From contig JALWXN010000004.1 of NCBI GenBank assembly GCA_027078545.1, positions 1 through 64,000 on the forward strand: 64,000 nucleotides of DNA, written 5' to 3'. The translations under genes were made by a program, and so were the position numbers. The notes under the pieces are model-generated. The model made no database searches. It worked only from the letters and a program-made list of their open reading frames with translations, and was not told the origin of the DNA. Source of the stretch: Nitrososphaeria archaeon. Its GTDB lineage: Archaea; Thermoproteota; Nitrososphaeria; Geothermarchaeales; JDFR-13. This document shows positions 1 through 64,000 of the stretch, piece by piece; position 1 is the first letter of the stretch, and each line of letters opens with the position of its first letter.

Positions 1-6
1 TTTATA

Positions 7-21
7 CCCCCCCCCCCCCCC
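7..21. repeat. Poly-C homopolymer (15 C) upstream of top6B
   Basis: Directly visible: TTTATA followed by 15 consecutive C. Confidence 0.9.
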
Positions 22-59
22 AACTTAATACAGACGAGTGTTAAGGATATTATCTGAAG

Positions 60-1592
60 ATGGAGGAATATAAGGAGCTAAGTCCTAGCGAGTTCTTCTA
101 CCGCAACAAGGAGATAGCCGGGTTCTCAAACCCGGCGAGATCCCTATACACAGCCATAAGAGAATTGTTTGAAAACTCGATGGATGCATGTGAACTAAAC
201 GAGATACTACCCGAGATAATAATATCCCTCCGGAAGGTGGGGGAGAGACAGAAGACCGAGATATACAGGCTATACATACAGGACAACGGTTCCGGGATAC
301 CCAAGAAACACATACTCAACGCCCTTGGGAAGATGCTCTTCAGCAGCAAATACGTTATCAGGCAGAGCAGAGGCACATTCGGACTTGGAGGGACGATGTC
401 CCTCCTATACGGCCAGATAACGACGGGCAAGCCGGTAAAGGTCGTCTCCTCAACCGGCAACAGCCAGATACACCAGTACGTCTTCAAGATAGATGTTAGG
501 AGTAACCAGCCCAAGATATACTCTGAGAAGAGCTATAGAAACTATAGGAAGTGGAGAGGCACAATCATCGAGTTCTACCTAGAGGGTAACTATCCCAAGG
601 CTATGAGATACATTATAAACTACTTCAAGCTGACAGCCGCCATAACGCCCCATGCAGACATACTCTTCCTAGACCCATACGGCACCATGTACTACTTCCC
701 AAGAACCATAAACAAGACTCCACAGCCACCCAAGAAGATCAAGCCACATCCCCACGGGATCGACCTAGAACTCCTCAAGACCCTGATAGAGCGTAGCCCC
801 AGCCACATGACCGTTAAAGAATTCCTAGTAAAGTCCTTCCACAGAGTCGGATCCTCGACAGCGGTAAAGTTCCTCAAATACGCCAAGATCAGGCCCGACA
901 CAAAGCTGGGAGATCTAGACGACACCCTAATAGACAGGCTCTACACAGCCCTGACCAGCTACGACGGATTCATAGCACCCAACTCCGACATACTAAGCCC
1001 CATAGGGGAGGACGTCCTAAGAGAGGGGATAATGAAGGAGTTCAGACCCGAGTATATCGACACGGTCACGAGGCCACCATCCAGCTATAGGGGGCACCCC
1101 TTCATAGTAGAGGCAGCCCTAGCCTATGGCGGCGAGATCCCGGGACAGGCGGGAGACATCACCCTATTCAGATACGCGAACAAAATACCACTCCTCTATG
1201 ACGAGGGGAGCGATGTATCCTACATCGTCCTGGAGAGGCTTAAACAGAGCTACAGGATAAGCAGTGACAAGCCACTCGCAATATTCATACACATAGCCAG
1301 CACCAAAGTCCCCTTCAAATCCGTGGGCAAAGAAGCCATTGCAGACGCACCCGAGATAGAGAGGGAGATCGAGCTAGCCATGAGGACACTACTGAGGAAC
1401 TTCATCAAGTATAGGAGGAGGGTGGTCAGGAAGAGGGAGGCCGTTAGGAGGCTCAAGATATATGAGAAGTATCTAGGCCTAATAGCACGGTTCGCCAAGC
1501 AGCTCGCCGGGAGGAAGGAGGTAGATATAACACCCCTACTCAGGAAGATCAGGAGTAGGTATAAGGTGGAGGAGGCCGTAGAGACAGACTAG
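60..1592 (+). CDS. top6B: DNA topoisomerase VI subunit B
   Basis: GHKL motifs ELFENSMDA, DNGSGI, QSRGTFGLG; H2TH domain; RYANKIPLLYD. Confidence 0.97.
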   Translation: MEEYKELSPSEFFYRNKEIAGFSNPARSLYTAIRELFENSMDACELNEILPEIIISLRKVGERQKTEIYRLYIQDNGSGIPKKHILNALGKMLFSSKYVIRQSRGTFGLGGTMSLLYGQITTGKPVKVVSSTGNSQIHQYVFKIDVRSNQPKIYSEKSYRNYRKWRGTIIEFYLEGNYPKAMRYIINYFKLTAAITPHADILFLDPYGTMYYFPRTINKTPQPPKKIKPHPHGIDLELLKTLIERSPSHMTVKEFLVKSFHRVGSSTAVKFLKYAKIRPDTKLGDLDDTLIDRLYTALTSYDGFIAPNSDILSPIGEDVLREGIMKEFRPEYIDTVTRPPSSYRGHPFIVEAALAYGGEIPGQAGDITLFRYANKIPLLYDEGSDVSYIVLERLKQSYRISSDKPLAIFIHIASTKVPFKSVGKEAIADAPEIEREIELAMRTLLRNFIKYRRRVVRKREAVRRLKIYEKYLGLIARFAKQLAGRKEVDITPLLRKIRSRYKVEEAVETD

Positions 1593-2698
1593 CCATAGAG
1601 ATCCATCTTATCCTTTAGATACACATCCGCGATGTATGACAGGCCATACCTACTAAAGGCCTCCAACTCACTCTTCCTCCTAAGCTTCTTAAACTTCAGG
1701 AGCTCACTCCTCCAGGGATCCTCGCTATAACGCGGATCCCTCAGAAGCTCCTCCAACCTCTTAACATCCCTCTCGTTGAAGGGATCACTAGGGAGGCGAT
1801 ACTTCTCAATATCGGACGCCCAGATACCTATCCACTTAGCATCAGGCGTGTGGAGCTCCCTCACATGTGCAGAGTTGGCGGATCCATAGACAATAACCCC
1901 GGCTATATGGAGGCCCCAGACATCCCCATCGGTGAAGATATAGACAGGGAGGCCCAGCTCAACCCTAAGCCTCCTGATAAGATACCTAGCAGCCCTAGGA
2001 GCCTGCCCAGAAGTACTGATCAGGATCGCCTTATACCTCTCATAGACCCTCTCCTCGATAAACCTGTTAAATATAGCATCCTTCTCAATCACGAAGACCC
2101 TCTCAGCCCCAGTATCGACGAACTCACAGGTCTTCAGGCTATGCCCAATCATCAGCCCATCGGGATGGGTCAAGAGATTCACACGCCTACCCTCATAGCC
2201 AGGTACAGTATACTCGATCGTAAGGTCACCGAAGATAGCCGCCCTCTCAGCAGGAAATATGTTGAAATCCTCCCTAGGGAAGCCTAGATAAGCCTCGAGA
2301 TCCATGATAAGCTCGTCCGACTCCACCTGCTCCTCAAAATCAACCCCATACGCCTGTGAAGAGTAGTAGACATCCCTCAGGGTACTAGTCCTCTGCTCCT
2401 CGATGAGAGACTTCGCGAAGGACGCTATCCATACAAACTGGGTAAACCTCCTCAGATGGGAGTAGGCCGCGGTACTCCTAACCTTCTTCCCATCACCAAG
2501 CACATACCCCTTCTCCTCAGGGTCATACCTAATGTTCGAGACACTCCTACTAGGTATCTCTAGCCGGGGATGCTCACCCCTCTCCATATCCCCAATAATC
2601 TTCTCCCCAAGAGCCCTAAGACGGGACAAGACACTCCTCTTTCTATCCAGAACCCTCGTCATACCAATAAATATCTTTACACAGCCATGCCATATCAA
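1589..2698 (-). CDS. top6A: DNA topoisomerase VI subunit A (Spo11 family); true start probably 2662
   Basis: STLRDVYY catalytic Tyr; TOPRIM motifs VIEKDA and FTDGDVWG; KSELEA. Confidence 0.97.
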   Translation of the reverse strand: MIWHGCVKIFIGMTRVLDRKRSVLSRLRALGEKIIGDMERGEHPRLEIPSRSVSNIRYDPEEKGYVLGDGKKVRSTAAYSHLRRFTQFVWIASFAKSLIEEQRTSTLRDVYYSSQAYGVDFEEQVESDELIMDLEAYLGFPREDFNIFPAERAAIFGDLTIEYTVPGYEGRRVNLLTHPDGLMIGHSLKTCEFVDTGAERVFVIEKDAIFNRFIEERVYERYKAILISTSGQAPRAARYLIRRLRVELGLPVYIFTDGDVWGLHIAGVIVYGSANSAHVRELHTPDAKWIGIWASDIEKYRLPSDPFNERDVKRLEELLRDPRYSEDPWRSELLKFKKLRRKSELEAFSRYGLSYIADVYLKDKMDLYG

Positions 2699-2775
2699 GG
2701 GACAAGTTATTTATACCACACCCCAGAATAGAATCATTAATAACCCGGCCAAGACACCCCGGAGAGGGAAGAGAA

Positions 2776-2973
2776 ATGTCTAGGGAACTTGCTAGGACAC
2801 CACTAATAATCAAGACCATAGCATTCATAATGCTCCTCCTAGGGATAGCCCTCATCTACCTAGTCTCAACCTCATCAGAACTCATGGGTGCACACAGGAC
2901 GATAGGCTACGTACTCGGACTAGCACTACTCATAATCCCCGGATACATACTCATAGCCAATGTTATAGAGTAA
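2776..2973 (+). CDS. Small membrane protein (two TM helices)
   Basis: 65-aa ORF with two hydrophobic segments filling an intergenic gap. Confidence 0.65.
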   Translation: MSRELARTPLIIKTIAFIMLLLGIALIYLVSTSSELMGAHRTIGYVLGLALLIIPGYILIANVIE

Positions 2974-2983
2974 AGGTTATATT
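2972..2983 (+). promoter_or_regulatory. BRE/TATA promoter for tRNA-Asn
   Basis: AAAGG-TTATAT about 30 nt upstream of the tRNA 5' end. Confidence 0.6.
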
Positions 2984-3010
2984 TCCGTAGGGAAAAAGGA
3001 ATCACTAGGA

Positions 3011-3112
3011 GCCGCCGTAGCTCAGCTGGAAGAGCACCGGGCTGTTAACCCGGTGAAGAGTCCCGGGGCTGATACCCGGGGGTCCCCGGTTCGAGTCCGG
3101 GCGGCGGCGCCA
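3011..3112 (+). tRNA. tRNA-Asn(GTT) with a 26-nt intron (most likely 3056-3081, position 45/46); CCA encoded
   Basis: Acceptor GCCGCCG/CGGCGGC; D arm GCTC/GAGC; anticodon arm CCGGG-CTGTTAA-CCCGG; T arm CCCGG-TTCGAGT-CCGGG; 26 extra nt. Confidence 0.92.
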
Positions 3113-3180
3113 CACCCTCCTCCCTGAGGCCCCCCAAGAGTCACCGATTTATCTAGAACCACTACAAATTTTTTAGTGGC

Positions 3181-3375
3181 ATGGTATTCGAGATTGTTCT
3201 AGGCCAGGAGAGATACTACGGCTGCTCAGAATGCTTCCTAGTCTATAGGGACATGGAGACAGCGACTAGGTGTGAGGAGTGGTGCGCTAGTCACAAGAGT
3301 TGCAACTCTGAGATAACGTCAAAAAGTATTGGTTATGTAAAGTTCGGCAGGGGTCCTGAACTCACACTAGGCTAG
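3181..3375 (+). CDS. Small Cys/His-rich putative metal-binding protein
   Basis: CSEC...CEEWCASHKSC pattern in a 64-aa ORF. Confidence 0.7.
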   Translation: MVFEIVLGQERYYGCSECFLVYRDMETATRCEEWCASHKSCNSEITSKSIGYVKFGRGPELTLG

Positions 3376-3647
3376 TCCAGAGACAAACCACCCTGGACAC
3401 TAGAAGTATATATGGATTTGTGGATAGGGGGACTCTGGGCTAGGCCCCCAAATCGCGACTTGTATGATGGGGGGCTAAGGATATTAAAAACATTAGGACA
3501 TACTATCCTCAATACTTGTTACCGAACTCTCCCATTAGTATTCTCACAAGGATTGGTAATCCGCTTTATATAGCCCCTTTAATTCTATATGTCCTTGTCG
3601 GAGAAGACCTGTTCATACACACCTATCCCCTAAAAAGGTGTTAGGAA

Positions 3648-4694
3648 ATGGAGAAGTATGATGTAGCCGTTTTGGGTGCAGGTATTGTAGGCCTAACAGC
3701 ATCCTACTTCTCGTCAGACGAGGGTTTCAAGACCGTTATGATCGCCTCGGAGATACCTAGCGACGTCTCCATGAACAAGTCGGTCGGGATAATTACTAGG
3801 CAGCTCACAACCAAGAGGGAGATACTCCTAGCGACGGAGAGTATAAACATCCTCTTCGAGCTCCTACCAAACATCTACAGGGTTATGTATGGTAGGGACT
3901 TCATAACGATAGAGGATCAGAAGACGGCATTCCAGGATTTCCGGTTCTATAGGAAGACGATGTACGACGTAGATATCTACTACTACGGCGAGGTCCCTGA
4001 GAAGTTCAGCTCAATCAACATATCGGTTAATGAGGCTATCCTACACACAAAGAACGACGTCATGCTGGATGCCAAGAAGGCGATCGAGAACCTATACGAG
4101 GTAGTATCTAGGAAGCAGGGCCTAGACCAGATACAGAAGAAGGCCCTCTCACTCGAGAGGGAGGGTAACGAGTACATAATCAAGCTAGAGGATGGGGAGG
4201 AGGTGAAGGCTAAGAACGTAATACTGGCCATGGGCGCATGGAACAAATACTTCCTAGAGAACAATAGGATATACCTACCCGTAGCCACATATGCATGCAT
4301 AGCCGTCAGGTTCAAGATAGATGGTGAGATCCCAGTAAGCGGCTCAGACGAGGTAAACTATATGTACTGGATGGTGGAGGACGACACAGTATTGGCAGGA
4401 GAGTACTACCAGTCAGTACCCATAATAAGGCCCGACAGGATGGACCTCGTCGAGCTTGAGAACAAGGACAAGTCAGTCAAGAGATCCCTACTAGAGAGGT
4501 TCAAATCCCTCAAGGATCTAGAGTTCGTAGAGTTCATAGTAGGGCCCTGCAGCGTACCACTAGGCAAGAGACCACTATTCAAGGAGGTCATGACCAACGT
4601 ATTCCTAATCGACGGGATGGCTGGCTACGGCTTCACACTAGGACCAGCCCTCGCCAAGGAAGCAGTATCGATGATAAGCCAGAGGATGGGCTGA
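3648..4694 (+). CDS. FAD-dependent oxidoreductase (DAO / sarcosine oxidase beta-like)
   Basis: DVAVLGAGIVG dinucleotide-binding motif; VILAMGAW; GMAGYGFTLGPALA. Confidence 0.85.
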   Translation: MEKYDVAVLGAGIVGLTASYFSSDEGFKTVMIASEIPSDVSMNKSVGIITRQLTTKREILLATESINILFELLPNIYRVMYGRDFITIEDQKTAFQDFRFYRKTMYDVDIYYYGEVPEKFSSINISVNEAILHTKNDVMLDAKKAIENLYEVVSRKQGLDQIQKKALSLEREGNEYIIKLEDGEEVKAKNVILAMGAWNKYFLENNRIYLPVATYACIAVRFKIDGEIPVSGSDEVNYMYWMVEDDTVLAGEYYQSVPIIRPDRMDLVELENKDKSVKRSLLERFKSLKDLEFVEFIVGPCSVPLGKRPLFKEVMTNVFLIDGMAGYGFTLGPALAKEAVSMISQRMG

Positions 4695-4764
4695 AGAGAG
4701 GGCCATAACATTATAACACCGGGATAAGCCTTATCAGTATCCAAGGAGAAAAACTTTCTCCGAG

Positions 4765-4855
4765 GCCCCGGTGGTGTAGCCCGGTCAAGCATACCGGCCT
4801 TTCGAGCCTAGGAGACAGCCGGTGGACCCGGGTTCAAATCCCGGCCGGGGCACCA
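4765..4855 (+). tRNA. tRNA-Glu(TTC) with a 12-nt intron at 37/38 (4805-4816); CCA encoded
   Basis: Acceptor GCCCCGG/CCGGGGC; CCGGC-CT-TTC-G|AGCCTAGGAGAC|A-GCCGG; CTTT pairs with intron GGAG; T loop TTCAAAT. Confidence 0.92.
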
Positions 4856-4856
4856 G

Positions 4857-5987
4857 CTAAATCCCAAAGTCCTCCCTAATCCTGCTTATCAGGCTATCAG
4901 GGTCGTCAGAGATATAGTTGGAGTGGTTCCTGAGGAAGGGGCTGATATCCTTCTCCGTGAAGTATGTGTAGACCCTCTTCATATGGGTGAAGCCATAGAT
5001 CATCTCGCTCAACACGCCTGGGCTAAGCTGACTAGTAGGGTAGAAGATTATCACCATATCACTCTGATCTATGAATCGGTAGTCCCTAGCTATAGTGCTA
5101 TCCCTGATATAGTCCTCCGCATCCCTAATCTCCGAGACAGGAATCTCAACGTTGAACGCATCAACCCATACACTATCCTTACCACCAGCCTCCCTAGCAG
5201 CGTCGATCAAGGCATAGTCCTCAACCATCATAGGGTCGAAGACGATGATATTATTCTTCTCAAGCTTCTCCACAAACTCATCCTTCCTCTCGACAAAGTC
5301 CGGGACATTCTTCACATGGGTCATAGGATAGCTGAGATACGCCTTCCTCTTCCTAGGCCTCTCACCCAGGCCACGGGGAACCTCATAGTCATAGATAATG
5401 TCCCTCAGCAGCTTCCCATAGGGCCTATCCCCATAGGGCCGGGAGTAAGGGATCATATAGAACGGCTTGGAGAGGATACTGGCCACCATATTAGTGATGA
5501 AGACCTCCTCATCCTGCCAGATCAAGAGCTCCTTAAGGGTTAGACGCTCCCTCCAATGCCTAAGCTCAGGATGAGTATCTATCCTCCTACGTATATTGGC
5601 TATAGAGTCTATGATCGTGACGAATATATCCGGATTGACATCGTTTAGATAGTTGTAGTCGAAGGCAGGCATTATATATTTTCTCCACCGGAAACTCATG
5701 TGGAGGCTAATATACATATCCCTCTCAGACCCATACCCCCCATACCCATCAGCCCTATGTACAATACCCTCGAAGACCGTCGCCCTCAGGAAGCGGAGGG
5801 CAATCTCATCCAGGTCGAGTATCTTGTCACCCGGGATATCCACACCAAGCTCCCGAGCCTTGTCGAACATGCTCGGCCCAACATCGACCATCTCCACGGC
5901 CCTGCCCTCACCACTGGCCAAGCCCCTTACCTCCTCAAGATACCTAGCCCTACCAGAACCGGTAATCCCCGTCCCAAGCAGGATCAT
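4857..5987 (-). CDS. Adenylate-kinase-like P-loop domain fused to a nucleoside deoxyribosyltransferase / N-glycosidase-like domain
   Basis: N-terminal GTGITGSGR P-loop variant; C-terminal AYLSYPM...RDYRFIDQSD...SPGVLSEM. Confidence 0.65.
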   Translation of the reverse strand: MILLGTGITGSGRARYLEEVRGLASGEGRAVEMVDVGPSMFDKARELGVDIPGDKILDLDEIALRFLRATVFEGIVHRADGYGGYGSERDMYISLHMSFRWRKYIMPAFDYNYLNDVNPDIFVTIIDSIANIRRRIDTHPELRHWRERLTLKELLIWQDEEVFITNMVASILSKPFYMIPYSRPYGDRPYGKLLRDIIYDYEVPRGLGERPRKRKAYLSYPMTHVKNVPDFVERKDEFVEKLEKNNIIVFDPMMVEDYALIDAAREAGGKDSVWVDAFNVEIPVSEIRDAEDYIRDSTIARDYRFIDQSDMVIIFYPTSQLSPGVLSEMIYGFTHMKRVYTYFTEKDISPFLRNHSNYISDDPDSLISRIREDFGI

Positions 5988-5996
5988 AGTCCCACC

Positions 5997-6629
5997 CTAC
6001 TCCTCATCACCATGCTTATCAATATTCTTAGATAGTAGGGATTCCCAGTCAATCATCAGTACGGCGGCTGCAAAGACTATCGAGACCACCAGTAGTATGA
6101 TGCTTACAACGATGTCTTCCCCCCCTCCAAGGTATATCCTCACCGCCTCGTAGGAGTAGAACCCTGCATAGGCTATAACCGTATAGAGTATCGTCTTACC
6201 CATGAAGGCCGCCACGAAGATCTTCCCAATGTTGTATCTCGCGAGGCCCAGCGCCGGATAGATAATATCGTCTGGGAGGGGTGTAACGGCCAGGATAAAC
6301 ACCGCCAATGCTCCATACCTATCGATAAGTATCCTGAAGCGATCAGCCCTCCTCTTAAGATCCTCAGGCAATATCTTCCTACCCCCACGGAAGAGGAGGT
6401 AGAGGCTCAGCTCACCCAGAGCCGCTCCAGCCCCCGAAGCAATACCAAGGAAGACCGGGTTGAACCTCTGGGTAGAGCCTGCCAGATATATAGCGGTCTG
6501 GAAGGGAACAGGCATAACCACCGACATAGAGGCTAGTAGGGAGAGGATGAAGAGTGCTAGATAGCCATACTGATCGATCAGAGACCAGAACTCTATATCT
6601 ATCGATAGGAATAAAAGGGGGCTCAACAT
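5997..6629 (-). CDS. DedA / SNARE-associated (VTT domain) membrane protein
   Basis: GAGAALGELSLY, TPLPDD and AAFMGK motifs; multiple TM helices. Confidence 0.85.
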   Translation of the reverse strand: MLSPLLFLSIDIEFWSLIDQYGYLALFILSLLASMSVVMPVPFQTAIYLAGSTQRFNPVFLGIASGAGAALGELSLYLLFRGGRKILPEDLKRRADRFRILIDRYGALAVFILAVTPLPDDIIYPALGLARYNIGKIFVAAFMGKTILYTVIAYAGFYSYEAVRIYLGGGEDIVVSIILLVVSIVFAAAVLMIDWESLLSKNIDKHGDEE

Positions 6630-6631
6630 GG

Positions 6632-7192
6632 CTATTCAACCCCGTACTCCTCAATGATCTTCGATATCTCGTTATAAAGCTCCTCCAGATCATCCTCCTC
6701 ACGGGGCCTACGCTTCTTCTCCTCCTTCTCCTCAGGCTTCTCCTCCCTCTCCTCCCTACGCGACTCCCCATGCCTAACCTTAAGCCTCTCCTCCAACCTC
6801 CTTATCTCCTCCTCAAGCTTCGCACGCCTCGCCTCATACTCCCTAACCAGCTTCTCATACTCCTCTCTAAGCTCCTCCAGCTTGGCATAGAGCCTCAGAC
6901 TCTTAAGCTCCCTCTCGATCTCCTCCAAATCCCTCTCAAACTTCTTTATCAACGACTCCTTCACATCAGGGGGTATCTTACCCTCCTCGGCCTGCTTGAT
7001 AACCGCTATTATAGCCTTCTTAACAGCATCCCTTCTGATCTCCAGCTCGGCAACCATCGATCTATAGGAGGTGGAGACACTCGTCGATACTGGCCTCCTA
7101 TCCCCGCCAGCCGATGAATATCTATATGCCGAGATGAGCATGGCTAGTGAGGAGCCTATAACCGTGGCGGGGAGGAGGTACTCAACCACCAT
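6632..7192 (-). CDS. Membrane-anchored coiled-coil protein, function unknown
   Basis: N-terminal hydrophobic helix followed by long E/K/R heptad repeats. Confidence 0.7.
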   Translation of the reverse strand: MVVEYLLPATVIGSSLAMLISAYRYSSAGGDRRPVSTSVSTSYRSMVAELEIRRDAVKKAIIAVIKQAEEGKIPPDVKESLIKKFERDLEEIERELKSLRLYAKLEELREEYEKLVREYEARRAKLEEEIRRLEERLKVRHGESRREEREEKPEEKEEKKRRPREEDDLEELYNEISKIIEEYGVE

Positions 7193-7207
7193 TATAAATC
7201 AATAATT

Positions 7208-7522
7208 CTATCGCCTAGCTGCGGATTTAAAGCCTTTCCTATAAGTCTTCCCACAGGCAAGACACTTAACCGCTACATGTAGATATGGCCTCGGCCTAAC
7301 CCTATATACAGCGTTGACACCTGGATGTAGGGAGGCGCCACAGTATTTACATCTGAAAAGTTTCAGGAGGCCAGGCTTCTCCCCACGTATCTTTAGAAGA
7401 ATCTTATAGGCCTCCTCAATATACCTCAACCTATACTCCCTGGGAATCTCCGTGTTAAAGAATAGCCTGACAAGCCTCTGAGCCTCCCTATAGCCATGAC
7501 GCCTAGCCCTCCTAGATACCAT
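7208..7522 (-). CDS. rnp4: RNase P protein component 4 (Rpp21)
   Basis: CKYCGASLHPG...VRVR...CLACGKTYR zinc ribbon. Confidence 0.85.
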   Translation of the reverse strand: MVSRRARRHGYREAQRLVRLFFNTEIPREYRLRYIEEAYKILLKIRGEKPGLLKLFRCKYCGASLHPGVNAVYRVRPRPYLHVAVKCLACGKTYRKGFKSAARR

Positions 7523-7561
7523 ACACCTTAAACATTACGGTTAGAAATATATGGGTCGAAG

Positions 7562-8203
7562 ATGGGGATAGACCTAACCATACTGATATACGGGGCGGAG
7601 ATAGAGGCCGTACCTAGAGAGCTATGGCAGGAGCCAGCTATAAGGAACGACTCTAGGAGGCGTAGGAGACACCCAAGCAAGATCCTCCTCTACACCCCAG
7701 TACACCACGACGCCATGGTTAGGCATGGGATCGACGTGTATAGGAGAGGCAGGCCAGACATCACCCAGGACATCCTGAAGACTATATGTAACCACCCATT
7801 CACCAAGGAGAACAGGGTCTCGATATACCTATACACCGTGGAGGGCAGGACGATATGGATAAACCCAGAGACCAGGATACCACATGACTACTACCGCTTC
7901 GAGGGCCTAATGATCCAGCTCCTCGAGAAGGGTATGGTACCACCCAACGACGGGAGATTCATGAAGGTAGTGGACACCCCATTAGGAGAGATCCTAGGTG
8001 ACAAGGTGTTTATACTCCATGAGGAGGGGGAGGAGACGCCGATGGAGAAGGAGTACTACGACGGCTCAACACTGGTTATAGGCGGTTTCCAAAAGGGGGA
8101 CTTCGACCCAGAGATATTGGACAGGGGTAGGAAGATATCGATATATAGAGAACCACTCTACGCATCCACAGCCATGTGTATCTTCCTGACGAGGATCCTA
8201 TAA
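7562..8203 (+). CDS. nep1: 16S rRNA pseudouridine N1-methyltransferase Nep1/Emg1
   Basis: RGRPDI, ETRIPHDYYRFEGLMIQLL, IGGFQKGDF. Confidence 0.93.
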   Translation: MGIDLTILIYGAEIEAVPRELWQEPAIRNDSRRRRRHPSKILLYTPVHHDAMVRHGIDVYRRGRPDITQDILKTICNHPFTKENRVSIYLYTVEGRTIWINPETRIPHDYYRFEGLMIQLLEKGMVPPNDGRFMKVVDTPLGEILGDKVFILHEEGEETPMEKEYYDGSTLVIGGFQKGDFDPEILDRGRKISIYREPLYASTAMCIFLTRIL

Positions 8204-8224
8204 CAGTATATCGAGGTATATAGG

Positions 8225-8311
8225 TGCGGCCGCCGGGATTCGAACCCGGGACCACCGGCTCACCACCATGTGTTGGAAGGCCGGCATCCTACCAGGCTAG
8301 ACCACGGCCGC
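8225..8311 (-). tRNA. tRNA-Gly(TCC) with a 13-nt intron at 37/38 (8261-8273); CCA not fully encoded
   Basis: Reverse complement: GCGGCCG...CCGGC-CT-TCC-A|ACACATGGTGGTG|A-GCCGG...GGTTCGAATCC...CGGCCGCA. Confidence 0.9.
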
Positions 8312-8374
8312 ACCATAAAATCTCTTTCCATAGAAAGGGTTATTAATAATAGGGCCTAGGGGATGCGCTAGGCT

Positions 8375-8611
8375 CTACTCCCTCACAGCCTCTATCCTAA
8401 AGTCTCTCGACCCTTCCTTCCAATACCTAATGACGCGATACCCCAGCTCCCCACCCATATTCCTCAGGGCGAACCATGAATCGGCGTTGGAGACGATCAT
8501 CAAAAACCTCTCCCCCCGGGCTATCTCTGAAAGCCTCTTCTTAAAAAGTTCTAGGGCCGAGGAGGTACAGTCTTCCTCCTCGGCCAGCCTCCTCAGGTCT
8601 ATCGTCTTCAT
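8375..8611 (-). CDS. TusA/SirA-like small sulfur-carrier protein
   Basis: 78 aa; IDLR...C pattern and GERFLMIVSN resemble the TusA fold; translationally coupled to a rhodanese. Confidence 0.6.
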   Translation of the reverse strand: MKTIDLRRLAEEEDCTSSALELFKKRLSEIARGERFLMIVSNADSWFALRNMGGELGYRVIRYWKEGSRDFRIEAVRE

Positions 8612-9450
8612 ACCTCCTTCTCTATAGGTGCCCCGACCATATTACCCCATTCACTCCAAGAGCCGTCGTACACCCGTACCTTAGGGAAGCCGAGAAGATG
8701 CCTCAGGACGAAGTAGGTGAAGGCCGCCCTCTCACCTATCCTACAGTAGACGATAACCTCCTTGTCGGGCTTCACACCCAGCTCCTCATACAACTTCCTA
8801 ATCTCATCCACATCCTTGAAGGTTCCATCATCATTGACTGCCTTTGCCCAGGGTATGTTAACCGCGCCGGGTATATGTCCAGCCCTCTGGGCCTGCTCAT
8901 TGGGATACTCCGGAGGAGCAGTTATCTCACCCCTATACTCCGCGGGGCTCCTAACATCGACGAGGACTGTGTCGGGATCCCTGAGCCGCTTCATAACGTC
9001 TAGGAAGTAGGCCCTCTTTGTAAGATCTACCTTGGAGACCCTATAGGTGGTGGGCTTGACCTCCGGCCTCTCCCTAGTCATGGGGTAGCCCAGCTCTATC
9101 CACTTATTCCTCCCACCATTCAGTATCGATAGCTTCTCATGTCCATACATCTCGAATATCCAGAAGGCGAAGGCTGCGAACCAGTTGTTATAGTCCCCAT
9201 AGAGGATTACATGGTCATCATTACTGATGCCAAGCCTAGACATCAGCTTCTCAAACTCCTCGGGCGAGATTATGTCTCGCTCCGGATACTTGTTGAGATC
9301 CCTCTTCCAGTCTATAAGTATGGCGCCCGGGATATGGCCCAGCTCGTAGGCAGTCTTAGGGTCGTAGTCAACCTCAACCACCTTCACCCCTTCCTTACCT
9401 AGTATCTCCTTTAGCTCCTCTGGCTGTATAACCTTCTCCATAGGACTCAC
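8608..9450 (-). CDS. Two-domain rhodanese / thiosulfate sulfurtransferase (CysA/SseA-like)
   Basis: GHIPGA twice; active-site loop YCRIGER; YDGSWSEW signature. Confidence 0.95.
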   Translation of the reverse strand: MSPMEKVIQPEELKEILGKEGVKVVEVDYDPKTAYELGHIPGAILIDWKRDLNKYPERDIISPEEFEKLMSRLGISNDDHVILYGDYNNWFAAFAFWIFEMYGHEKLSILNGGRNKWIELGYPMTRERPEVKPTTYRVSKVDLTKRAYFLDVMKRLRDPDTVLVDVRSPAEYRGEITAPPEYPNEQAQRAGHIPGAVNIPWAKAVNDDGTFKDVDEIRKLYEELGVKPDKEVIVYCRIGERAAFTYFVLRHLLGFPKVRVYDGSWSEWGNMVGAPIEKEV

Positions 9451-9519
9451 CTATATAACACTGTTATACCCAACCAACTTATTATTGGTTATACATACAT
9501 ACTAGCCAGTGTAGGACCT

Positions 9520-10098
9520 ATGAGGCTGGAGACCGTCTCCATAGCGTGGCGGGGCGCGAGGGATCTAGATATTGTTATAGAGGCCCTACAGAGCTTCAAC
9601 CCAAGACACCTCATCCTCAACGTCGAGACACCCAGAAAGGAGGCCACCGACACCCTTCTAAGCCTCAGAGACGAGTGGATCGAGACAGACCTTATAATAA
9701 GGGAGACGGGCACTGTAGACCTCATGGATACACTCCTAGGCGTTATACAGCTCGTAGGAGGGTCCAGCTTCATAGCTATTGATCCAGACTGCTCGAGATA
9801 TACAAGGCCTACAGAAATATCGAGACACCTATGTGGTGAAGATGGAGTACTACTGGGAAGGGAGGGATGCACACCGATGGCTAAAATAGATGGTGAGGGA
9901 TACGTTACACATCTATCTGATAAGGCCGACTACTACCTAGCAGGAGCAATATGGATGGATGGAGAGTCTGCAGAGATCCTGAGGGAGATAGTTATAAAGA
10001 CCTATCCACCGGAGAAGGTATCCCTAGCCTCGATACTAAACCTCTTCATAAGCAAGTATGGAGTGCTGAGGGGCTGCCTAGTCAGTGAGGAGGACTGA
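9520..10098 (+). CDS. Hypothetical protein, degenerate sugar-nucleotidyltransferase-like fold
   Basis: Spacing resembles NTP_transferase (FIAIDPD; KIDGEGYVTHLSDK; LAGAIWMD), but the GxGTR motif is absent. Confidence 0.45.
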   Translation: MRLETVSIAWRGARDLDIVIEALQSFNPRHLILNVETPRKEATDTLLSLRDEWIETDLIIRETGTVDLMDTLLGVIQLVGGSSFIAIDPDCSRYTRPTEISRHLCGEDGVLLGREGCTPMAKIDGEGYVTHLSDKADYYLAGAIWMDGESAEILREIVIKTYPPEKVSLASILNLFISKYGVLRGCLVSEED

Positions 10099-11124
10099 GG
10101 ACTCCCTCCTCCACCCTATCCTAACCCTCTCACCAGGGTCGGGGAGCTTCTCACCATATCTGAAGGGCCTGAAGATTATGAAGGTGTGCCCATCCACCTC
10201 TACATGGAACTCCACATAAGACCCCTTGAAGATCTTGAACTGGACAACTCCCTCCACAACATTGTCCAGACCCTCGGTATTCCCGATGTATATCTGCTCA
10301 GGCCTAAGGGCTATGGCTACCTTACTCCCATCAGCAACCTCGCCCGAGACGAGTATCCTACCCACATCAGTCTCGACAGCGCCCTCCCTATAGACACCCT
10401 CAACAATGTTTATCGCCTCACCTATGAAGCGGGCCACGAACTTGTTTACCGGCCTTAGATAAATCTCCTCAGGAGTTCCAACCTGCATTATCTTCCCATC
10501 CCTCATTATCGCTATCCTGTCAGACATCACCATGGCCTCTCCCTGGTCATGGGTTACGTAGATAAAGGTGGTTCCGACCTCCCTATGGATCCGCTTAAGC
10601 TCCACCATCATCTCCTGCCTAATCTTCAGATCCAAAGCCCCGAGAGGCTCATCGAGGAGTAGTACTTTAGGCTCGATTACTAGAGCCCTCGCAAGAGCCA
10701 CCCTCTGCCTCTGACCACCACTAAGCTGGTTAGGCATCCTATTCTCCATGCCGGGAAGCCTCACAATCTCGAGGGCCTCCTTAACCCTCCTCCTAATCTC
10801 ATCCTCGGGATACCCACGCATCCTCAGGCCGAAGGCTATATTCTCAAAGACATTCATATGGGGGAATAGGGCCAGGGTCTGGAAGACCATACCTATACCC
10901 CTCTTATGCGGAGGGGTATAAGTCACGTCCTGACCATGTAGCTTAACCATCCCCTCGTCGGGAGTCTCCAGACCAGCTATCATACGGAGTGTGGTGGTCT
11001 TACCACATCCACTAGGGCCTAGGAGGCTGAAGAACTCCCCATCCTTCACCTTAAGGTTGACATGATCCACAGCCACTACATCGCCAAACCTCTTGACTAT
11101 ATCGATGAGCTCAACCGCATACAT
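10078..11124 (-). CDS. ABC transporter ATP-binding subunit, PotA/MalK type
   Basis: GPSGCGKT, LSGGQRQR, LLLDEP, YVTHDQ; C-terminal TOBE domain. Confidence 0.93.
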   Translation of the reverse strand: MYAVELIDIVKRFGDVVAVDHVNLKVKDGEFFSLLGPSGCGKTTTLRMIAGLETPDEGMVKLHGQDVTYTPPHKRGIGMVFQTLALFPHMNVFENIAFGLRMRGYPEDEIRRRVKEALEIVRLPGMENRMPNQLSGGQRQRVALARALVIEPKVLLLDEPLGALDLKIRQEMMVELKRIHREVGTTFIYVTHDQGEAMVMSDRIAIMRDGKIMQVGTPEEIYLRPVNKFVARFIGEAINIVEGVYREGAVETDVGRILVSGEVADGSKVAIALRPEQIYIGNTEGLDNVVEGVVQFKIFKGSYVEFHVEVDGHTFIIFRPFRYGEKLPDPGERVRIGWRRESSVLLTD

Positions 11125-11170
11125 CCCCCCACACCAGGGCTACATTTAAAGCTCTCCCACAGAGCGTCTC

Positions 11171-12049
11171 TTATATCTTTACTGCATATATGACCCCATG
11201 CTCCCAGATACGAGTAGGCCTGAACCCAGCCCGTCTAAGACGCTTCATGACACCCCCAGCCATATCGACACCCGACTTATACCTGGGCTGACCCACATAG
11301 TGGACAAGCCTACCACCCTTACGGAGAACCCTCGCCAGAGACCTGTAGAAATCCAGGCTATACAGCTCACCAGCCCTCGAGAACCTAGGAGGATCATGGA
11401 TAACAGCGTCGAACGACTCCCTAGGAAGCTCCTCAACCACCTCGGCAACATCACCAAGGATTATCGGTATATCCACAAGCTCGCCGCTCCAAGGGTTATA
11501 CTTAGCCATGTCCAGTACATTCCTATCCACCTCGACCGTGACAACCTCAGCACCCCTAAGGAGGGAATGTATAGCCGTGTATCCAAGGCCGGTACACGTG
11601 TCCAGCACCCTATCCCCCCTCCTCGGCCTCAGGAGTGAGACCTTGCTATAGGCATCCCTCCACGGAGTGATGCCCACCACCCTATGCATCTTGATCCCAC
11701 TGATCTCTATAGTGGGGGCTGTATACGGCATAGGTGCGTAGAGCCTGTAGTATAGGCCGTCACGGTAAAACGCGAGTCGACCATACCTACCCCCTCCAAG
11801 TATGTAGATATCCCCCTCACCAACCTCCTCCAACAACCCCTCTACACTATATCGATACCCATCTAGGACCAGGTGAGAATTCTCTACATATACATATCCC
11901 CATGTACGTCCAAGATCCAGAGAGGTCTTCTTAGGACCATTCCAACCAAGGAGCTCCATCAACATACCACGAGTAACCAGGGGAACCTCCAGCCTAGAGT
12001 ATCTATATAGGGTGAAGCTATCCAACCAATCCATACCAATCATCTCCAT
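11171..12049 (-). CDS. Archaeal class I SAM-dependent methyltransferase (COG2521-like)
   Basis: APTIEISGIKMH; VLDTCTGLGYTA; IHDPPRFS. Confidence 0.85.
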   Translation of the reverse strand: MEMIGMDWLDSFTLYRYSRLEVPLVTRGMLMELLGWNGPKKTSLDLGRTWGYVYVENSHLVLDGYRYSVEGLLEEVGEGDIYILGGGRYGRLAFYRDGLYYRLYAPMPYTAPTIEISGIKMHRVVGITPWRDAYSKVSLLRPRRGDRVLDTCTGLGYTAIHSLLRGAEVVTVEVDRNVLDMAKYNPWSGELVDIPIILGDVAEVVEELPRESFDAVIHDPPRFSRAGELYSLDFYRSLARVLRKGGRLVHYVGQPRYKSGVDMAGGVMKRLRRAGFRPTRIWEHGVIYAVKI

Positions 12050-12099
12050 GCACCGTTGGAGAAGTTATATTCTACCCATCCATAATCGCTTAGTAGGCC

Positions 12100-13476
12100 A
12101 TGAAGACTATACAGCTATACGACAGTAGGGAAGCGAGGCTAAAGCCTGTGAGATCCCTCAGGGGAGACAACATCATCAGGATGTATATATGTGGACCGAC
12201 CGTCTACGACTATAGCCACATAGGACACTTCAAAACCTTCATAGTATACGACACCATGGTTAGATTCCTGAAATACTCGGGCTTCGACGTGATGCATGTA
12301 GTCAACATAACCGATATCGACGACAAGATAATCAGGCGGGCCAACGAGGAAGGGAGGAGCTATAGAGAGGTGAGCGAAGAGTTTACAGAGGACTTCATAG
12401 CAAACTGGAGAGCCCTAAACCTACTCCCACCCTACGCACTACCCAGAGCCACATATCATATCAGGGATATGCACAGGATCATAGAGTCCCTAATAGAGAG
12501 GGGCTACGCCTACGTGGCCAACGGGAATGTATACTTCTCCGTAAGGAGGTTCGAGAAATATGGAGAGATAAGTAAGCAGAGCATAGACGACCTGATAGCC
12601 GGCTACAGGGTAGAGGAGGGAGAGGGCAAGATAGACCCCCTAGACTTCGCACTATGGAAGAAGGCCAAGCCAGGTGAGCCCAGCTGGGAGAGCCCATGGG
12701 GACGGGGTAGACCCGGGTGGCACATAGAGTGTACAGCCATGAGCAGCAAGCTCCTAGACCCACCATTCGAGATACATGGAGGCGGGGAGGACCTAAAATT
12801 CCCACACCACGAGAATGAGAGGGCACAGACAAACTCCTACATAGGGGAGGAGGCCGTCTATATATGGACACATGTAGGCATACTCAAGATGGCCAAGGAG
12901 AAGATGTCCAAATCACTGGGTAACATAGTCACTATGAGGGACCTCCTGAGAGTAATGCATCCAGACACAATAAGGATATTCGTCATATCCACCCACTACA
13001 GGAAGCAGAGCGAGTATAGCGACGAGAAGATACGGGAGGCACAGAACATACAGAGGAGGATACAGAGCGTATACACCCGACTACTAAGGGCTGAGGATGG
13101 TGGTGTAGGGATAGATGTGGATCAGTATAGGGAGGAGATACTCAGCCACCTCTCAAACGACCTAAACACACCAGCAGCCCTAAGCACATTCATGTCCTTC
13201 CTAGACGAGCTGAGCAGCGCCCTAGCCTCTAGAGGCCTAAGCAAAGAGTCTAGGGAGGACGCCCTAAGACTATACAAGGAGGTCCAGTACATCTTCGGCC
13301 TACAGCTAGAGACCAGCCTAGAGACAAGGGGCATCCTAGAGCTACTGATAAACGTGCGGAAGGAGCTTAGGAAGAGGAGGATCTACGACGTGGCCGACAT
13401 GATCAGGGATGAACTAGCTAAGAAAGGGGTGATCCTCGAGGATATAGGGGAGGACACTATATACTACACCGTCTAG
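12100..13476 (+). CDS. cysS: Cysteinyl-tRNA synthetase
   Basis: [32 protein letters not shown]. Confidence 0.98.
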
Positions 13477-14408
13477 AAGCCCTCCTCAATAAGCGCCTCC
13501 ACAAGTATCGGGAGAAGAATAGTGGCGTCGCCCCATACACTTACATACCTACCACTACTCGACACCTTGTTCCAGCTGACGGCCTCAGACATACGGGCCC
13601 CGGATAAGCTACCGTCATACTCCACAGCCGTAGATATCTGGACTGCATAGTCAAGCCCACCCCTAAACTGGTTCCACCAGATTAGGTGGTGCTTCGAGAC
13701 CCCACCACCTACCACTATACCAGCCGTACTAGAAGCCTCATAGACCGCGTCGGCCAACAACTTCTCATCCCGATACATATCCAGCTTAAAGTCCCTATGG
13801 AACTGTTGGAAGACCCAGATATTATACCCAACAGCCCCGTCGTAGGGGGCCGGCACTATAACCTCTACATCCCTCTTATAAGCAGTATAGAGGAGGCTCT
13901 CCTCACTACCTATATACTTCCCAAGCTCCCAGGAAAACTCGTAGGTAGAGAGCTCCCTCACACCCCGGCTATATAGATCCTCAAGGAGCCTCCTCATATG
14001 CCTCTCAATAACGACTCCATAGTTATCGAAGGGGATCAGAACATTACCAAGCCTATGGACCTCCCTCCTCCTAAGCTCCTTATCATCCATCTCGAAGGAC
14101 CCGATGAAATAGTCTACATATGACCGGGCCAAGTCATGATCCCAAGTTCCACATGTCGTTATAACGACATCCACCCATCCACGGCTCAACATCTCCCTTA
14201 TAACGCCCCGTAGACCCGTGGAGATAGGTGCGGCTGGGAAGCTCATGAACACCGTGACCTCATCCTTCTTCTCAAGAACCTCCCTTAAGATGTTGTAGGC
14301 CTCGCCTAGGCGGCGCCCCATAAACCCGCCCATAGAAGCCATCTGACGGAGGAGGGCTGGCAGACCCTCCCCCAGCCCTATATCCTTGACGGGCCGCATA
14401 GGAGGCAC
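13473..14408 (-). CDS. dys: Deoxyhypusine synthase
   Basis: GGGVSKHH; DGSLSGA; EAVSWNK with the catalytic Lys. Confidence 0.95.
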   Translation of the reverse strand: MPPMRPVKDIGLGEGLPALLRQMASMGGFMGRRLGEAYNILREVLEKKDEVTVFMSFPAAPISTGLRGVIREMLSRGWVDVVITTCGTWDHDLARSYVDYFIGSFEMDDKELRRREVHRLGNVLIPFDNYGVVIERHMRRLLEDLYSRGVRELSTYEFSWELGKYIGSEESLLYTAYKRDVEVIVPAPYDGAVGYNIWVFQQFHRDFKLDMYRDEKLLADAVYEASSTAGIVVGGGVSKHHLIWWNQFRGGLDYAVQISTAVEYDGSLSGARMSEAVSWNKVSSSGRYVSVWGDATILLPILVEALIEEGF

Positions 14409-14417
14409 CCGCCCATC

Positions 14418-15533
14418 CTAGACTATCTCAATAGCCTTTGGGAGGCTTGTCAATACCTCACTCCCATCCTCAGTTATCAACACCATATCCTCGATCCTTA
14501 CCCCGCCTAGACCCTCCACATATATCCCAGGCTCAATAGTCACCACCATCCCCGGCTCCAACGTATACTCACTCCTGCTACTTAGACGGGGAGGCTCATG
14601 CACATTGAGACCTATACCATGCCCAGTGGAATGGGTGAAATACTTACCATACCCATTACGCTCAATAATCTTCCTAGCCACCTCATCAACCTCCTTAGCC
14701 TTCACCCCCGGACCAGCCTTGTCAATAGCCTCCATCTGAGCCTCGAGAACCACCTCATAGATCCTCTTCAAAGCAGTCTCAGCCATCCCCACGAAGAAGG
14801 TCCTAGTCTCATCGCCGAAGTACCCGTTGTATGACGCTACATAGTCCAGGGTAACAGCGTCGCCAGGCCTCGGAACCCTATCAGAACATCTCCAATGGGG
14901 ATAGGCCGAGTTAGGACCACTAGCCACGATCAGGAAGTCCAGAGTCTTGTCAGCACCCTTCCTCAGCATGTAGCACTTGCTCTCAACCATCAGGGAATAT
15001 TCGGACATCCCCCTATCCAGACGCTCTGAGGCCCACCTAATCCCCTCATCCACAATCCTGGCGGCCTCCCTGAGGAGCGCAATCTCCCTACGACTCTTTA
15101 TCATCCTGGCACGCCAGAGATCATCACTAAAATCTGTAAGACCCTCCAGCTTCTCACTAAGCAGGTCGAACTCCCTCTTAGAGATGAATCCATAGGGGAC
15201 TCCTATCCTACCACCATCCAGCACCTTGCCTATCGCGTCGTAGAGGTTCTCAGCCTTCACAGACTCTAGGGGGCCGTCGTACCTATCCCTGTAGTAGACG
15301 ATTATGTCATCCACCCATGTAACCTTGGGGATCCTCTCGGTCTCCATCACGTTGGCTATAGCAACTATCCTACCCTCCCCCACATCGAGATACGCTGCAG
15401 AGTAGTCTATCACACCACCACATAGATAGTGGATATTCTCGGGATCGAGGAAGAGTACATAGTCAAGACCCTTCTCCTCAGCCCTAGCCAGGAGCCTGGC
15501 TATTCTCTCACCATCCCTCTCCATCGCCATCAA
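14418..15533 (-). CDS. pepQ: Xaa-Pro aminopeptidase / prolidase (M24B)
   Basis: HSTGHGIGLNVHE; TIEPGIY; GVRIED. Confidence 0.93.
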   Translation of the reverse strand: MMAMERDGERIARLLARAEEKGLDYVLFLDPENIHYLCGGVIDYSAAYLDVGEGRIVAIANVMETERIPKVTWVDDIIVYYRDRYDGPLESVKAENLYDAIGKVLDGGRIGVPYGFISKREFDLLSEKLEGLTDFSDDLWRARMIKSRREIALLREAARIVDEGIRWASERLDRGMSEYSLMVESKCYMLRKGADKTLDFLIVASGPNSAYPHWRCSDRVPRPGDAVTLDYVASYNGYFGDETRTFFVGMAETALKRIYEVVLEAQMEAIDKAGPGVKAKEVDEVARKIIERNGYGKYFTHSTGHGIGLNVHEPPRLSSRSEYTLEPGMVVTIEPGIYVEGLGGVRIEDMVLITEDGSEVLTSLPKAIEIV

Positions 15534-15571
15534 ATCAAATAATTACGGACGCCAAGCCGTAAAAATAGTGA

Positions 15572-15916
15572 ATGGGGTGTGGAGAGGTGGACATCTCCAG
15601 GTTCCAAGAGGTGATACGGGAGACATATATCCACCACGACAGGAGGAGGGGTCTAGAGAGGACGCTGGACTGGTTGGTAAGCGAGGTCTACGAGCTCAGA
15701 CAGGCCATCGAGGATGGTAGGGGCATAGAGGAGGAGCTGGCAGACGTATTGGCATGGCTAGCCAGCGTCGCCAACCTACTAGGTATCGACCTGGAGAAGG
15801 CAGCGGTGGAGAGATATGGGGAGGGATGCCCCAAATGCGGCTCAAAGCCCTGCAGATGCCAGTATAGAGAGGGCCCAGACAAAGACGTTGTACTCCTCGT
15901 TAGAACCCAGTCGTGA
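15572..15916 (+). CDS. MazG-like nucleotide pyrophosphohydrolase with a C-terminal Cys cluster
   Basis: SEVYEL, EEELADVLAWL, CPKCGSKPCRC. Confidence 0.88.
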   Translation: MGCGEVDISRFQEVIRETYIHHDRRRGLERTLDWLVSEVYELRQAIEDGRGIEEELADVLAWLASVANLLGIDLEKAAVERYGEGCPKCGSKPCRCQYREGPDKDVVLLVRTQS

Positions 15917-17264
15917 CCACAACACCCTCTAGAGCCACATAGCCAGTGTAGGAGGGTGTATCAACGTCCCACGGCAATGACCACTTAGTAGGCTCCGTAG
16001 ATAGTATGGGATTAACCACCAGGTCCTTAATGTTGAGCGAGAGCCTCGCACCTATAACAGGCTTCGTGAGCTCACCATCCTCTATCAAGAACCCCACATC
16101 CCTCTGCATAGTCGATAGGGAACCCTCCCTCAGGTTTGAATACCTCGTATACCACAGATTGGTTATGTAGATCCCCTCACCAACGGTCTTCAACAACTCC
16201 TCCTCATCCCTAGCAACATCGTCACACCTATAGACGACGTGGTGCATATGGGGGATGATCAGCCCCGCATGACCATTACTCTCCCTACCCATCCTCCTAG
16301 CAAGGGTATTGTTGAAGGCCAGATCCCTCAACACGCCGCCCTCGATATAGACAGTCTTCCTAGTAGGGACACCCTCCTCGTCAAAGGTTATAGAGGCCGG
16401 GCTATTCTCCATCCTAGGATCGTCATACACCAGCGCCCTAGCCCCAATATCCTCACCCAACTGGCCAGAGAAGACAGAGATACCGGTATAGTAGTTATAG
16501 GCCGAGAGCATCGATGATAGATAGCTCAGAAGATTTGAGAAGGCATCAGGAGTGAAGACCACCCTCGTCCTACGCCTCTCAGGCAAGACAGGCTTATCCA
16601 CACCCTCAAGCCTAGAGGACACCTCACCAACCATAGACTCAGCGTCCTCCTCATCCACCCTCGTCGAGAGTATAGATGATGTAGCCGTGAGCTCACTATC
16701 CTTGAAGCCCCTAACCCTGATGTTGAACCTACTATACTTATACTCCCCACTAGCCCCATAGGAAGACGCCATCAGACGCCTCCCAGCCTCCGCCGAGATT
16801 ATACCGCTAAGCCTCTCAACCCCACCAGCATCTGTAGACAGGATGGCTTCCAACAGCCTATATAGAAAGTCCTGGTCAAATACAGAGTCATTATAGACAC
16901 CAGGGATAATGTCATACGTCTCAAAGCCCGCCTCGGGAGGGATATACTCCTCCTGCCTATCGATAAGCCTAAAAGACTTACGTATAAAATCGACCACACT
17001 GTCCAGGTCTAGGGTAGAGACACTGTCGAGAGAGACAGTTGTATAGCTCTTCCCCTTCTTAACCATCACATCGATACTATCCTCAACCATGTGCTTAGTG
17101 AGGTCATGCCTATAGTTGGAGAACCTGATCCTCGTACTGTAGAGAATCTCACCATTAACGATCACGGTGTCAAACTCCTTCGAGAGCCTACTCACAAGCT
17201 TCTGTATAAACTCGTCCAGATCCCTCCAGCCCAGGGCCGACCTCAACAACTCGTCGAACTCCAT
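15900..17264 (-). CDS. tldE: TldE/PmbA family protein
   Basis: FDEEGVPT, SNGHAG, GIYITNLWYTR; no HExxxH motif; downstream of tldD. Confidence 0.85.
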   Translation of the reverse strand: MEFDELLRSALGWRDLDEFIQKLVSRLSKEFDTVIVNGEILYSTRIRFSNYRHDLTKHMVEDSIDVMVKKGKSYTTVSLDSVSTLDLDSVVDFIRKSFRLIDRQEEYIPPEAGFETYDIIPGVYNDSVFDQDFLYRLLEAILSTDAGGVERLSGIISAEAGRRLMASSYGASGEYKYSRFNIRVRGFKDSELTATSSILSTRVDEEDAESMVGEVSSRLEGVDKPVLPERRRTRVVFTPDAFSNLLSYLSSMLSAYNYYTGISVFSGQLGEDIGARALVYDDPRMENSPASITFDEEGVPTRKTVYIEGGVLRDLAFNNTLARRMGRESNGHAGLIIPHMHHVVYRCDDVARDEEELLKTVGEGIYITNLWYTRYSNLREGSLSTMQRDVGFLIEDGELTKPVIGARLSLNIKDLVVNPILSTEPTKWSLPWDVDTPSYTGYVALEGVVVTTGF

Positions 17265-17275
17265 ATAACCACCCC

Positions 17276-18742
17276 TTACCTAGAGCCTACAAGAATATTG
17301 TTTATCAGTAGGTGGGGCCCACCGAGGCTCACAGGCAGCACCTGCATAGGGTCACCCTTCCCACAGAAGCCTGGGAAGAGCTCAATCTCTGAGGAGGCTG
17401 CTGAGACCCTCGACAATAGCTCCCAGGTGGTGGACTCGAGGACGGGGTACTTCACAGGCGGGCCAAGCCTACCATTCTGTATGAGATACGCCTCGAAACC
17501 TGTGTAGCGCTGGTTAATCCTCCGATCATCAATGTTCCACTCAGTATAGTCCTTTATGAATATCCCCCGACCAGCCTCCTCAACCAGCTCATCCACACTA
17601 TACTCACCCTCCTGGAAATATGTCACACCCATCCTAACCAGAGGCTCGTCATGATAGCTTGAGGCCCTACTACTCCCATTACCCCTCATACCAATCCTCG
17701 ACGCTACGAATCTATTGCTTAGAAGGGTCTTTACAACCCCCTCCCTAATCATAACCCTAGCAGAGACCCTCATACCATCATCGTCATAGAGATAATATCC
17801 ATAAGCCCCTGGATACGTAGGGTCATCCACAACAGTCACGGCTTCAGAGCCTATCCGCCTAACCTCCACATCACTTATCGATACATAGGACTCCCCAGCC
17901 TGTGCACCCTCCATACCCAAGATCCTATCCAGCTCGAAGGGATGGCCAACTGCCTCATGAGCTATGATCCCGGCTATCTCCGGCCCAACGATAACGTTAT
18001 ACTTATCGATGGGGATAGGCTTGGCCTCCTTAACGACACGCTCCATAGCCTCTATACGCTCCCTACACTGAGACAGGAGATAATCATAGTCCAGGAACTC
18101 GGCCCCCTGAGAAGCCCCCAACAACACGTTTTTAGAGACGAACTCCCCATCCTTCCCAGTGAAATGGGCGAAGAAGGTTATCCTCGGAATAGTCGAGGAG
18201 ACCACCACCTGGTCAGAACTCGTGAAGAACTTCCTCTCCAAGGTATAGTTGATGACTATATGCCTACTCAGAAGCTCTATACTAGCGACATCCCTCAAAG
18301 CCTTGTCAAGATCAGTCAATATAGATATGGAGTCGTCGATATTATCTAGGAAAGGCTTCTCCTCCTTCACAACATACTCAACATCCTCCGAGGGGACGTC
18401 ATGAAGCGTATATTCATCGACCCTTCCCCACCCCCTCAGATTAGAGATCCTCTTAGCCAAGCCATCCAACACATACTCAGCCATCGACTTGGAGGGGGTG
18501 GAGACAGAGCCATAGAGAGTTATACCCCTGGAGAAGACCCTTATCCCAAGGCCAGCCTCATAGCTCCTATTAAAAGCCACCAGCTGACCATTATTCACAA
18601 CTATAGTGACGCTACGCTTCTCATGCACCCTAGCATCCACATAGCTTATATCCTGACTCCCCCCGAAACCCGTGAGGGAGCTAGCCGTATCAACGTAGTC
18701 CTCCCACCTACCCACCTCCACATCAGTAGACATTAGAACCAC
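17276..18742 (-). CDS. tldD: TldD family metalloprotease
   Basis: HEAVGH zinc motif; YDDDG; C-terminal CGKGDP. Confidence 0.92.
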   Translation of the reverse strand: MVLMSTDVEVGRWEDYVDTASSLTGFGGSQDISYVDARVHEKRSVTIVVNNGQLVAFNRSYEAGLGIRVFSRGITLYGSVSTPSKSMAEYVLDGLAKRISNLRGWGRVDEYTLHDVPSEDVEYVVKEEKPFLDNIDDSISILTDLDKALRDVASIELLSRHIVINYTLERKFFTSSDQVVVSSTIPRITFFAHFTGKDGEFVSKNVLLGASQGAEFLDYDYLLSQCRERIEAMERVVKEAKPIPIDKYNVIVGPEIAGIIAHEAVGHPFELDRILGMEGAQAGESYVSISDVEVRRIGSEAVTVVDDPTYPGAYGYYLYDDDGMRVSARVMIREGVVKTLLSNRFVASRIGMRGNGSSRASSYHDEPLVRMGVTYFQEGEYSVDELVEEAGRGIFIKDYTEWNIDDRRINQRYTGFEAYLIQNGRLGPPVKYPVLESTTWELLSRVSAASSEIELFPGFCGKGDPMQVLPVSLGGPHLLINNILVGSR

Positions 18743-18844
18743 CCCGGAACAGTGGGGGAATAACCCGTCCCAATAGAGCTAAATAACCCCCTCCACCCCA
18801 ATAAAAGAATATTCCTTTAGACAAGTGGGGGCGGTGGATAGGAG

Positions 18845-19237
18845 GTGTACAGACTCCCCCAGAGGATCGCGGAGAAGGCTGCAGAGAGAATCTCAAGGAT
18901 ACATGGCTCTAAAGTGGTCGAGGTAATGGGAATAAGGACTGAACAGGCGGAGATAGGTGAGGAATGGACTAGGTGGGGAGGGGCGAGGATAGTATACCGG
19001 ACCGGGGATATACAGAGTGCCAAGAGGCTTAGAGACCTACACCACGCCTCGGGCTTCAAATACTCGAGAATAGTCCCAGAGAGGGAGGGATACCTAGTGA
19101 TCTGCGAGACGACAGAGAATATAACCCTTCCCCAGAGGGTTTGGCATGATAAACCCGGAATTCGGATTATCAAGATATTACTTTTTCTAAGAACCGTGAA
19201 AAGGCTTAAAATGTTATTACGGAATACTAAATTTTAA
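18845..19237 (+). CDS. Short protein resembling the C-terminal half of Tyw3/Taw3
   Basis: DIQSAKRL...SGFKYSRI...LVICETTENITLP resembles Tyw3; GGAGG RBS; N-terminal catalytic motif absent. Confidence 0.5.
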   Translation: MYRLPQRIAEKAAERISRIHGSKVVEVMGIRTEQAEIGEEWTRWGGARIVYRTGDIQSAKRLRDLHHASGFKYSRIVPEREGYLVICETTENITLPQRVWHDKPGIRIIKILLFLRTVKRLKMLLRNTKF

Positions 19238-19275
19238 AAATCCCCCTATCCAAGAATCTAGAATGGTGATGCGAT

Positions 19276-19806
19276 ATGAGGTTCGAGGACGAGTTCTTCG
19301 ATGAGATCGATAGGATATTCAAGGAGGAGATGAGGAGGATCAGGAAGCTCATCACAGAGCTGACAAAGATCAGGACCAACGAGCTCAGGGAGCTAGGCAT
19401 GCGCGGCGAGCCAATAGTATTCGGATTCACATATAGGTGGCAGACAGGTATGGAGAAGCCGGAGATAAAGTTCTTCGGAAACGTCAAGCCACAGCAGCCC
19501 TTCGGCGTGAAGATAGACCAGACAGTAACCCCTGTATACGACCTAATCGACAAGGATGACCACTACGAGATCATCGTGGAGATGGCTGGAGCCAAGAAGG
19601 ATGACGTCGACATCCAGCTGAAGGACGGCGCACTATACATAAAGGCCGAGACGCCCTACAAGAAGTACAAGGTTAGCGTCCCAATACCTAGCGACGCCCA
19701 GGCAGACGACATAAAGGCGAAGCTTAACAACGGGATACTGATAATCAAGCTCAAGAAGAAGAAGGGCGTAGGGACCAGGAAGATAGAGATCGAGGAGGAG
19801 GACTAG
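19276..19806 (+). CDS. hsp20: Small heat-shock protein (Hsp20 / alpha-crystallin)
   Basis: PIVFGF; EMAGAKKDDV; AKLNNGILIIKL. Confidence 0.93.
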   Translation: MRFEDEFFDEIDRIFKEEMRRIRKLITELTKIRTNELRELGMRGEPIVFGFTYRWQTGMEKPEIKFFGNVKPQQPFGVKIDQTVTPVYDLIDKDDHYEIIVEMAGAKKDDVDIQLKDGALYIKAETPYKKYKVSVPIPSDAQADDIKAKLNNGILIIKLKKKKGVGTRKIEIEEED

Positions 19807-20351
19807 GGCTTAAACCACTTGAACATTAGATACCTAATACTCTTTTTATCCCCATCTACAACCGCGTAGACAAATCGTTTCCTAACCGAGGTTGCCAACC
19901 TACCAGCCCTCACCAGCTCATCCCCACTAACCATGGAGCCAGCCTCTATAACATCCACCAGGTAAGGGGCATGCTCAATCCCAGGCCCCCTCTTATAGAC
20001 GGCGAAGTCCACCCCAAACTTCAGGCCAGAGATGACTGCGAAGCCCCTATCCCTCAGATCCTTATACACCATGTATTTCAGGTCTAGGTAGGGATACATA
20101 TCCCTGATCAGCTCCCTGAAAGACTCTGGACCGAGGGACTCTCCCCGGTGATAAACCTCAATAACACCCTTCTCGAGGAGGTAGAGAGCCTCGAGAGGGT
20201 CTAGGAGGAGGGGAGAGTCGAAGTCAGGCCTCTTAGGCTTATCAACACCCAGTGGCTTACCGAAGAATCCTAGGGACCAGATCCTACGGGCCTCCTCATG
20301 ATCAGGGATATATACCCTCCCACCAACCAGGAAACCCTTATACCTCCTCAT
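19803..20351 (-). CDS. endA: tRNA-splicing endonuclease, catalytic subunit
   Basis: GLKFGVDFAVYKRGPGIEHA (Tyr/His) and SVRK (Lys); start MRRYKG overlaps the upstream stop (ATGA). Confidence 0.95.
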   Translation of the reverse strand: MRRYKGFLVGGRVYIPDHEEARRIWSLGFFGKPLGVDKPKRPDFDSPLLLDPLEALYLLEKGVIEVYHRGESLGPESFRELIRDMYPYLDLKYMVYKDLRDRGFAVISGLKFGVDFAVYKRGPGIEHAPYLVDVIEAGSMVSGDELVRAGRLATSVRKRFVYAVVDGDKKSIRYLMFKWFKP

Positions 20352-20989
20352 AGTATACACAGGCTCAGAATAACATCCCCAACCTTCTTCATACCGTCCG
20401 CCGCAGACTCCAGCATCTTTATAATCTCCATCCACATCAACATCTTGGAGCTGCTCCTCTCCCTATTGAAGACCTCCACCAAGGCCTTACGGTGTAGAAG
20501 GTCGATCTCCTCCTCAATCTCTATTATCCTCTCCACCGCTGGATAGACGGAGGAGATGTTATAAGCCAGGAAATAGATCGCCTCCCTAAAGGCCTCAACC
20601 TCGCGGTGGAGAGCATTCACCACCTTCCGTATCCACTCCAGCTCCCACTTAGCCAGGCTAGAGACGTCTAGGTGTGAGAGTCTAAAGGCGGCCCCATCCA
20701 TCTCATCTACAACATCGCCTATCAAGACTATCAGGTTGTAGAAGATGTATGTCTGATCACCGATGAAAGGCTTATACCTCATCACCTCATTTATCAACGT
20801 CTTCTGTATACTATAGACCTCACTATCTAGCCTCCTCACATCTTCATAAAGCGACTTCAGATCCGCCCCATCACTCTCATACATCGTCTCTACGATCCGG
20901 AGTAGACCCGTAGCCACGTCAAGAGTCTTACTGGCCAGGTCCTGAAGATCAGAGACTATCTGCCTCCTAGCCTCCTGCTCTCTGTACAT
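20348..20989 (-). CDS. DUF47 / PhoU-like phosphate transport regulator
   Basis: Helical repeat with EIEEEID and LESAAD motifs. Confidence 0.75.
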   Translation of the reverse strand: MYREQEARRQIVSDLQDLASKTLDVATGLLRIVETMYESDGADLKSLYEDVRRLDSEVYSIQKTLINEVMRYKPFIGDQTYIFYNLIVLIGDVVDEMDGAAFRLSHLDVSSLAKWELEWIRKVVNALHREVEAFREAIYFLAYNISSVYPAVERIIEIEEEIDLLHRKALVEVFNRERSSSKMLMWMEIIKMLESAADGMKKVGDVILSLCIL

Positions 20990-21040
20990 CTCCAGCTCAA
21001 GAAATCTAATTATATGAGGGAGGTAATTAGGGATTGGTAT

Positions 21041-21868
21041 CTACGCCTCCTCCAGGCTCAGGGCTACATAGTAGGGTAGGAAGAAGACGGGGAGCCCCCC
21101 TACACACCTCCTCAGGGCTATGTAGAGCATGGGATCGACCACACCCAATACACCTTTATGAGACGGGGTTCTGACCCTCAGGTATGGACATATAATACCC
21201 CTATACTCCTCCCATAGTGGGGTTAGCCCCAGACCTATCCGAGGCCCCCATAGACGCACAGTCCTAAGGAAACCACCTGAGAGGAGGGATACGAACCTCT
21301 CCGCCTCCCTATTATAGAATGGATATGCCGATCTATAGACGTATAGATCCAGGGGCCCCGGCCGAATAAATACCTCGCCCCTACGGATCAACCCCTCTAT
21401 AATCATGGACAACGTATATATCCTCCCCTCCACAGCCATAGGGGAGTATCTATCCATTACCACTACTTTAGACTCTGCCTCCCACGATATCCTCCCCCCA
21501 CCCCGTACACGATCTCTGAGTAGGGGTATTAGGCCACTGTATATGGCGAGGCCAACCTCGATATGACGCTTTAGAGACTCTACAATACCCTCGACCACCC
21601 TCCCGAAGCACCGATCCCTATAGAGGTCAGCGGGGAGTAGAAGCGTGTATGACCCCTCCCTTAGAACCTCCAACTCTAGAGATGCATCACCATCAGCCTC
21701 TCTAAGCCATCTCTCAACCACCTGTCTATACCACTCGCCACAGGCTCCACAGAGGTCACACCACAGGATGGAGCCCTCACACCCTAGGGATAAGAGTGGG
21801 GACAAGAGGTTTGAGGCGATGGGTGAGAGTGGACACTTCTCCGCATCAACCCTCCTCATCGACACCAC
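21041..21868 (-). CDS. Hypothetical protein with a remnant ferredoxin-like Cys motif (GlcF/GlpC-like?)
   Basis: CP...WCDLCGAC near the N-terminus; later ICPY. Confidence 0.4.
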   Translation of the reverse strand: MVSMRRVDAEKCPLSPIASNLLSPLLSLGCEGSILWCDLCGACGEWYRQVVERWLREADGDASLELEVLREGSYTLLLPADLYRDRCFGRVVEGIVESLKRHIEVGLAIYSGLIPLLRDRVRGGGRISWEAESKVVVMDRYSPMAVEGRIYTLSMIIEGLIRRGEVFIRPGPLDLYVYRSAYPFYNREAERFVSLLSGGFLRTVRLWGPRIGLGLTPLWEEYRGIICPYLRVRTPSHKGVLGVVDPMLYIALRRCVGGLPVFFLPYYVALSLEEA

Positions 21869-22664
21869 CTACTAGGCCTACACCCATGGGCCACGAGTAG
21901 AAGATGAGGCCCCCCGGCACATAGTCCCTAGACAGCTCTACAGCCTTAATAGTCTCTACACCACCGCCTAAAAACCTCTCAGAGACCATGGGGAGGCTAT
22001 CAACCCTACCATCCCAGACATGGATACGGCTCTTATCAACAAACCTGGATATACCCCTTACTAGGCGCCTCCTCTCAACCGTGGACCTCGCCAGGACCAC
22101 CACGTAGTACCCGGTATCCCCCCTAAGAATGGAGAATGACGCGCCAATCCCCACCAACTCTTCATAGAGCAGGCCGGCCTCACCCCTAGAAACAATGAGA
22201 TAAACCAGCTCGGGATCCCCCCTAGCCAGGCCATCCGTCCTAACATCTAGTATCACACCACCCCTATACTCACGGGACAAAAAGTGTCCATTCCCGCTAT
22301 AGACATGTATAGCCGACCCCCTCAGAGGGTTAAGACCCTGAGCCACCAACCCACCTATACTCTCCATAGGGTCCCACGGATAGATGAGATCCACCCATAC
22401 CCTACGCCTCATTAGGAACCTCAACAGACTGGCCACTCTGGTACCAGCCCTGATCCTTAGATACCTCCTACCTATCAGTAGGAAACCCGTGTAGGGAGAC
22501 ATAGAGACCACGGTATCAACATCCACATCGCCGGGCCACGAGAATCCCCTCCCCCATCCCACAACGAGGAAGTCTTTGGTAGGCAGGATGGAGACGTCTC
22601 CATCGAATGGAAGTATATTCTCAAACCTGATCCTTCCACGCCTAGTAAATATACAGCCCACCAT
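21846..22664 (-). CDS. Hypothetical protein, degenerate FAD_binding_4 (GlcD/GlcE-like)
   Basis: VVGWG; IRAGT; ESIGGLVAQG resembles the T(I/V)GG FAD-binding motif. Confidence 0.4.
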   Translation of the reverse strand: MVGCIFTRRGRIRFENILPFDGDVSILPTKDFLVVGWGRGFSWPGDVDVDTVVSMSPYTGFLLIGRRYLRIRAGTRVASLLRFLMRRRVWVDLIYPWDPMESIGGLVAQGLNPLRGSAIHVYSGNGHFLSREYRGGVILDVRTDGLARGDPELVYLIVSRGEAGLLYEELVGIGASFSILRGDTGYYVVVLARSTVERRRLVRGISRFVDKSRIHVWDGRVDSLPMVSERFLGGGVETIKAVELSRDYVPGGLIFYSWPMGVGLVGGVDEEG

Positions 22665-22726
22665 CCAGCTCAGCTACCCCCAGCCAGAATTTAATTAATC
22701 GACCCAGCCCCGAAAAATATTCCTAG

Positions 22727-24082
22727 GTGAAGGGTATGTCCATCCGACCAGTGGAGGAGCGGTTCGAGAGGATAGGCTTCCACACCCATATAAAGGGCCT
22801 AGGCGTCAGGAACGGGAAGGCAGAGTTCGCCGCCGACGGGATGGTGGGCCAGGTAAAGGCGAGGGAGGCTGCCTACGTAATAGTCCAGATGATAAAGAAG
22901 GGTAAGCTGGCTGGACGAGCCATACTACTAGCAGGGCCACCCGGAACAGGTAAGACGGCAATAGCACTGGCTATAGCCAAGGAGTTCGGTAAGGACGTAC
23001 CCTTCATAAGCATGAGCGGCAGCGAGATCTACTCAACGGAGCTCAAGAAGACCGAGATACTGATGAGGGCTATAAGGAAGGCGATAGGTGTGAGGATAAA
23101 GGAGTATAAAGAGGTAATCGAGGGAGTCGTTAAAAACATTGAGTACAGCATGACCCAGCACCCCTACAACCCATACCAGCAGATCCCCGCCAGGGTGAAG
23201 CTGACACTAGCCACAGACACGGAGAAGAGGGACTTCACAGGAGACACCAACATAGCCATGGCCCTACTCCAGCAGAACGTGAGGGAGGGAGACGTAATAA
23301 TGATAGAGCGGGAGACCGGAAGGGTCACCAAGCTAGGCCGGGCCAGGGAGTATAAGGGTGAGTACGACCTAGAGGGAGAGATATATGTAGAGACGCCGAA
23401 GGGCCCACTGATAAAGGAGAAGGAGTTCGTATACACACTATCCCTCCACGAGCTAGACCTAACAAAGGCTAGAAGCACAGGCGGAGGCGTATTCAGCCTA
23501 CTATTCGGAGGCGAGAGGGAGGAGATAACAAACGAGACTAGGCAGGAGGTGGACGAGCTCGTAAAGAGATGGATAGAGGATGGGAGGGCCGAGATAATAC
23601 CAGGAGTACTATTCATAGACGAGGTCCACATGCTAGACATAGAGGCATTCGCATTCCTAAACAGGGCATTGGAGAGCGAGATGGCCCCCGTAGTCATATT
23701 CGCCACAAACAGGGGGATAACAAAGATAAGGGGGACAGACATAGAGTCGCCACACGGCATACCGATAGACTTCCTAGACAGACTACTGATCATAACGACG
23801 GAGCCCTACAAGGAGGAGGAGATACGGAAGATACTTGAGATCAAGATTAGGGAGGAGGGTATAGAGATGGAGGAGGACGCCTTCGAGGAACTCGTAAGGC
23901 TAGGGGTGGAGAACAGCCTAAGATACGCCCTCATGCTCCTAGGACCAGTGATGGAGATCGCTGGACAGGAGGGGAGGAATAAGGTGGTCAAGACCGACGT
24001 AGAGCGGGCCGCAGAGCTCTTCATAGACTATAGAAAGTCGGCAGAGATACTCCGCAACTACGAGAAGGAGTTCCTCCTATAA
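22727..24082 (+). CDS. TIP49 / RuvB-like AAA+ helicase
   Basis: HTHIKGLG, GPPGTGKT, LFIDEVHMLD, ATNRG, SLRYA. Confidence 0.96.
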   Translation: MKGMSIRPVEERFERIGFHTHIKGLGVRNGKAEFAADGMVGQVKAREAAYVIVQMIKKGKLAGRAILLAGPPGTGKTAIALAIAKEFGKDVPFISMSGSEIYSTELKKTEILMRAIRKAIGVRIKEYKEVIEGVVKNIEYSMTQHPYNPYQQIPARVKLTLATDTEKRDFTGDTNIAMALLQQNVREGDVIMIERETGRVTKLGRAREYKGEYDLEGEIYVETPKGPLIKEKEFVYTLSLHELDLTKARSTGGGVFSLLFGGEREEITNETRQEVDELVKRWIEDGRAEIIPGVLFIDEVHMLDIEAFAFLNRALESEMAPVVIFATNRGITKIRGTDIESPHGIPIDFLDRLLIITTEPYKEEEIRKILEIKIREEGIEMEEDAFEELVRLGVENSLRYALMLLGPVMEIAGQEGRNKVVKTDVERAAELFIDYRKSAEILRNYEKEFLL

Positions 24083-24126
24083 CCCCCAACCCCAAATATA
24101 TATACGCATAGACGGGGAGCTGCCAG

Positions 24127-24906
24127 ATGAAGGTGGGGCTTGGAGACACTATATATCTCTACTCCCCCGAGAAGTCGAGGGGATGGATAGTCAGGGTGGA
24201 GAATGAGAGATTCTCCACAGACCTAGGAACCATAGACCTATCCAAACTAGTGGGTATTGAATATGGATCCATCGTCAAGACCAATAAGGGGAGGCCCCTA
24301 CTCGTAGCCAGGCCCGGCCCCAGGGAATATATTATGCGGGCCAGAAGACCTACACAGATAATATACCCCAAGGACATCGGCTACATAATCCACGTACTAG
24401 GCATAAGACATAACAGCCGGGTACTCGAGGTAGGTACGGGTAGCGGGGGACTAACCACAGGCATAGCATGGATCATGTCCAGCGACGGAGAGATCACCAC
24501 CTACGAGAAGAGAGACGATTTTAGGGAGGCTGCCAAGAAGAACCTTGAGAGGATAGGGTACGAGTGTAGAATACGGTTTAGAGGGGAGTTCCCAGACAAC
24601 GCCCTAGAGAGGGACTATTACGACGCGGCATTCATAGACATAGACACGCCATGGACCGCGATACCACATGTCCATAGGGCACTCAAGGGATATGGAAGGA
24701 TAGGCATACTACTACCAACATACTCACAGCTCGAGAAGATACACGACGCCTTCAAGAAACACTTCGCCCACATAGAGACCGTGGAGATCTTCCTAAGGAA
24801 CCTCAGATTCTCAAAAGGGAAGATCAGACCCGAGTTCAGGATGATAGGATACACAGCTGTACTCGTAATAGGAATAAAGAAGGAGGTTGAGGAGCTAACC
24901 ACCTAG
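24127..24906 (+). CDS. trmI: tRNA (adenine57/58-N1)-methyltransferase
   Basis: RPTQIIYPKD, VLEVGTGSG, DIDTPW. Confidence 0.92.
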   Translation: MKVGLGDTIYLYSPEKSRGWIVRVENERFSTDLGTIDLSKLVGIEYGSIVKTNKGRPLLVARPGPREYIMRARRPTQIIYPKDIGYIIHVLGIRHNSRVLEVGTGSGGLTTGIAWIMSSDGEITTYEKRDDFREAAKKNLERIGYECRIRFRGEFPDNALERDYYDAAFIDIDTPWTAIPHVHRALKGYGRIGILLPTYSQLEKIHDAFKKHFAHIETVEIFLRNLRFSKGKIRPEFRMIGYTAVLVIGIKKEVEELTT

Positions 24907-25263
24907 GATCAATATAGCGATAATCAGTCCATAGATAGCTACACCCTCACCCAGACCAGCCAAAATAAGTACCCAGACAGCCAGCTCAGGACGCTCAACC
25001 AGTGCAGCGCTACCGGCACTGGTGGCTCCATACAGGGCTACACCAGCACCTATCGTCGAGCCGGCGACGGCCAGCCCAGCGCCTAGATACTTCATACCCG
25101 CATCGGCAGCCGCTGCAGCCTCGCCAGCAGCCGGGTCCTCAGCACCCAGGACGAAGGTCATGAAACCGCCTATCACCACCAGTGCGAGTGCCAGGTTGAA
25201 GAGGATACCCATCACAGTCGTCTTCCTAGGATTCCTAACCAACCTCCATACGAACTCGATCAT
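24895..25263 (-). CDS. atpK: A/V-type ATP synthase proteolipid subunit K (c)
   Basis: GAGLAV...GAG; ERPE; GLGEGVAIYG carrying the ion-binding Glu. Confidence 0.93.
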   Translation of the reverse strand: MIEFVWRLVRNPRKTTVMGILFNLALALVVIGGFMTFVLGAEDPAAGEAAAAADAGMKYLGAGLAVAGSTIGAGVALYGATSAGSAALVERPELAVWVLILAGLGEGVAIYGLIIAILILGG

Positions 25264-25344
25264 CTGCCAACCACCCTGAGGCTTTGAATTATGTGAATAA
25301 TATGGCTATGCCATATAAAATAATATAAAGAGGTGGTATAGACC

Positions 25345-27288
25345 TCACAGCCGCAAGGGCCTGAATAGTACACCCTCATCCCTGTAGAACTTCGTCGAGA
25401 ACTCGTAGTAGAGAAGCCTTATCGATTGGATACCAGCGGCGAATCCCTCGATCACTATACCTATAATGTTGAAGAAGATGTATGCTGGCACAGTGCCAAC
25501 TAGGCCGCTGAAAACTATGGCAGCCTCACCTAGCGCCTCATGACCAATCGCGAAGGCACCTAGCCTAATGTATGATACGGAGTTAGTTAGATATGATATG
25601 AACATCTCTACGAACTCCTGAAGACCCTCTACCAAGGTCATCGAGATCGGCTTACCCTCATCATGAACAATGTTCTCAATGGTAGGCTTCATATACACGA
25701 GCGCTAGAAGAGCTATTTCCAATATTGTGAAGGGCAATAGGTCTTCTCTTACAAATACTGAGAGTGTCAATCCGCCGGTGACAAAGTTTATAGCTAGATA
25801 TATACCTACGACGAAGTATATTAGCCCTGCTATACCCTTCCAACTTAGAAAAGCCTCGAGATATTCACCGTTCTTTAAATCAATGATGATGTTTAGAATC
25901 ACACCTATAATGAGCTGTACCAACCCAAAGATAATAGCTATAACACTTATTCCCAGAGTATCCTTTATCGGGCTTATCCAAAGAGGTTTAGATACCGATA
26001 TCAAAAATGCCTTTCCGTAAATAAATCCGAAAATCACAGCCATGGCCCCTGCTGAGATGAGCATATAGCCTAAACTATTTATCCCATTAGCGGACATACC
26101 CAAGGCGGGTCTCTTAACCCTAGTAAGAAAAGCTCCGATAATCATCAATATTATTCCTTCACCGATCCCACCAAACATGAAGCCATACATTATAAGGAAG
26201 AGAACAGTGTAGATTGGAGTGGGATCAAACTCAAAGTAGTTAGGGATACCCCTCTTACGCGTCAAAACCTCTAGTTTCCCGAATATGCTAGGATTCCTGA
26301 GAAGTGTTGGAGGTTCCACTCCCTCCTCATGACTAGGCTCCTCGTATTCTATGTAGAACTTCTCCCCCAACACACCCCTCACGGCAGCTACAAGATCGTC
26401 ATACCTATCCTTGGGTACCCAGCCCCTATACACGGCGAAGTTCTTGGTATAGGTTATGGAGCTGTACACCCTCTCCATAAACCTAAAGAACCGTTTATAG
26501 GCGAGTACGGATCTCAAGAACTCCTCTATCTCCCCACGAAGCTCCCTAGCCTCCCCCCAGAGCCTGGAGAGCTCCTCCTCTATCTGCCTAACCACCTTGG
26601 ACGGGTCACCCTTAAACTCCTCTGGAAAACGGATCTCCTCAAAGTTCAGGGCGGATAGATAGTTCAGAATCTCATCCTTATCCTCCACGCTACCGGCCAA
26701 AACTATAAAATAATCCTTCCTAACCCCCTCAAACACATTGAGAATCACGTTATAAGGCTTGAGATAATCCTTAAGGAGAGGTAGATTCTGCACCGGTAGG
26801 AGGCCCGTCCTGATGAATATATGGGTATAGTCCCCAGCCACATCCACAGGAATCCCATACTTCTCGAAGAGCCTGGCATAAACCAGGATATTCTTAAGCT
26901 GGGTAACCCTCTTATTCACCTCGTCCACACGGGCTGTGTAGGAGTTTAGACACCCCTCCACCTCCTCTATAAAGGCCGCCGCCTCCTCCTTACTTAGAAC
27001 CTTCTGCTCAGGCTCATCTGGAGGTGACAACACCTCACGTATCTTACTACCAAGGCCACGCTTCTCCTCCTCACTATACTCGGAGAGACTGTTGATAAGG
27101 ACATTCGCCCTGTCCAAGATCCTCCAATACCTATTGGCAAGCTCCACCTCCTCCCTAACACTGGTTACGGCCTCCTGACTAGTGAGCTGCACAGCACCCA
27201 GCCTAGCAATAGCCTTAGAAACATCCTCTTCCCTATCCATGGGCACGGCTAGATAAAACTTATACATACGGACAGGCCTGAACATCAA
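25345..27288 (-). CDS. atpI: A/V-type ATP synthase subunit I (a)
   Basis: MFRPVRM; GWVP; EFDPT; SYIRLGAF (essential Arg); LYYEFSTKFY. Confidence 0.93.
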   Translation of the reverse strand: MMFRPVRMYKFYLAVPMDREEDVSKAIARLGAVQLTSQEAVTSVREEVELANRYWRILDRANVLINSLSEYSEEEKRGLGSKIREVLSPPDEPEQKVLSKEEAAAFIEEVEGCLNSYTARVDEVNKRVTQLKNILVYARLFEKYGIPVDVAGDYTHIFIRTGLLPVQNLPLLKDYLKPYNVILNVFEGVRKDYFIVLAGSVEDKDEILNYLSALNFEEIRFPEEFKGDPSKVVRQIEEELSRLWGEARELRGEIEEFLRSVLAYKRFFRFMERVYSSITYTKNFAVYRGWVPKDRYDDLVAAVRGVLGEKFYIEYEEPSHEEGVEPPTLLRNPSIFGKLEVLTRKRGIPNYFEFDPTPIYTVLFLIMYGFMFGGIGEGIILMIIGAFLTRVKRPALGMSANGINSLGYMLISAGAMAVIFGFIYGKAFLISVSKPLWISPIKDTLGISVIAIIFGLVQLIIGVILNIIIDLKNGEYLEAFLSWKGIAGLIYFVVGIYLAINFVTGGLTLSVFVREDLLPFTILEIALLALVYMKPTIENIVHDEGKPISMTLVEGLQEFVEMFISYLTNSVSYIRLGAFAIGHEALGEAAIVFSGLVGTVPAYIFFNIIGIVIEGFAAGIQSIRLLYYEFSTKFYRDEGVLFRPLRL

Positions 27289-27381
27289 CCTACCCCCCTC
27301 AGAGGCTTTGTAGACCCTTTATAAGCCACATATAGTTAAAGGTAGGTTTATATACATTAACGGCTACCGTGGTGTTGAGGG

Positions 27382-27942
27382 ATGGACAAGAGGGACATAG
27401 GCATACTACTTGTGATAGCCCCGCTAATAACCACCTTAGCTAGGGCTCTCTACCAATATACATTGACTGCCGACCCACTAGACATATTCATAGCCGTTGG
27501 AAGCGACTCCATACTCTTCATAGCCAACATAGGCCTATACCTCCTCGGGGGATACCTAATAGTCACAGGCTCCTCCCAAGACGTGAGGGATCTATGGATA
27601 AACATACTCTACTTCATAGTCCCCACAATAATCTTCCTGGGGCATGTATTCTACATAGCAGCGGTGGCTGGAGTTGCCAGGCTAACCCTACTCGTCGAGA
27701 CCGCCCAGTTCCCCCTATACTTCGCCTTCGTCACCATACTCACAGGACTAGTCGTACTACTATCCAGGGGGACGCCCAACAAGCCCAGCCTACTATACGG
27801 GGCTAGCTTCCTCGCGCTGGTGCTACTCTACGGAGTAGTCAGGATCGTCATAGGAATAGTTGCACCAGTAGTCTATGCCTTCATTGGGCTGGCCATAGCC
27901 ATGGCCCTAATCCTAACCAAGAAGCTGTTTGAGCAGGACTAG
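27382..27942 (+). CDS. Hypothetical multi-pass membrane protein inside the ATP synthase cluster, opposite strand
   Basis: 186 aa with about six hydrophobic helices; TTTATATA about 28 nt upstream. Confidence 0.75.
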   Translation: MDKRDIGILLVIAPLITTLARALYQYTLTADPLDIFIAVGSDSILFIANIGLYLLGGYLIVTGSSQDVRDLWINILYFIVPTIIFLGHVFYIAAVAGVARLTLLVETAQFPLYFAFVTILTGLVVLLSRGTPNKPSLLYGASFLALVLLYGVVRIVIGIVAPVVYAFIGLAIAMALILTKKLFEQD

Positions 27943-28973
27943 AAGATAGGTATTTCAGACGGGTCTATACCCAGCTCCTTAGCCGTGGCTATCGTGGATA
28001 GGTTGATATATTCATACTCAGCCGAGTATAGATACCACAGGACATAGACCATATCGAGGGGCTTCTTCCTACCTATGGATCTGAAGTACTCGGCGAACCC
28101 CCTCTTCACAGCCCTATAGAGCTCCACCACACTCCCCTTCTCAACAGCCTCCTCAATATAGGGAGCCAGCCATGAGAACCTTGATCCCCTAATAACACCC
28201 ACCACAGTATCCTCCCTACTCCTCAACAAGTCGTTGACGAACTCTGGGGAGACTCCCAGCCCCTTACTGATCATCCCCGTATACTTCTCGAAGACTGTCA
28301 TAGGCGAGCCGAGGAACTTCATAGCCAGTACATTGTAGACTAGGGACGCCGCATACTCATTCCTGATAACCTCTGATATGCTCTTCGCAGAGGGGAGCTT
28401 AGCCGCAGCCTCCAGGGTATTTGTGAAGTATATGTTCTCTACAAGGAGCTCTATGGGATATGTTGAGCCCATACTCTTAGCCAGGGGGAAGGCATCCACC
28501 GCCTCCCTATATGGAGAGGGGGCTAGATGGAAGGAGACGTCATCTAGAGACTTAACGTTAACCACGTCCGAGAAGTTGATGGTCTCGAACTCCCTAGGGA
28601 GGGGGAGCAGATCCTCCAGGGATATAGGCTTACCACCCATCTTAGCCCTTAGAACCCTCTTGAGATTTTCAACCTCCACCCTACCCAGATACTCGGTTAG
28701 GAAGGCCCTGAACCTACCAGAAGTTATCCTGGTGAGGTGTACAAGCCTATCCACATATACCGAGGCGAATACCCTGGAGAGGCTCTTAGCATCCACCGAC
28801 TCCTTATCAAGCCCCCCGAGCCATCTCACGTAATCGCCCTTACTCACGTTCTCCAGGAACGCCTTGAGATCACTCGTCTTAGCTAGTGACTCTATCTCAT
28901 CCGGCTTCAATAGATGGGTGGCCAAGCCATGGGCACGGCTTACTAGGTAGATATAGCTGGAGGACTTGAGCAT
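27939..28973 (-). CDS. atpC: A/V-type ATP synthase subunit C (d)
   Basis: SRAHGL...LL; EVENLKRVLRAK; EYEYINL; operon context. Confidence 0.85.
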   Translation of the reverse strand: MLKSSSYIYLVSRAHGLATHLLKPDEIESLAKTSDLKAFLENVSKGDYVRWLGGLDKESVDAKSLSRVFASVYVDRLVHLTRITSGRFRAFLTEYLGRVEVENLKRVLRAKMGGKPISLEDLLPLPREFETINFSDVVNVKSLDDVSFHLAPSPYREAVDAFPLAKSMGSTYPIELLVENIYFTNTLEAAAKLPSAKSISEVIRNEYAASLVYNVLAMKFLGSPMTVFEKYTGMISKGLGVSPEFVNDLLRSREDTVVGVIRGSRFSWLAPYIEEAVEKGSVVELYRAVKRGFAEYFRSIGRKKPLDMVYVLWYLYSAEYEYINLSTIATAKELGIDPSEIPIF

Positions 28974-28974
28974 C

Positions 28975-29580
28975 CTACTTCTCCCTCCTCTCAACAATAA
29001 ACTTTGTACGTACAAACTCTGACAGCTCCTCCTCCATGATACGCTCCTCGATATACTTGATTAGCTCCTCATACGAGGGGATTATAATCTTTTGTAGAGC
29101 GTTAACCTTCCTAGCCGTGTTCATAAGGTCGTACGCCAACGCCTCGATCTTATTCTCGACGACCGACATCTCGAGAAGCTCCATAAAGACCTTATGGAAC
29201 TCTATGGCCAGCTCCTTGATCGCGGGGTTAGGTATGGCCTCCACATTAGGTGGCGAGACAAGCTCCACATCATACTCCTCGATACCCATGATAAGCCTCC
29301 TCTGAAGCCTGGTCTCGACCTTAGGGACCACCATGGAGGAGGACCGGAACTCTTCATAGCCCTGGTCCACCAGCACCTTCACGAACTTCTTATAAACCTC
29401 TGTAAACCTAGACTCTATCTCCTCCCTACCCTTGAGTAGGGGTAACAGTCTATTCAGCTCACTAGCAACCTTATCCCTCTTCATCTCGAGGATCTGTGTA
29501 CTCTTCCTAATGAACTGGAGCTGTTTACGGACCTCTAGGAGCGCACCCCTACTAGCTGATACACCCATCAATGAGCTCAT
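28975..29580 (-). CDS. atpD: A/V-type ATP synthase subunit D
   Basis: ILEMKRD; TARKVNALQKIIIP; EELSEFVRTK. Confidence 0.92.
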   Translation of the reverse strand: MSSLMGVSASRGALLEVRKQLQFIRKSTQILEMKRDKVASELNRLLPLLKGREEIESRFTEVYKKFVKVLVDQGYEEFRSSSMVVPKVETRLQRRLIMGIEEYDVELVSPPNVEAIPNPAIKELAIEFHKVFMELLEMSVVENKIEALAYDLMNTARKVNALQKIIIPSYEELIKYIEERIMEEELSEFVRTKFIVERREK

Positions 29581-29582
29581 GG

Positions 29583-31001
29583 CTAGACCTCCACAGGCGG
29601 CTTAGCCTTATAGTAGTACTTCTCCAGGGTCGACTCCCTAACCCTCGTAAGCTCCTCCGGAGGCAGTATACTCAGAACCTCCCAGCCAATATCCAGGGTC
29701 TCCTCTATAGACCTGTTCTCATACTCACCCTGGTTAACAAACCTCTTCTCGAATAGGTCGGCAAACTTAAGGAAGAGGCGCTCCCTATCCGAGAGACCCG
29801 TCTCACCAACGATCCTAGCAAGATCCCTAGCCTTCACACCCCTTGAATAGGCGTCGTACAGCTGGTCACTAAGCTCCTTATGATCATCCCTAGTCTTCCC
29901 AGGACCAATCCCACTCCTCATCAGCCTACTAAGGCTTGGCAACACATTGATCGGAGGGTATATACCCCTGGAGTGTAGCTCCTTGCTCAGAATAATCTGG
30001 CCCTCCGTAATATACCCAGTCAGATCAGGTATCGGATGCCTCTTATCACCACCAGGCATGGTCAGGATAGGCATCTGGGTCAGGCTACCCTTCCTACCCT
30101 TAACAATACCCGCCCTCTCATAGATCGTGGCCAGGTCACTATACATGTATCCTGGGTATCCACCCCTACCCGGAACCTCCTCCCTAGCGGCACTGATCTC
30201 CCTCAGAGCCTCACAGTAGTTGGTCATGTCGGTCAGGATAGCCAGTACGTGGTAGTCCAGGTCGAAGGCCAGGTACTCCGCGATAGTCAGGGCTATCCTA
30301 GGTGTGAGGAGACGCTCAATAGCTGGATCATCAGCAAGGTTCAGGATGACTACACTCCTATCTATAGCACCCGACTCCCTAAACTGGTTTATGAAGAACG
30401 CCGCCTCATCATGCTTAAGACCCATAGCCGCGAAGACTATGGCGAACTGCTCCTCCTTACCCAGGATAGTTGCCTGCCTAGCTATCTGGGCAGCCACCCT
30501 ATTATGGGGCAGGCCAGACTCTGAGAAGATCGGGAGCTTCTGACCCCTAACAAGGGATAGCAGACCATCGATAGCCGAGATACCAGTCTGGATAAAGTCG
30601 TTGGGATATATCCTCGCACTCGGGTTGATCGGCGAGCCATTAATATCCCTATAGTCCCGGCTAGAGACGGGTGGGAGACCATCTATAGGCTCAAAACGCC
30701 CGTTAAACACCCTGCCCAACGCCTCATCACTCACAGGTATCTCGAAGGTAGAACCCGTGAACTTTATGATGGCGTCATGCTGGAGACCAGCCTCCTCACC
30801 AAAGACCTGTGCCACGACGAACTCCCTACTAACCTCTATGACCCGGCCAAGCCTATCCACACCGTCAGGAGCCCTAATCCTAATGATCTCATCGAACTTG
30901 ACACCTGGTATCGGGTCTAGGACGACCAGTGACCCCTTAATCTCCCTGATCCCCCTATACACCTTCCCACTTAGATCCGTCATCTTAATGGGTAGACCCA
31001 T
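29583..31001 (-). CDS. atpB: A/V-type ATP synthase subunit B
   Basis: RGQKLPIFS; TDMTNY; [14 protein letters not shown]. Start estimated. Confidence 0.97.
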
Positions 31002-31014
31002 CCATAACCACCTC

Positions 31015-32841
31015 CTACTCAAAGGTAACCGTAACCCTATACTCACCAGCCACCTTAGACAACTCCTCCTTCATCTGGCCTATGAGCTCTACAACGGCGT
31101 CGAAACGCCTCTCATCCAGCTTAACCCTCTTCAACCTACTCACCACGGGTAGCTCAGCAATCCTGTCGAGGGGGACATTATCCCTGATGAGCCTCTCAGC
31201 CATCCTATGGAAATCGATTATAGCCTTGAGGATCATGATAGACTTATCGGGCTCTGAATACGAGTCGACGGGGTCGAAGGCATTCTGCCTCAGAAGACCC
31301 TCCTTAATAAGCTCATTAGTCAGGAGTAGGAGCCTCTGGTCATCAGGCAGCGCCTTCTCACCTATAATCTTGGCTATGGACTCTACCTCACTAGCGTTTG
31401 TCAGTATATTCATCGCCTCCACCCTATAGGCTGGATACTCAGCCTCCACATTGGGCCAAACCTCCTTAAGCCTCGGGTTACGCTCCATAGCGATCCTTAC
31501 ATAGTCACCTATGATCGAGTCTGCGTAAAGGCTATAGCTCTTCAACCAGTTTATAGATGGGAAGTGCCTACTATACGCAAGGTCTGCATCCAAGGCCCAG
31601 AATACACCTGTGAACCTCAGGGTATGGGTTGTGACAGGCTCGTTAAAGTCGCCACCCGGAGGAGAGACAGCCCCGACAACAGTTACGGAGCCGATCCTCT
31701 CCGGCCTACCAAGAACCTTAACCCTACCAGCCCTCTCATAGAACTCGGCTATCTTGTCAGGGAGATATGCCGGGAAGCCCCTCTCAACCGGCATCTCACC
31801 AAGCCTACCACTGATCTCACGTATAGCCTCCGCCCATCTAGAGGTAGAGTCGGCCATAAGCGAGACGTCATAACCCATGTCACGGTAGTACTCCGCGATC
31901 GTGATACCTATGTATACACTGGCCTCCCTAGCCGAGACAGGCATATTACTGGTATTGGCTATGAGGACCGTCCTCTCCATCAACGGCCTACCAGACCTCG
32001 GATCCTTAAGCTCCGGGAACTCTGTCAAGACCTCTGACATCTCGTTCCCACGCTCTCCACAGCCTACATACACCACGACATCTGTATCGCTCCACTTAGC
32101 CAGCTGGTGGAGAGTCACAGTCTTACCAGTCCCGAAACCGCCGGGGATACATGCAGCCCCACCCTTAGCCACTGGGAAGAGGACGTCTATAACCCTCTGA
32201 CCAGTCACGAGAGGTGTCGAGGGCGGCAGCCTACCATCCCTGGCCACGGGCCTAGCAACCTTGACCGGCCAGTCATGATACATATAGAGCTTCTCCTCCC
32301 TACCATCAGGGGTCTCAAGTAGGGCGATAGGCTCATCTACCTTGAACTCACCCTCATAAATCTCCTTCAACACACCGGACTTGGTGGGTGGGACAAGAAT
32401 CTTATGCTCGAGATACGGGGTCTCCTGGACAGTTCCCAAGATATCTCCCGGGCCAACCTCCACACCAGCCTTCAAGACAGGCCTAAACTCCCACTTCTTA
32501 TCCCTAGGAAGGGTATAGGCCTTGATACCCCGTGAGATGAAGGGGCCACTCAGCCTGAGAAGCTCCTCCAGAGGCCTCCCAATACCATCGAAGATGTTGG
32601 ATAGGAGGCCCGGCCCAAGCTCAGCGACAAGCTTCTTACCAGTCCCAAATATGGGGTCCCCAATCTTCAGTCCACTCGTAGGCTCATAGACCTGCGCCGC
32701 GAAGGAGTCCTCGAAAACCCTGATGATCTCACCTACAAGCTTCTCCTCACCTACCTCAACGACCTCTCCAACCTCTATATCGGGTATCCCAGCCCCGAAT
32801 ACGACCGTACCACTAACCCTAACTATCTCACCTACCCTCAC
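31015..32841 (-). CDS. atpA: A/V-type ATP synthase catalytic subunit A (no intein)
   Basis: GGFGTGKT; GCGERGNE; NTSNMPV; DSTSRWAEA. Confidence 0.98.
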
Positions 32842-33446
32842 GCCTTACCACCCCTCAGGATCTCCATCACCTCATACAACTCCTTCTCGAAAACCTCGTT
32901 CAACCTACCGTCGAAGGTCGCCACGTAGAAGACCTTCTCATCCTCATCAGACATTACAAACCCGCCTAAGAACCTCTCCCCAGAATCCACGAACTCTACC
33001 TCCACACCCTTAAGGGAGGAGGCTATCTCCCCACCATATTTAGAGATGAACTCCGAGTCTGTGGCGGAGTAGAAAACCTTAACCTTCTTGGCACCAAGCT
33101 CCTCAGCACCACGGGCCAAGAACCTCTTCCAGAATTCTAGATACTCGAGACTATTCTTCAAAGCCTCAAGCCTAGACCTACTCTCAATCCTCACCTTATC
33201 CAGGAGCTCCATGATCTTGGTATAGACCATCTTCTTACCCTCCAGCCTCTTAACAGCTATGGAGACCTCTAGAGCCGCCTTCATCCTAGCCTCTATCTCC
33301 TGCCTCTTCCTCTCAATTATTGCTGTAGCCCTCTCCTCAGCCTCCCTCAGGATCTCCTCTGCCTTCGCACGGGCCTCAGACAGGATCTTCTCAGCCTCCG
33401 ACTCAGCGGAGGAAATTATCTCCTTCCTAAGAGCCTCCAGACTCAT
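32838..33446 (-). CDS. atpE: A/V-type ATP synthase subunit E
   Basis: N-terminal coiled coil; LGGFVM; TFDGRL; operon context. Confidence 0.88.
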   Translation of the reverse strand: MSLEALRKEIISSAESEAEKILSEARAKAEEILREAEERATAIIERKRQEIEARMKAALEVSIAVKRLEGKKMVYTKIMELLDKVRIESRSRLEALKNSLEYLEFWKRFLARGAEELGAKKVKVFYSATDSEFISKYGGEIASSLKGVEVEFVDSGERFLGGFVMSDEDEKVFYVATFDGRLNEVFEKELYEVMEILRGGKA

Positions 33447-33751
33447 TCTACCACCCTCCTCACAACAAACTCTATCGCCTTGTCCAGGTTCTCCATACCC
33501 TTGGAATACACCTCCTCAGCCATCCTGCTATACTCCTCCTCGATCTTCCTGACCTCCTCATCAATCATCCGCTTATACTTCTCCTCAAGCTCCGGGAAGC
33601 TGGCCGCCTCACCCTCTCGTATCATCTCCTCAGCCTTCCTACGTGCATCTGCCAAGATCTTCTCAGCCTCACCCCTAGCCCTCTCGACGATCGCCTCGGC
33701 CTCCCTCTCAATCTCGATCAGCTTACTAAGCTCCTCCGACACACAGATCAC
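33443..33751 (-). CDS. atpH: A/V-type ATP synthase subunit H (G)
   Basis: EIEREAEAIVERA heptads; KAIEFVV; operon context. Confidence 0.8.
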   Translation of the reverse strand: MICVSEELSKLIEIEREAEAIVERARGEAEKILADARRKAEEMIREGEAASFPELEEKYKRMIDEEVRKIEEEYSRMAEEVYSKGMENLDKAIEFVVRRVVE

Positions 33752-34083
33752 CTCCCAAGCTGAAGCTTGACACCCACAGCCTGGCTGACAAGGTTATACA
33801 GATCCTCCACCCTCTTACCAGTAGAGCCCGTTAGAGGAGGCATCACGACGAGAACCGGCCTATTAGTCCCCTCCTTCTTAAACTTGACATGCCTCGAACC
33901 CAGCTCAACATAGAGATCCTCGGGAACAATAAGCACATCCACAGACTCATCAGCCACAAGCTCACGTACACGCTTCTCAGCATCGATGATGGTGAAGACT
34001 GGATAGGTCTCCACCCCAATCAGCTCCAAGAGGGTAGCCAGATACTTATCCCCGACAAAAACCATCCGGCCCAACAAACTCAC
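33748..34083 (-). CDS. atpF: A/V-type ATP synthase subunit F
   Basis: VGD...LELIGV; PVLVVMP; QAVGVKL. Confidence 0.88.
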   Translation of the reverse strand: MSLLGRMVFVGDKYLATLLELIGVETYPVFTIIDAEKRVRELVADESVDVLIVPEDLYVELGSRHVKFKKEGTNRPVLVVMPPLTGSTGKRVEDLYNLVSQAVGVKLQLGR

Positions 34084-34155
34084 CCTATACCTCCCCTTAA
34101 TAATTACAATTTCATTAAATCGCGTGTGTAATATAAATCACAGATTAAACCCACG

Positions 34156-34746
34156 GTGCCCAAGGAGATGATGAAGAGGCTCCTCAAACTGATCGAGAAA
34201 CACCTGCCATACATCTCCCTAGCACTAGCAGCCCCACCAATACTGATACTTGGATACTACCTAGGCCGTGCCTACGCAGGGATCGACCCATTCTACCCAG
34301 TGGGGACAAACATGGTGGATAAGGAGATCATCATAATCCCTGGATACCTATACATGAAGCCCGTAACCCTAATGGTACTACTAGCATACGCATCATACGT
34401 AACCGGGCTACAGGCCCTAACCCGCCACGCGGTAGAAAACTGGGGAAGACCCCTACTCCAGCTGATAGAGGCTGCGGCACTCTTCTTCGCATACCTATCC
34501 GGATATGAAGTCCTCTTCAACTTCACCCTCTGGTCCGCACTGATCAGCTCCATAACCGTCGATGGGATACCGATGGGGAATATAGACCTACTCTACAACC
34601 CATTCCCTAATCCCGAGACCCCGTGGAACATAGTATTCGCAACAAAGATATTCACGCTCATATTCGCAATGTCCCTAACAACAGTCTACTTCACAAGAAA
34701 ATGGAGAGCTATTCAAATGACAAGACAACAGACAGTAGAAGCATGA
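34156..34746 (+). CDS. Hypothetical membrane protein
   Basis: Four TM segments; YEVLFNFTLW and PWNIVFATK segments look conserved. Confidence 0.7.
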   Translation: MPKEMMKRLLKLIEKHLPYISLALAAPPILILGYYLGRAYAGIDPFYPVGTNMVDKEIIIIPGYLYMKPVTLMVLLAYASYVTGLQALTRHAVENWGRPLLQLIEAAALFFAYLSGYEVLFNFTLWSALISSITVDGIPMGNIDLLYNPFPNPETPWNIVFATKIFTLIFAMSLTTVYFTRKWRAIQMTRQQTVEA

Positions 34747-35056
34747 CTAGAGCCGCCAGAGACACGACCTGCGTCTCCCATACAGGAGCAAGGATTATAA
34801 GCAGACCATAGGTGACGCCTAGAAGCACGAGAGCCAGGGCCACCACCCAACCAAGACTCTTCCTCAGACCATCCGAGAAGAAAGACGCAGCAGCCAACAA
34901 CCCGATCAAAGCGACCAGTAAGACGTAGGGAGCCATCTCGTCCAGAGAGAGGACAACCAGTAGCGCCGAGGGTATAGCTATGAACACTGCCGATAAAGCC
35001 CTTGTAACAGGCATCACTCCCACCACTAGGAATGGAATATTTAGACCCATCCCCAA
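34709..35056 (-). CDS. Small hydrophobic membrane protein
   Basis: 115 aa, four TM helices, fills the gap between two plus-strand genes. Confidence 0.55.
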   Translation of the reverse strand: MGMGLNIPFLVVGVMPVTRALSAVFIAIPSALLVVLSLDEMAPYVLLVALIGLLAAASFFSDGLRKSLGWVVALALVLLGVTYGLLIILAPVWETQVVSLAALVMLLLSVVLSFE

Positions 35057-35067
35057 TTAAATGTGAG

Positions 35068-35883
35068 ATGAATAGGCCCAGCCACAGCCTAAGCCTCCCA
35101 ACACTATCTACGGTAGATAGTCCAGAGGAGGCAAGACACGCCATAATAGGCATAAACATGTATGACGGGAAATACACGATCCACCCCAGACCAGCAGACC
35201 TCCTCAGAATATATAGGGACACATTGGAGGAGAACCTGGGAGGAGGGATATGGACCAGCGACCTAAAGATCTACGACCTAGGCAACCTCATATCACCGGG
35301 TATAGAAGACCTAGCCATAGATATAGAGACGATAAACAGGAAGTTTAGCCATACAATCCCGATCTACATCGGGGGCGACCACCTACTGACATACGCAACA
35401 GTAGAGGCTCATAGACCAGACACAATCCTAGTCCTAGACGCCCATCTAGACCTCAAGGACACACTATACTTCGACGGGCTCAACAGGGCCACAGTATTCA
35501 GGAGAATCATGGAGAGGCATAGCCCCAAAATAGTCTACTGGGGCGTTAGAGGCTACGACGAAGAAGAGAAGGCCTATGCAGAGAAGAGGGGGATAACAAT
35601 CCTCGATCAGGGAGAACACCCAGACACCCACCTGGATGGAAAAACCTACATATCCATAGACATAGACGTCCTAGACCCATCGATAATCAGACAGGTAGCA
35701 TATCCAGAACCACTAGGAAAAGGTGTAGACGAGGTACTAGAGATACTCAGTAAGAGCCTTAGGAGCGTAGAGGTTATAGGAATCGACATAGTAGAGTACT
35801 ACCCAGTCAACATAGACCTGGCCGAGATATCAACCATACTCAAGATCCTATACCACGCTGTACACGCCACAACCAAGACCTAG
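35068..35883 (+). CDS. Agmatinase / arginase-family ureohydrolase
   Basis: GGDH, DAHLD, SIDIDVLDP, DIVEY. Start estimated. Confidence 0.88.
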   Translation: MNRPSHSLSLPTLSTVDSPEEARHAIIGINMYDGKYTIHPRPADLLRIYRDTLEENLGGGIWTSDLKIYDLGNLISPGIEDLAIDIETINRKFSHTIPIYIGGDHLLTYATVEAHRPDTILVLDAHLDLKDTLYFDGLNRATVFRRIMERHSPKIVYWGVRGYDEEEKAYAEKRGITILDQGEHPDTHLDGKTYISIDIDVLDPSIIRQVAYPEPLGKGVDEVLEILSKSLRSVEVIGIDIVEYYPVNIDLAEISTILKILYHAVHATTKT

Positions 35884-35955
35884 ATAGGTTTAGAACCACC
35901 TCCCAAGGATAGGAGAAACGTTAATAGGCCTAGATGAAGAAGTTTCTATGAGGGG

Positions 35956-38748
35956 TTGATGAGTCTAGACAAATACTTCAAGCTATGGGAGGAGGATGAT
36001 CCCGAGTATCAGGGGGTCGAGGTAGAGATAATATTACCTGAGGAAGACCAGGACATAGCCCCCAGCATAGAAGAGACAGATAAAAAGGGAGGAGAAGACG
36101 ACAAAGGATTAGACACTAGCAAACCATCTGGAGAAACCTCTCCAGACAATGAACAGAGCGGCGGAGACGCGGATAAAGAGGATCCACAAAAAATAGACCT
36201 CGAACGAGATGGGGAGTTGGAGGAGGAGACTCCAAAAAGCTTCGAAGACCTACCAGAAGGAGTATACATGTTAATATCGGCTGGCTACGACTCAAAGGAG
36301 GAGAAGCCCTTCCTCTTATTTTACGACCCGAGGAGAGAGGAGATAATAAAGATTCTGGACCAGACGGGGCACAAGCCCTACGCATACTCCAAGATGAGGA
36401 AGGCGGAGCTTGAGAATAACCAGATAATAAAGATGTACGCATCCAAAATACTAGGTATAACCGAGGAGGAGAAGCACGACCCCCTCACAGATAGAGACAT
36501 AATAGTATCCAAGATAGTTGTCCGCGACCCCCTAGTAATAGGCGGAAGGAAAGACTCACTAAGAGAGAGGATAGAGCTATGGGAGGCAGACATAAAATAC
36601 TACCTCAACTACCTATTCGACCTAGGCCTACAAGTAGGAGACTACTACGTAGTTGCTGATGGCAGACCAGTAAGATACGATGTAGACCCGGCCCCAGAAA
36701 TACTGAGAGAGGCTGAGAAGCTCTCAGAGGACGAGAGGGAATGGCTCTTCAGACTTGCACAGCCAGTGATAAAGTTTAGAAGGGTTGCACTCGACATAGA
36801 GGTGTACAACCCACCCAATGTGATGCCACAGCCCGAGAACCCTGAGCACCCCATATTCATAATATCGCTGAGGGGATCCGACGGGATGAGACGTGTACTC
36901 CTACTAGACAGAGAGGGTAAGTATAACGGCCCCAGAACAGTGGAAGGCTACGAAGTAGAGGTATACAGAGACGAGTTGGGCCTGATAAAGAGGGCGTTAG
37001 AGATAATACGTTCATACCCAGTCATACTAACCTTCAACGGCGACACCTTCGACCTACCCTACATCATAAACAGGGCAAAGAAGCTAGGCTTCCAAAACAT
37101 AGCCCAATACTTCAGGCAGGGGCGTAACGAGGTACATCCAACATGGGGGATCCACATAGATCTATACAAATTCTTCAAGAACCCATCCATCAAGAACTAC
37201 GCCTTCTCAGGGGCATACGACATCATAAGCCTAGACACGATAGCCAGGGCACTCATAGGTAAGGGGAAGGTGGAGATACCTGAACACTTCAGCATGATGA
37301 AGACCGAGGAGATACTCAGATACGCAGTGACTGACGCAGAGATAACCTATGACCTCACAGCATTCAACAACGACCTAGTAATGAGGCTCATAACCATCAT
37401 AGGAAGGATATCAAACATGACCCTAGACGACGTGACTAGACTCGCAGTCTCCAACTGGATAAGGAATAGACTACTCTACCTACACAGGAAGAAGAACTAC
37501 CTCATACCCAGGGAGGACGAGATAAGGCGTAAACAGGGCAGCAGACACTTTGAACCAGTGACAAAGGGAAAGAAGTATGTCGGGGCCCTAGTCATAGACC
37601 CCGTGCCGGGGATCCACTTCGACGTCACAGTCGTCGACTTCGCCAGCCTATACCCCTCAATAATGAAGGAGTACAACATATCCTACGAGACAGTAAACTG
37701 TCCACACCCCGAGTGCAGGGAGAACAAGGTCCCCAAGACCTCTACATGGATATGCACAAAGAAGAGGGGGATAATAAGCGAGTTCGTAGGAGTCATAAGA
37801 GACATAAGGGTCAACGTATTCAAGAAGCTAAGCAAGGACAAGTCACTACCCAGGGAGAAGAGAGACTTCTACAACGTGGTACAGGGAGCCCTAAAGGTAT
37901 TCATCAACGCGATCTACGGCGTGACAGGGTCGGAGGCATTCCAGTTCTACTACCTACCCAGCGCCGAGGCCGTAACCACCTATGGAAGATACATCATCGA
38001 GGAGTCGATCAAGACGGCACAGAAACTAGGGCTAAGAGTTATCTATGGAGACACCGACAGCCTCTTCATAGAGAATGCAGATAAGGAGAAGTTACAACAG
38101 CTGATAGACGAGATCCAGAGGAGATTCAGGCTCAAGCTAGAGGTGGATAAGGAGTATAGATACGTAGTCCTAAGCAGCAGGAAGAAGAACTACTTCGGAG
38201 TAACTAAGGATGGAGCACTCGACATAAAGGGGCTACAGGGCAAGAAGAGCAACACACCCCCCTACATCAAGGACATATTCTACCAGATCCTAGACCATCT
38301 GAGAGAAATCACCAACCCAGAGGAGTTCGAGGAGGCTAGGAAGGACATCATCAAGATCATCAACGAGGCGCAGGAGAAGCTCGCCAAGAAAGAGGTACCA
38401 GTAGAAGAACTGGTGATCTCAGTCACACTCTCAAAGCCCATCGAGAGCTATACCAAAACCACCCCACAACACGTGAAGGCCGCTAGGAAGCTTAAGGACA
38501 GGCTCGGCAAAGATGTGCCACCAGGCTCAGTAATACGCTACGTAAAAGTGAGGGGGAGGGAGGAGGTATTACCCATAGAACTGGTCAGGGATCCCAGGGA
38601 GATAGACTCAAACAAGTATATCGAGCTCCTACTATCAACCCTCGAGCAGATACTAGACGTGCTGGACATCCATGTAGACAACAAGAGGAAGAGGGTCCAG
38701 ATAGTCAATGAGAAGGGAACACTAGACCAGTTCTTCAAGATCCAGTGA
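35956..38748 (+). CDS. polB1: Family B DNA polymerase, PolB1 type
   Basis: Exonuclease DIE and FNGDTFD; DFASLYPS; KVFINAIYG; YGDTDS; KTTPQHVKAA. Confidence 0.95.
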   Translation: MMSLDKYFKLWEEDDPEYQGVEVEIILPEEDQDIAPSIEETDKKGGEDDKGLDTSKPSGETSPDNEQSGGDADKEDPQKIDLERDGELEEETPKSFEDLPEGVYMLISAGYDSKEEKPFLLFYDPRREEIIKILDQTGHKPYAYSKMRKAELENNQIIKMYASKILGITEEEKHDPLTDRDIIVSKIVVRDPLVIGGRKDSLRERIELWEADIKYYLNYLFDLGLQVGDYYVVADGRPVRYDVDPAPEILREAEKLSEDEREWLFRLAQPVIKFRRVALDIEVYNPPNVMPQPENPEHPIFIISLRGSDGMRRVLLLDREGKYNGPRTVEGYEVEVYRDELGLIKRALEIIRSYPVILTFNGDTFDLPYIINRAKKLGFQNIAQYFRQGRNEVHPTWGIHIDLYKFFKNPSIKNYAFSGAYDIISLDTIARALIGKGKVEIPEHFSMMKTEEILRYAVTDAEITYDLTAFNNDLVMRLITIIGRISNMTLDDVTRLAVSNWIRNRLLYLHRKKNYLIPREDEIRRKQGSRHFEPVTKGKKYVGALVIDPVPGIHFDVTVVDFASLYPSIMKEYNISYETVNCPHPECRENKVPKTSTWICTKKRGIISEFVGVIRDIRVNVFKKLSKDKSLPREKRDFYNVVQGALKVFINAIYGVTGSEAFQFYYLPSAEAVTTYGRYIIEESIKTAQKLGLRVIYGDTDSLFIENADKEKLQQLIDEIQRRFRLKLEVDKEYRYVVLSSRKKNYFGVTKDGALDIKGLQGKKSNTPPYIKDIFYQILDHLREITNPEEFEEARKDIIKIINEAQEKLAKKEVPVEELVISVTLSKPIESYTKTTPQHVKAARKLKDRLGKDVPPGSVIRYVKVRGREEVLPIELVRDPREIDSNKYIELLLSTLEQILDVLDIHVDNKRKRVQIVNEKGTLDQFFKIQ

Positions 38749-38758
38749 GCATCCAGCT

Positions 38759-40174
38759 CTATACAAATGAAGGCCTCCTAGAGAGATACCTAGACACGTA
38801 GAGTGGGAGCCGTGGGAACCCCTCCAACTCCCCAGACACCTTCTCAGCCAACTCCTCAACACCCATCTCCACCGTCTCACCAGTAGCCCTCACCCTAACC
38901 CTGAGCCTCCCACTCCTAGCCTCCTCATCACCAACCACACAGATATATGGTATCCACGCCGACTCGGCATCCTTAACCCTCCGACCCACACTAGCATCCC
39001 TATCATCAATATCAACCCTTATACCCCTAGACTCCAATACCGACATAAACTCCTCACACACACCTAGATGATCCGAGGGAGACACGGGAATCAGCCTGAC
39101 CTGGGTGGGAGATAGCCACGTAGGCAACCTAGGCTTCTCCCCCCTCCTCTCCATCTTGGCAGCCTCCTCTAGAAACTCGAAGAGGAACCTCTCGACACTA
39201 CCATGGATAGCCGTATGAAGAATCACTGGATGCTTCTTACTACCATCCTCATCCACATACTCGATACCGAACCTCTCACCATTCCCAATATCTATCTGTA
39301 CAGTCGCCGTCTCAACAGGCCTACCCACAGAGTCTATATAGTGGAACTCAACGTTGAGCACCCAGTAATACTTACCCGCCTCAACAGTCTTTAGAAGCAC
39401 CGGCTTACCATCTATCTCCAGGAGACTCCTAAGGAAATCCATATTATCCCTTAGGAAGTCAACCGATATGTTATAGAGGCTATAATATTCAAAGCCGAAC
39501 TTCCTACCCTCAGAGAATATCAGTTCATAGAGCCTCCTAAACTCCTCCTTAGCCATCTCCAGATCCCTAGTCAAGACATGCATATCCGGCATGAAGAAAC
39601 GCCTAGTCCTGGTAAGCCCCTTCAACTCACCCCTCTGCTCATACCTATAGCTATCCGCCAGCTCGAAGACCCTCAGTGGTAGGTCCCTATACGTTATGAA
39701 CTTCCTCCGGAGCAGTGCAAACTGGCCGAAACAGGCTGCATACCTCAATACAAACTCTCTCTTACCAGGCTTGACCTTATACATCCTCTGGCCAAACAGC
39801 TCCGCATGCTTCTTGATCGCCGGGATATCGAGGTCATACATGATAGACGTGATTACAGGGTTAGCCCCGATCCGTAGAACGGTGGAGGTGGAATACTCCC
39901 TGAGAATATTAAGCATCAAGGCACCGTTAGGGAGATAGGTGAGGTGACCAGCATCGCTAAAAGGCTCAGGCTCAGCTATCCTGAGCTTAGAGAGATACTT
40001 TATATGTGGACTCTCACGCCCCCCAATAGGCTCAGAGAAGACCTCCTTCCTCACCAGGTTCATGAAGTTCTCATCATCAGAGGAGTACTCATCCGGATAG
40101 TATAACTCCCCATCCATGTCGAGGATATAGAACTCCCCCTCCATAACCTCCTCCATATCTACAGGCTCAGCCAA
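38759..40174 (-). CDS. thrS: Threonyl-tRNA synthetase (catalytic plus anticodon-binding domains; no N-terminal editing domain)
   Basis: LRYAACFGQF, YRYEQRGEL, FFMPDMH, ILHTAIHGSVER, LPTWLSPTQV. Start at TTG 40174 or ATG 40156. Confidence 0.93.
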   Translation of the reverse strand: MAEPVDMEEVMEGEFYILDMDGELYYPDEYSSDDENFMNLVRKEVFSEPIGGRESPHIKYLSKLRIAEPEPFSDAGHLTYLPNGALMLNILREYSTSTVLRIGANPVITSIMYDLDIPAIKKHAELFGQRMYKVKPGKREFVLRYAACFGQFALLRRKFITYRDLPLRVFELADSYRYEQRGELKGLTRTRRFFMPDMHVLTRDLEMAKEEFRRLYELIFSEGRKFGFEYYSLYNISVDFLRDNMDFLRSLLEIDGKPVLLKTVEAGKYYWVLNVEFHYIDSVGRPVETATVQIDIGNGERFGIEYVDEDGSKKHPVILHTAIHGSVERFLFEFLEEAAKMERRGEKPRLPTWLSPTQVRLIPVSPSDHLGVCEEFMSVLESRGIRVDIDDRDASVGRRVKDAESAWIPYICVVGDEEARSGRLRVRVRATGETVEMGVEELAEKVSGELEGFPRLPLYVSRYLSRRPSFV

Positions 40175-40175
40175 C

Positions 40176-40370
40176 TCATCCCCACCTCCACTTCTCAAGC
40201 ATCCTATCCTTCTTAGTCGCCTTCTTATACTCCTTCCAATGATCCTTACAGAGCTTAACCCTACGCCCAGGGAGGAGCCTAGACCCGAAGACCTTTGAGG
40301 CCTTCTCCCTAGAGATGGTCTTATAGGCCTCCGCCCCACACCCCTCGACACTACACGACTCTCGGGCCAT
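40176..40370 (-). CDS. Small basic putative Zn-binding protein
   Basis: CSVEGC...LCKDHW; ends 1 nt before the thrS TTG start. Confidence 0.7.
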   Translation of the reverse strand: MARESCSVEGCGAEAYKTISREKASKVFGSRLLPGRRVKLCKDHWKEYKKATKKDRMLEKWRWG

Positions 40371-40432
40371 GAGAATATAATATGGATACACAGAATCATT
40401 AATCTTCGGTCTAGTCTAGACGGCTGATAAAG

Positions 40433-41023
40433 ATGCTGAATAAGCTACGCCCCCACGTATCTGGGAAACTAGAGAGGCTGGGGCTGATCCTAGCCAAACA
40501 TGGCGTTAAGCCTCTACACGTAAGCCTCGCAGGGTTCCTACTAGCCCTCCTCTCCATAGCACCCCTCATCCTCCTAGAGAGAGCAGTGGGGACATCACTA
40601 TTCATCACAATGATCATATTATCCGGTGCAGCCGATGCCCTCGACGGATCTATAGCCAGAGCATCCGGAACAGTCACGAGGAAGGGGAGCCTACTAGACT
40701 CGGTGCTAGACAGGCTAACCGACACCCTCATCCTCCTCTACATATATCTAGGCGGGGTGACGGGTAACGCAGCCCTCGTAATACTGCTCGTGGCCACAAG
40801 CCTGATCATCTCCTATATACGGTCAAAGGCCGAGTCACTAGGGGTCGAGATGTCTGGAGTGGGGCTGATGGAGAGGGGCGAAAGGATAATAATAGTCCTC
40901 ATAGCAGTTGCTACACATCTATTCAGCCCCATATACACCGAGTACATCCTCACACTACTCCTAATCCTAAACCTAGTGACGATCATTCAGAGGCTACACC
41001 ATGCTTGGAAGAGCCTCAGCTAA
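40433..41023 (+). CDS. CDP-alcohol phosphatidyltransferase (archaetidylinositol-phosphate synthase-like)
   Basis: DALDGSIAR...GSLLDSVLDR; SYIRSKAE; GLMERGER. Confidence 0.92.
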   Translation: MLNKLRPHVSGKLERLGLILAKHGVKPLHVSLAGFLLALLSIAPLILLERAVGTSLFITMIILSGAADALDGSIARASGTVTRKGSLLDSVLDRLTDTLILLYIYLGGVTGNAALVILLVATSLIISYIRSKAESLGVEMSGVGLMERGERIIIVLIAVATHLFSPIYTEYILTLLLILNLVTIIQRLHHAWKSLS

Positions 41024-42410
41024 ACATACGCCTCGTCCTACCCATAGCCTCAAACCCTACATCCCTCACCCTCACAACAAGGGGGAAGTCCGACACGACA
41101 CGGCCAAGTACTAGACAGGACCCCCTACCCAAGTCCTTAACCACTAGCTTCACCGAGTCCGCATCCACGTTAGACACCTTCGAGAGCGTCTCAAGATCCT
41201 TATCGTTGAGGAAGCGGAACACAAAGATGTTGTCCAGCTGCCTAAAGATGGTCTGGTCCAGAGAGTCCGGCTGATTAGTGATGAATACCGGGAAGAGGCC
41301 GAAATGCCTCATCCTAGTGACGATATCCTCCCAGTAGGTCTCCCTAATATAGAGATGAGCCTCCTCAGCGAAGAGGAATAATGGGGGGAGCCTCCTCGCC
41401 TCCAACAGCCTAGAAATCTTGCTCAGGAATATCTCCACAAGTATCCTCCTCTCCACCCCCGATAGATCCCTAAGATTCACTATGTAGCCCCTAGAACCCT
41501 TGAAGAGGTCTTCGAGCCTGAAACTCCCACTAGGATCTATGAACCTACAGTTCTCTAGGATGTTAAGCCTGGATAGTATAGCATCCTTCACCATCAAGTT
41601 CTTAACACTGGCATCTAGATACCTAGCCACTATACCCGAGTTGAACCTACCCTCCCTCCTCATTATAGAGTCCCAGAGCTCGGCCAGGATATTTGAAGAT
41701 ACGTGTGGCAGGTCTAGAATCTTCGTCATCACATTCACAACAGTATCCTTACCCAGATACTCGATGGAGAATACAATATCCTCACCAGGCTCCAAAACCC
41801 TGAAGCCCTCGCTCTCCAAGCCTAGATACTCCCTGTTAAGGTCGAAGATCAACACATTACCACCTAGACCGACCAGGCTATAGGCAAGCAGCTTAGCTAG
41901 ATGAGACTTCCCACTCCCCTTCATCCCAGTTATCAACGTCAGCGACCCGTCAAGCTCATAGGCATCGATAACCACGGGGTTATCCAAGAGGTCAGAACCT
42001 ATAGGGACGGGATACTTAACATCCTTCCCAATTATCTCGAAGAGCCTGTCTGCCGATAACCTAACGATCTTTGAATAAGCCCTTGATGGAAGATCATCCA
42101 CAAAATTGACCGCCCTACCCCCCTTAAAGGCCGACCTAATCTTACACTTCAGGATCTTAAGATCATTAATCAGTATAGATACACGGTCATACTCAACACT
42201 GCCATCATAGGTACTGAGCCTAATCAACCCCTCCCTAATCACCTCCTCGATCAGCCCAGGGACATCCACATATTCAAAGTCCACGACCTGCACAATCAGT
42301 CCTACAGACTTCTCCTCATCCATCACCAGGAGATACTCACCCTTATAGACAGACTCCCCAGGAAAAGCGACTATCTCCAGCGTATCACCCTCCTTCCTAT
42401 ACACCTTCAT
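41016..42410 (-). CDS. HerA-like ATPase (DUF87 / FtsK-HerA superfamily)
   Basis: N-terminal HAS-barrel-like region; GMKGSGKS; IFDLNREY; LFAEEAH; RMRHFG; ITNQP. Confidence 0.88.
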   Translation of the reverse strand: MKVYRKEGDTLEIVAFPGESVYKGEYLLVMDEEKSVGLIVQVVDFEYVDVPGLIEEVIREGLIRLSTYDGSVEYDRVSILINDLKILKCKIRSAFKGGRAVNFVDDLPSRAYSKIVRLSADRLFEIIGKDVKYPVPIGSDLLDNPVVIDAYELDGSLTLITGMKGSGKSHLAKLLAYSLVGLGGNVLIFDLNREYLGLESEGFRVLEPGEDIVFSIEYLGKDTVVNVMTKILDLPHVSSNILAELWDSIMRREGRFNSGIVARYLDASVKNLMVKDAILSRLNILENCRFIDPSGSFRLEDLFKGSRGYIVNLRDLSGVERRILVEIFLSKISRLLEARRLPPLFLFAEEAHLYIRETYWEDIVTRMRHFGLFPVFITNQPDSLDQTIFRQLDNIFVFRFLNDKDLETLSKVSNVDADSVKLVVKDLGRGSCLVLGRVVSDFPLVVRVRDVGFEAMGRTRRMFS

Positions 42411-43404
42411 CCCTACCGCCCTCCACAGAACCCAATACATGAGGCCTATAGGGGATCGACATCCTAAGCCTCACACCCTTAGAGGCCAGCTGGAATACGA
42501 GGCCAACAATATCCTTAGCACCGAGCTTCGACAGGGTATGGGCCTCGACCAAGACACTGGGATACCCAGTGGGGTTTGAGGGAAGGGAATATACGATATC
42601 TAGGACCTCCTCATCAGACCCTATTGAAACATCCATCCTAAATGGATAGCCACTCGAGACTTTGAGGAACCCCAGATACGTATAGAACCCCTTCACACCA
42701 CCCTTTACACGGGAGACCCCATCAATACCCATCGACCGGAAATAGTTAAGGATAGAGACATACCTCTTAACCAGCCTACTCCTCTTCGATATCCCTACTA
42801 TGTGGACACCCCTCCTAGAAGCCTCCTCAACCACATATCTATAGATATCCGGCCTAACAACACCATGGCCAAGCAGACCATCAAGAAGCACAACTCCACC
42901 CTTTATCCCGCTGACAAGCCTAGCCACTACCGAGTATTCATATACACTTAGGAGGATACGCCTAGCTATACCCAGATCACCGAGGACCGCCGCCTTTGCA
43001 GAGCCATCAAAAATGGTTAATCCAGCCAACTCCTTCAACAACTCTGGATAGAGATACACAGCATGCGGCCCATCCAACCTAACCCTAGTAGACCCATTCA
43101 ACATGTCATACTCAACTACAGCAGACCTTATCCCCATAACGACACCCTCAACACCCTCAGCCAAAGGGACTATTGACGCGTCGACCGCGTATACAACACC
43201 ATCCCAATCAACCTTCTGAAGCACATGGAGAGACTCTGGAACCTCGACATCAGCCCTAGCTATCAACGGTGAGTAGGAGTACTGAGCCCTGGGGAGCCTC
43301 GGTATAAAGACTTTACCCCCAGCCCTCGATAGAGATGTGGATAGAGTCATCTGGATCCTATCCACCACCGTATCTAGCTCAGGCCTCGTCTTTTGAAACT
43401 TCAT
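42397..43404 (-). CDS. NurA-family nuclease
   Basis: YAVDAS, LLDG, GISKRS, GYPSVLVEAH; overlaps the herA-like start. Confidence 0.82.
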   Translation of the reverse strand: MKFQKTRPELDTVVDRIQMTLSTSLSRAGGKVFIPRLPRAQYSYSPLIARADVEVPESLHVLQKVDWDGVVYAVDASIVPLAEGVEGVVMGIRSAVVEYDMLNGSTRVRLDGPHAVYLYPELLKELAGLTIFDGSAKAAVLGDLGIARRILLSVYEYSVVARLVSGIKGGVVLLDGLLGHGVVRPDIYRYVVEEASRRGVHIVGISKRSRLVKRYVSILNYFRSMGIDGVSRVKGGVKGFYTYLGFLKVSSGYPFRMDVSIGSDEEVLDIVYSLPSNPTGYPSVLVEAHTLSKLGAKDIVGLVFQLASKGVRLRMSIPYRPHVLGSVEGGRDEGV

Positions 43405-43433
43405 AAAGCTTCATGAATACTATTGAATAAACA

Positions 43434-43447
43434 AGTATTTAAATATT
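43434..43447. promoter_or_regulatory. Palindromic bidirectional TATA element between nurA and a wHTH gene
   Basis: TATTTAAATA (43436-43445) is its own reverse complement and sits about 30 nt from both starts (43404 and 43473). Confidence 0.6.
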
Positions 43448-43472
43448 TCACATGAGGAAATCATTAGGTGGG

Positions 43473-43856
43473 ATGGATGACGAGGTCAAGGTGAAGGTTA
43501 GGATAGGAGATATCGAGGTGGAGATAACAGGCACCCCCGATAAGATTGGGGAGGTCGTCCCCAACATCATAGAGAGTATCAGGTCGGGAGCCACCCCAAA
43601 GGAGCAGAGGAAACCAGTTGGGAGGAGCTGCAAAGACGTCATCTACGAGCTATGGAGAGAGGGGTGGTTCAAGGAGGAGAGGAGGCTTGGAGACGTATAT
43701 GAAGAGCTGACTAGGAGGGGGTACTACTTCGACAAGAGTGCCATATCCCACGCCCTCTCCTCACTAGTGAAGGAGGGTATACTCACCCGCATGGGGAGAG
43801 AGAGGAGATATACCTATGTCCAGAAGATACCCTACACAGCCAAGATCCGCGGCTAG
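43473..43856 (+). CDS. Winged-helix protein A (N-terminal beta-beta-alpha module plus wHTH)
   Basis: KVRIGDIEVEITG; RRLGDVYEEL...FDKSAISHALSSLVKEGILTR. Confidence 0.8.
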   Translation: MDDEVKVKVRIGDIEVEITGTPDKIGEVVPNIIESIRSGATPKEQRKPVGRSCKDVIYELWREGWFKEERRLGDVYEELTRRGYYFDKSAISHALSSLVKEGILTRMGRERRYTYVQKIPYTAKIRG

Positions 43857-44332
43857 AGCTTCTCAAGAAGATAGAGCAGCCCCCTCAACGAGATCTTATA
43901 CCTGACCGGCTTACCACCCACCTTCTCAACAAGCCCCATGGATCTAAGCTCACTAAGCCTTGAAGAGACAGACTTAGGTGTAGAGACGACAATACTCGAT
44001 AATTGGTCAAGCGTCATAGACTCCTCCCTCCTAAGGCCGGATACATGTAGAACCCTGGAGAGCCCCAAGGCACTCAGGATCTTTAGCTGCATAGATAGTC
44101 CATCGGCCTCCTCGAGTAGGACGATCTCACCATCCATCGTAGCCTTCGCAACCCTACTAAGCTTCTCCGATAGGGCCTTATAGTCAGGCTCTATGAAGAG
44201 GGACGAGGCAAGCCTCATCCCAGGGACTACCTTGTCTAGCCATAGCATAACCTGCTCCTTGACCTCCAGCGGATCCCCCTCGAAATCAGCCTCCAAATCG
44301 CCATATTTCAGGTGGACCTTGAGATCGGTCAT
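43853..44332 (-). CDS. Winged-helix protein B
   Basis: HLKYGDLEADFEG; MTLDQL...PKSVSSRLSELRSMGLVEK. Confidence 0.8.
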   Translation of the reverse strand: MTDLKVHLKYGDLEADFEGDPLEVKEQVMLWLDKVVPGMRLASSLFIEPDYKALSEKLSRVAKATMDGEIVLLEEADGLSMQLKILSALGLSRVLHVSGLRREESMTLDQLSSIVVSTPKSVSSRLSELRSMGLVEKVGGKPVRYKISLRGLLYLLEKL

Positions 44333-44348
44333 TCCGCCTAGTCACCAG

Positions 44349-44780
44349 TCATGGCCCTGCGGAGACATATCTATATATCTTGTCATCACCCTTAATACGT
44401 CTCAACTCCCCCCTCTCCACAAGCCGCTTGAGAGTTACAGCGACAGTGCTCTTATTGAAATACTGGCCCATAGATGCCAGGGCATCGATCACCTCCTTCA
44501 ACGTCCGGGGCTTCCTACCCCACTCACTATCAAACATCTTCCTCAGTATCGAGGGGAGATTGTCACCCCTCTCTATCTTGATGCTGGGCAGGTCGATCTC
44601 CAGCTCCTCCTCTCCTTGTACCTCATCACTAGGCTCCAAAACCTCGGCTTCAAATTGGGATAGTGAGACCACCTTCTCCAGGAAGTAGTCCACGTCCTCC
44701 CTACTCCCCCTAACCTCTATCTTCAATACCGTCCCACCACTCCTCCTCAGGACTACCTTTAGATACACCTCGTCACTCAT
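44349..44780 (-). CDS. Winged-helix protein C
   Basis: LKIEVRGSREDV; PRTLKEVIDAL...FNKSTVAVTLKRLVERGELRR. Confidence 0.8.
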   Translation of the reverse strand: MSDEVYLKVVLRRSGGTVLKIEVRGSREDVDYFLEKVVSLSQFEAEVLEPSDEVQGEEELEIDLPSIKIERGDNLPSILRKMFDSEWGRKPRTLKEVIDALASMGQYFNKSTVAVTLKRLVERGELRRIKGDDKIYRYVSAGP

Positions 44781-46651
44781 ACTATCTCCTCCACCAGCCT
44801 TAGAACGGTCTTCGGATCCACCTTTCCACGATACTTAGACATTGCTATACCCATCAGCCTCTTAACAAGTATTTCACGTGGAAGCTCCCTCAGATCACTA
44901 CGGGTCTCCAAAACCCCCATCAGGAATGACCGGAGCTCCTCCGTATCCATAGACATTTTATGCCTCTCAATAGCATCATCTACATCCATACCCTTGGCAA
45001 CCTCCCTATACACCTCCTCCACAGCCTCCTTAGCCAATACACCCCTATCAACAGCCTGTGCAACCCTCAGCATCACTTCTGGGGTGACACGCTCCATATC
45101 GACACCCTCCCGTGACAGGGAGCGGGGGATCGACCTTATCAGGTGTATAACATATCTAGGCTTCAGATTCTTGGAGCTACTAAGTATGGATTCGAAGAGG
45201 TCTAGCAGATCCGAGTCATATAGATCCTCGGCCTCCTCCCTCGAGATACCATACCTCTCCACCAACTCATTAATAACCTCCTCCGGATCCCTGACAACTA
45301 TCCTCTCACGTATATCCTTAATCCTCGAGGGCCCGACAGGGATTGGTGGGACATCAGTCTCCGGATACATCCTAGCCATCCCCGGCCTAGGCCTCATGTA
45401 ATAAGTGGACCCATCGGGACCCGCTGCCCTAGTCTCCGGGGGGACGCCATCCAGGGCCTCGGCACAACGCTCCCTAATCTTCTCAAAGGTCAGCTCCCTA
45501 AGGCTCGGATCCTCAAGCCCCACTATTATGAAGCCATCCATCTCATCCATACCCAGCCTTCTACGTACAGCCTCCACCTCCTCACTAGATATGCCGTATC
45601 CCGGCAGCTCATCACTATGGAATAACCCCTTGAGACCAGTCCAGAAACGCAGCCTATCCAGTATCTCCCTAGCGAACGTCCTACCCCCAATATCCATGCC
45701 CAGGATACCCGCAAACTTGGGTAGTCTTATCCCGAATACCTCTCCACCCCTATCCAAAACCCTCCGGACAATCTTACTCGATGTGGACCTGAATATATCT
45801 GTCAGGAGAACCTCCTCCTGTGAAGCTATCTCCTCCTTGGATACACCCCTATCGGCTAGGATACGGGCTATCTCTATCAGCTTCCTCTGCCTATTATATT
45901 CATATCTAATCACAGCCTCCAGCTGATCAAGCTGCTGCACACCCTTTATCTCGACCACTGCTCCACCATCAACAGATATGTTTACATCCTGCCTGACACT
46001 CCCGATCCCCCCTCTCTTATACCCAGTAGACCTAACCAGCCTCCCAAGGTATCTAGCCACCCTGACAGCCTCATCAGGCGAGGATATGTCTGGGGCTGTA
46101 GAGATCTCTATCAAGGGTATGCCCAGCCTATCCAAGGAGTAGTGAGCCGTACTACCCTCCCTACCCAAGAGTCGAGACGCCTCCTCCTCAATGGCTAGGG
46201 ACTGGACACCATACCTCTTATCACCTATGTAGAAATAGCCATTGATACCCACCATACCAGTCCTCTGAAAACCAGTTGTGTTGGACCCGTCTACAACTAT
46301 CTTCCTCATAAATATCAGTTCATCCACCACATCCATCCCGAGATAATCAGCTATCGCCACTGCTACATCGATAGCCAACTCGTCAGGAAGATGCGGGGGC
46401 TCCTCATCCATCTCCACTAGGCAGCTAGACTCTACTGGGGAGGAATACCTAATCGTCAGGCCCTTCTCAAACTCGAAGAGCGCTGCTGGATCGACCTGGC
46501 CCAGCTCACTCTGGGTAGGCCTAAGCCTCCTAATAAAGTCTATATCCCTACCCACCACCGGGTTTGATGGGCATTTACAGAACAGCTTCCTACCAGTATC
46601 CAGCTGTATATGAACCTCCAGCCCAACCTTCAGACCCTTATATCCAGTCAT
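44777..46651 (-). CDS. gatE: Glu-tRNA(Gln) amidotransferase subunit E
   Basis: GLEVHIQL, RKIVVDGSNTTGFQRT, DRLGIPLIEI, RMYPETD. Confidence 0.96.
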   Translation of the reverse strand: MTGYKGLKVGLEVHIQLDTGRKLFCKCPSNPVVGRDIDFIRRLRPTQSELGQVDPAALFEFEKGLTIRYSSPVESSCLVEMDEEPPHLPDELAIDVAVAIADYLGMDVVDELIFMRKIVVDGSNTTGFQRTGMVGINGYFYIGDKRYGVQSLAIEEEASRLLGREGSTAHYSLDRLGIPLIEISTAPDISSPDEAVRVARYLGRLVRSTGYKRGGIGSVRQDVNISVDGGAVVEIKGVQQLDQLEAVIRYEYNRQRKLIEIARILADRGVSKEEIASQEEVLLTDIFRSTSSKIVRRVLDRGGEVFGIRLPKFAGILGMDIGGRTFAREILDRLRFWTGLKGLFHSDELPGYGISSEEVEAVRRRLGMDEMDGFIIVGLEDPSLRELTFEKIRERCAEALDGVPPETRAAGPDGSTYYMRPRPGMARMYPETDVPPIPVGPSRIKDIRERIVVRDPEEVINELVERYGISREEAEDLYDSDLLDLFESILSSSKNLKPRYVIHLIRSIPRSLSREGVDMERVTPEVMLRVAQAVDRGVLAKEAVEEVYREVAKGMDVDDAIERHKMSMDTEELRSFLMGVLETRSDLRELPREILVKRLMGIAMSKYRGKVDPKTVLRLVEEIV

Positions 46652-47978
46652 CTACACACCTCCTCCTCGCCGGGAAACTCCTCGGGAGTATATCGTGGGA
46701 TATAGGCGTTGGCATGAGAGTATCGAGATAGTCCTTGCCAAAGCTCCCCAGGATCCAGGTAGCCTTTACATAGGCGGTCTCTGAGAGCATATCCTCAAGG
46801 GGCACCACGCCTATACGTAGGAGATCCCTACCGGTGTCATACACCCTGAGGTTCGTCCTACCCCATATACACTGCGAAGCCATAAAGACCCGGACCTCCT
46901 CTATAAACTCCTCCAAAACCTCTATAACACCCTGGGACACGTGGCCAAGGCCGGATCCCTCAATCACCAATGCATCAATACCAGAGGCCATGACCAGCCT
47001 GACCACACTCGGATCCATGCCGGGGAAGAATTTGAGTAGGAAGACGCCCCTCTCTGCGAAGCCAGGCCTATACTCCACACTACCCCCACCCCTCTTGACA
47101 AATCTCAGCTCATCCCTAAGCCAGGTATATCTGATCTCCTTGAGATTCTTAACGAGGGCTAGGGGAGGGGCGCCAATAGTCTCGAAGGCATATCTGGCAC
47201 TGGTATGGTTCTTCCTAACCCTTGTACCCAGATGGATAGCCACCAAGTCATCAGATGTCGTGTGATGCATAGCTACGAAGACCCCACCAACATCCATATT
47301 CCCAGCAGCGTATAGGGCCGAGAGGAGATTAACAGCAGCATCGGAGCTAGGCCTATCACTAGACCTCTGGGACCCCACCAGTATAACGGGGATATCTATG
47401 CCCCTAAGTGCATAGCTCAAGGCTGCCGACGTATAGCCGAGTGTGTCAGTACCATGGAGAACAACGACTCCATCCACACCATCCCTATAGGCCCCATAGA
47501 CAGCATCCGCTATCTTAGCCCAGTCACCAGGTGTGAGATGCTCACTATACTTATTCATCAGGACTACAGTCTCAATATCCGCTATATCGAGAACCTCAGG
47601 AATGATGTCGAAGAGATCCTCGGGCGTAACAGCTGACCTAACACCTCCCGTTCTATAATCCACCCTACTCAGTATGGTACCACCCACCGCGATGATCCTA
47701 ACCCGGGGCAGGGAGGAGGGTCTCTCCACCCTTCTCCTGACACTCTCAACACCACTCCATGGAGGCTCCAAACGCCTCACATCGACTATACGATCCATCC
47801 TCATCCCAATGTTATACCCATTATCCAGCTTCAGGATCAGGATATCCTCCCCTGAGAAGATGGTCTTAGGCATCAAAACGCCCCTAAGCCTCTTACCACC
47901 ATCATACACAATCTCTACATAGTCCCCCACCCTAACTCCGAAGCGTTCCAAGAAGACCTCGTAGATAGACCTCGTCAT
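46638..47978 (-). CDS. gatD: Glu-tRNA(Gln) amidotransferase subunit D
   Basis: KLDNGYNIG; GGTILSRVDYRTG; HGTDT; SQRSSDRPSSD. Confidence 0.96.
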   Translation of the reverse strand: MTRSIYEVFLERFGVRVGDYVEIVYDGGKRLRGVLMPKTIFSGEDILILKLDNGYNIGMRMDRIVDVRRLEPPWSGVESVRRRVERPSSLPRVRIIAVGGTILSRVDYRTGGVRSAVTPEDLFDIIPEVLDIADIETVVLMNKYSEHLTPGDWAKIADAVYGAYRDGVDGVVVLHGTDTLGYTSAALSYALRGIDIPVILVGSQRSSDRPSSDAAVNLLSALYAAGNMDVGGVFVAMHHTTSDDLVAIHLGTRVRKNHTSARYAFETIGAPPLALVKNLKEIRYTWLRDELRFVKRGGGSVEYRPGFAERGVFLLKFFPGMDPSVVRLVMASGIDALVIEGSGLGHVSQGVIEVLEEFIEEVRVFMASQCIWGRTNLRVYDTGRDLLRIGVVPLEDMLSETAYVKATWILGSFGKDYLDTLMPTPISHDILPRSFPARRRCVDDWI

Positions 47979-47982
47979 CCCA

Positions 47983-49608
47983 TCACCCCAGATACTTACT
48001 CACGTATGGACCATCCCTCCTATATCCATGCCTATAGTAGTACTCCCTCACACCCACACCACTGATAACCAGGATCTTCTCCCCACCAAGTGTAGAGGCA
48101 TAATCCTCCGCCACACTAAGCAGTCTCGACCCCACACCACTATGCTGCCAACTACTCTCACCACTCGGCGATCCCAGGGGGAGGCTCCTGCCATATACAT
48201 GTAGCTCCCTAACGATGAAGCTCTCACTAGAAACAATCTCCTCACGCCACGCCCTATGGGACGGCCTCCTAAGCCTGATAAAGCCTATGATAATATCCTT
48301 CTCAACATCCTCCATACTGATGAAGAACTCTAGACCATGGCTAGCCGAATACCTCCTCACCCTTATCACATATCGATCGGGATTAACACCCTCCTTAACA
48401 TACCTATGCCCAGCCTCCCTACACCTGATACATCTACACCTAGCCTCACGGAGAGATAGCTCCTCATAGACCAGCTGCCTAAGGTTGGGATACCTAACCC
48501 CAGCCACAACCTCCGTCGACGGTATATCCCTATTGACCCTCATCACCCTGGTCCACGGCGGGATATAGTTCATCTTAACAGTCGCGATGAGGTCCCTAGC
48601 CTCCTCCGTCTCCAGGGGCTTGTAACGACCCTCCCTCCACAGCTTAATAAGCCCTGTATGCTCGAGGACCAGGGTGGGATATATCTTTAGATGGTCAGGT
48701 AGGTAGAGATCACTAGTGAATACCCGTTCGAAGACCTGGATATCATCTGCAAAACTTGTCAACGGAAGGCCAGGCATCAGGTGATACGTAACCTTCAGAC
48801 CAGCATCCTTAAGTAGCTGAGTAGCATCCACAACATCCCACTGCGTATGTCCCCTATTCACAAATCTATGGACATTATCATATATCGATTGGACACCAAG
48901 CTCAACACGGGTAGCACCGTGCTCCAACATCCAGTCAATATCCTCCTCCTTAGCGGCGTCGGGCTTAGTCTCGAAGGCCAGGCCTACAATCCTATACCTA
49001 GAACGCTCCGCAGCCACTAGAGCCTCATCCATTGACCTAGGATAGTAGCCAATGAAGAACTGGAATAGCCTCTTCATATAGGCCTCACGATACCACTCGG
49101 GAGACTTGTTAAAAGTCCCTCCCTGGATAACTATATCGATCTTATCGGTTGAATGGCCCATACTCTCCAGCTGCCTAACCCTACTCTCAACCTGTCTATA
49201 GGGATCAAACTGGAAGTTTATACCCCTCATAGCACTTGGCTCCTTACCAGTATAGGATATAGGCGCATCGGGGTAGTGCGGACAATAGATGCACCTACCA
49301 TGGGGGCACTCAAATGGAGCCGTCATAATAGCCACGATAACTATCCCAGAAATACTCCTGACAGGCTTCTTCAAGAGGAGAGACCTGACACTCTCCGAGG
49401 AGATATAGGGGATCAGATCCGCATTACTAGGTGTGTAGCCGAGGCCAAACTTCTTAGCTGCCTCCAGCTTAACCCTCTGCACCACATCCCTAGAGACGGA
49501 TCCATATATCCTAATATGGTCGGAGAGCCTCCTCTCAACATACCTGGCTACCATCTCGACAACAGAGGCTCCAGTCGACACAGCCACACCTCCCCATTTA
49601 GATAACAC
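47983..49608 (-). CDS. elp3: Elp3-family radical SAM / acetyltransferase (tRNA U34 carboxymethylation)
   Basis: CPHGRCIYC; VELGVQS; LKIYPT; VRELHVYG; GVREYY. Confidence 0.95.
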   Translation of the reverse strand: MLSKWGGVAVSTGASVVEMVARYVERRLSDHIRIYGSVSRDVVQRVKLEAAKKFGLGYTPSNADLIPYISSESVRSLLLKKPVRSISGIVIVAIMTAPFECPHGRCIYCPHYPDAPISYTGKEPSAMRGINFQFDPYRQVESRVRQLESMGHSTDKIDIVIQGGTFNKSPEWYREAYMKRLFQFFIGYYPRSMDEALVAAERSRYRIVGLAFETKPDAAKEEDIDWMLEHGATRVELGVQSIYDNVHRFVNRGHTQWDVVDATQLLKDAGLKVTYHLMPGLPLTSFADDIQVFERVFTSDLYLPDHLKIYPTLVLEHTGLIKLWREGRYKPLETEEARDLIATVKMNYIPPWTRVMRVNRDIPSTEVVAGVRYPNLRQLVYEELSLREARCRCIRCREAGHRYVKEGVNPDRYVIRVRRYSASHGLEFFISMEDVEKDIIIGFIRLRRPSHRAWREEIVSSESFIVRELHVYGRSLPLGSPSGESSWQHSGVGSRLLSVAEDYASTLGGEKILVISGVGVREYYYRHGYRRDGPYVSKYLG

Positions 49609-49730
49609 AAATGAATGGTTTATAGTGTTGAAGTAGGTAAATACACGGTTTACACATAGTTTACATCTTTGGCCAGCCCCAACTATTTATAGGGCTGGAC
49701 ACCTATCAAATCTCTATAGGTGATGGATAC

Positions 49731-49898
49731 ATGGGTACACACGGTTCACTAACAAAGGCCGGGAAGGTTAGGTCCCTCACCCCAAAGATAGACCCACTAC
49801 CAAAGCCCCCGACAAATCCCAAGAAGAGGAATAGGGCCAACTTCAAGAAGAGGATAATCCAGGGTAGGAGGCCTGGACAGTTCAGGGGAAGGTTCTAA
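49731..49898 (+). CDS. rps30e: 30S ribosomal protein S30e (55 aa, absent from the ORF track)
   Basis: Translates to MGTHGSLTKAGKVRSLTPKI...; upstream GGTGA RBS and TTTATA. Confidence 0.93.
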   Translation: MGTHGSLTKAGKVRSLTPKIDPLPKPPTNPKKRNRANFKKRIIQGRRPGQFRGRF

Positions 49899-49975
49899 CC
49901 AACCGATATTTTTTACCCGAGCACTCTATATTCCAAACAATTATTCAATTCTCTACACCTCGGACCATCTAGAGG

Positions 49976-50062
49976 AGTGTCCTCCCCTCCAGACAATCTC
50001 GGGCTACGGGCAACTATAATAGTCCTATCAACCTATCTAAAGACAAGGGGATGGAGGATACT
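49976..50062. ncRNA. Candidate structured intergenic RNA hairpin
   Basis: AGTGTCCTCC/GGAGGATACT outer stem; GGGCTA/TAGTCC inner stem; possible K-turn and ACA on the minus strand. Confidence 0.25.
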
Positions 50063-50080
50063 GGGCAGTAGACACATTAT

Positions 50081-51685
50081 ATGCAGAGTGACAAGGCCAT
50101 GTCTAGATACCTATCCGCCATCAAGAGCTATACAACGGCCCTACCACAGTTCGTGGCCCCAACAGTAATAAGCCTACTAACCTTCGGAATACTGGCCAGG
50201 ATACTAACAGCCAAGGAACTAGGGATATACGGCCTCATGGTATCCACAGTATACCTTGTAGGCCTATCGGCAAACTTCGGGCTCAAGAGGGCCGTAATAG
50301 TGGAGATCTCACGCGACAAGGAGGGGTGGAGATACGCGAAGGGAGCTATAAAACTGACAATCATATTTACACTAGCCGCGGCAGGTATAACCGCGGGGAT
50401 ATATTACTACTTCAAGATATTCGACGGACTGATCTACTCAGGACCCACCTACCTAGCCTTCACACTACTACTCACACTATTCGCACTGAGGAACTTCATA
50501 AGCTTCCCACTAGAGGCCCTCAAAAAATTCCACCTACCATCACTCTACACCACCGTGGGCTTCATAATATACCGGATACTCATGGTCGCAGCCGTAATAT
50601 CTGGCCTAAGCCTCCTAGGCATAATACTGTCATGGGCATTAGGAGAGGGAATAGCCATAGCCGGGATAGCCAGGGAAGTAGCCAGATTCAGGGAGTCCAT
50701 GGCCAACAGCCTCCGAATATCCCAGATGGGGGACCTACTAGGAAAGGCACGCCACATCTTCCTCTTCGACATAACCATGTCCCTAGTCGAGTATGGAGAC
50801 AGGATAGTAACCACATTATTCGGCTTCTACCTCCTAGCAAACTTCTACATAGCCAGCACAGGAGCCCAGGCAGTGGGGGCACTTGCACAAGCACTCTATA
50901 GCGGCCTACTACCACACCTATCCGAGGAGCTTAGGAGGAGCAGGAGGGAGGAATTCATGGGATACGTACAGAGGCTCAGTAAATACTTCACCCTCTTCCT
51001 ATCACCCATCTACATAGTATCAGCAGTACTGGCATACCCACTGATAATCCTACTAGCCGGATCAGGATACCAGGTAGCCATACCACTCTTCCAAATAATC
51101 GTTATCACGCTGGGCATAACGGTGATCCTACCACTCGTAGCCAACATCCTAATAGCTAGTGACCACCCAAGGGACCTGATGATAGCCCAGATAATAGGAT
51201 TCATAGTAGACATAATCATCCTAATAGGCCTATACCCCTACATAGGATACCTATCAGCAGGCTTCGGAAAGGCCTTTCTCTACGTAACCACACTCTCGAT
51301 ATCCCTCTACCTACTATACAAGAGGCTAGGCATAATACCCTATAGACTGGTAGACATAGGCAAGATACTCATAGCCAACATAGTGACCATGGTACTCACA
51401 TGGATACTATGGATACTAACATTCAGACTCACCCTACTACCGCTCTACATAACATTCAGCATCCTAGCCTACATGATCCTACTACGCCAAATGAGGATAA
51501 TCGATGCAGAGGATATCAGAATCCTCTTCTCCGAGATTCCTTTAAAAGGCAAGCCCAGAGATATGATTTTTAAGCTCATAACCCGCCTAACAGGCGTTAA
51601 AACCGACCTAGAGACGGAGAAGGGAGGTAATCATGGGGAAAATCCACCTAACAACAATCTTGAAGATAGTCGAGAAAGACAGTAG
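50081..51685 (+). CDS. Wzx/MOP-superfamily oligosaccharide flippase
   Basis: ARILTAKELGIYG; DRIV; 12-14 TM helices. Confidence 0.85.
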   Translation: MQSDKAMSRYLSAIKSYTTALPQFVAPTVISLLTFGILARILTAKELGIYGLMVSTVYLVGLSANFGLKRAVIVEISRDKEGWRYAKGAIKLTIIFTLAAAGITAGIYYYFKIFDGLIYSGPTYLAFTLLLTLFALRNFISFPLEALKKFHLPSLYTTVGFIIYRILMVAAVISGLSLLGIILSWALGEGIAIAGIAREVARFRESMANSLRISQMGDLLGKARHIFLFDITMSLVEYGDRIVTTLFGFYLLANFYIASTGAQAVGALAQALYSGLLPHLSEELRRSRREEFMGYVQRLSKYFTLFLSPIYIVSAVLAYPLIILLAGSGYQVAIPLFQIIVITLGITVILPLVANILIASDHPRDLMIAQIIGFIVDIIILIGLYPYIGYLSAGFGKAFLYVTTLSISLYLLYKRLGIIPYRLVDIGKILIANIVTMVLTWILWILTFRLTLLPLYITFSILAYMILLRQMRIIDAEDIRILFSEIPLKGKPRDMIFKLITRLTGVKTDLETEKGGNHGENPPNNNLEDSRERQ

Positions 51686-52808
51686 CAAGAAGATAGTCCT
51701 ACACTCAGAGGACCCCGAGGAGGCTGGTAAGATAAAATACATGCTTGAGAAGGGCGACAGGGACACCCTTCTAAAAATAATTGGGAGAGACGGAGAGGAG
51801 GAGATAGTGACATATTCACCACAGCTATACAGCCTCCTCAAGAGGGAGGGGATAGATGCCGAGTACCGACGTAAAAAGGATATAGACACCCTAGAAGCCA
51901 TAGAGGCAGCTGAGAACAAGCCTGGAACAGACGCCAAGACATACCTCGCGAAGCTGATGGAGACATACACCACAGAGCGGCTAAAAGACGAGATGACGAA
52001 TAAAGACATGCTGGTGATCCACGCGATAAACGCCTACGACGAGTATACAGAGACCATCAACATATTCTATGAGAGGCTTAGGGAGTGGTACGGCATCTAC
52101 TTCCCAGAACTAGCAAACTATGTGAAGAAGATAGATAGATACGCCGCCCTAGTCAGAGACCTCCTCCTAAGGGAGAATATGAGGAAGGAGACACTCATCG
52201 AGAGAGGCTACCCAGAAGACAAAGCCGCAGCTATAGAGGAGGCAGCCAGAAACTCCACGGGAGGCATGCTATCAAGAGAGGATCTAGAAGTCATCCGTAA
52301 ACACGCGGCAACCCTACTAGACCTGATTAAACAGAGGGAAGAGGTAGAGAAATACCTAGAAGAACTCTTAACAGAGGAGGCTCCAAATACTACACACCTC
52401 ATAGGCCATAAACTAGCAGCCAGACTAATAGCCAAGGCCGGAGGCCTCAGGAGACTAGCCACATTACCAGCAAGCACTATACAGCTCCTAGGAGCGGAGA
52501 AGTCTCTCTTCATAGCCCTCAGAAAAGGTGGGAAGCCCCCGAAACACGGGATAATATTCCAGCACCCATTCATCAACCAGTCACCGAAGGTTATTAGAGG
52601 GAGAGTAGCCAGGCTACTCGCAGGGAAGATAGCCATAGCAGCCAGGGTAGACGCCTTTGGAGGAGACTTCATAGGAGACAGACTACTCAGAGAAGTGGAG
52701 GAGAAGGTGGAGGAGCTCAGGAAGAAGGCCTCAAAAATAAAGCAGAAGAAGATGCAGATGATGAGGAGGCAGAAACAGAAGAGGGGGCGTAGGAGAAGGA
52801 GGAGGTGA
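51633..52808 (+). CDS. nop5: Box C/D sRNP protein Nop5 (Nop56/58)
   Basis: RLREWYGIYFPEL; PASTIQLLGAEK; PKHGIIFQ; AARVD. Confidence 0.96.
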   Translation: MGKIHLTTILKIVEKDSSKKIVLHSEDPEEAGKIKYMLEKGDRDTLLKIIGRDGEEEIVTYSPQLYSLLKREGIDAEYRRKKDIDTLEAIEAAENKPGTDAKTYLAKLMETYTTERLKDEMTNKDMLVIHAINAYDEYTETINIFYERLREWYGIYFPELANYVKKIDRYAALVRDLLLRENMRKETLIERGYPEDKAAAIEEAARNSTGGMLSREDLEVIRKHAATLLDLIKQREEVEKYLEELLTEEAPNTTHLIGHKLAARLIAKAGGLRRLATLPASTIQLLGAEKSLFIALRKGGKPPKHGIIFQHPFINQSPKVIRGRVARLLAGKIAIAARVDAFGGDFIGDRLLREVEEKVEELRKKASKIKQKKMQMMRRQKQKRGRRRRRR

Positions 52809-53488
52809 GCCATGTGGATATCGTGAAGACGAAGATAAACAACCTAGTCATCATAGATGGTGAGAGATACGCCACAATAAACATCACCCCAGGAATAACC
52901 TTCTACAAGGAGGAGGTAGTCAAGAAGGACGGGGTCGAGTATAGGATTTGGAACCCCTATAAAAGCAAGCTAGCAGCAGCCTTCAAAAACGGCCTACCAA
53001 TAGATGTACTGGAAGATGTTAGGAGCATACTATATCTAGGCGCATCCACAGGAACAACGATCAGCCACCTATCCGACATACTAACCGACGGGATAATCTA
53101 CGGGGTGGAGATAGGCCCTAGGGTGATGATGGAGTTCATAAACCGTGTAGTCAAGAACAGGAGCAATGTAATACCACTATTCTACGACGCCAGGCTACCT
53201 GAGAACTACATAGACATAGTAGATCCAGGCGTAGACATGGTATACTGCGACGTGGCCCAGCCTGACCAGACCAAGATACTTGCCGACAACGCCGACATAT
53301 ACCTAAGGAAGGGTGGGAAGATCCTACTAGCCATAAAGGCCAGGAGCATAGACGCTGTAGCACCGGTAAAGAAGATCTATGAGGGAGAGGTTGAATACCT
53401 GAGGAAGAGGGGATACAAAATATTAGAGGTGCTAGAGCTAGAGCCCTACGAGAAGGAGCACGCAATGGTATACGCCGTCAAACCATAA
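52805..53488 (+). CDS. flpA: Fibrillarin-like rRNA/tRNA 2'-O-methyltransferase
   Basis: WNPYKSKLAA; LYLGASTGTTISH; DVAQPDQ; KARSID. Confidence 0.96.
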   Translation: MSHVDIVKTKINNLVIIDGERYATINITPGITFYKEEVVKKDGVEYRIWNPYKSKLAAAFKNGLPIDVLEDVRSILYLGASTGTTISHLSDILTDGIIYGVEIGPRVMMEFINRVVKNRSNVIPLFYDARLPENYIDIVDPGVDMVYCDVAQPDQTKILADNADIYLRKGGKILLAIKARSIDAVAPVKKIYEGEVEYLRKRGYKILEVLELEPYEKEHAMVYAVKP

Positions 53489-54122
53489 ACCTACCAACCC
53501 GGACAACCAGGACATACCTCTTAGTAACATCGGAAACCACATCTATAAAACCATACTCATCACTAGACATGTCATACTCAATAAAGGGTGATCTAGGCAC
53601 CTCTCCCCTATACTTAAACAGCACAATATAGTCCTCATCATCTGACGCAGCCTCAACATTAACGACATACTCGGAGGAGCCCTCTATAAACCATATGAAT
53701 GGGATCAAAGCCTGCTCCATCAACGTTGAATAAGCAACGTTGATCAGGGACGCCATATCATCAACAAACACCTCGACAATATTAACCTTCAATCCATCCC
53801 TTCCCACATATTCATGGGGAGGAGTAGCCACCCTAACCACTGGGATAGGTATGTAGGCTGGGGAGTCAACATACTCATAGGTAATCACCTCCCGCCCAGC
53901 ATCATTGGGAGAGTAGGAGACTATCCTAGGCAGCTCCTCCAACCTGGCATATACAAAGACAGCCTGCACATCCTTCATCTGGGGAGGGAGATAGAAACCC
54001 AGTTCATAACCATTATCAGACCTATACCCCAGCAGAACACTCCTCTCCCGCCTAACATCTGCAACCAGCCTAATCAAATCATCAACCCGGGTAAGCTCGA
54101 CAGGCAGCGCCTTAATCCCCAT
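53478..54122 (-). CDS. Hypothetical protein with two internally repeated ~100-aa domains
   Basis: VELTRVDDLIRLV...IPVVRV and VFVDDMASLINV...VLVVRV. Confidence 0.7.
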   Translation of the reverse strand: MGIKALPVELTRVDDLIRLVADVRRERSVLLGYRSDNGYELGFYLPPQMKDVQAVFVYARLEELPRIVSYSPNDAGREVITYEYVDSPAYIPIPVVRVATPPHEYVGRDGLKVNIVEVFVDDMASLINVAYSTLMEQALIPFIWFIEGSSEYVVNVEAASDDEDYIVLFKYRGEVPRSPFIEYDMSSDEYGFIDVVSDVTKRYVLVVRVGRFMV

Positions 54123-54185
54123 GACCTAGCCACCCCACTAAATACAGGCTAGAATATAAACGGGAAATATACAGCCCCCGCTTAT

Positions 54186-55049
54186 ATGAACCCCCTAGGC
54201 TATATTATACCCATGACAGAACTGGAACAGATATCCATAGAAGACGCTGTGATAAAGAAAGAGGTGCCTATACTAGAAGGCGACGCAACACTAAGAACCC
54301 TGGTAAACAACATGGTTAGAAACAAGGTCTCCACAGCCATAATGATCGACGGTGATAAGCAACAGGTCATAACCACCCATGACTGCGCAGAGCAGATCGT
54401 AAAGAACATATGGGATCTAGACGTAATCGTAGATAGGCTTGCCCTAAGAGACATGTTCAACAAATACGCTGAGACAACGATACTAACCTTCGACAAACCA
54501 GTCAAGGAGGCGGTGAATGCCCTCCTAACCTACAAGAGAAACTTCGTGGTAGAGGAGGACGGGACATACTACGAGATAACAGCGGAGGACATGCTCCCAC
54601 TATTCATAATATGGGAAGACTACATCAACGAGAAACCAATAAAGGAGGCGATGAGCACCCAATTCGTAAAGGTGCCGCCCACACAGTCGGCGGCCTCCAC
54701 ATACGAGAAATACGCCTCCAAAAACCTAACAGCGGCTGTAGTAACAAACCCCGCACACCAGCCTATAGGCATAGTCACCAATAGAGACTACACAGTCTCC
54801 TACCAAGAACTCCTAAACCAGGTAACCAAGATCAGAAGGGAGAGGGACATGAAGATCCCCGTAGAAGTAGTGATGAAGAGAGACGTAATATTCGAGTTCC
54901 AGGAAGACCCACTATCCACGGCGATAAACACGATGGTCGAGAACGACATTGGACACGTACCCATAGTAAACGAGGACGACGAGACCGTGGGAATGATATA
55001 TAAGTACACACTTCTCCAACTAATGGTGAAGCTAGATGAAGGCACTTGA
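54186..55049 (+). CDS. CBS-domain protein
   Basis: PIGIVTNRD; MVENDIGHVPIV. Confidence 0.85.
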   Translation: MNPLGYIIPMTELEQISIEDAVIKKEVPILEGDATLRTLVNNMVRNKVSTAIMIDGDKQQVITTHDCAEQIVKNIWDLDVIVDRLALRDMFNKYAETTILTFDKPVKEAVNALLTYKRNFVVEEDGTYYEITAEDMLPLFIIWEDYINEKPIKEAMSTQFVKVPPTQSAASTYEKYASKNLTAAVVTNPAHQPIGIVTNRDYTVSYQELLNQVTKIRRERDMKIPVEVVMKRDVIFEFQEDPLSTAINTMVENDIGHVPIVNEDDETVGMIYKYTLLQLMVKLDEGT

Positions 55050-55833
55050 CCTGGTAGAGAACAACTACCCTAGACACAGGAAGGAGGAGCGGATAAAGAC
55101 GATACTAGACTCCATGTATAAGAACAGGGTAGACAGGGTACTAGTCCTAAGAGACTCAGAAACACTATATGGAATAGCGACCGAGTGGGACATATTCCAC
55201 AAGCTCTCCACAATAAAGAAGGTCCCCGACCAGCCCTACGACCTACCACTAGCCAGCGTAGCCACATACCCAGTAGACACCCTACCCCCAGAGACACCTG
55301 TAAAGACGATAATCAACCAATTCCTCCTAAAGGAGTACAGCAGCATACCGATACTCGATGAGAACCAAATCTACGGACTCGTAACCAAGAGAGGAGTCAT
55401 ATCAGCCCATCTAGACAAGATAAGGAGGATAGACAAGGAAGTCATAGAGATAACGGTTAAGGCCAAAGGACGCATAGAACCATTCAAATCCCTCAGAAAC
55501 GCGGAGAACAAGCTCCGCCTAGGCGGGTACAGCACATTAATAGTCCACGAAGACGGCAGATACATAGGAGTCGTAACCGCCCTAGACATAGCCAAAGAAA
55601 TACTGAAGATAAGGAAGACCTACCCAAAGAAGGATTGGGACAACCAGATCTCAAAGCTACACGTGGCAGACGTCATGAGAAGGGACTACGCCACCCTATC
55701 CCCAACCGACCCAGTATACAGAGCCGCAGAGATAATGGTTGAGAGGAACCAGAAGATCATACCCATAGTCGAGGGAGACAAACTCATAGGGATAGTAACG
55801 AGGAGACACGTATTAAACCTCATCAAGGAGTAG
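55036..55833 (+). CDS. CBS-domain protein (four CBS repeats)
   Basis: YGIATEWD, YGLVTKRG, IGVVTALD, IGIVTRRH. Confidence 0.88.
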   Translation: MKALDLVENNYPRHRKEERIKTILDSMYKNRVDRVLVLRDSETLYGIATEWDIFHKLSTIKKVPDQPYDLPLASVATYPVDTLPPETPVKTIINQFLLKEYSSIPILDENQIYGLVTKRGVISAHLDKIRRIDKEVIEITVKAKGRIEPFKSLRNAENKLRLGGYSTLIVHEDGRYIGVVTALDIAKEILKIRKTYPKKDWDNQISKLHVADVMRRDYATLSPTDPVYRAAEIMVERNQKIIPIVEGDKLIGIVTRRHVLNLIKE

Positions 55834-55855
55834 AAAATATATTTTTTGGAGCACC

Positions 55856-56335
55856 ATGGAGCCACCCAAATTCCTAGCAGACCACATGAACGGAGACATA
55901 GCAAGATGGCTCAGAATAATGGGATTCGACTGCGAATACCCACCACCAGCGGCGACAGACGACGAGATACTAGCACAGGCAGACAGAGAGTCAAGAGTAG
56001 TGATAACCTCGGATAGAGAGCTATACTCAAGAGCCCGGAGAAGAGGCCTCAACGCAGTACTACTGGTCGACGCCCCCCTCGAGCAGAAGATAGCTAAGAT
56101 CCTAAAAGACCTACATATAGAGACCCTCTACGGAACCCTCTCACCCCGCTGCACAGCCTGCAACGGAGAACTTGAGAGGGTCCATACACTAGACGTAAGG
56201 GACCAACTACCAAAGAAGCTGATGAGGACATTTAGATATATCCATAGATGCAAGAGATGTGGAAGACTCTACTGGGAAGGAACACACTGGAAAAACATCA
56301 AGGAGACACTTAGAAAGATAGCTAGCAATCTATAA
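55856..56335 (+). CDS. Mut7-C RNase domain protein (PIN-like plus Zn ribbon)
   Basis: FLADHM...LRIMGFD; ITSDREL; RCTACN; CKRCGRLYWEGTHW. Confidence 0.92.
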   Translation: MEPPKFLADHMNGDIARWLRIMGFDCEYPPPAATDDEILAQADRESRVVITSDRELYSRARRRGLNAVLLVDAPLEQKIAKILKDLHIETLYGTLSPRCTACNGELERVHTLDVRDQLPKKLMRTFRYIHRCKRCGRLYWEGTHWKNIKETLRKIASNL

Positions 56336-56395
56336 TCACACCTATCAAAGGGTCACACCACCCTTATTACACATGAAACAAAATGATTCTTTTAG

Positions 56396-59300
56396 ATGCA
56401 GATGAAACCATATATAAAGAGGGTAGAGATACACAACTACAAGACACATAAAAACACGAGACTCATATTCTCACCAGGCATAAACAGCATAGTCGGCCCC
56501 AATGGAGCTGGGAAATCCAATATCGTACAGGCCATCCTATTCTGCCTAGGAGAGAGAAGCCCCAAAAACCTAAGAGTATCAAGCTTCAACGAGATCGTAT
56601 ACAACTTCCGCAAAGACCTAGACGTATCGGTCACCCTAACAATAGTGGATAGCAAGGGGGAGGAACACAGATTCAAAAGAATATATTCACCCAGGAAGGG
56701 TGAACACATATACCGCTACAACGGTAAGAGGGTATCAAGAACAGCCTACCTACTAAACCTCCTCAAACTAGGCACAAACGGGTTGAAACACGTCTACATC
56801 AAACAGGGAGACATAACCAGATGGGCAGACGCAACCCCAAAAGACATAAAAGAGATGATACATGAGGCCCTAGGCCTCAAAGAATACAACCAGAGACGCA
56901 GAGAAGCCCTTGAGAGACTAGCCGAGGCCGAGAAGAAGCTAGAATCAGTGCAGGCCCAGTACCTGAGGATGCAGGAAATAGTATACACATTCAGAGACCA
57001 CATGGTTAGCTACGAGACGAGCCAGACAGCCACCTACCTAAAAAACACACTCGAACACACTATCACCAAAATGCTTCTTAAAGAGAAGGAGGAGCAGCTG
57101 ACTAGGCTCAAAAAGAGGAAGGCCAAGATCGACAAGATATACACAAGAATCGTGAGGCTGGAGGACCAGGTTAGCCAGAAGATCAGCGACTACATAGAGA
57201 AATACTCCGAAGCCACAAATAGACAGACCGAGATAAACACCGAGATAAACAGGCTAAACACAGAGATCATAAACCTACTCAACGAGGAGAACAGACTAAA
57301 AGACAAGATAAGGAGGGCTAAGATAAACGAGATAAACACGAAGATAGAGTTTCTGAAGAAGGAGATAAAGAAGATTAGAGAGGAGACAAGAGAGGAGGCA
57401 AAGACACTGAGAGAAGAACTCCAGAGCCTCAAGACAATTGAAAAGGAGGCCGAAAAGCTAAGAAAAGAGATAAATAAACTCGACACCAAGATAACAGAGC
57501 TGGAGAAACTGGAGGAAGAAATAATAAAACAGGAGGCCGAAAAACTGGAGGAATACCGCAGAATCATCAATCAAGAGTCTGAGGAACTCCTCAGAGAGAA
57601 GATAAAAGAGCTTAGAAAGAGGGAGTACGAGGAGGAACTAAGAGAGCTACGTAGAAGGATGGAGGTCTACCAAAGGACGATCAAAGAGCTTAGGAGGCGG
57701 AGGGAGGATACACTCAACAAGCTGAAAAGTTTGAGGGAGGAGCTAGAGAGACATAGAAAATCAATGAGGGAGACGGAGAGAAGACTGAAGAAGACTAGTA
57801 ACGAGGTTAGGAATGCCTATAAACTCCTAAGAAAGCTGGAGAATATACTGGACAACCTGACCAGAGACAAACAGGCAGAGGTGAAATACTATAACGACTC
57901 CAGCAAAGTACTAGAGGCCACAAAAACACTCAGACTACCAGGAGTCTACGGCATACTATCAGAGATGGTGAAAGGCCCACCCAAGATCCTACGCCTAATA
58001 AGAGACCTAGACCTCAGGAGCTGGTACGCCATAATTGTTAAGGATAGAGACACCGCCCTAAGAGTAGCCGAGATAGCCAACGAACTCGAGAAGGACATAT
58101 CCATACTAACAGCAGACGGAGCTATGGATAAGACACTACCTGACAACTCCGTGATATACCTCCTCAAATACCCAAAGAAGATAGAGAACATAGTCATCAA
58201 CCTCTACGGAGACATAGAGACAGTAGCCACACTAGAAGAGGCACTGGAAAAGACATCTAAAGGCGCCAGAACAATACACATAGACGGAGAATTCCTACTC
58301 CACCCCCGCGGCTACATACGAACAACAGGGATACTGGTTAAGCTACCAAAGGATGTAGAGACACTAAAGACCATAAGAGACAAGTTCAGAAGAGTGATAC
58401 AGAGGAAAGAGGAGGAGCTAGCTGACCTAGAGGCCAAGCTGAGGGAGCAGCAGAGGGAAGAGAACAAGATTATGGGGAGGATAATCTCAACCCAACTAAC
58501 CATAAAATACATAGACAGAAACATCAAACTACTCAGCGACATAACCAAGAGACTTAGAGAGAAGGAGAAGAGAATAAAGGAGGAGCTTAGCAAAGAAAAG
58601 AGAGAGACAAAGAGGGAGAGGAGGGAGGCAAGCCTGACATCACAGATAGAGGAGGTCAGAAGACGGATAGCCGAGCTAAAGAGCCGTAGAGAGGAGCTGA
58701 AAAAAGAACTCTCCGAGCTAGAAGAGGTGATCAACAGAAAAAGAGTAGCCATACAACTATTCCAAAACAACACAAGAGCCAAGAAGAACAGGATCCAGGA
58801 GTTGAAGCGGGAGATAGAAACCCTGGAGAACGAGAAACCAGAGTTGAAAAACAAGATTAAGGAGCTGGCTAGCCAGATAAAAGAACTCGTCGATAGGAGG
58901 CTACAGTACACAAGGAAGATAAACAGCCTAAATAAAGAGCTGGAAAAGATCAAAAAGTCTCTCGAGAAGCTTGAGGAGAAGAGGAAGAAGTTGGAGGATA
59001 AACTATCCAAAATACGTGAAAAAAGAGAGAAGATATCCTCCGTGAGGACAAAACTAACGACCAAGCTCAGCCTACTAGAGGCTGAGGTGGCAAGGCTGAG
59101 AAACACCCTGGATAAGACAGTAGCCAGAGAATTAGAGATAAACAATCTAGAAAACGCGAAGGAGCTCGTAGACAGCCTAAAGAGAGAACTAGAGGAGATA
59201 GGGGAGGTGTCCCAGATAGCTGAGAGGACATTCCTAGAACAGCTAGAACCCTATAAAAACTACAGCACCAGGAGGAGCGAACTACTCCAGGAGCGTAACG

Positions 59301-59815
59301 AGATACTCGAGTTCATAAGGGAGATAGACGAGAAGCGCCTACAGATATTCGAGGAGGGATTCCAGAAGATTAAGGAACGGTTCATGGAGATGTTCGAAAC
59401 AGTATTCCCAGAATCGAAAGTCTGGATAGAGCTGGAGGAAGAGGGCAACATAGACAGTGGTATCCTAGTCTTCATAGAATTCCCAGGAAAGCCCCGCATA
59501 ACCATAGCCGCCGCCAGCGGCGGGGAGAGAACGTCAATCATTCTAATGCTCCTACTAAGCATATACTCGATAAACGAGGACACGATATTCATATTCGACG
59601 AGATAGACGCCCATATGGATCCACGGGTAGTCGACAACATAGCCAGGATAATAAAGGCCCAGGAGAAGTATAGCCAGATAATCCTGGTTACACTGCCAGG
59701 CCACGACAGCATGATAAACATAGCCGACATAATAATACCAGTAACATTCACAAAGGGAGCCAGCAAAGCATTCTCTGTAAAGTCAGAACTCCTGGTGGGG
59801 GCGAGAACACCATGA
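56396..59815 (+). CDS. smc: SMC chromosome segregation ATPase
   Basis: GPNGAGKSN; Q-loop IKQG; coiled coils; hinge GVYGILSEM; ASGGE; DEIDAHMD. Confidence 0.92.
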   Translation: MQMKPYIKRVEIHNYKTHKNTRLIFSPGINSIVGPNGAGKSNIVQAILFCLGERSPKNLRVSSFNEIVYNFRKDLDVSVTLTIVDSKGEEHRFKRIYSPRKGEHIYRYNGKRVSRTAYLLNLLKLGTNGLKHVYIKQGDITRWADATPKDIKEMIHEALGLKEYNQRRREALERLAEAEKKLESVQAQYLRMQEIVYTFRDHMVSYETSQTATYLKNTLEHTITKMLLKEKEEQLTRLKKRKAKIDKIYTRIVRLEDQVSQKISDYIEKYSEATNRQTEINTEINRLNTEIINLLNEENRLKDKIRRAKINEINTKIEFLKKEIKKIREETREEAKTLREELQSLKTIEKEAEKLRKEINKLDTKITELEKLEEEIIKQEAEKLEEYRRIINQESEELLREKIKELRKREYEEELRELRRRMEVYQRTIKELRRRREDTLNKLKSLREELERHRKSMRETERRLKKTSNEVRNAYKLLRKLENILDNLTRDKQAEVKYYNDSSKVLEATKTLRLPGVYGILSEMVKGPPKILRLIRDLDLRSWYAIIVKDRDTALRVAEIANELEKDISILTADGAMDKTLPDNSVIYLLKYPKKIENIVINLYGDIETVATLEEALEKTSKGARTIHIDGEFLLHPRGYIRTTGILVKLPKDVETLKTIRDKFRRVIQRKEEELADLEAKLREQQREENKIMGRIISTQLTIKYIDRNIKLLSDITKRLREKEKRIKEELSKEKRETKRERREASLTSQIEEVRRRIAELKSRREELKKELSELEEVINRKRVAIQLFQNNTRAKKNRIQELKREIETLENEKPELKNKIKELASQIKELVDRRLQYTRKINSLNKELEKIKKSLEKLEEKRKKLEDKLSKIREKREKISSVRTKLTTKLSLLEAEVARLRNTLDKTVARELEINNLENAKELVDSLKRELEEIGEVSQIAERTFLEQLEPYKNYSTRRSELLQERNEILEFIREIDEKRLQIFEEGFQKIKERFMEMFETVFPESKVWIELEEEGNIDSGILVFIEFPGKPRITIAAASGGERTSIILMLLLSIYSINEDTIFIFDEIDAHMDPRVVDNIARIIKAQEKYSQIILVTLPGHDSMINIADIIIPVTFTKGASKAFSVKSELLVGARTP

Positions 59816-60456
59816 GGAGAACCCCCAAATACATACTCCTAGAGACACTAGACACCCTAAGACGGATAAACCCCTGGAGGATAAACTTGACGGAGGAGAT
59901 AGAGAAGATACGCAGACTCCTGGAGGAAAGGCTAAACCTAGTAATAGCCGGCATAGCGGCCGACAACGCCTCATACATCTACTCCAGGAAGGTAGACGAG
60001 ATAGAGAAGATAGTAAAGACACCACTCAAACCCCTAACCATCAGGGAAGAGAGACTAATAGAGCCTACAGACCTCCCACCAGTACAGATCAACTACCCAC
60101 CACAGAAATACATGATAGACATATCCGACCTACTAGACAAACTAGAGGAGATACTGGAGAAAGAGGTGGCCAAGAAGATAAGCGAGACAGACCTCGAGAT
60201 AAGCTCCGAGGAGATCCTCAGATACACGGAGGAGGAGATAAGGAGGGCCGAGGACTTCATACTAAACATCCTACTAGACACAGGAGAAACCCTATTCACA
60301 ACACTCATAAGAGAAGCCCTTAAAAGCGGGAGGATATCCCCATTATACATACTCTACGCAATACTATTCATGGCCCAGGAGGAGATAATAACACTAGAAC
60401 CAATACTGGGGGAGGGAGATACCTGTGACGACATCCTCATCAGAAAAGAAGCCTGA
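59812..60456 (+). CDS. scpA: Kleisin ScpA
   Basis: INPWRINL; C-terminal AILFMAQEEIITL; coupled to smc. Confidence 0.8.
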   Translation: MRRTPKYILLETLDTLRRINPWRINLTEEIEKIRRLLEERLNLVIAGIAADNASYIYSRKVDEIEKIVKTPLKPLTIREERLIEPTDLPPVQINYPPQKYMIDISDLLDKLEEILEKEVAKKISETDLEISSEEILRYTEEEIRRAEDFILNILLDTGETLFTTLIREALKSGRISPLYILYAILFMAQEEIITLEPILGEGDTCDDILIRKEA

Positions 60457-60910
60457 TACAGGCCTAATAGAAGCCATACTATTCGCCTCACCAAGACCAG
60501 TATCAGAAGACAGACTAGCATCAATCCTAGAAATCCCGAAGAAAGAGGTTAGGAAGGTGATGGAGGACTTCATCAAGAAATTCAACAGGAAACACGAGGG
60601 GATAAAAATTGTGAGGAATAGGAGGCACTACTACATAACCATAGAGGACAAATACCTAGACATAGTCTCCCGAATAATGGAGCCCCCACCACTAAACCAG
60701 AGACAGAAACTAGTAATAGCACTCCTCTACAAGAGGAAGGAGGCCCTACTAAGAGAACTAAGAGAGATGTTCGGGCCGAACATATATAGAGACGTGAAGA
60801 AACTAAGGAGATGGGGTTTCATATCCATACAGAGTAGGGACGGCAAGAAAAAGGTTGTACTAAGGCCAGAGGCAGAGGCCTACATAATACGCAGAAGAGG
60901 AAGATCCTAG
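60425..60910 (+). CDS. scpB: Kite protein ScpB
   Basis: IEAILFASPRPVS; tandem wHTH; follows scpA. Confidence 0.85.
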   Translation: MTTSSSEKKPDTGLIEAILFASPRPVSEDRLASILEIPKKEVRKVMEDFIKKFNRKHEGIKIVRNRRHYYITIEDKYLDIVSRIMEPPPLNQRQKLVIALLYKRKEALLRELREMFGPNIYRDVKKLRRWGFISIQSRDGKKKVVLRPEAEAYIIRRRGRS

Positions 60911-60977
60911 CAGACCCAGCCAGCAAGGTTTTTATTACCATCCCCATAGGAAAAATTTTTAGACCCGGTGACTGGGA

Positions 60978-61370
60978 ATGGCCATAACACACTGGGACCT
61001 CCACAAGAGGAAGAAGACGGGAGCCAAGAGAAGGATATGGAGGAAAAAGAGGAAATATGAGCTAGGCCGCTTCCCAGCAGAGACAGTACTACACGAGGAG
61101 AGGCGGATAAGGATAATACGTACAAAGGGAGGAGGCATAAAGGTAAGGCTCCTCAGAGACCGATACGTCAACCTATACATACCCTCCCAGAACAAGACCG
61201 AGAAAACAGAGATACTCAGCGTGTTAGAGAACCCAGCCAACAGGGAGTATAGTAGGAGAGGCGTGATAACAAAGGGAGCCATAATAGAGACTAAATATGG
61301 AAAGGCAGTGGTAACATCCAGACCCGGCCAAGACGGGGTAATAAACGCTAGACTCATAGAAGAAGCATGA
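60978..61370 (+). CDS. rps8e: 30S ribosomal protein S8e
   Basis: RKKRKYELGR; ENPAN; ITKGAII; TSRPGQDG. Confidence 0.97.
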   Translation: MAITHWDLHKRKKTGAKRRIWRKKRKYELGRFPAETVLHEERRIRIIRTKGGGIKVRLLRDRYVNLYIPSQNKTEKTEILSVLENPANREYSRRGVITKGAIIETKYGKAVVTSRPGQDGVINARLIEEA

Positions 61371-61660
61371 GGATCAAAGACGCATACATCATCTGGCTCA
61401 ACTACATAGACAGAAAACTAACAAAGAAGGAGGGTAGAAAACTCCCCAAGAACCAAGCCGTAAAATCACCATCACTAGAGGAACTGGCCAGAGCTGCCCT
61501 AAAAGCAGGTTATAGAGTGAGAGAGAAGAGGAGGGCGAGATACCCATCCTCATGGTGGATAGAGAGCGGATACATAGTGATAGACAAACCCAAAGACGAG
61601 AACAAACTCACAACCATTAAGAAAATAGCCAAGGAGATAAGGAGGGAGAGAGGTGGATGA
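61367..61660 (+). CDS. srp19: Signal recognition particle protein SRP19
   Basis: IIWLNYID...EGRKLPK..AV; YPSSWW. Confidence 0.92.
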   Translation: MRIKDAYIIWLNYIDRKLTKKEGRKLPKNQAVKSPSLEELARAALKAGYRVREKRRARYPSSWWIESGYIVIDKPKDENKLTTIKKIAKEIRRERGG

Positions 61661-61893
61661 AGAGGATAGGCAGGATACTCCACTACACTAAATACGGCGT
61701 CTTCGTAGTGGAGGCGGAGAAAGCCATAAGCCAAAACAACACCATCTACGACGACAGGAAAAGGAAGATAGGCATAGTAGTCGATGTGATCGGCCCTATA
61801 AATAAACCGTACCTAGTCCTGAAACCACTAGTAGACAAACCCGAGAAATATGTCGGGAAAGAGGTCTATATTATAACTAGGAGGAGACGATGA
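61657..61893 (+). CDS. gar1: H/ACA RNP protein Gar1
   Basis: IGIVVDVIGPINKPY. Confidence 0.92.
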   Translation: MKRIGRILHYTKYGVFVVEAEKAISQNNTIYDDRKRKIGIVVDVIGPINKPYLVLKPLVDKPEKYVGKEVYIITRRRR

Positions 61894-62693
61894 TAAAGAC
61901 TCCTGAGGCCTGCCCAGTATGTGGAGGAACAGAATTCATAAAAACACCTGAGGCAGGCGAGATATGCAGAACCTGTGGATACGAAGTAGAGAGAAAGACC
62001 CAAATAAGCTACAAACCACCCTACAAGAGGACGGAGGACAACGCATATATAAAGGGACCAACACTGGAGAGCCCCAAGAAGTACTATGAAAACCTCATCC
62101 AACAGGTATACGACTTGATACAGAAATACGGAGACTTGATAGGCGTCCCCCCACAAGACGTTACGGTGGCCAAGAAGATAAGCGAACTAGCGATTAGAAG
62201 GGGGAGATGGAACAAGAACTACCTAGCACTAACCTCCCTCTACATAGCGAACCGCCACAACTCGATAATAGAGATACCCCTCAGGAAGTACATAGAGACC
62301 TTCGACTGGGTAGAGAAAAAGAAGTTGAGAAGAACCATAAGGAGACTAGTGAAGACACTAAGAGTAAACCTCAACTACCGACTAGACGAGAGGGAGATAT
62401 ACACCAAGTTCTACAAGGAATATGGATGGGACGACAGGGCAATACACATCATAAAAGAACTGGAGAAGGTTGTGAAGAAGAACGCTATAGCTAGAAACAA
62501 ATCCCCAAAAACACTCCACGCAGCAATAGCCTACATAGCATATAAAATAGTCTACACCGACAATGGAGAAGAATCCAGGAGACATAGGGTGACCCTGAAG
62601 AGATCAGCAGAGATATCAGGCGTCTCAGAATCAACCATCAGAGAAGCCGTGAGAGAAATACTTAGAAAGACCGTGATAACAGTATACCTATAA
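61890..62693 (+). CDS. tfb: Divergent transcription factor B (TFB) homolog
   Basis: CPVCG...CRTCG Zn ribbon; two cyclin folds; GVSESTIR HTH; follows gar1. Confidence 0.8.
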   Translation: MIKTPEACPVCGGTEFIKTPEAGEICRTCGYEVERKTQISYKPPYKRTEDNAYIKGPTLESPKKYYENLIQQVYDLIQKYGDLIGVPPQDVTVAKKISELAIRRGRWNKNYLALTSLYIANRHNSIIEIPLRKYIETFDWVEKKKLRRTIRRLVKTLRVNLNYRLDEREIYTKFYKEYGWDDRAIHIIKELEKVVKKNAIARNKSPKTLHAAIAYIAYKIVYTDNGEESRRHRVTLKRSAEISGVSESTIREAVREILRKTVITVYL

Positions 62694-62778
62694 ACCGATA
62701 ATTTATTAACGCCAACAACCCAATATTTTACAGAGGATTATCAAACAACACTACTTAACCCATGGGGGAGAGGCAAAT

Positions 62779-62991
62779 TTGTCTGAAAACAACCAGTCGG
62801 AAACACCTCGAATAATTAGGAGACCCAACCCAGAGGCCAGGGTCAGGGCCATAGACTTCATAGACGGCCTCTACTGCATAATATGCTCCTACAAATCCGA
62901 GTGCTCATCCCGATACCCCAAACACCTCATAAAATGTAGATACCTCGAGGAATGGGCCCTAAGCAGGTATAGAGCCGCTGTAAAGAAATAA
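62779..62991 (+). CDS. Small Cys-rich hypothetical protein
   Basis: CIICSYKSEC...C in a 70-aa ORF with a TTG start. Confidence 0.5.
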   Translation: MSENNQSETPRIIRRPNPEARVRAIDFIDGLYCIICSYKSECSSRYPKHLIKCRYLEEWALSRYRAAVKK

Positions 62992-63013
62992 TTATCCATG
63001 AGGAACAGCAGAA

Positions 63014-63664
63014 TTGGTGGCTATGAGAAGGAAGAGAGATGCATATACAGAGATAGCTAAGAGAGAAGGCCTCAGGAGTAGGGCATACTTCAAACTAAAA
63101 GACATCGATGAACGCTACGGGATTTTCAGGCCGGGCGACATCGTAATAGACATAGGGGCTGCACCAGGGGGATGGATAAAATACTCACTATCCAAGATAG
63201 GCTTCGACGGAAGAGTAATAGGGATAGACCAGCGGGAGATAGAGCCCTTCGAAGAGCCAAACGTAGTCACCATAAAGGCCGACATATTGAAGGAAGGGAT
63301 CTTCAAATCAATAGAGGAGCAGCTAGGTGGGGAGAAGGCCGACGTAATAATAAGCGACGCCTCGCCGAATATATCGGGAGTTTATGAGGTCGATACTGAG
63401 AAGATATACGACCTAAACAAACGCGTGATAGAGATAGCCGACAGATTCCTCAGGCCTGGGGGGACACTGATACTAAAGACATTCCAAGGAAGACATGAGA
63501 GGCGCTTAGTAAACGCACTAAAGAAGAGGTTTAGGAGGATAAGCACGTACAAATCCAAGGTGTCGAGGAAGAGGAGCTCGGAGATATACTACATATGTAT
63601 GGGCTTCGTCAGACCAAGGAGGAGATCTGGTCAACGAGGAAAGAGAGAGGAGCGTCAGTCCTGA
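63014..63664 (+). CDS. rlmE: 23S rRNA Um2552 2'-O-methyltransferase (RlmE/FtsJ)
   Basis: RSRAYFKL; DIGAAPGGW; SDASPN; SSEIY. Confidence 0.95.
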   Translation: MVAMRRKRDAYTEIAKREGLRSRAYFKLKDIDERYGIFRPGDIVIDIGAAPGGWIKYSLSKIGFDGRVIGIDQREIEPFEEPNVVTIKADILKEGIFKSIEEQLGGEKADVIISDASPNISGVYEVDTEKIYDLNKRVIEIADRFLRPGGTLILKTFQGRHERRLVNALKKRFRRISTYKSKVSRKRSSEIYYICMGFVRPRRRSGQRGKREERQS

Positions 63665-64000
63665 AGCCGTCGGGATAGATATGTGTCCTTGAAAACCTAT
63701 AGCCAGAGGACGTAATAGCATCCCTAAGCCTAGACATACTCGGCATAGGCTCTCCAATCTCTTTACACAGCTTTGATAAACGGTATAGCCCAATAATCGA
63801 TGTATCCTCTTCACCAAGCCTGCTAAGAAATCTCTGGATCTCCCTACCAAGATATCGCCACCTATCGTCCTGAGCCTCTTCAACAATCCTGCCCACCAGA
63901 CCAGCATCGATATACGGCCCTATCCAGAGGGGGCCCACCACCCTCCCATCCGGTAGGCCCTCCCTCCCAGCATCACTAAGTGAGACCGCTTTCCAGCCCA
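63609..64000 (-). CDS. trm1: tRNA (guanine26-N2)-dimethyltransferase Trm1, C-terminal part (runs off the window)
   Basis: GPLWIGP; GYRFSRTH; GFRTDAP. Confidence 0.85.
   Translation of the reverse strand, partial: GWKAVSLSDAGREGLPDGRVVGPLWIGPYIDAGLVGRIVEEAQDDRWRYLGREIQRFLSRLGEEDTSIIGLYRLSKLCKEIGEPMPSMSRLRDAITSSGYRFSRTHIYPDGFRTDAPLSFLVDQISSLV

Follow-up and report, generated by a model that had tools for sequence, protein, structure and literature searches.

Organization of the nurA2–herA2 locus

The window analyzed here, a 64,000-nt stretch from the genome of a Geothermarchaeales archaeon, contains a pair of overlapping, co-directional genes for a HerA/FtsK-family ATPase (HerA2) and a divergent NurA-family nuclease (NurA2), which face, across a short spacer, the first of three genes for winged-helix (wHTH) proteins, denoted wA, wB and wC (Table 1). 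All open reading frames are present where the initial annotation had placed them. The overlap between herA2 and nurA2 amounts to 14–44 nt, depending on the choice of the HerA start; homologs of HerA2 begin at M11, so the likely herA2 start is at 42410. The longest wA ORF begins with ATG at 43452 (134 aa). The start at ATG 43473 is backed by the profile match and by the TATA position, and with this start the nurA2–wA spacer indeed measures the 68 nt given initially. The proposal that two related wHTH genes follow wA holds as far as the relationship is concerned, since both are full-length paralogs (hhalign, see below), but not for the arrangement: wB and wC lie on the minus strand, converging on wA, and the start codon of wC overlaps the stop codon of gatE (ATGA). 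Thus, they are most likely co-transcribed with gatD–gatE and not with wA. The same-direction order gatD/gatE, wC, wB is kept in most Nitrososphaeria loci.

The genes neighboring the module encode PolB, GlyRS, GatDE and ELP3, and the GC content at the locus is unremarkable. The genes examined between positions 35956 and 49608 include none of mobile elements, and no Rfam RNA families were found in the region 40000–46000. Consistent with the initial annotation, a tblastn search (E ≤ 0.01) detected neither mre11 nor rad50 in the 64-kb window.

Table 1 Features of the nurA2–herA2 locus, in window coordinates
Feature	Coordinates	Strand	Description
herA2	41016..42440	−	HerA/FtsK-family ATPase; longest ORF 474 aa; Pfam DUF87
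nurA2	42397..43404	−	Divergent NurA-family nuclease, 335 aa; Pfam NurA
Divergent promoter and putative operator	43400..43448	.	Sequence, inverted repeats
wA	43473..43856	+	Winged-helix protein, 127 aa; divergent from nurA2
wB	43853..44332	−	159-aa paralog of wA; MarR-like winged helix
wC	44349..44780	−	143-aa paralog of wA; Pfam Penicillinase_R
gatE and gatD	44777..47978	−	Context genes, Glu-tRNA(Gln) amidotransferase; Pfam

HerA2 and NurA2 retain the hallmarks of their families

HerA2 belongs to the Pfam family DUF87/HerA (PF01935; 49.7 bits, cut-off 23.2, 6.5e-13), and its nearest solved structure is the HerA of S. solfataricus (4D2I, 3.2e-11). The Walker motifs noted earlier are found (Walker A, GMKGSGKS; Walker B, LFLFAEEAH). 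A comparison of 55 sequences shows conservation of G172-K178-S179 and E359-E360 and of several arginines (R376/R378, R400). HerA2 scores below the cut-offs of the canonical HerA equivalogs (44.7 vs 800 and 33.4 vs 970 for NCBIfam NF040937 and NF040819, respectively); the Mre11-linked HerA1 of the same genome also falls below them, so this model set is narrow. NurA2 is a member of the Pfam family NurA (PF09376; 27.8 bits, cut-off 21, 2.1e-6) and stays above the cut-off in a whole-genome Pfam scan (25.6 bits), and the profile of its family matches the NurA of S. solfataricus (2YGK, 1.8e-4). It carries the motifs DAS, LLDG, GISK and GYP..L..AH listed initially. Residues D75, D175, K207, Y281 and H289 are invariant in 36 homologs and E156 is nearly so (at least 90% conserved); the acidic and histidine residues of the D, E, D and H motifs of Sulfolobus/Pyrococcus NurA are therefore present, their equivalence to the published positions being judged from motif order. 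NurA2 evolves fast, with a median identity of 27% to the window protein, and for wA, wC and HerA2, divergence keeps pace with that of gatD/gatE (47–50% median identity to the window proteins).

A second pair beside the canonical operon

The only mre11 and rad50 copies of this genome lie, together with HerA1 and NurA1, at 1.082–1.086 Mb of the same contig (C4), in a canonical nurA–herA–mre11–rad50 operon (C4:1,082,023–1,089,317) about 1.04 Mb away from the locus. Hence, nurA2–herA2 is a second pair, as the initial annotation had surmised, and it departs from the canonical operon in having no adjoining mre11 or rad50 in the window. Of the 13 genomes of the same family, 12 have both HerA1 and the module. 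In a HerA tree obtained by a quick ML search, all 29 wHTH-linked HerAs fall into one clade (SH-aLRT 99), apart from the 24 Mre11-linked copies, which is the separation anticipated for an independent pair; the internal order of the clade follows taxonomy. The suggestion of a non-Mre11/Rad50 module stands for this locus, where no mre11–rad50 lies beside the pair, but not throughout: in the Bathyarchaeia family f46, the wHTH-linked pair abuts the only mre11–rad50 of the genome.

HerA2–NurA2 thus shares with canonical archaeal HerA–NurA (the herA–mre11–rad50–nurA operon of Sulfolobus [4D2I, 2YGK], Pyrococcus and Thermococcus) the two protein families, the overlapping co-directional genes, the Walker motifs and NurA catalytic residues, and the nearest solved structures. 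Unlike the canonical system, it has a HerA that belongs to a separate clade and scores far below the NCBIfam equivalog cut-offs, and the pair is not adjacent to mre11–rad50 here, coexists with the canonical operon and always comes with a wHTH family of its own and a putative operator. HerA–NurA of the bacterium Deinococcus radiodurans is the sole such pair of its genome and is not known to have wHTH partners. In contrast, HerA2–NurA2 is an extra paralog beside a full canonical set. What the two have in common is a stand-alone pair with no adjoining Mre11–Rad50; the Deinococcus pair is summarized in PMC12977600 as a minimal resection machine that works without adjacent Mre11–Rad50.

Three winged-helix paralogs with a common N-terminal module

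The proteins wA, wB and wC are full-length homologs (hhalign probabilities of 99.3% for wC against wA, E 9e-21, 92.5% for wB against wA, and 94.1%), each consisting of a small N-domain and a winged helix (wH). In wA, an N-terminal β-hairpin and helix are followed by a linker and a C-terminal winged helix (AlphaFold pLDDT 79), the fold of which yields generic Foldseek matches only (E 0.01 or weaker). In wB (pLDDT 93), an additional helical segment lies between the same N-module and a MarR-like winged helix, and residues 73–159 match wH domains of the MarR/ArsR type with Z of about 10. wC matches Pfam Penicillinase_R, a BlaI-type wH, above threshold (27.5 bits against a cut-off of 22.6), whereas wA and wB stay below all cut-offs of Pfam and NCBIfam; Penicillinase_R is matched below threshold by 24 of 32 wA members, and many members have sub-threshold matches to winged helices of both the BlaI type and the replication terminator protein (RTP). 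Profile searches of the PDB with all three proteins returned generic wH matches only, and searches with the wA and wB models gave no structural match for the N-module. The top Foldseek match of the wA winged-helix domain is the Hop2 winged helix (2MH2, E 0.01), accompanied by a weak profile match to TBPIP (4Y66, E 0.45); a Hop2/TBPIP identity was dropped, given that none of the 32 members matches TBPIP/Mnd1 in Pfam and that the domain order is reversed. Joint fold prediction of wA, wB and wC scored 0.00, which counts neither for nor against binding. A Rosetta-stone search, in itself weak, found no fusions of wA to longer proteins.

At least 2812 clusters of proteins belong to the wA family; every one carries the name "hypothetical," and among the 120 wA-family clusters listed none has a precomputed Pfam domain. 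Small winged-helix repressors (BlaI/MecI, MarR, ArsR/SmtB) share the wH fold with the C-terminal domain of wB (residues 73–159) and a Pfam profile with wC; like the module, they have a palindromic operator, putative in our case, at their own promoter. Unlike in these repressors, the wH is placed C-terminally behind the β-hairpin/helix N-module, and two to four paralogs are tied to a nuclease–motor pair.

The shared promoter carries a putative operator

The nurA2–wA spacer region contains a near-palindrome, TTCATAAAGCTTCATGAA (43400–43417), that overlaps the nurA2 start codon, the hexamer ATTGAA (43422–43427), and a TATA-like palindrome, TATTTAAATA (43436–43445). The window locus has the variant TTCATGAA/ATTGAA of the putative operator, and relatives carry a palindromic TTG-N2-CAA at the matching position. 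The latter motif occurs 65 times in 52 promoters of relatives, compared with 1.6 in shuffles and a background of 0.04 per 130 nt in other spacers. A regulon search located the composite motif once in the 1.24-Mb genome, at the nurA2–wA promoter only. Since the shared promoter carries such a strongly enriched and conserved palindrome, a regulatory role of the wHTH proteins appears plausible from the sequence. Of the initial idea that a wHTH complex regulates HerA–NurA or recruits it to DNA, this makes the regulatory half plausible and does not extend to a complex or to recruitment.

Distribution and linkage across archaea

The association initially suggested between the wHTH family and this HerA clade recurs across many families. 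NurA2 is adjacent and divergent to wA in 52 of 60 informative wA loci, and HerA2 accompanies it in 49 of these 52; the loci come from Geothermarchaeales, Nitrososphaerales, Caldarchaeales (Ca. Caldarchaeum subterraneum) and Bathyarchaeia. Of 18 loci sampled from 15 additional families, most show this arrangement too, among them loci of Ca. Caldarchaeum subterraneum, Calditenuaceae and Bathyarchaeia. The module occurs as a single copy and, in most of the families sampled, in almost all genomes, with two to four wHTH paralogs tied to the nuclease–motor pair. Throughout the class, wA and NurA2 are counted in equal numbers within each family. In Nitrosopumilaceae, the wA and NurA2 profiles find weak matches only, except for two genomes with a strong NurA2-like match. 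The divergent wA–nurA2 adjacency outlives rearrangements that break the gatDE/GlyRS synteny (loci L047, L084, L107 and L175–L192). Conversely, some Nitrosopumilales-like MAG loci keep the wA–wC–wB trio and the same putative operator without nurA2–herA2, which means that the trio serves some function independent of the nuclease and motor. The position of nurA2–herA2 is occupied there by an unrelated 89-aa ORF, rejected as a NurA2 remnant for lack of significant similarity. We found no paper on the module in the literature, and its public names are only "hypothetical" or "DUF87."

Possible functions of the module

We favor, with moderate confidence, a vertically inherited paralog of the DNA-end-processing machinery under wHTH autoregulation. 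The locus would be a chromosomal five-gene module passed on vertically, in which HerA2, a predicted hexameric DNA translocase of the FtsK/HerA type, and NurA2, a NurA-type nuclease probably using the retained acidic and histidine residues, would form a second DNA-end-processing machine paralogous to canonical HerA–NurA, which presumably acts on DNA during repair or recombination. Transcription of nurA2–herA2 would start from the compact divergent promoter shared with wA, and the short palindromic operators, adjacent to or overlapping the TATA box and the start of nurA2, would most likely be bound by the winged-helix paralogs, namely, wA, possibly with wB and wC. The result would be autoregulated expression of nuclease and motor, probably repressed and induced on demand, and the shared N-terminal module may mediate oligomerization. 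Besides the gene identities, the coexistence with the canonical operon, the separate HerA clade, the linkage and matching tallies of wA and NurA2 and the enriched operator motif, we counted toward this reading the housekeeping behavior of the module (gatD/gatE-like divergence, housekeeping neighbors and unremarkable GC content) and, as repair context, the junction with mre11–rad50 in f46. Weighing against it are the fast evolution of NurA2, unusual for a core repair enzyme, the trio kept without nurA2–herA2, the likely co-transcription of wB and wC with gatDE rather than with the module, and a number of paralogs exceeding the needs of a simple local repressor.

A rather unlikely alternative gives the wHTH proteins, beyond regulation, a structural or loading role: through their N-modules, they would form a wA/wB/wC hetero-oligomer that binds specific DNA sites and loads or aims HerA2–NurA2, the promoter sites being one target among several. 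Such an assembly would fit with three or more paralogs being conserved together, with wA and wC being as conserved as housekeeping enzymes, with an N-module common to all three that drew no structural match in the searches with the wA and wB models, and with the sub-threshold BlaI-type and RTP matches of many wA members. However, the operator motif is unique in the genome, which leaves no visible set of additional targets, the trio is retained where nurA2–herA2 has been lost, and, as weak evidence, no wHTH–NurA or wHTH–HerA fusions were found. We regard as improbable the broader proposal of a site-specific hetero-oligomeric platform that would load or gate HerA2–NurA2 at defined chromosomal sites, constituting, in Nitrososphaeria, Aigarchaeota and Bathyarchaeia, a new and regulated route of DNA processing separate from Mre11–Rad50-dependent resection, with the platform keeping a separate function where nuclease and motor were lost. 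It is also quite unlikely that the linkage is merely regulatory or syntenic, that is, that an independent, autoregulated trio of transcription factors or chromatin proteins shares a promoter by chance with a spare end-resection pair. The coupling of wC and wB to gatE, the retention of trio and operator without nurA2–herA2 in several Nitrosopumilales-like loci and the proximity to mre11–rad50 in f46 would fit with this view; the survival of the wA–nurA2 adjacency through rearrangements speaks against it, as does the fact that wA and NurA2 are present in, and absent from, the same families.

The initial annotation also considered a defense module, a role that now appears unlikely. HerA ATPases pair with effectors in known anti-phage systems (Sir2-HerA, DUF4297-HerA, mad8 of MADS), and NurA2 could by analogy be an antiviral effector with the wHTH proteins as sensors or repressors. 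The fast evolution of NurA2 would suit this role, and HerA2 has weak to moderate matches to HerA-type models of PADLOC-DB, the best being mad8 (2.9e-24), followed by HerA models at 1e-13 or weaker. Yet, the partner here is NurA, not Sir2 or DUF4297; no PADLOC system is matched with its full set of components, and the five proteins match no other mad-gene model, NurA2 and wA being without any match in PADLOC-DB and wB and wC having weak generic wH matches only. Furthermore, inheritance is vertical, with one copy in nearly every genome of most sampled families and a tree that follows taxonomy, and the surroundings are of the housekeeping type, with stable synteny and no mobile-element genes among those examined. 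A HerA-plus-effector antivirus system is thus highly improbable.

In archaea, the part of the long-range DNA end-resection machinery is played by HerA–NurA, a pair whose regulation is, to our knowledge, poorly understood. The locus reveals a second, deeply conserved HerA–NurA clade with its own DNA-binding partners and putative operator, and points to an unstudied DNA-processing module rather than a mobile defense island. A further outcome is an unnamed family of proteins, with at least 2800 sequence clusters known to databases as hypothetical only, and, with a short putative operator and three small proteins, the module offers a testable regulatory circuit. The hosts, namely ammonia-oxidizer relatives, Aigarchaeota and Bathyarchaeia, are abundant and mostly uncultured archaea, each of which would therefore have two separately controlled DNA-processing machines.

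Proteins and gene order of the module

The initial annotation described a NurA–HerA pair beside a trio of paralogous winged-helix (wHTH) genes, a description confirmed by Pfam matches and by the full-length homology of the trio. HerA2, the product of herA2, exceeds the Pfam HerA/DUF87 cut-off, carries Walker A and Walker B motifs and finds its closest solved structure in S. solfataricus HerA (4D2I); homologue alignment places its start at M11 (42410), and the overlap with nurA2 remains. NurA2 also lies above the Pfam NurA cut-off, and its profile of 36 homologues matches S. solfataricus NurA (2YGK). These homologues share D75, D175, K207, Y281 and H289 without exception, and E156 almost without exception, so the nuclease is probably active. 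The trio proteins, wA, wB and wC, are homologous end to end (hhalign 99.3%, 92.5% and 94.1%). Structure models (pLDDT of 79 for wA and 93 for wB) predict for each an N-terminal beta-hairpin and helix, then a linker and, at the C terminus, a winged helix similar to MarR, ArsR and BlaI regulators; wB contains an additional helical segment.

Features of the module and its surroundings in the window
Feature	Position	Strand	Basis or location
106-aa ORF	40411-40731	-	
CDP-alcohol phosphatidyltransferase gene	40433-41023	+	Pfam (1.2e-12)
herA2	41016-42440	-	Pfam HerA/DUF87
nurA2	42397-43404	-	Pfam NurA
Near-repeat of TTCATGAA	10 nt upstream; overlaps nurA2 start codon		nurA2-wA spacer
TTCATGAA	43410-43417		nurA2-wA spacer
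ATTGAA	43422-43427		nurA2-wA spacer
Palindromic TATA-like element TATTTAAATA	43436-43445		nurA2-wA spacer
wA	43452/43473-43856	+	ORF position
wB	43853-44332	-	ORF position
wC	44349-44780	-	ORF position
gatE	44777-46651	-	Pfam and ORF positions
gatD	46638-47978	-	Pfam and ORF positions
ELP3	47983-49608	-	Pfam and ORF positions

The module is flanked by housekeeping genes (PolB, GlyRS, CDP-alcohol phosphatidyltransferase, GatDE and ELP3), and base composition is flat. The phosphatidyltransferase gene, kept in relatives, is convergent with herA2 (8-nt overlap), and the 106-aa ORF is probably its shadow.

A second NurA–HerA pair

A search of the 64-kb window bore out the reported absence of mre11 and rad50, and the separate canonical operon that had been proposed as a check was found elsewhere in the genome (1.24 Mb, 11 contigs), at C4:1,082,023-1,089,317, in the order nurA (405 aa), ORF (206 aa), herA (624 aa), mre11 and rad50. 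The nurA2-herA2 genes are thus the second NurA–HerA pair of this genome. Canonical HerA accompanies the module in 12 of 13 same-family genomes and in other families too. A quick maximum-likelihood tree built from 62 HerA-like proteins places the 29 wHTH-linked HerAs together in one clade (SH-aLRT 99, stem length 2.3). None of the 24 Mre11-linked sequences belongs to this clade, and its internal branching matches taxonomy (Geothermarchaeales, Bathyarchaeia, Nitrososphaerales).

The 206-aa ORF of the canonical operon (L007:9496-10116, corresponding to about C4:1,087,495-1,088,115) has no Pfam or NCBIfam match; counterparts of 207-219 aa occupy the identical position in most same-family genomes. 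Two more DUF87/HerA-like ATPases of 498 and 541 aa (C4:347819-348451 and C1:65554-66081) form long branches outside both the wHTH-linked and the Mre11-linked clades. NurA2 is single-copy here, and some same-family genomes have an extra NurA2-like copy elsewhere (G007:C6:495198-496046, G010:C22:12822-13640, G006:C4:1302-2066), with E-values from 1e-51 to 1e-61 when matched to the NurA2 profile. Ca. Caldarchaeum subterraneum (G273) has three NurA–HerA-like pairs beyond the wHTH-linked one (C1:818988-820755, 915394-917108 and 927067-928718); the pair has therefore multiplied in this genome.

Linkage across genomes

The block gatD-gatE-wC-wB-(wA)-nurA2-herA2 is repeated in the loci of 20 relatives, one of which has the five module genes without gatDE. 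A pattern scan of species-representative genomes, based on the wA alignment, returned 230 loci, of which 80 were fetched. Divergent NurA2 adjoins wA in 52 of the 60 loci with enough upstream DNA, and HerA2 is present in 49 of the 52 with more flank; wB occurs in 48/60 and wC in 37/60, several absences being ORF-calling artefacts. Among 18 further loci from 15 families, wA is divergent from NurA2-HerA2 in most, two have a more distant HerA-like pair instead, and each locus has one to three extra wHTH paralogues. The proposed neighbourhood survey therefore upholds the linkage of this wHTH family to nurA2-herA2.

Strong wA matches were obtained in 84 of 301 genomes sampled phylum-wide. Class-wide, the per-family tallies of wA and NurA2 are identical, the latter including two unpublished genomes (G131 and G230); Nitrosopumilaceae yield only weak matches to both profiles, except for two genomes (G131 and G175) with a strong NurA2-like match. 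None of the other results draws on the unpublished genomes. Exact-sequence look-ups assigned the 15 further families to Ca. Caldarchaeum subterraneum (HerA2, BAJ51369; wA, BAJ51371), Calditenuaceae, hot-spring Nitrososphaerota MAGs and Bathyarchaeia, where module proteins are labelled just 'hypothetical', 'DUF87' or 'ATP-binding protein'. The Nitrososphaera genomes covered were all MAGs. A ~230-aa protein whose N terminus carries an HTH_3 (XRE-type) domain (examples at L067:4652-5353, L106:4607-5296 and L122:3830-4513) is encoded immediately downstream of herA2 in 26 Nitrososphaeria loci; it stays beside the trio where herA2 is lost and is absent from the window.

In two genomes of one genus of a Bathyarchaeia family (f46), wA and divergent nurA2-herA2 are followed by a 148-aa ORF and mre11-rad50; this rad50 is the genome's sole zinc-hook Rad50, and a different, stand-alone NurA–HerA pair lies elsewhere. 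Adjacency to mre11-rad50 is therefore no clean separator of the two pairs, and a role of HerA2–NurA2 in repair or recombination is plausible.

Shared promoter

The 68-nt spacer reported initially follows from the wA start at 43473. The composite operator motif within it occurs once in the whole genome, and other lineages carry TTG-N2-CAA palindromes at corresponding promoter positions: 65 in 52 promoters, compared with 1.6 in shuffles (maximum 7); the remaining spacers in these loci show a background of 0.04 per 130 nt. Archaeal repressors usually act at operators that adjoin the TATA box and cover start sites. Here the wHTH proteins, wA and possibly wB and wC, would most likely bind them.

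In several Nitrosopumilales-like MAG loci, wA-wC-wB persist together with this promoter, in which 38 nt separate two TTG-N2-CAA sites, and nurA2-herA2 has given way to a conserved ~89-aa ORF without similarity to NurA. The trio thus has a function independent of the nuclease and motor. This ORF (L096:7685-7954, L122:4549-4818 and the same position in L098 and L100; MLGKM..., ...LNELGKTYFE...) lies under the TTG-N2-CAA promoter.

Function of the module

Published accounts of Nitrososphaera and Nitrosocaldus list the canonical NurA-HerA-Mre11 set alone, and our literature search found no description of a wHTH and nurA2-herA2 module. Stand-alone HerA–NurA is known in Deinococcus, as summarised in PMC12977600. 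HerA-effector defence systems differ in that their effector is Sir2 or DUF4297, not NurA.

The wHTH proteins might be loaders or subunits, which we consider unlikely; a wHTH set that works independently of the pair, a reading favoured by the Nitrosopumilales-like loci, appears more doubtful still. A defence system is the least probable reading. PADLOC returned exclusively HerA-type matches for HerA2 (best, mad8), weak generic wH matches for wB and wC, and nothing for NurA2 or wA. Median identities to the window proteins for HerA2 (50%), wA (47%) and wC (43%) resemble those of gatE (48%) and gatD (51%), with faster divergence in NurA2 (27%) and wB (34%). The initial interpretation is supported in part: the second pair, its separate clade and the wHTH linkage stand, and a regulatory role is plausible; defence and, given f46, a clean non-Mre11/Rad50 split are weakened. 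With moderate confidence, we favour as the most likely reading a second, wHTH-autoregulated HerA–NurA module for DNA-end processing. Its pace of divergence, housekeeping neighbours, flat composition and PADLOC result argue for a core chromosomal function rather than a mobile defence island.
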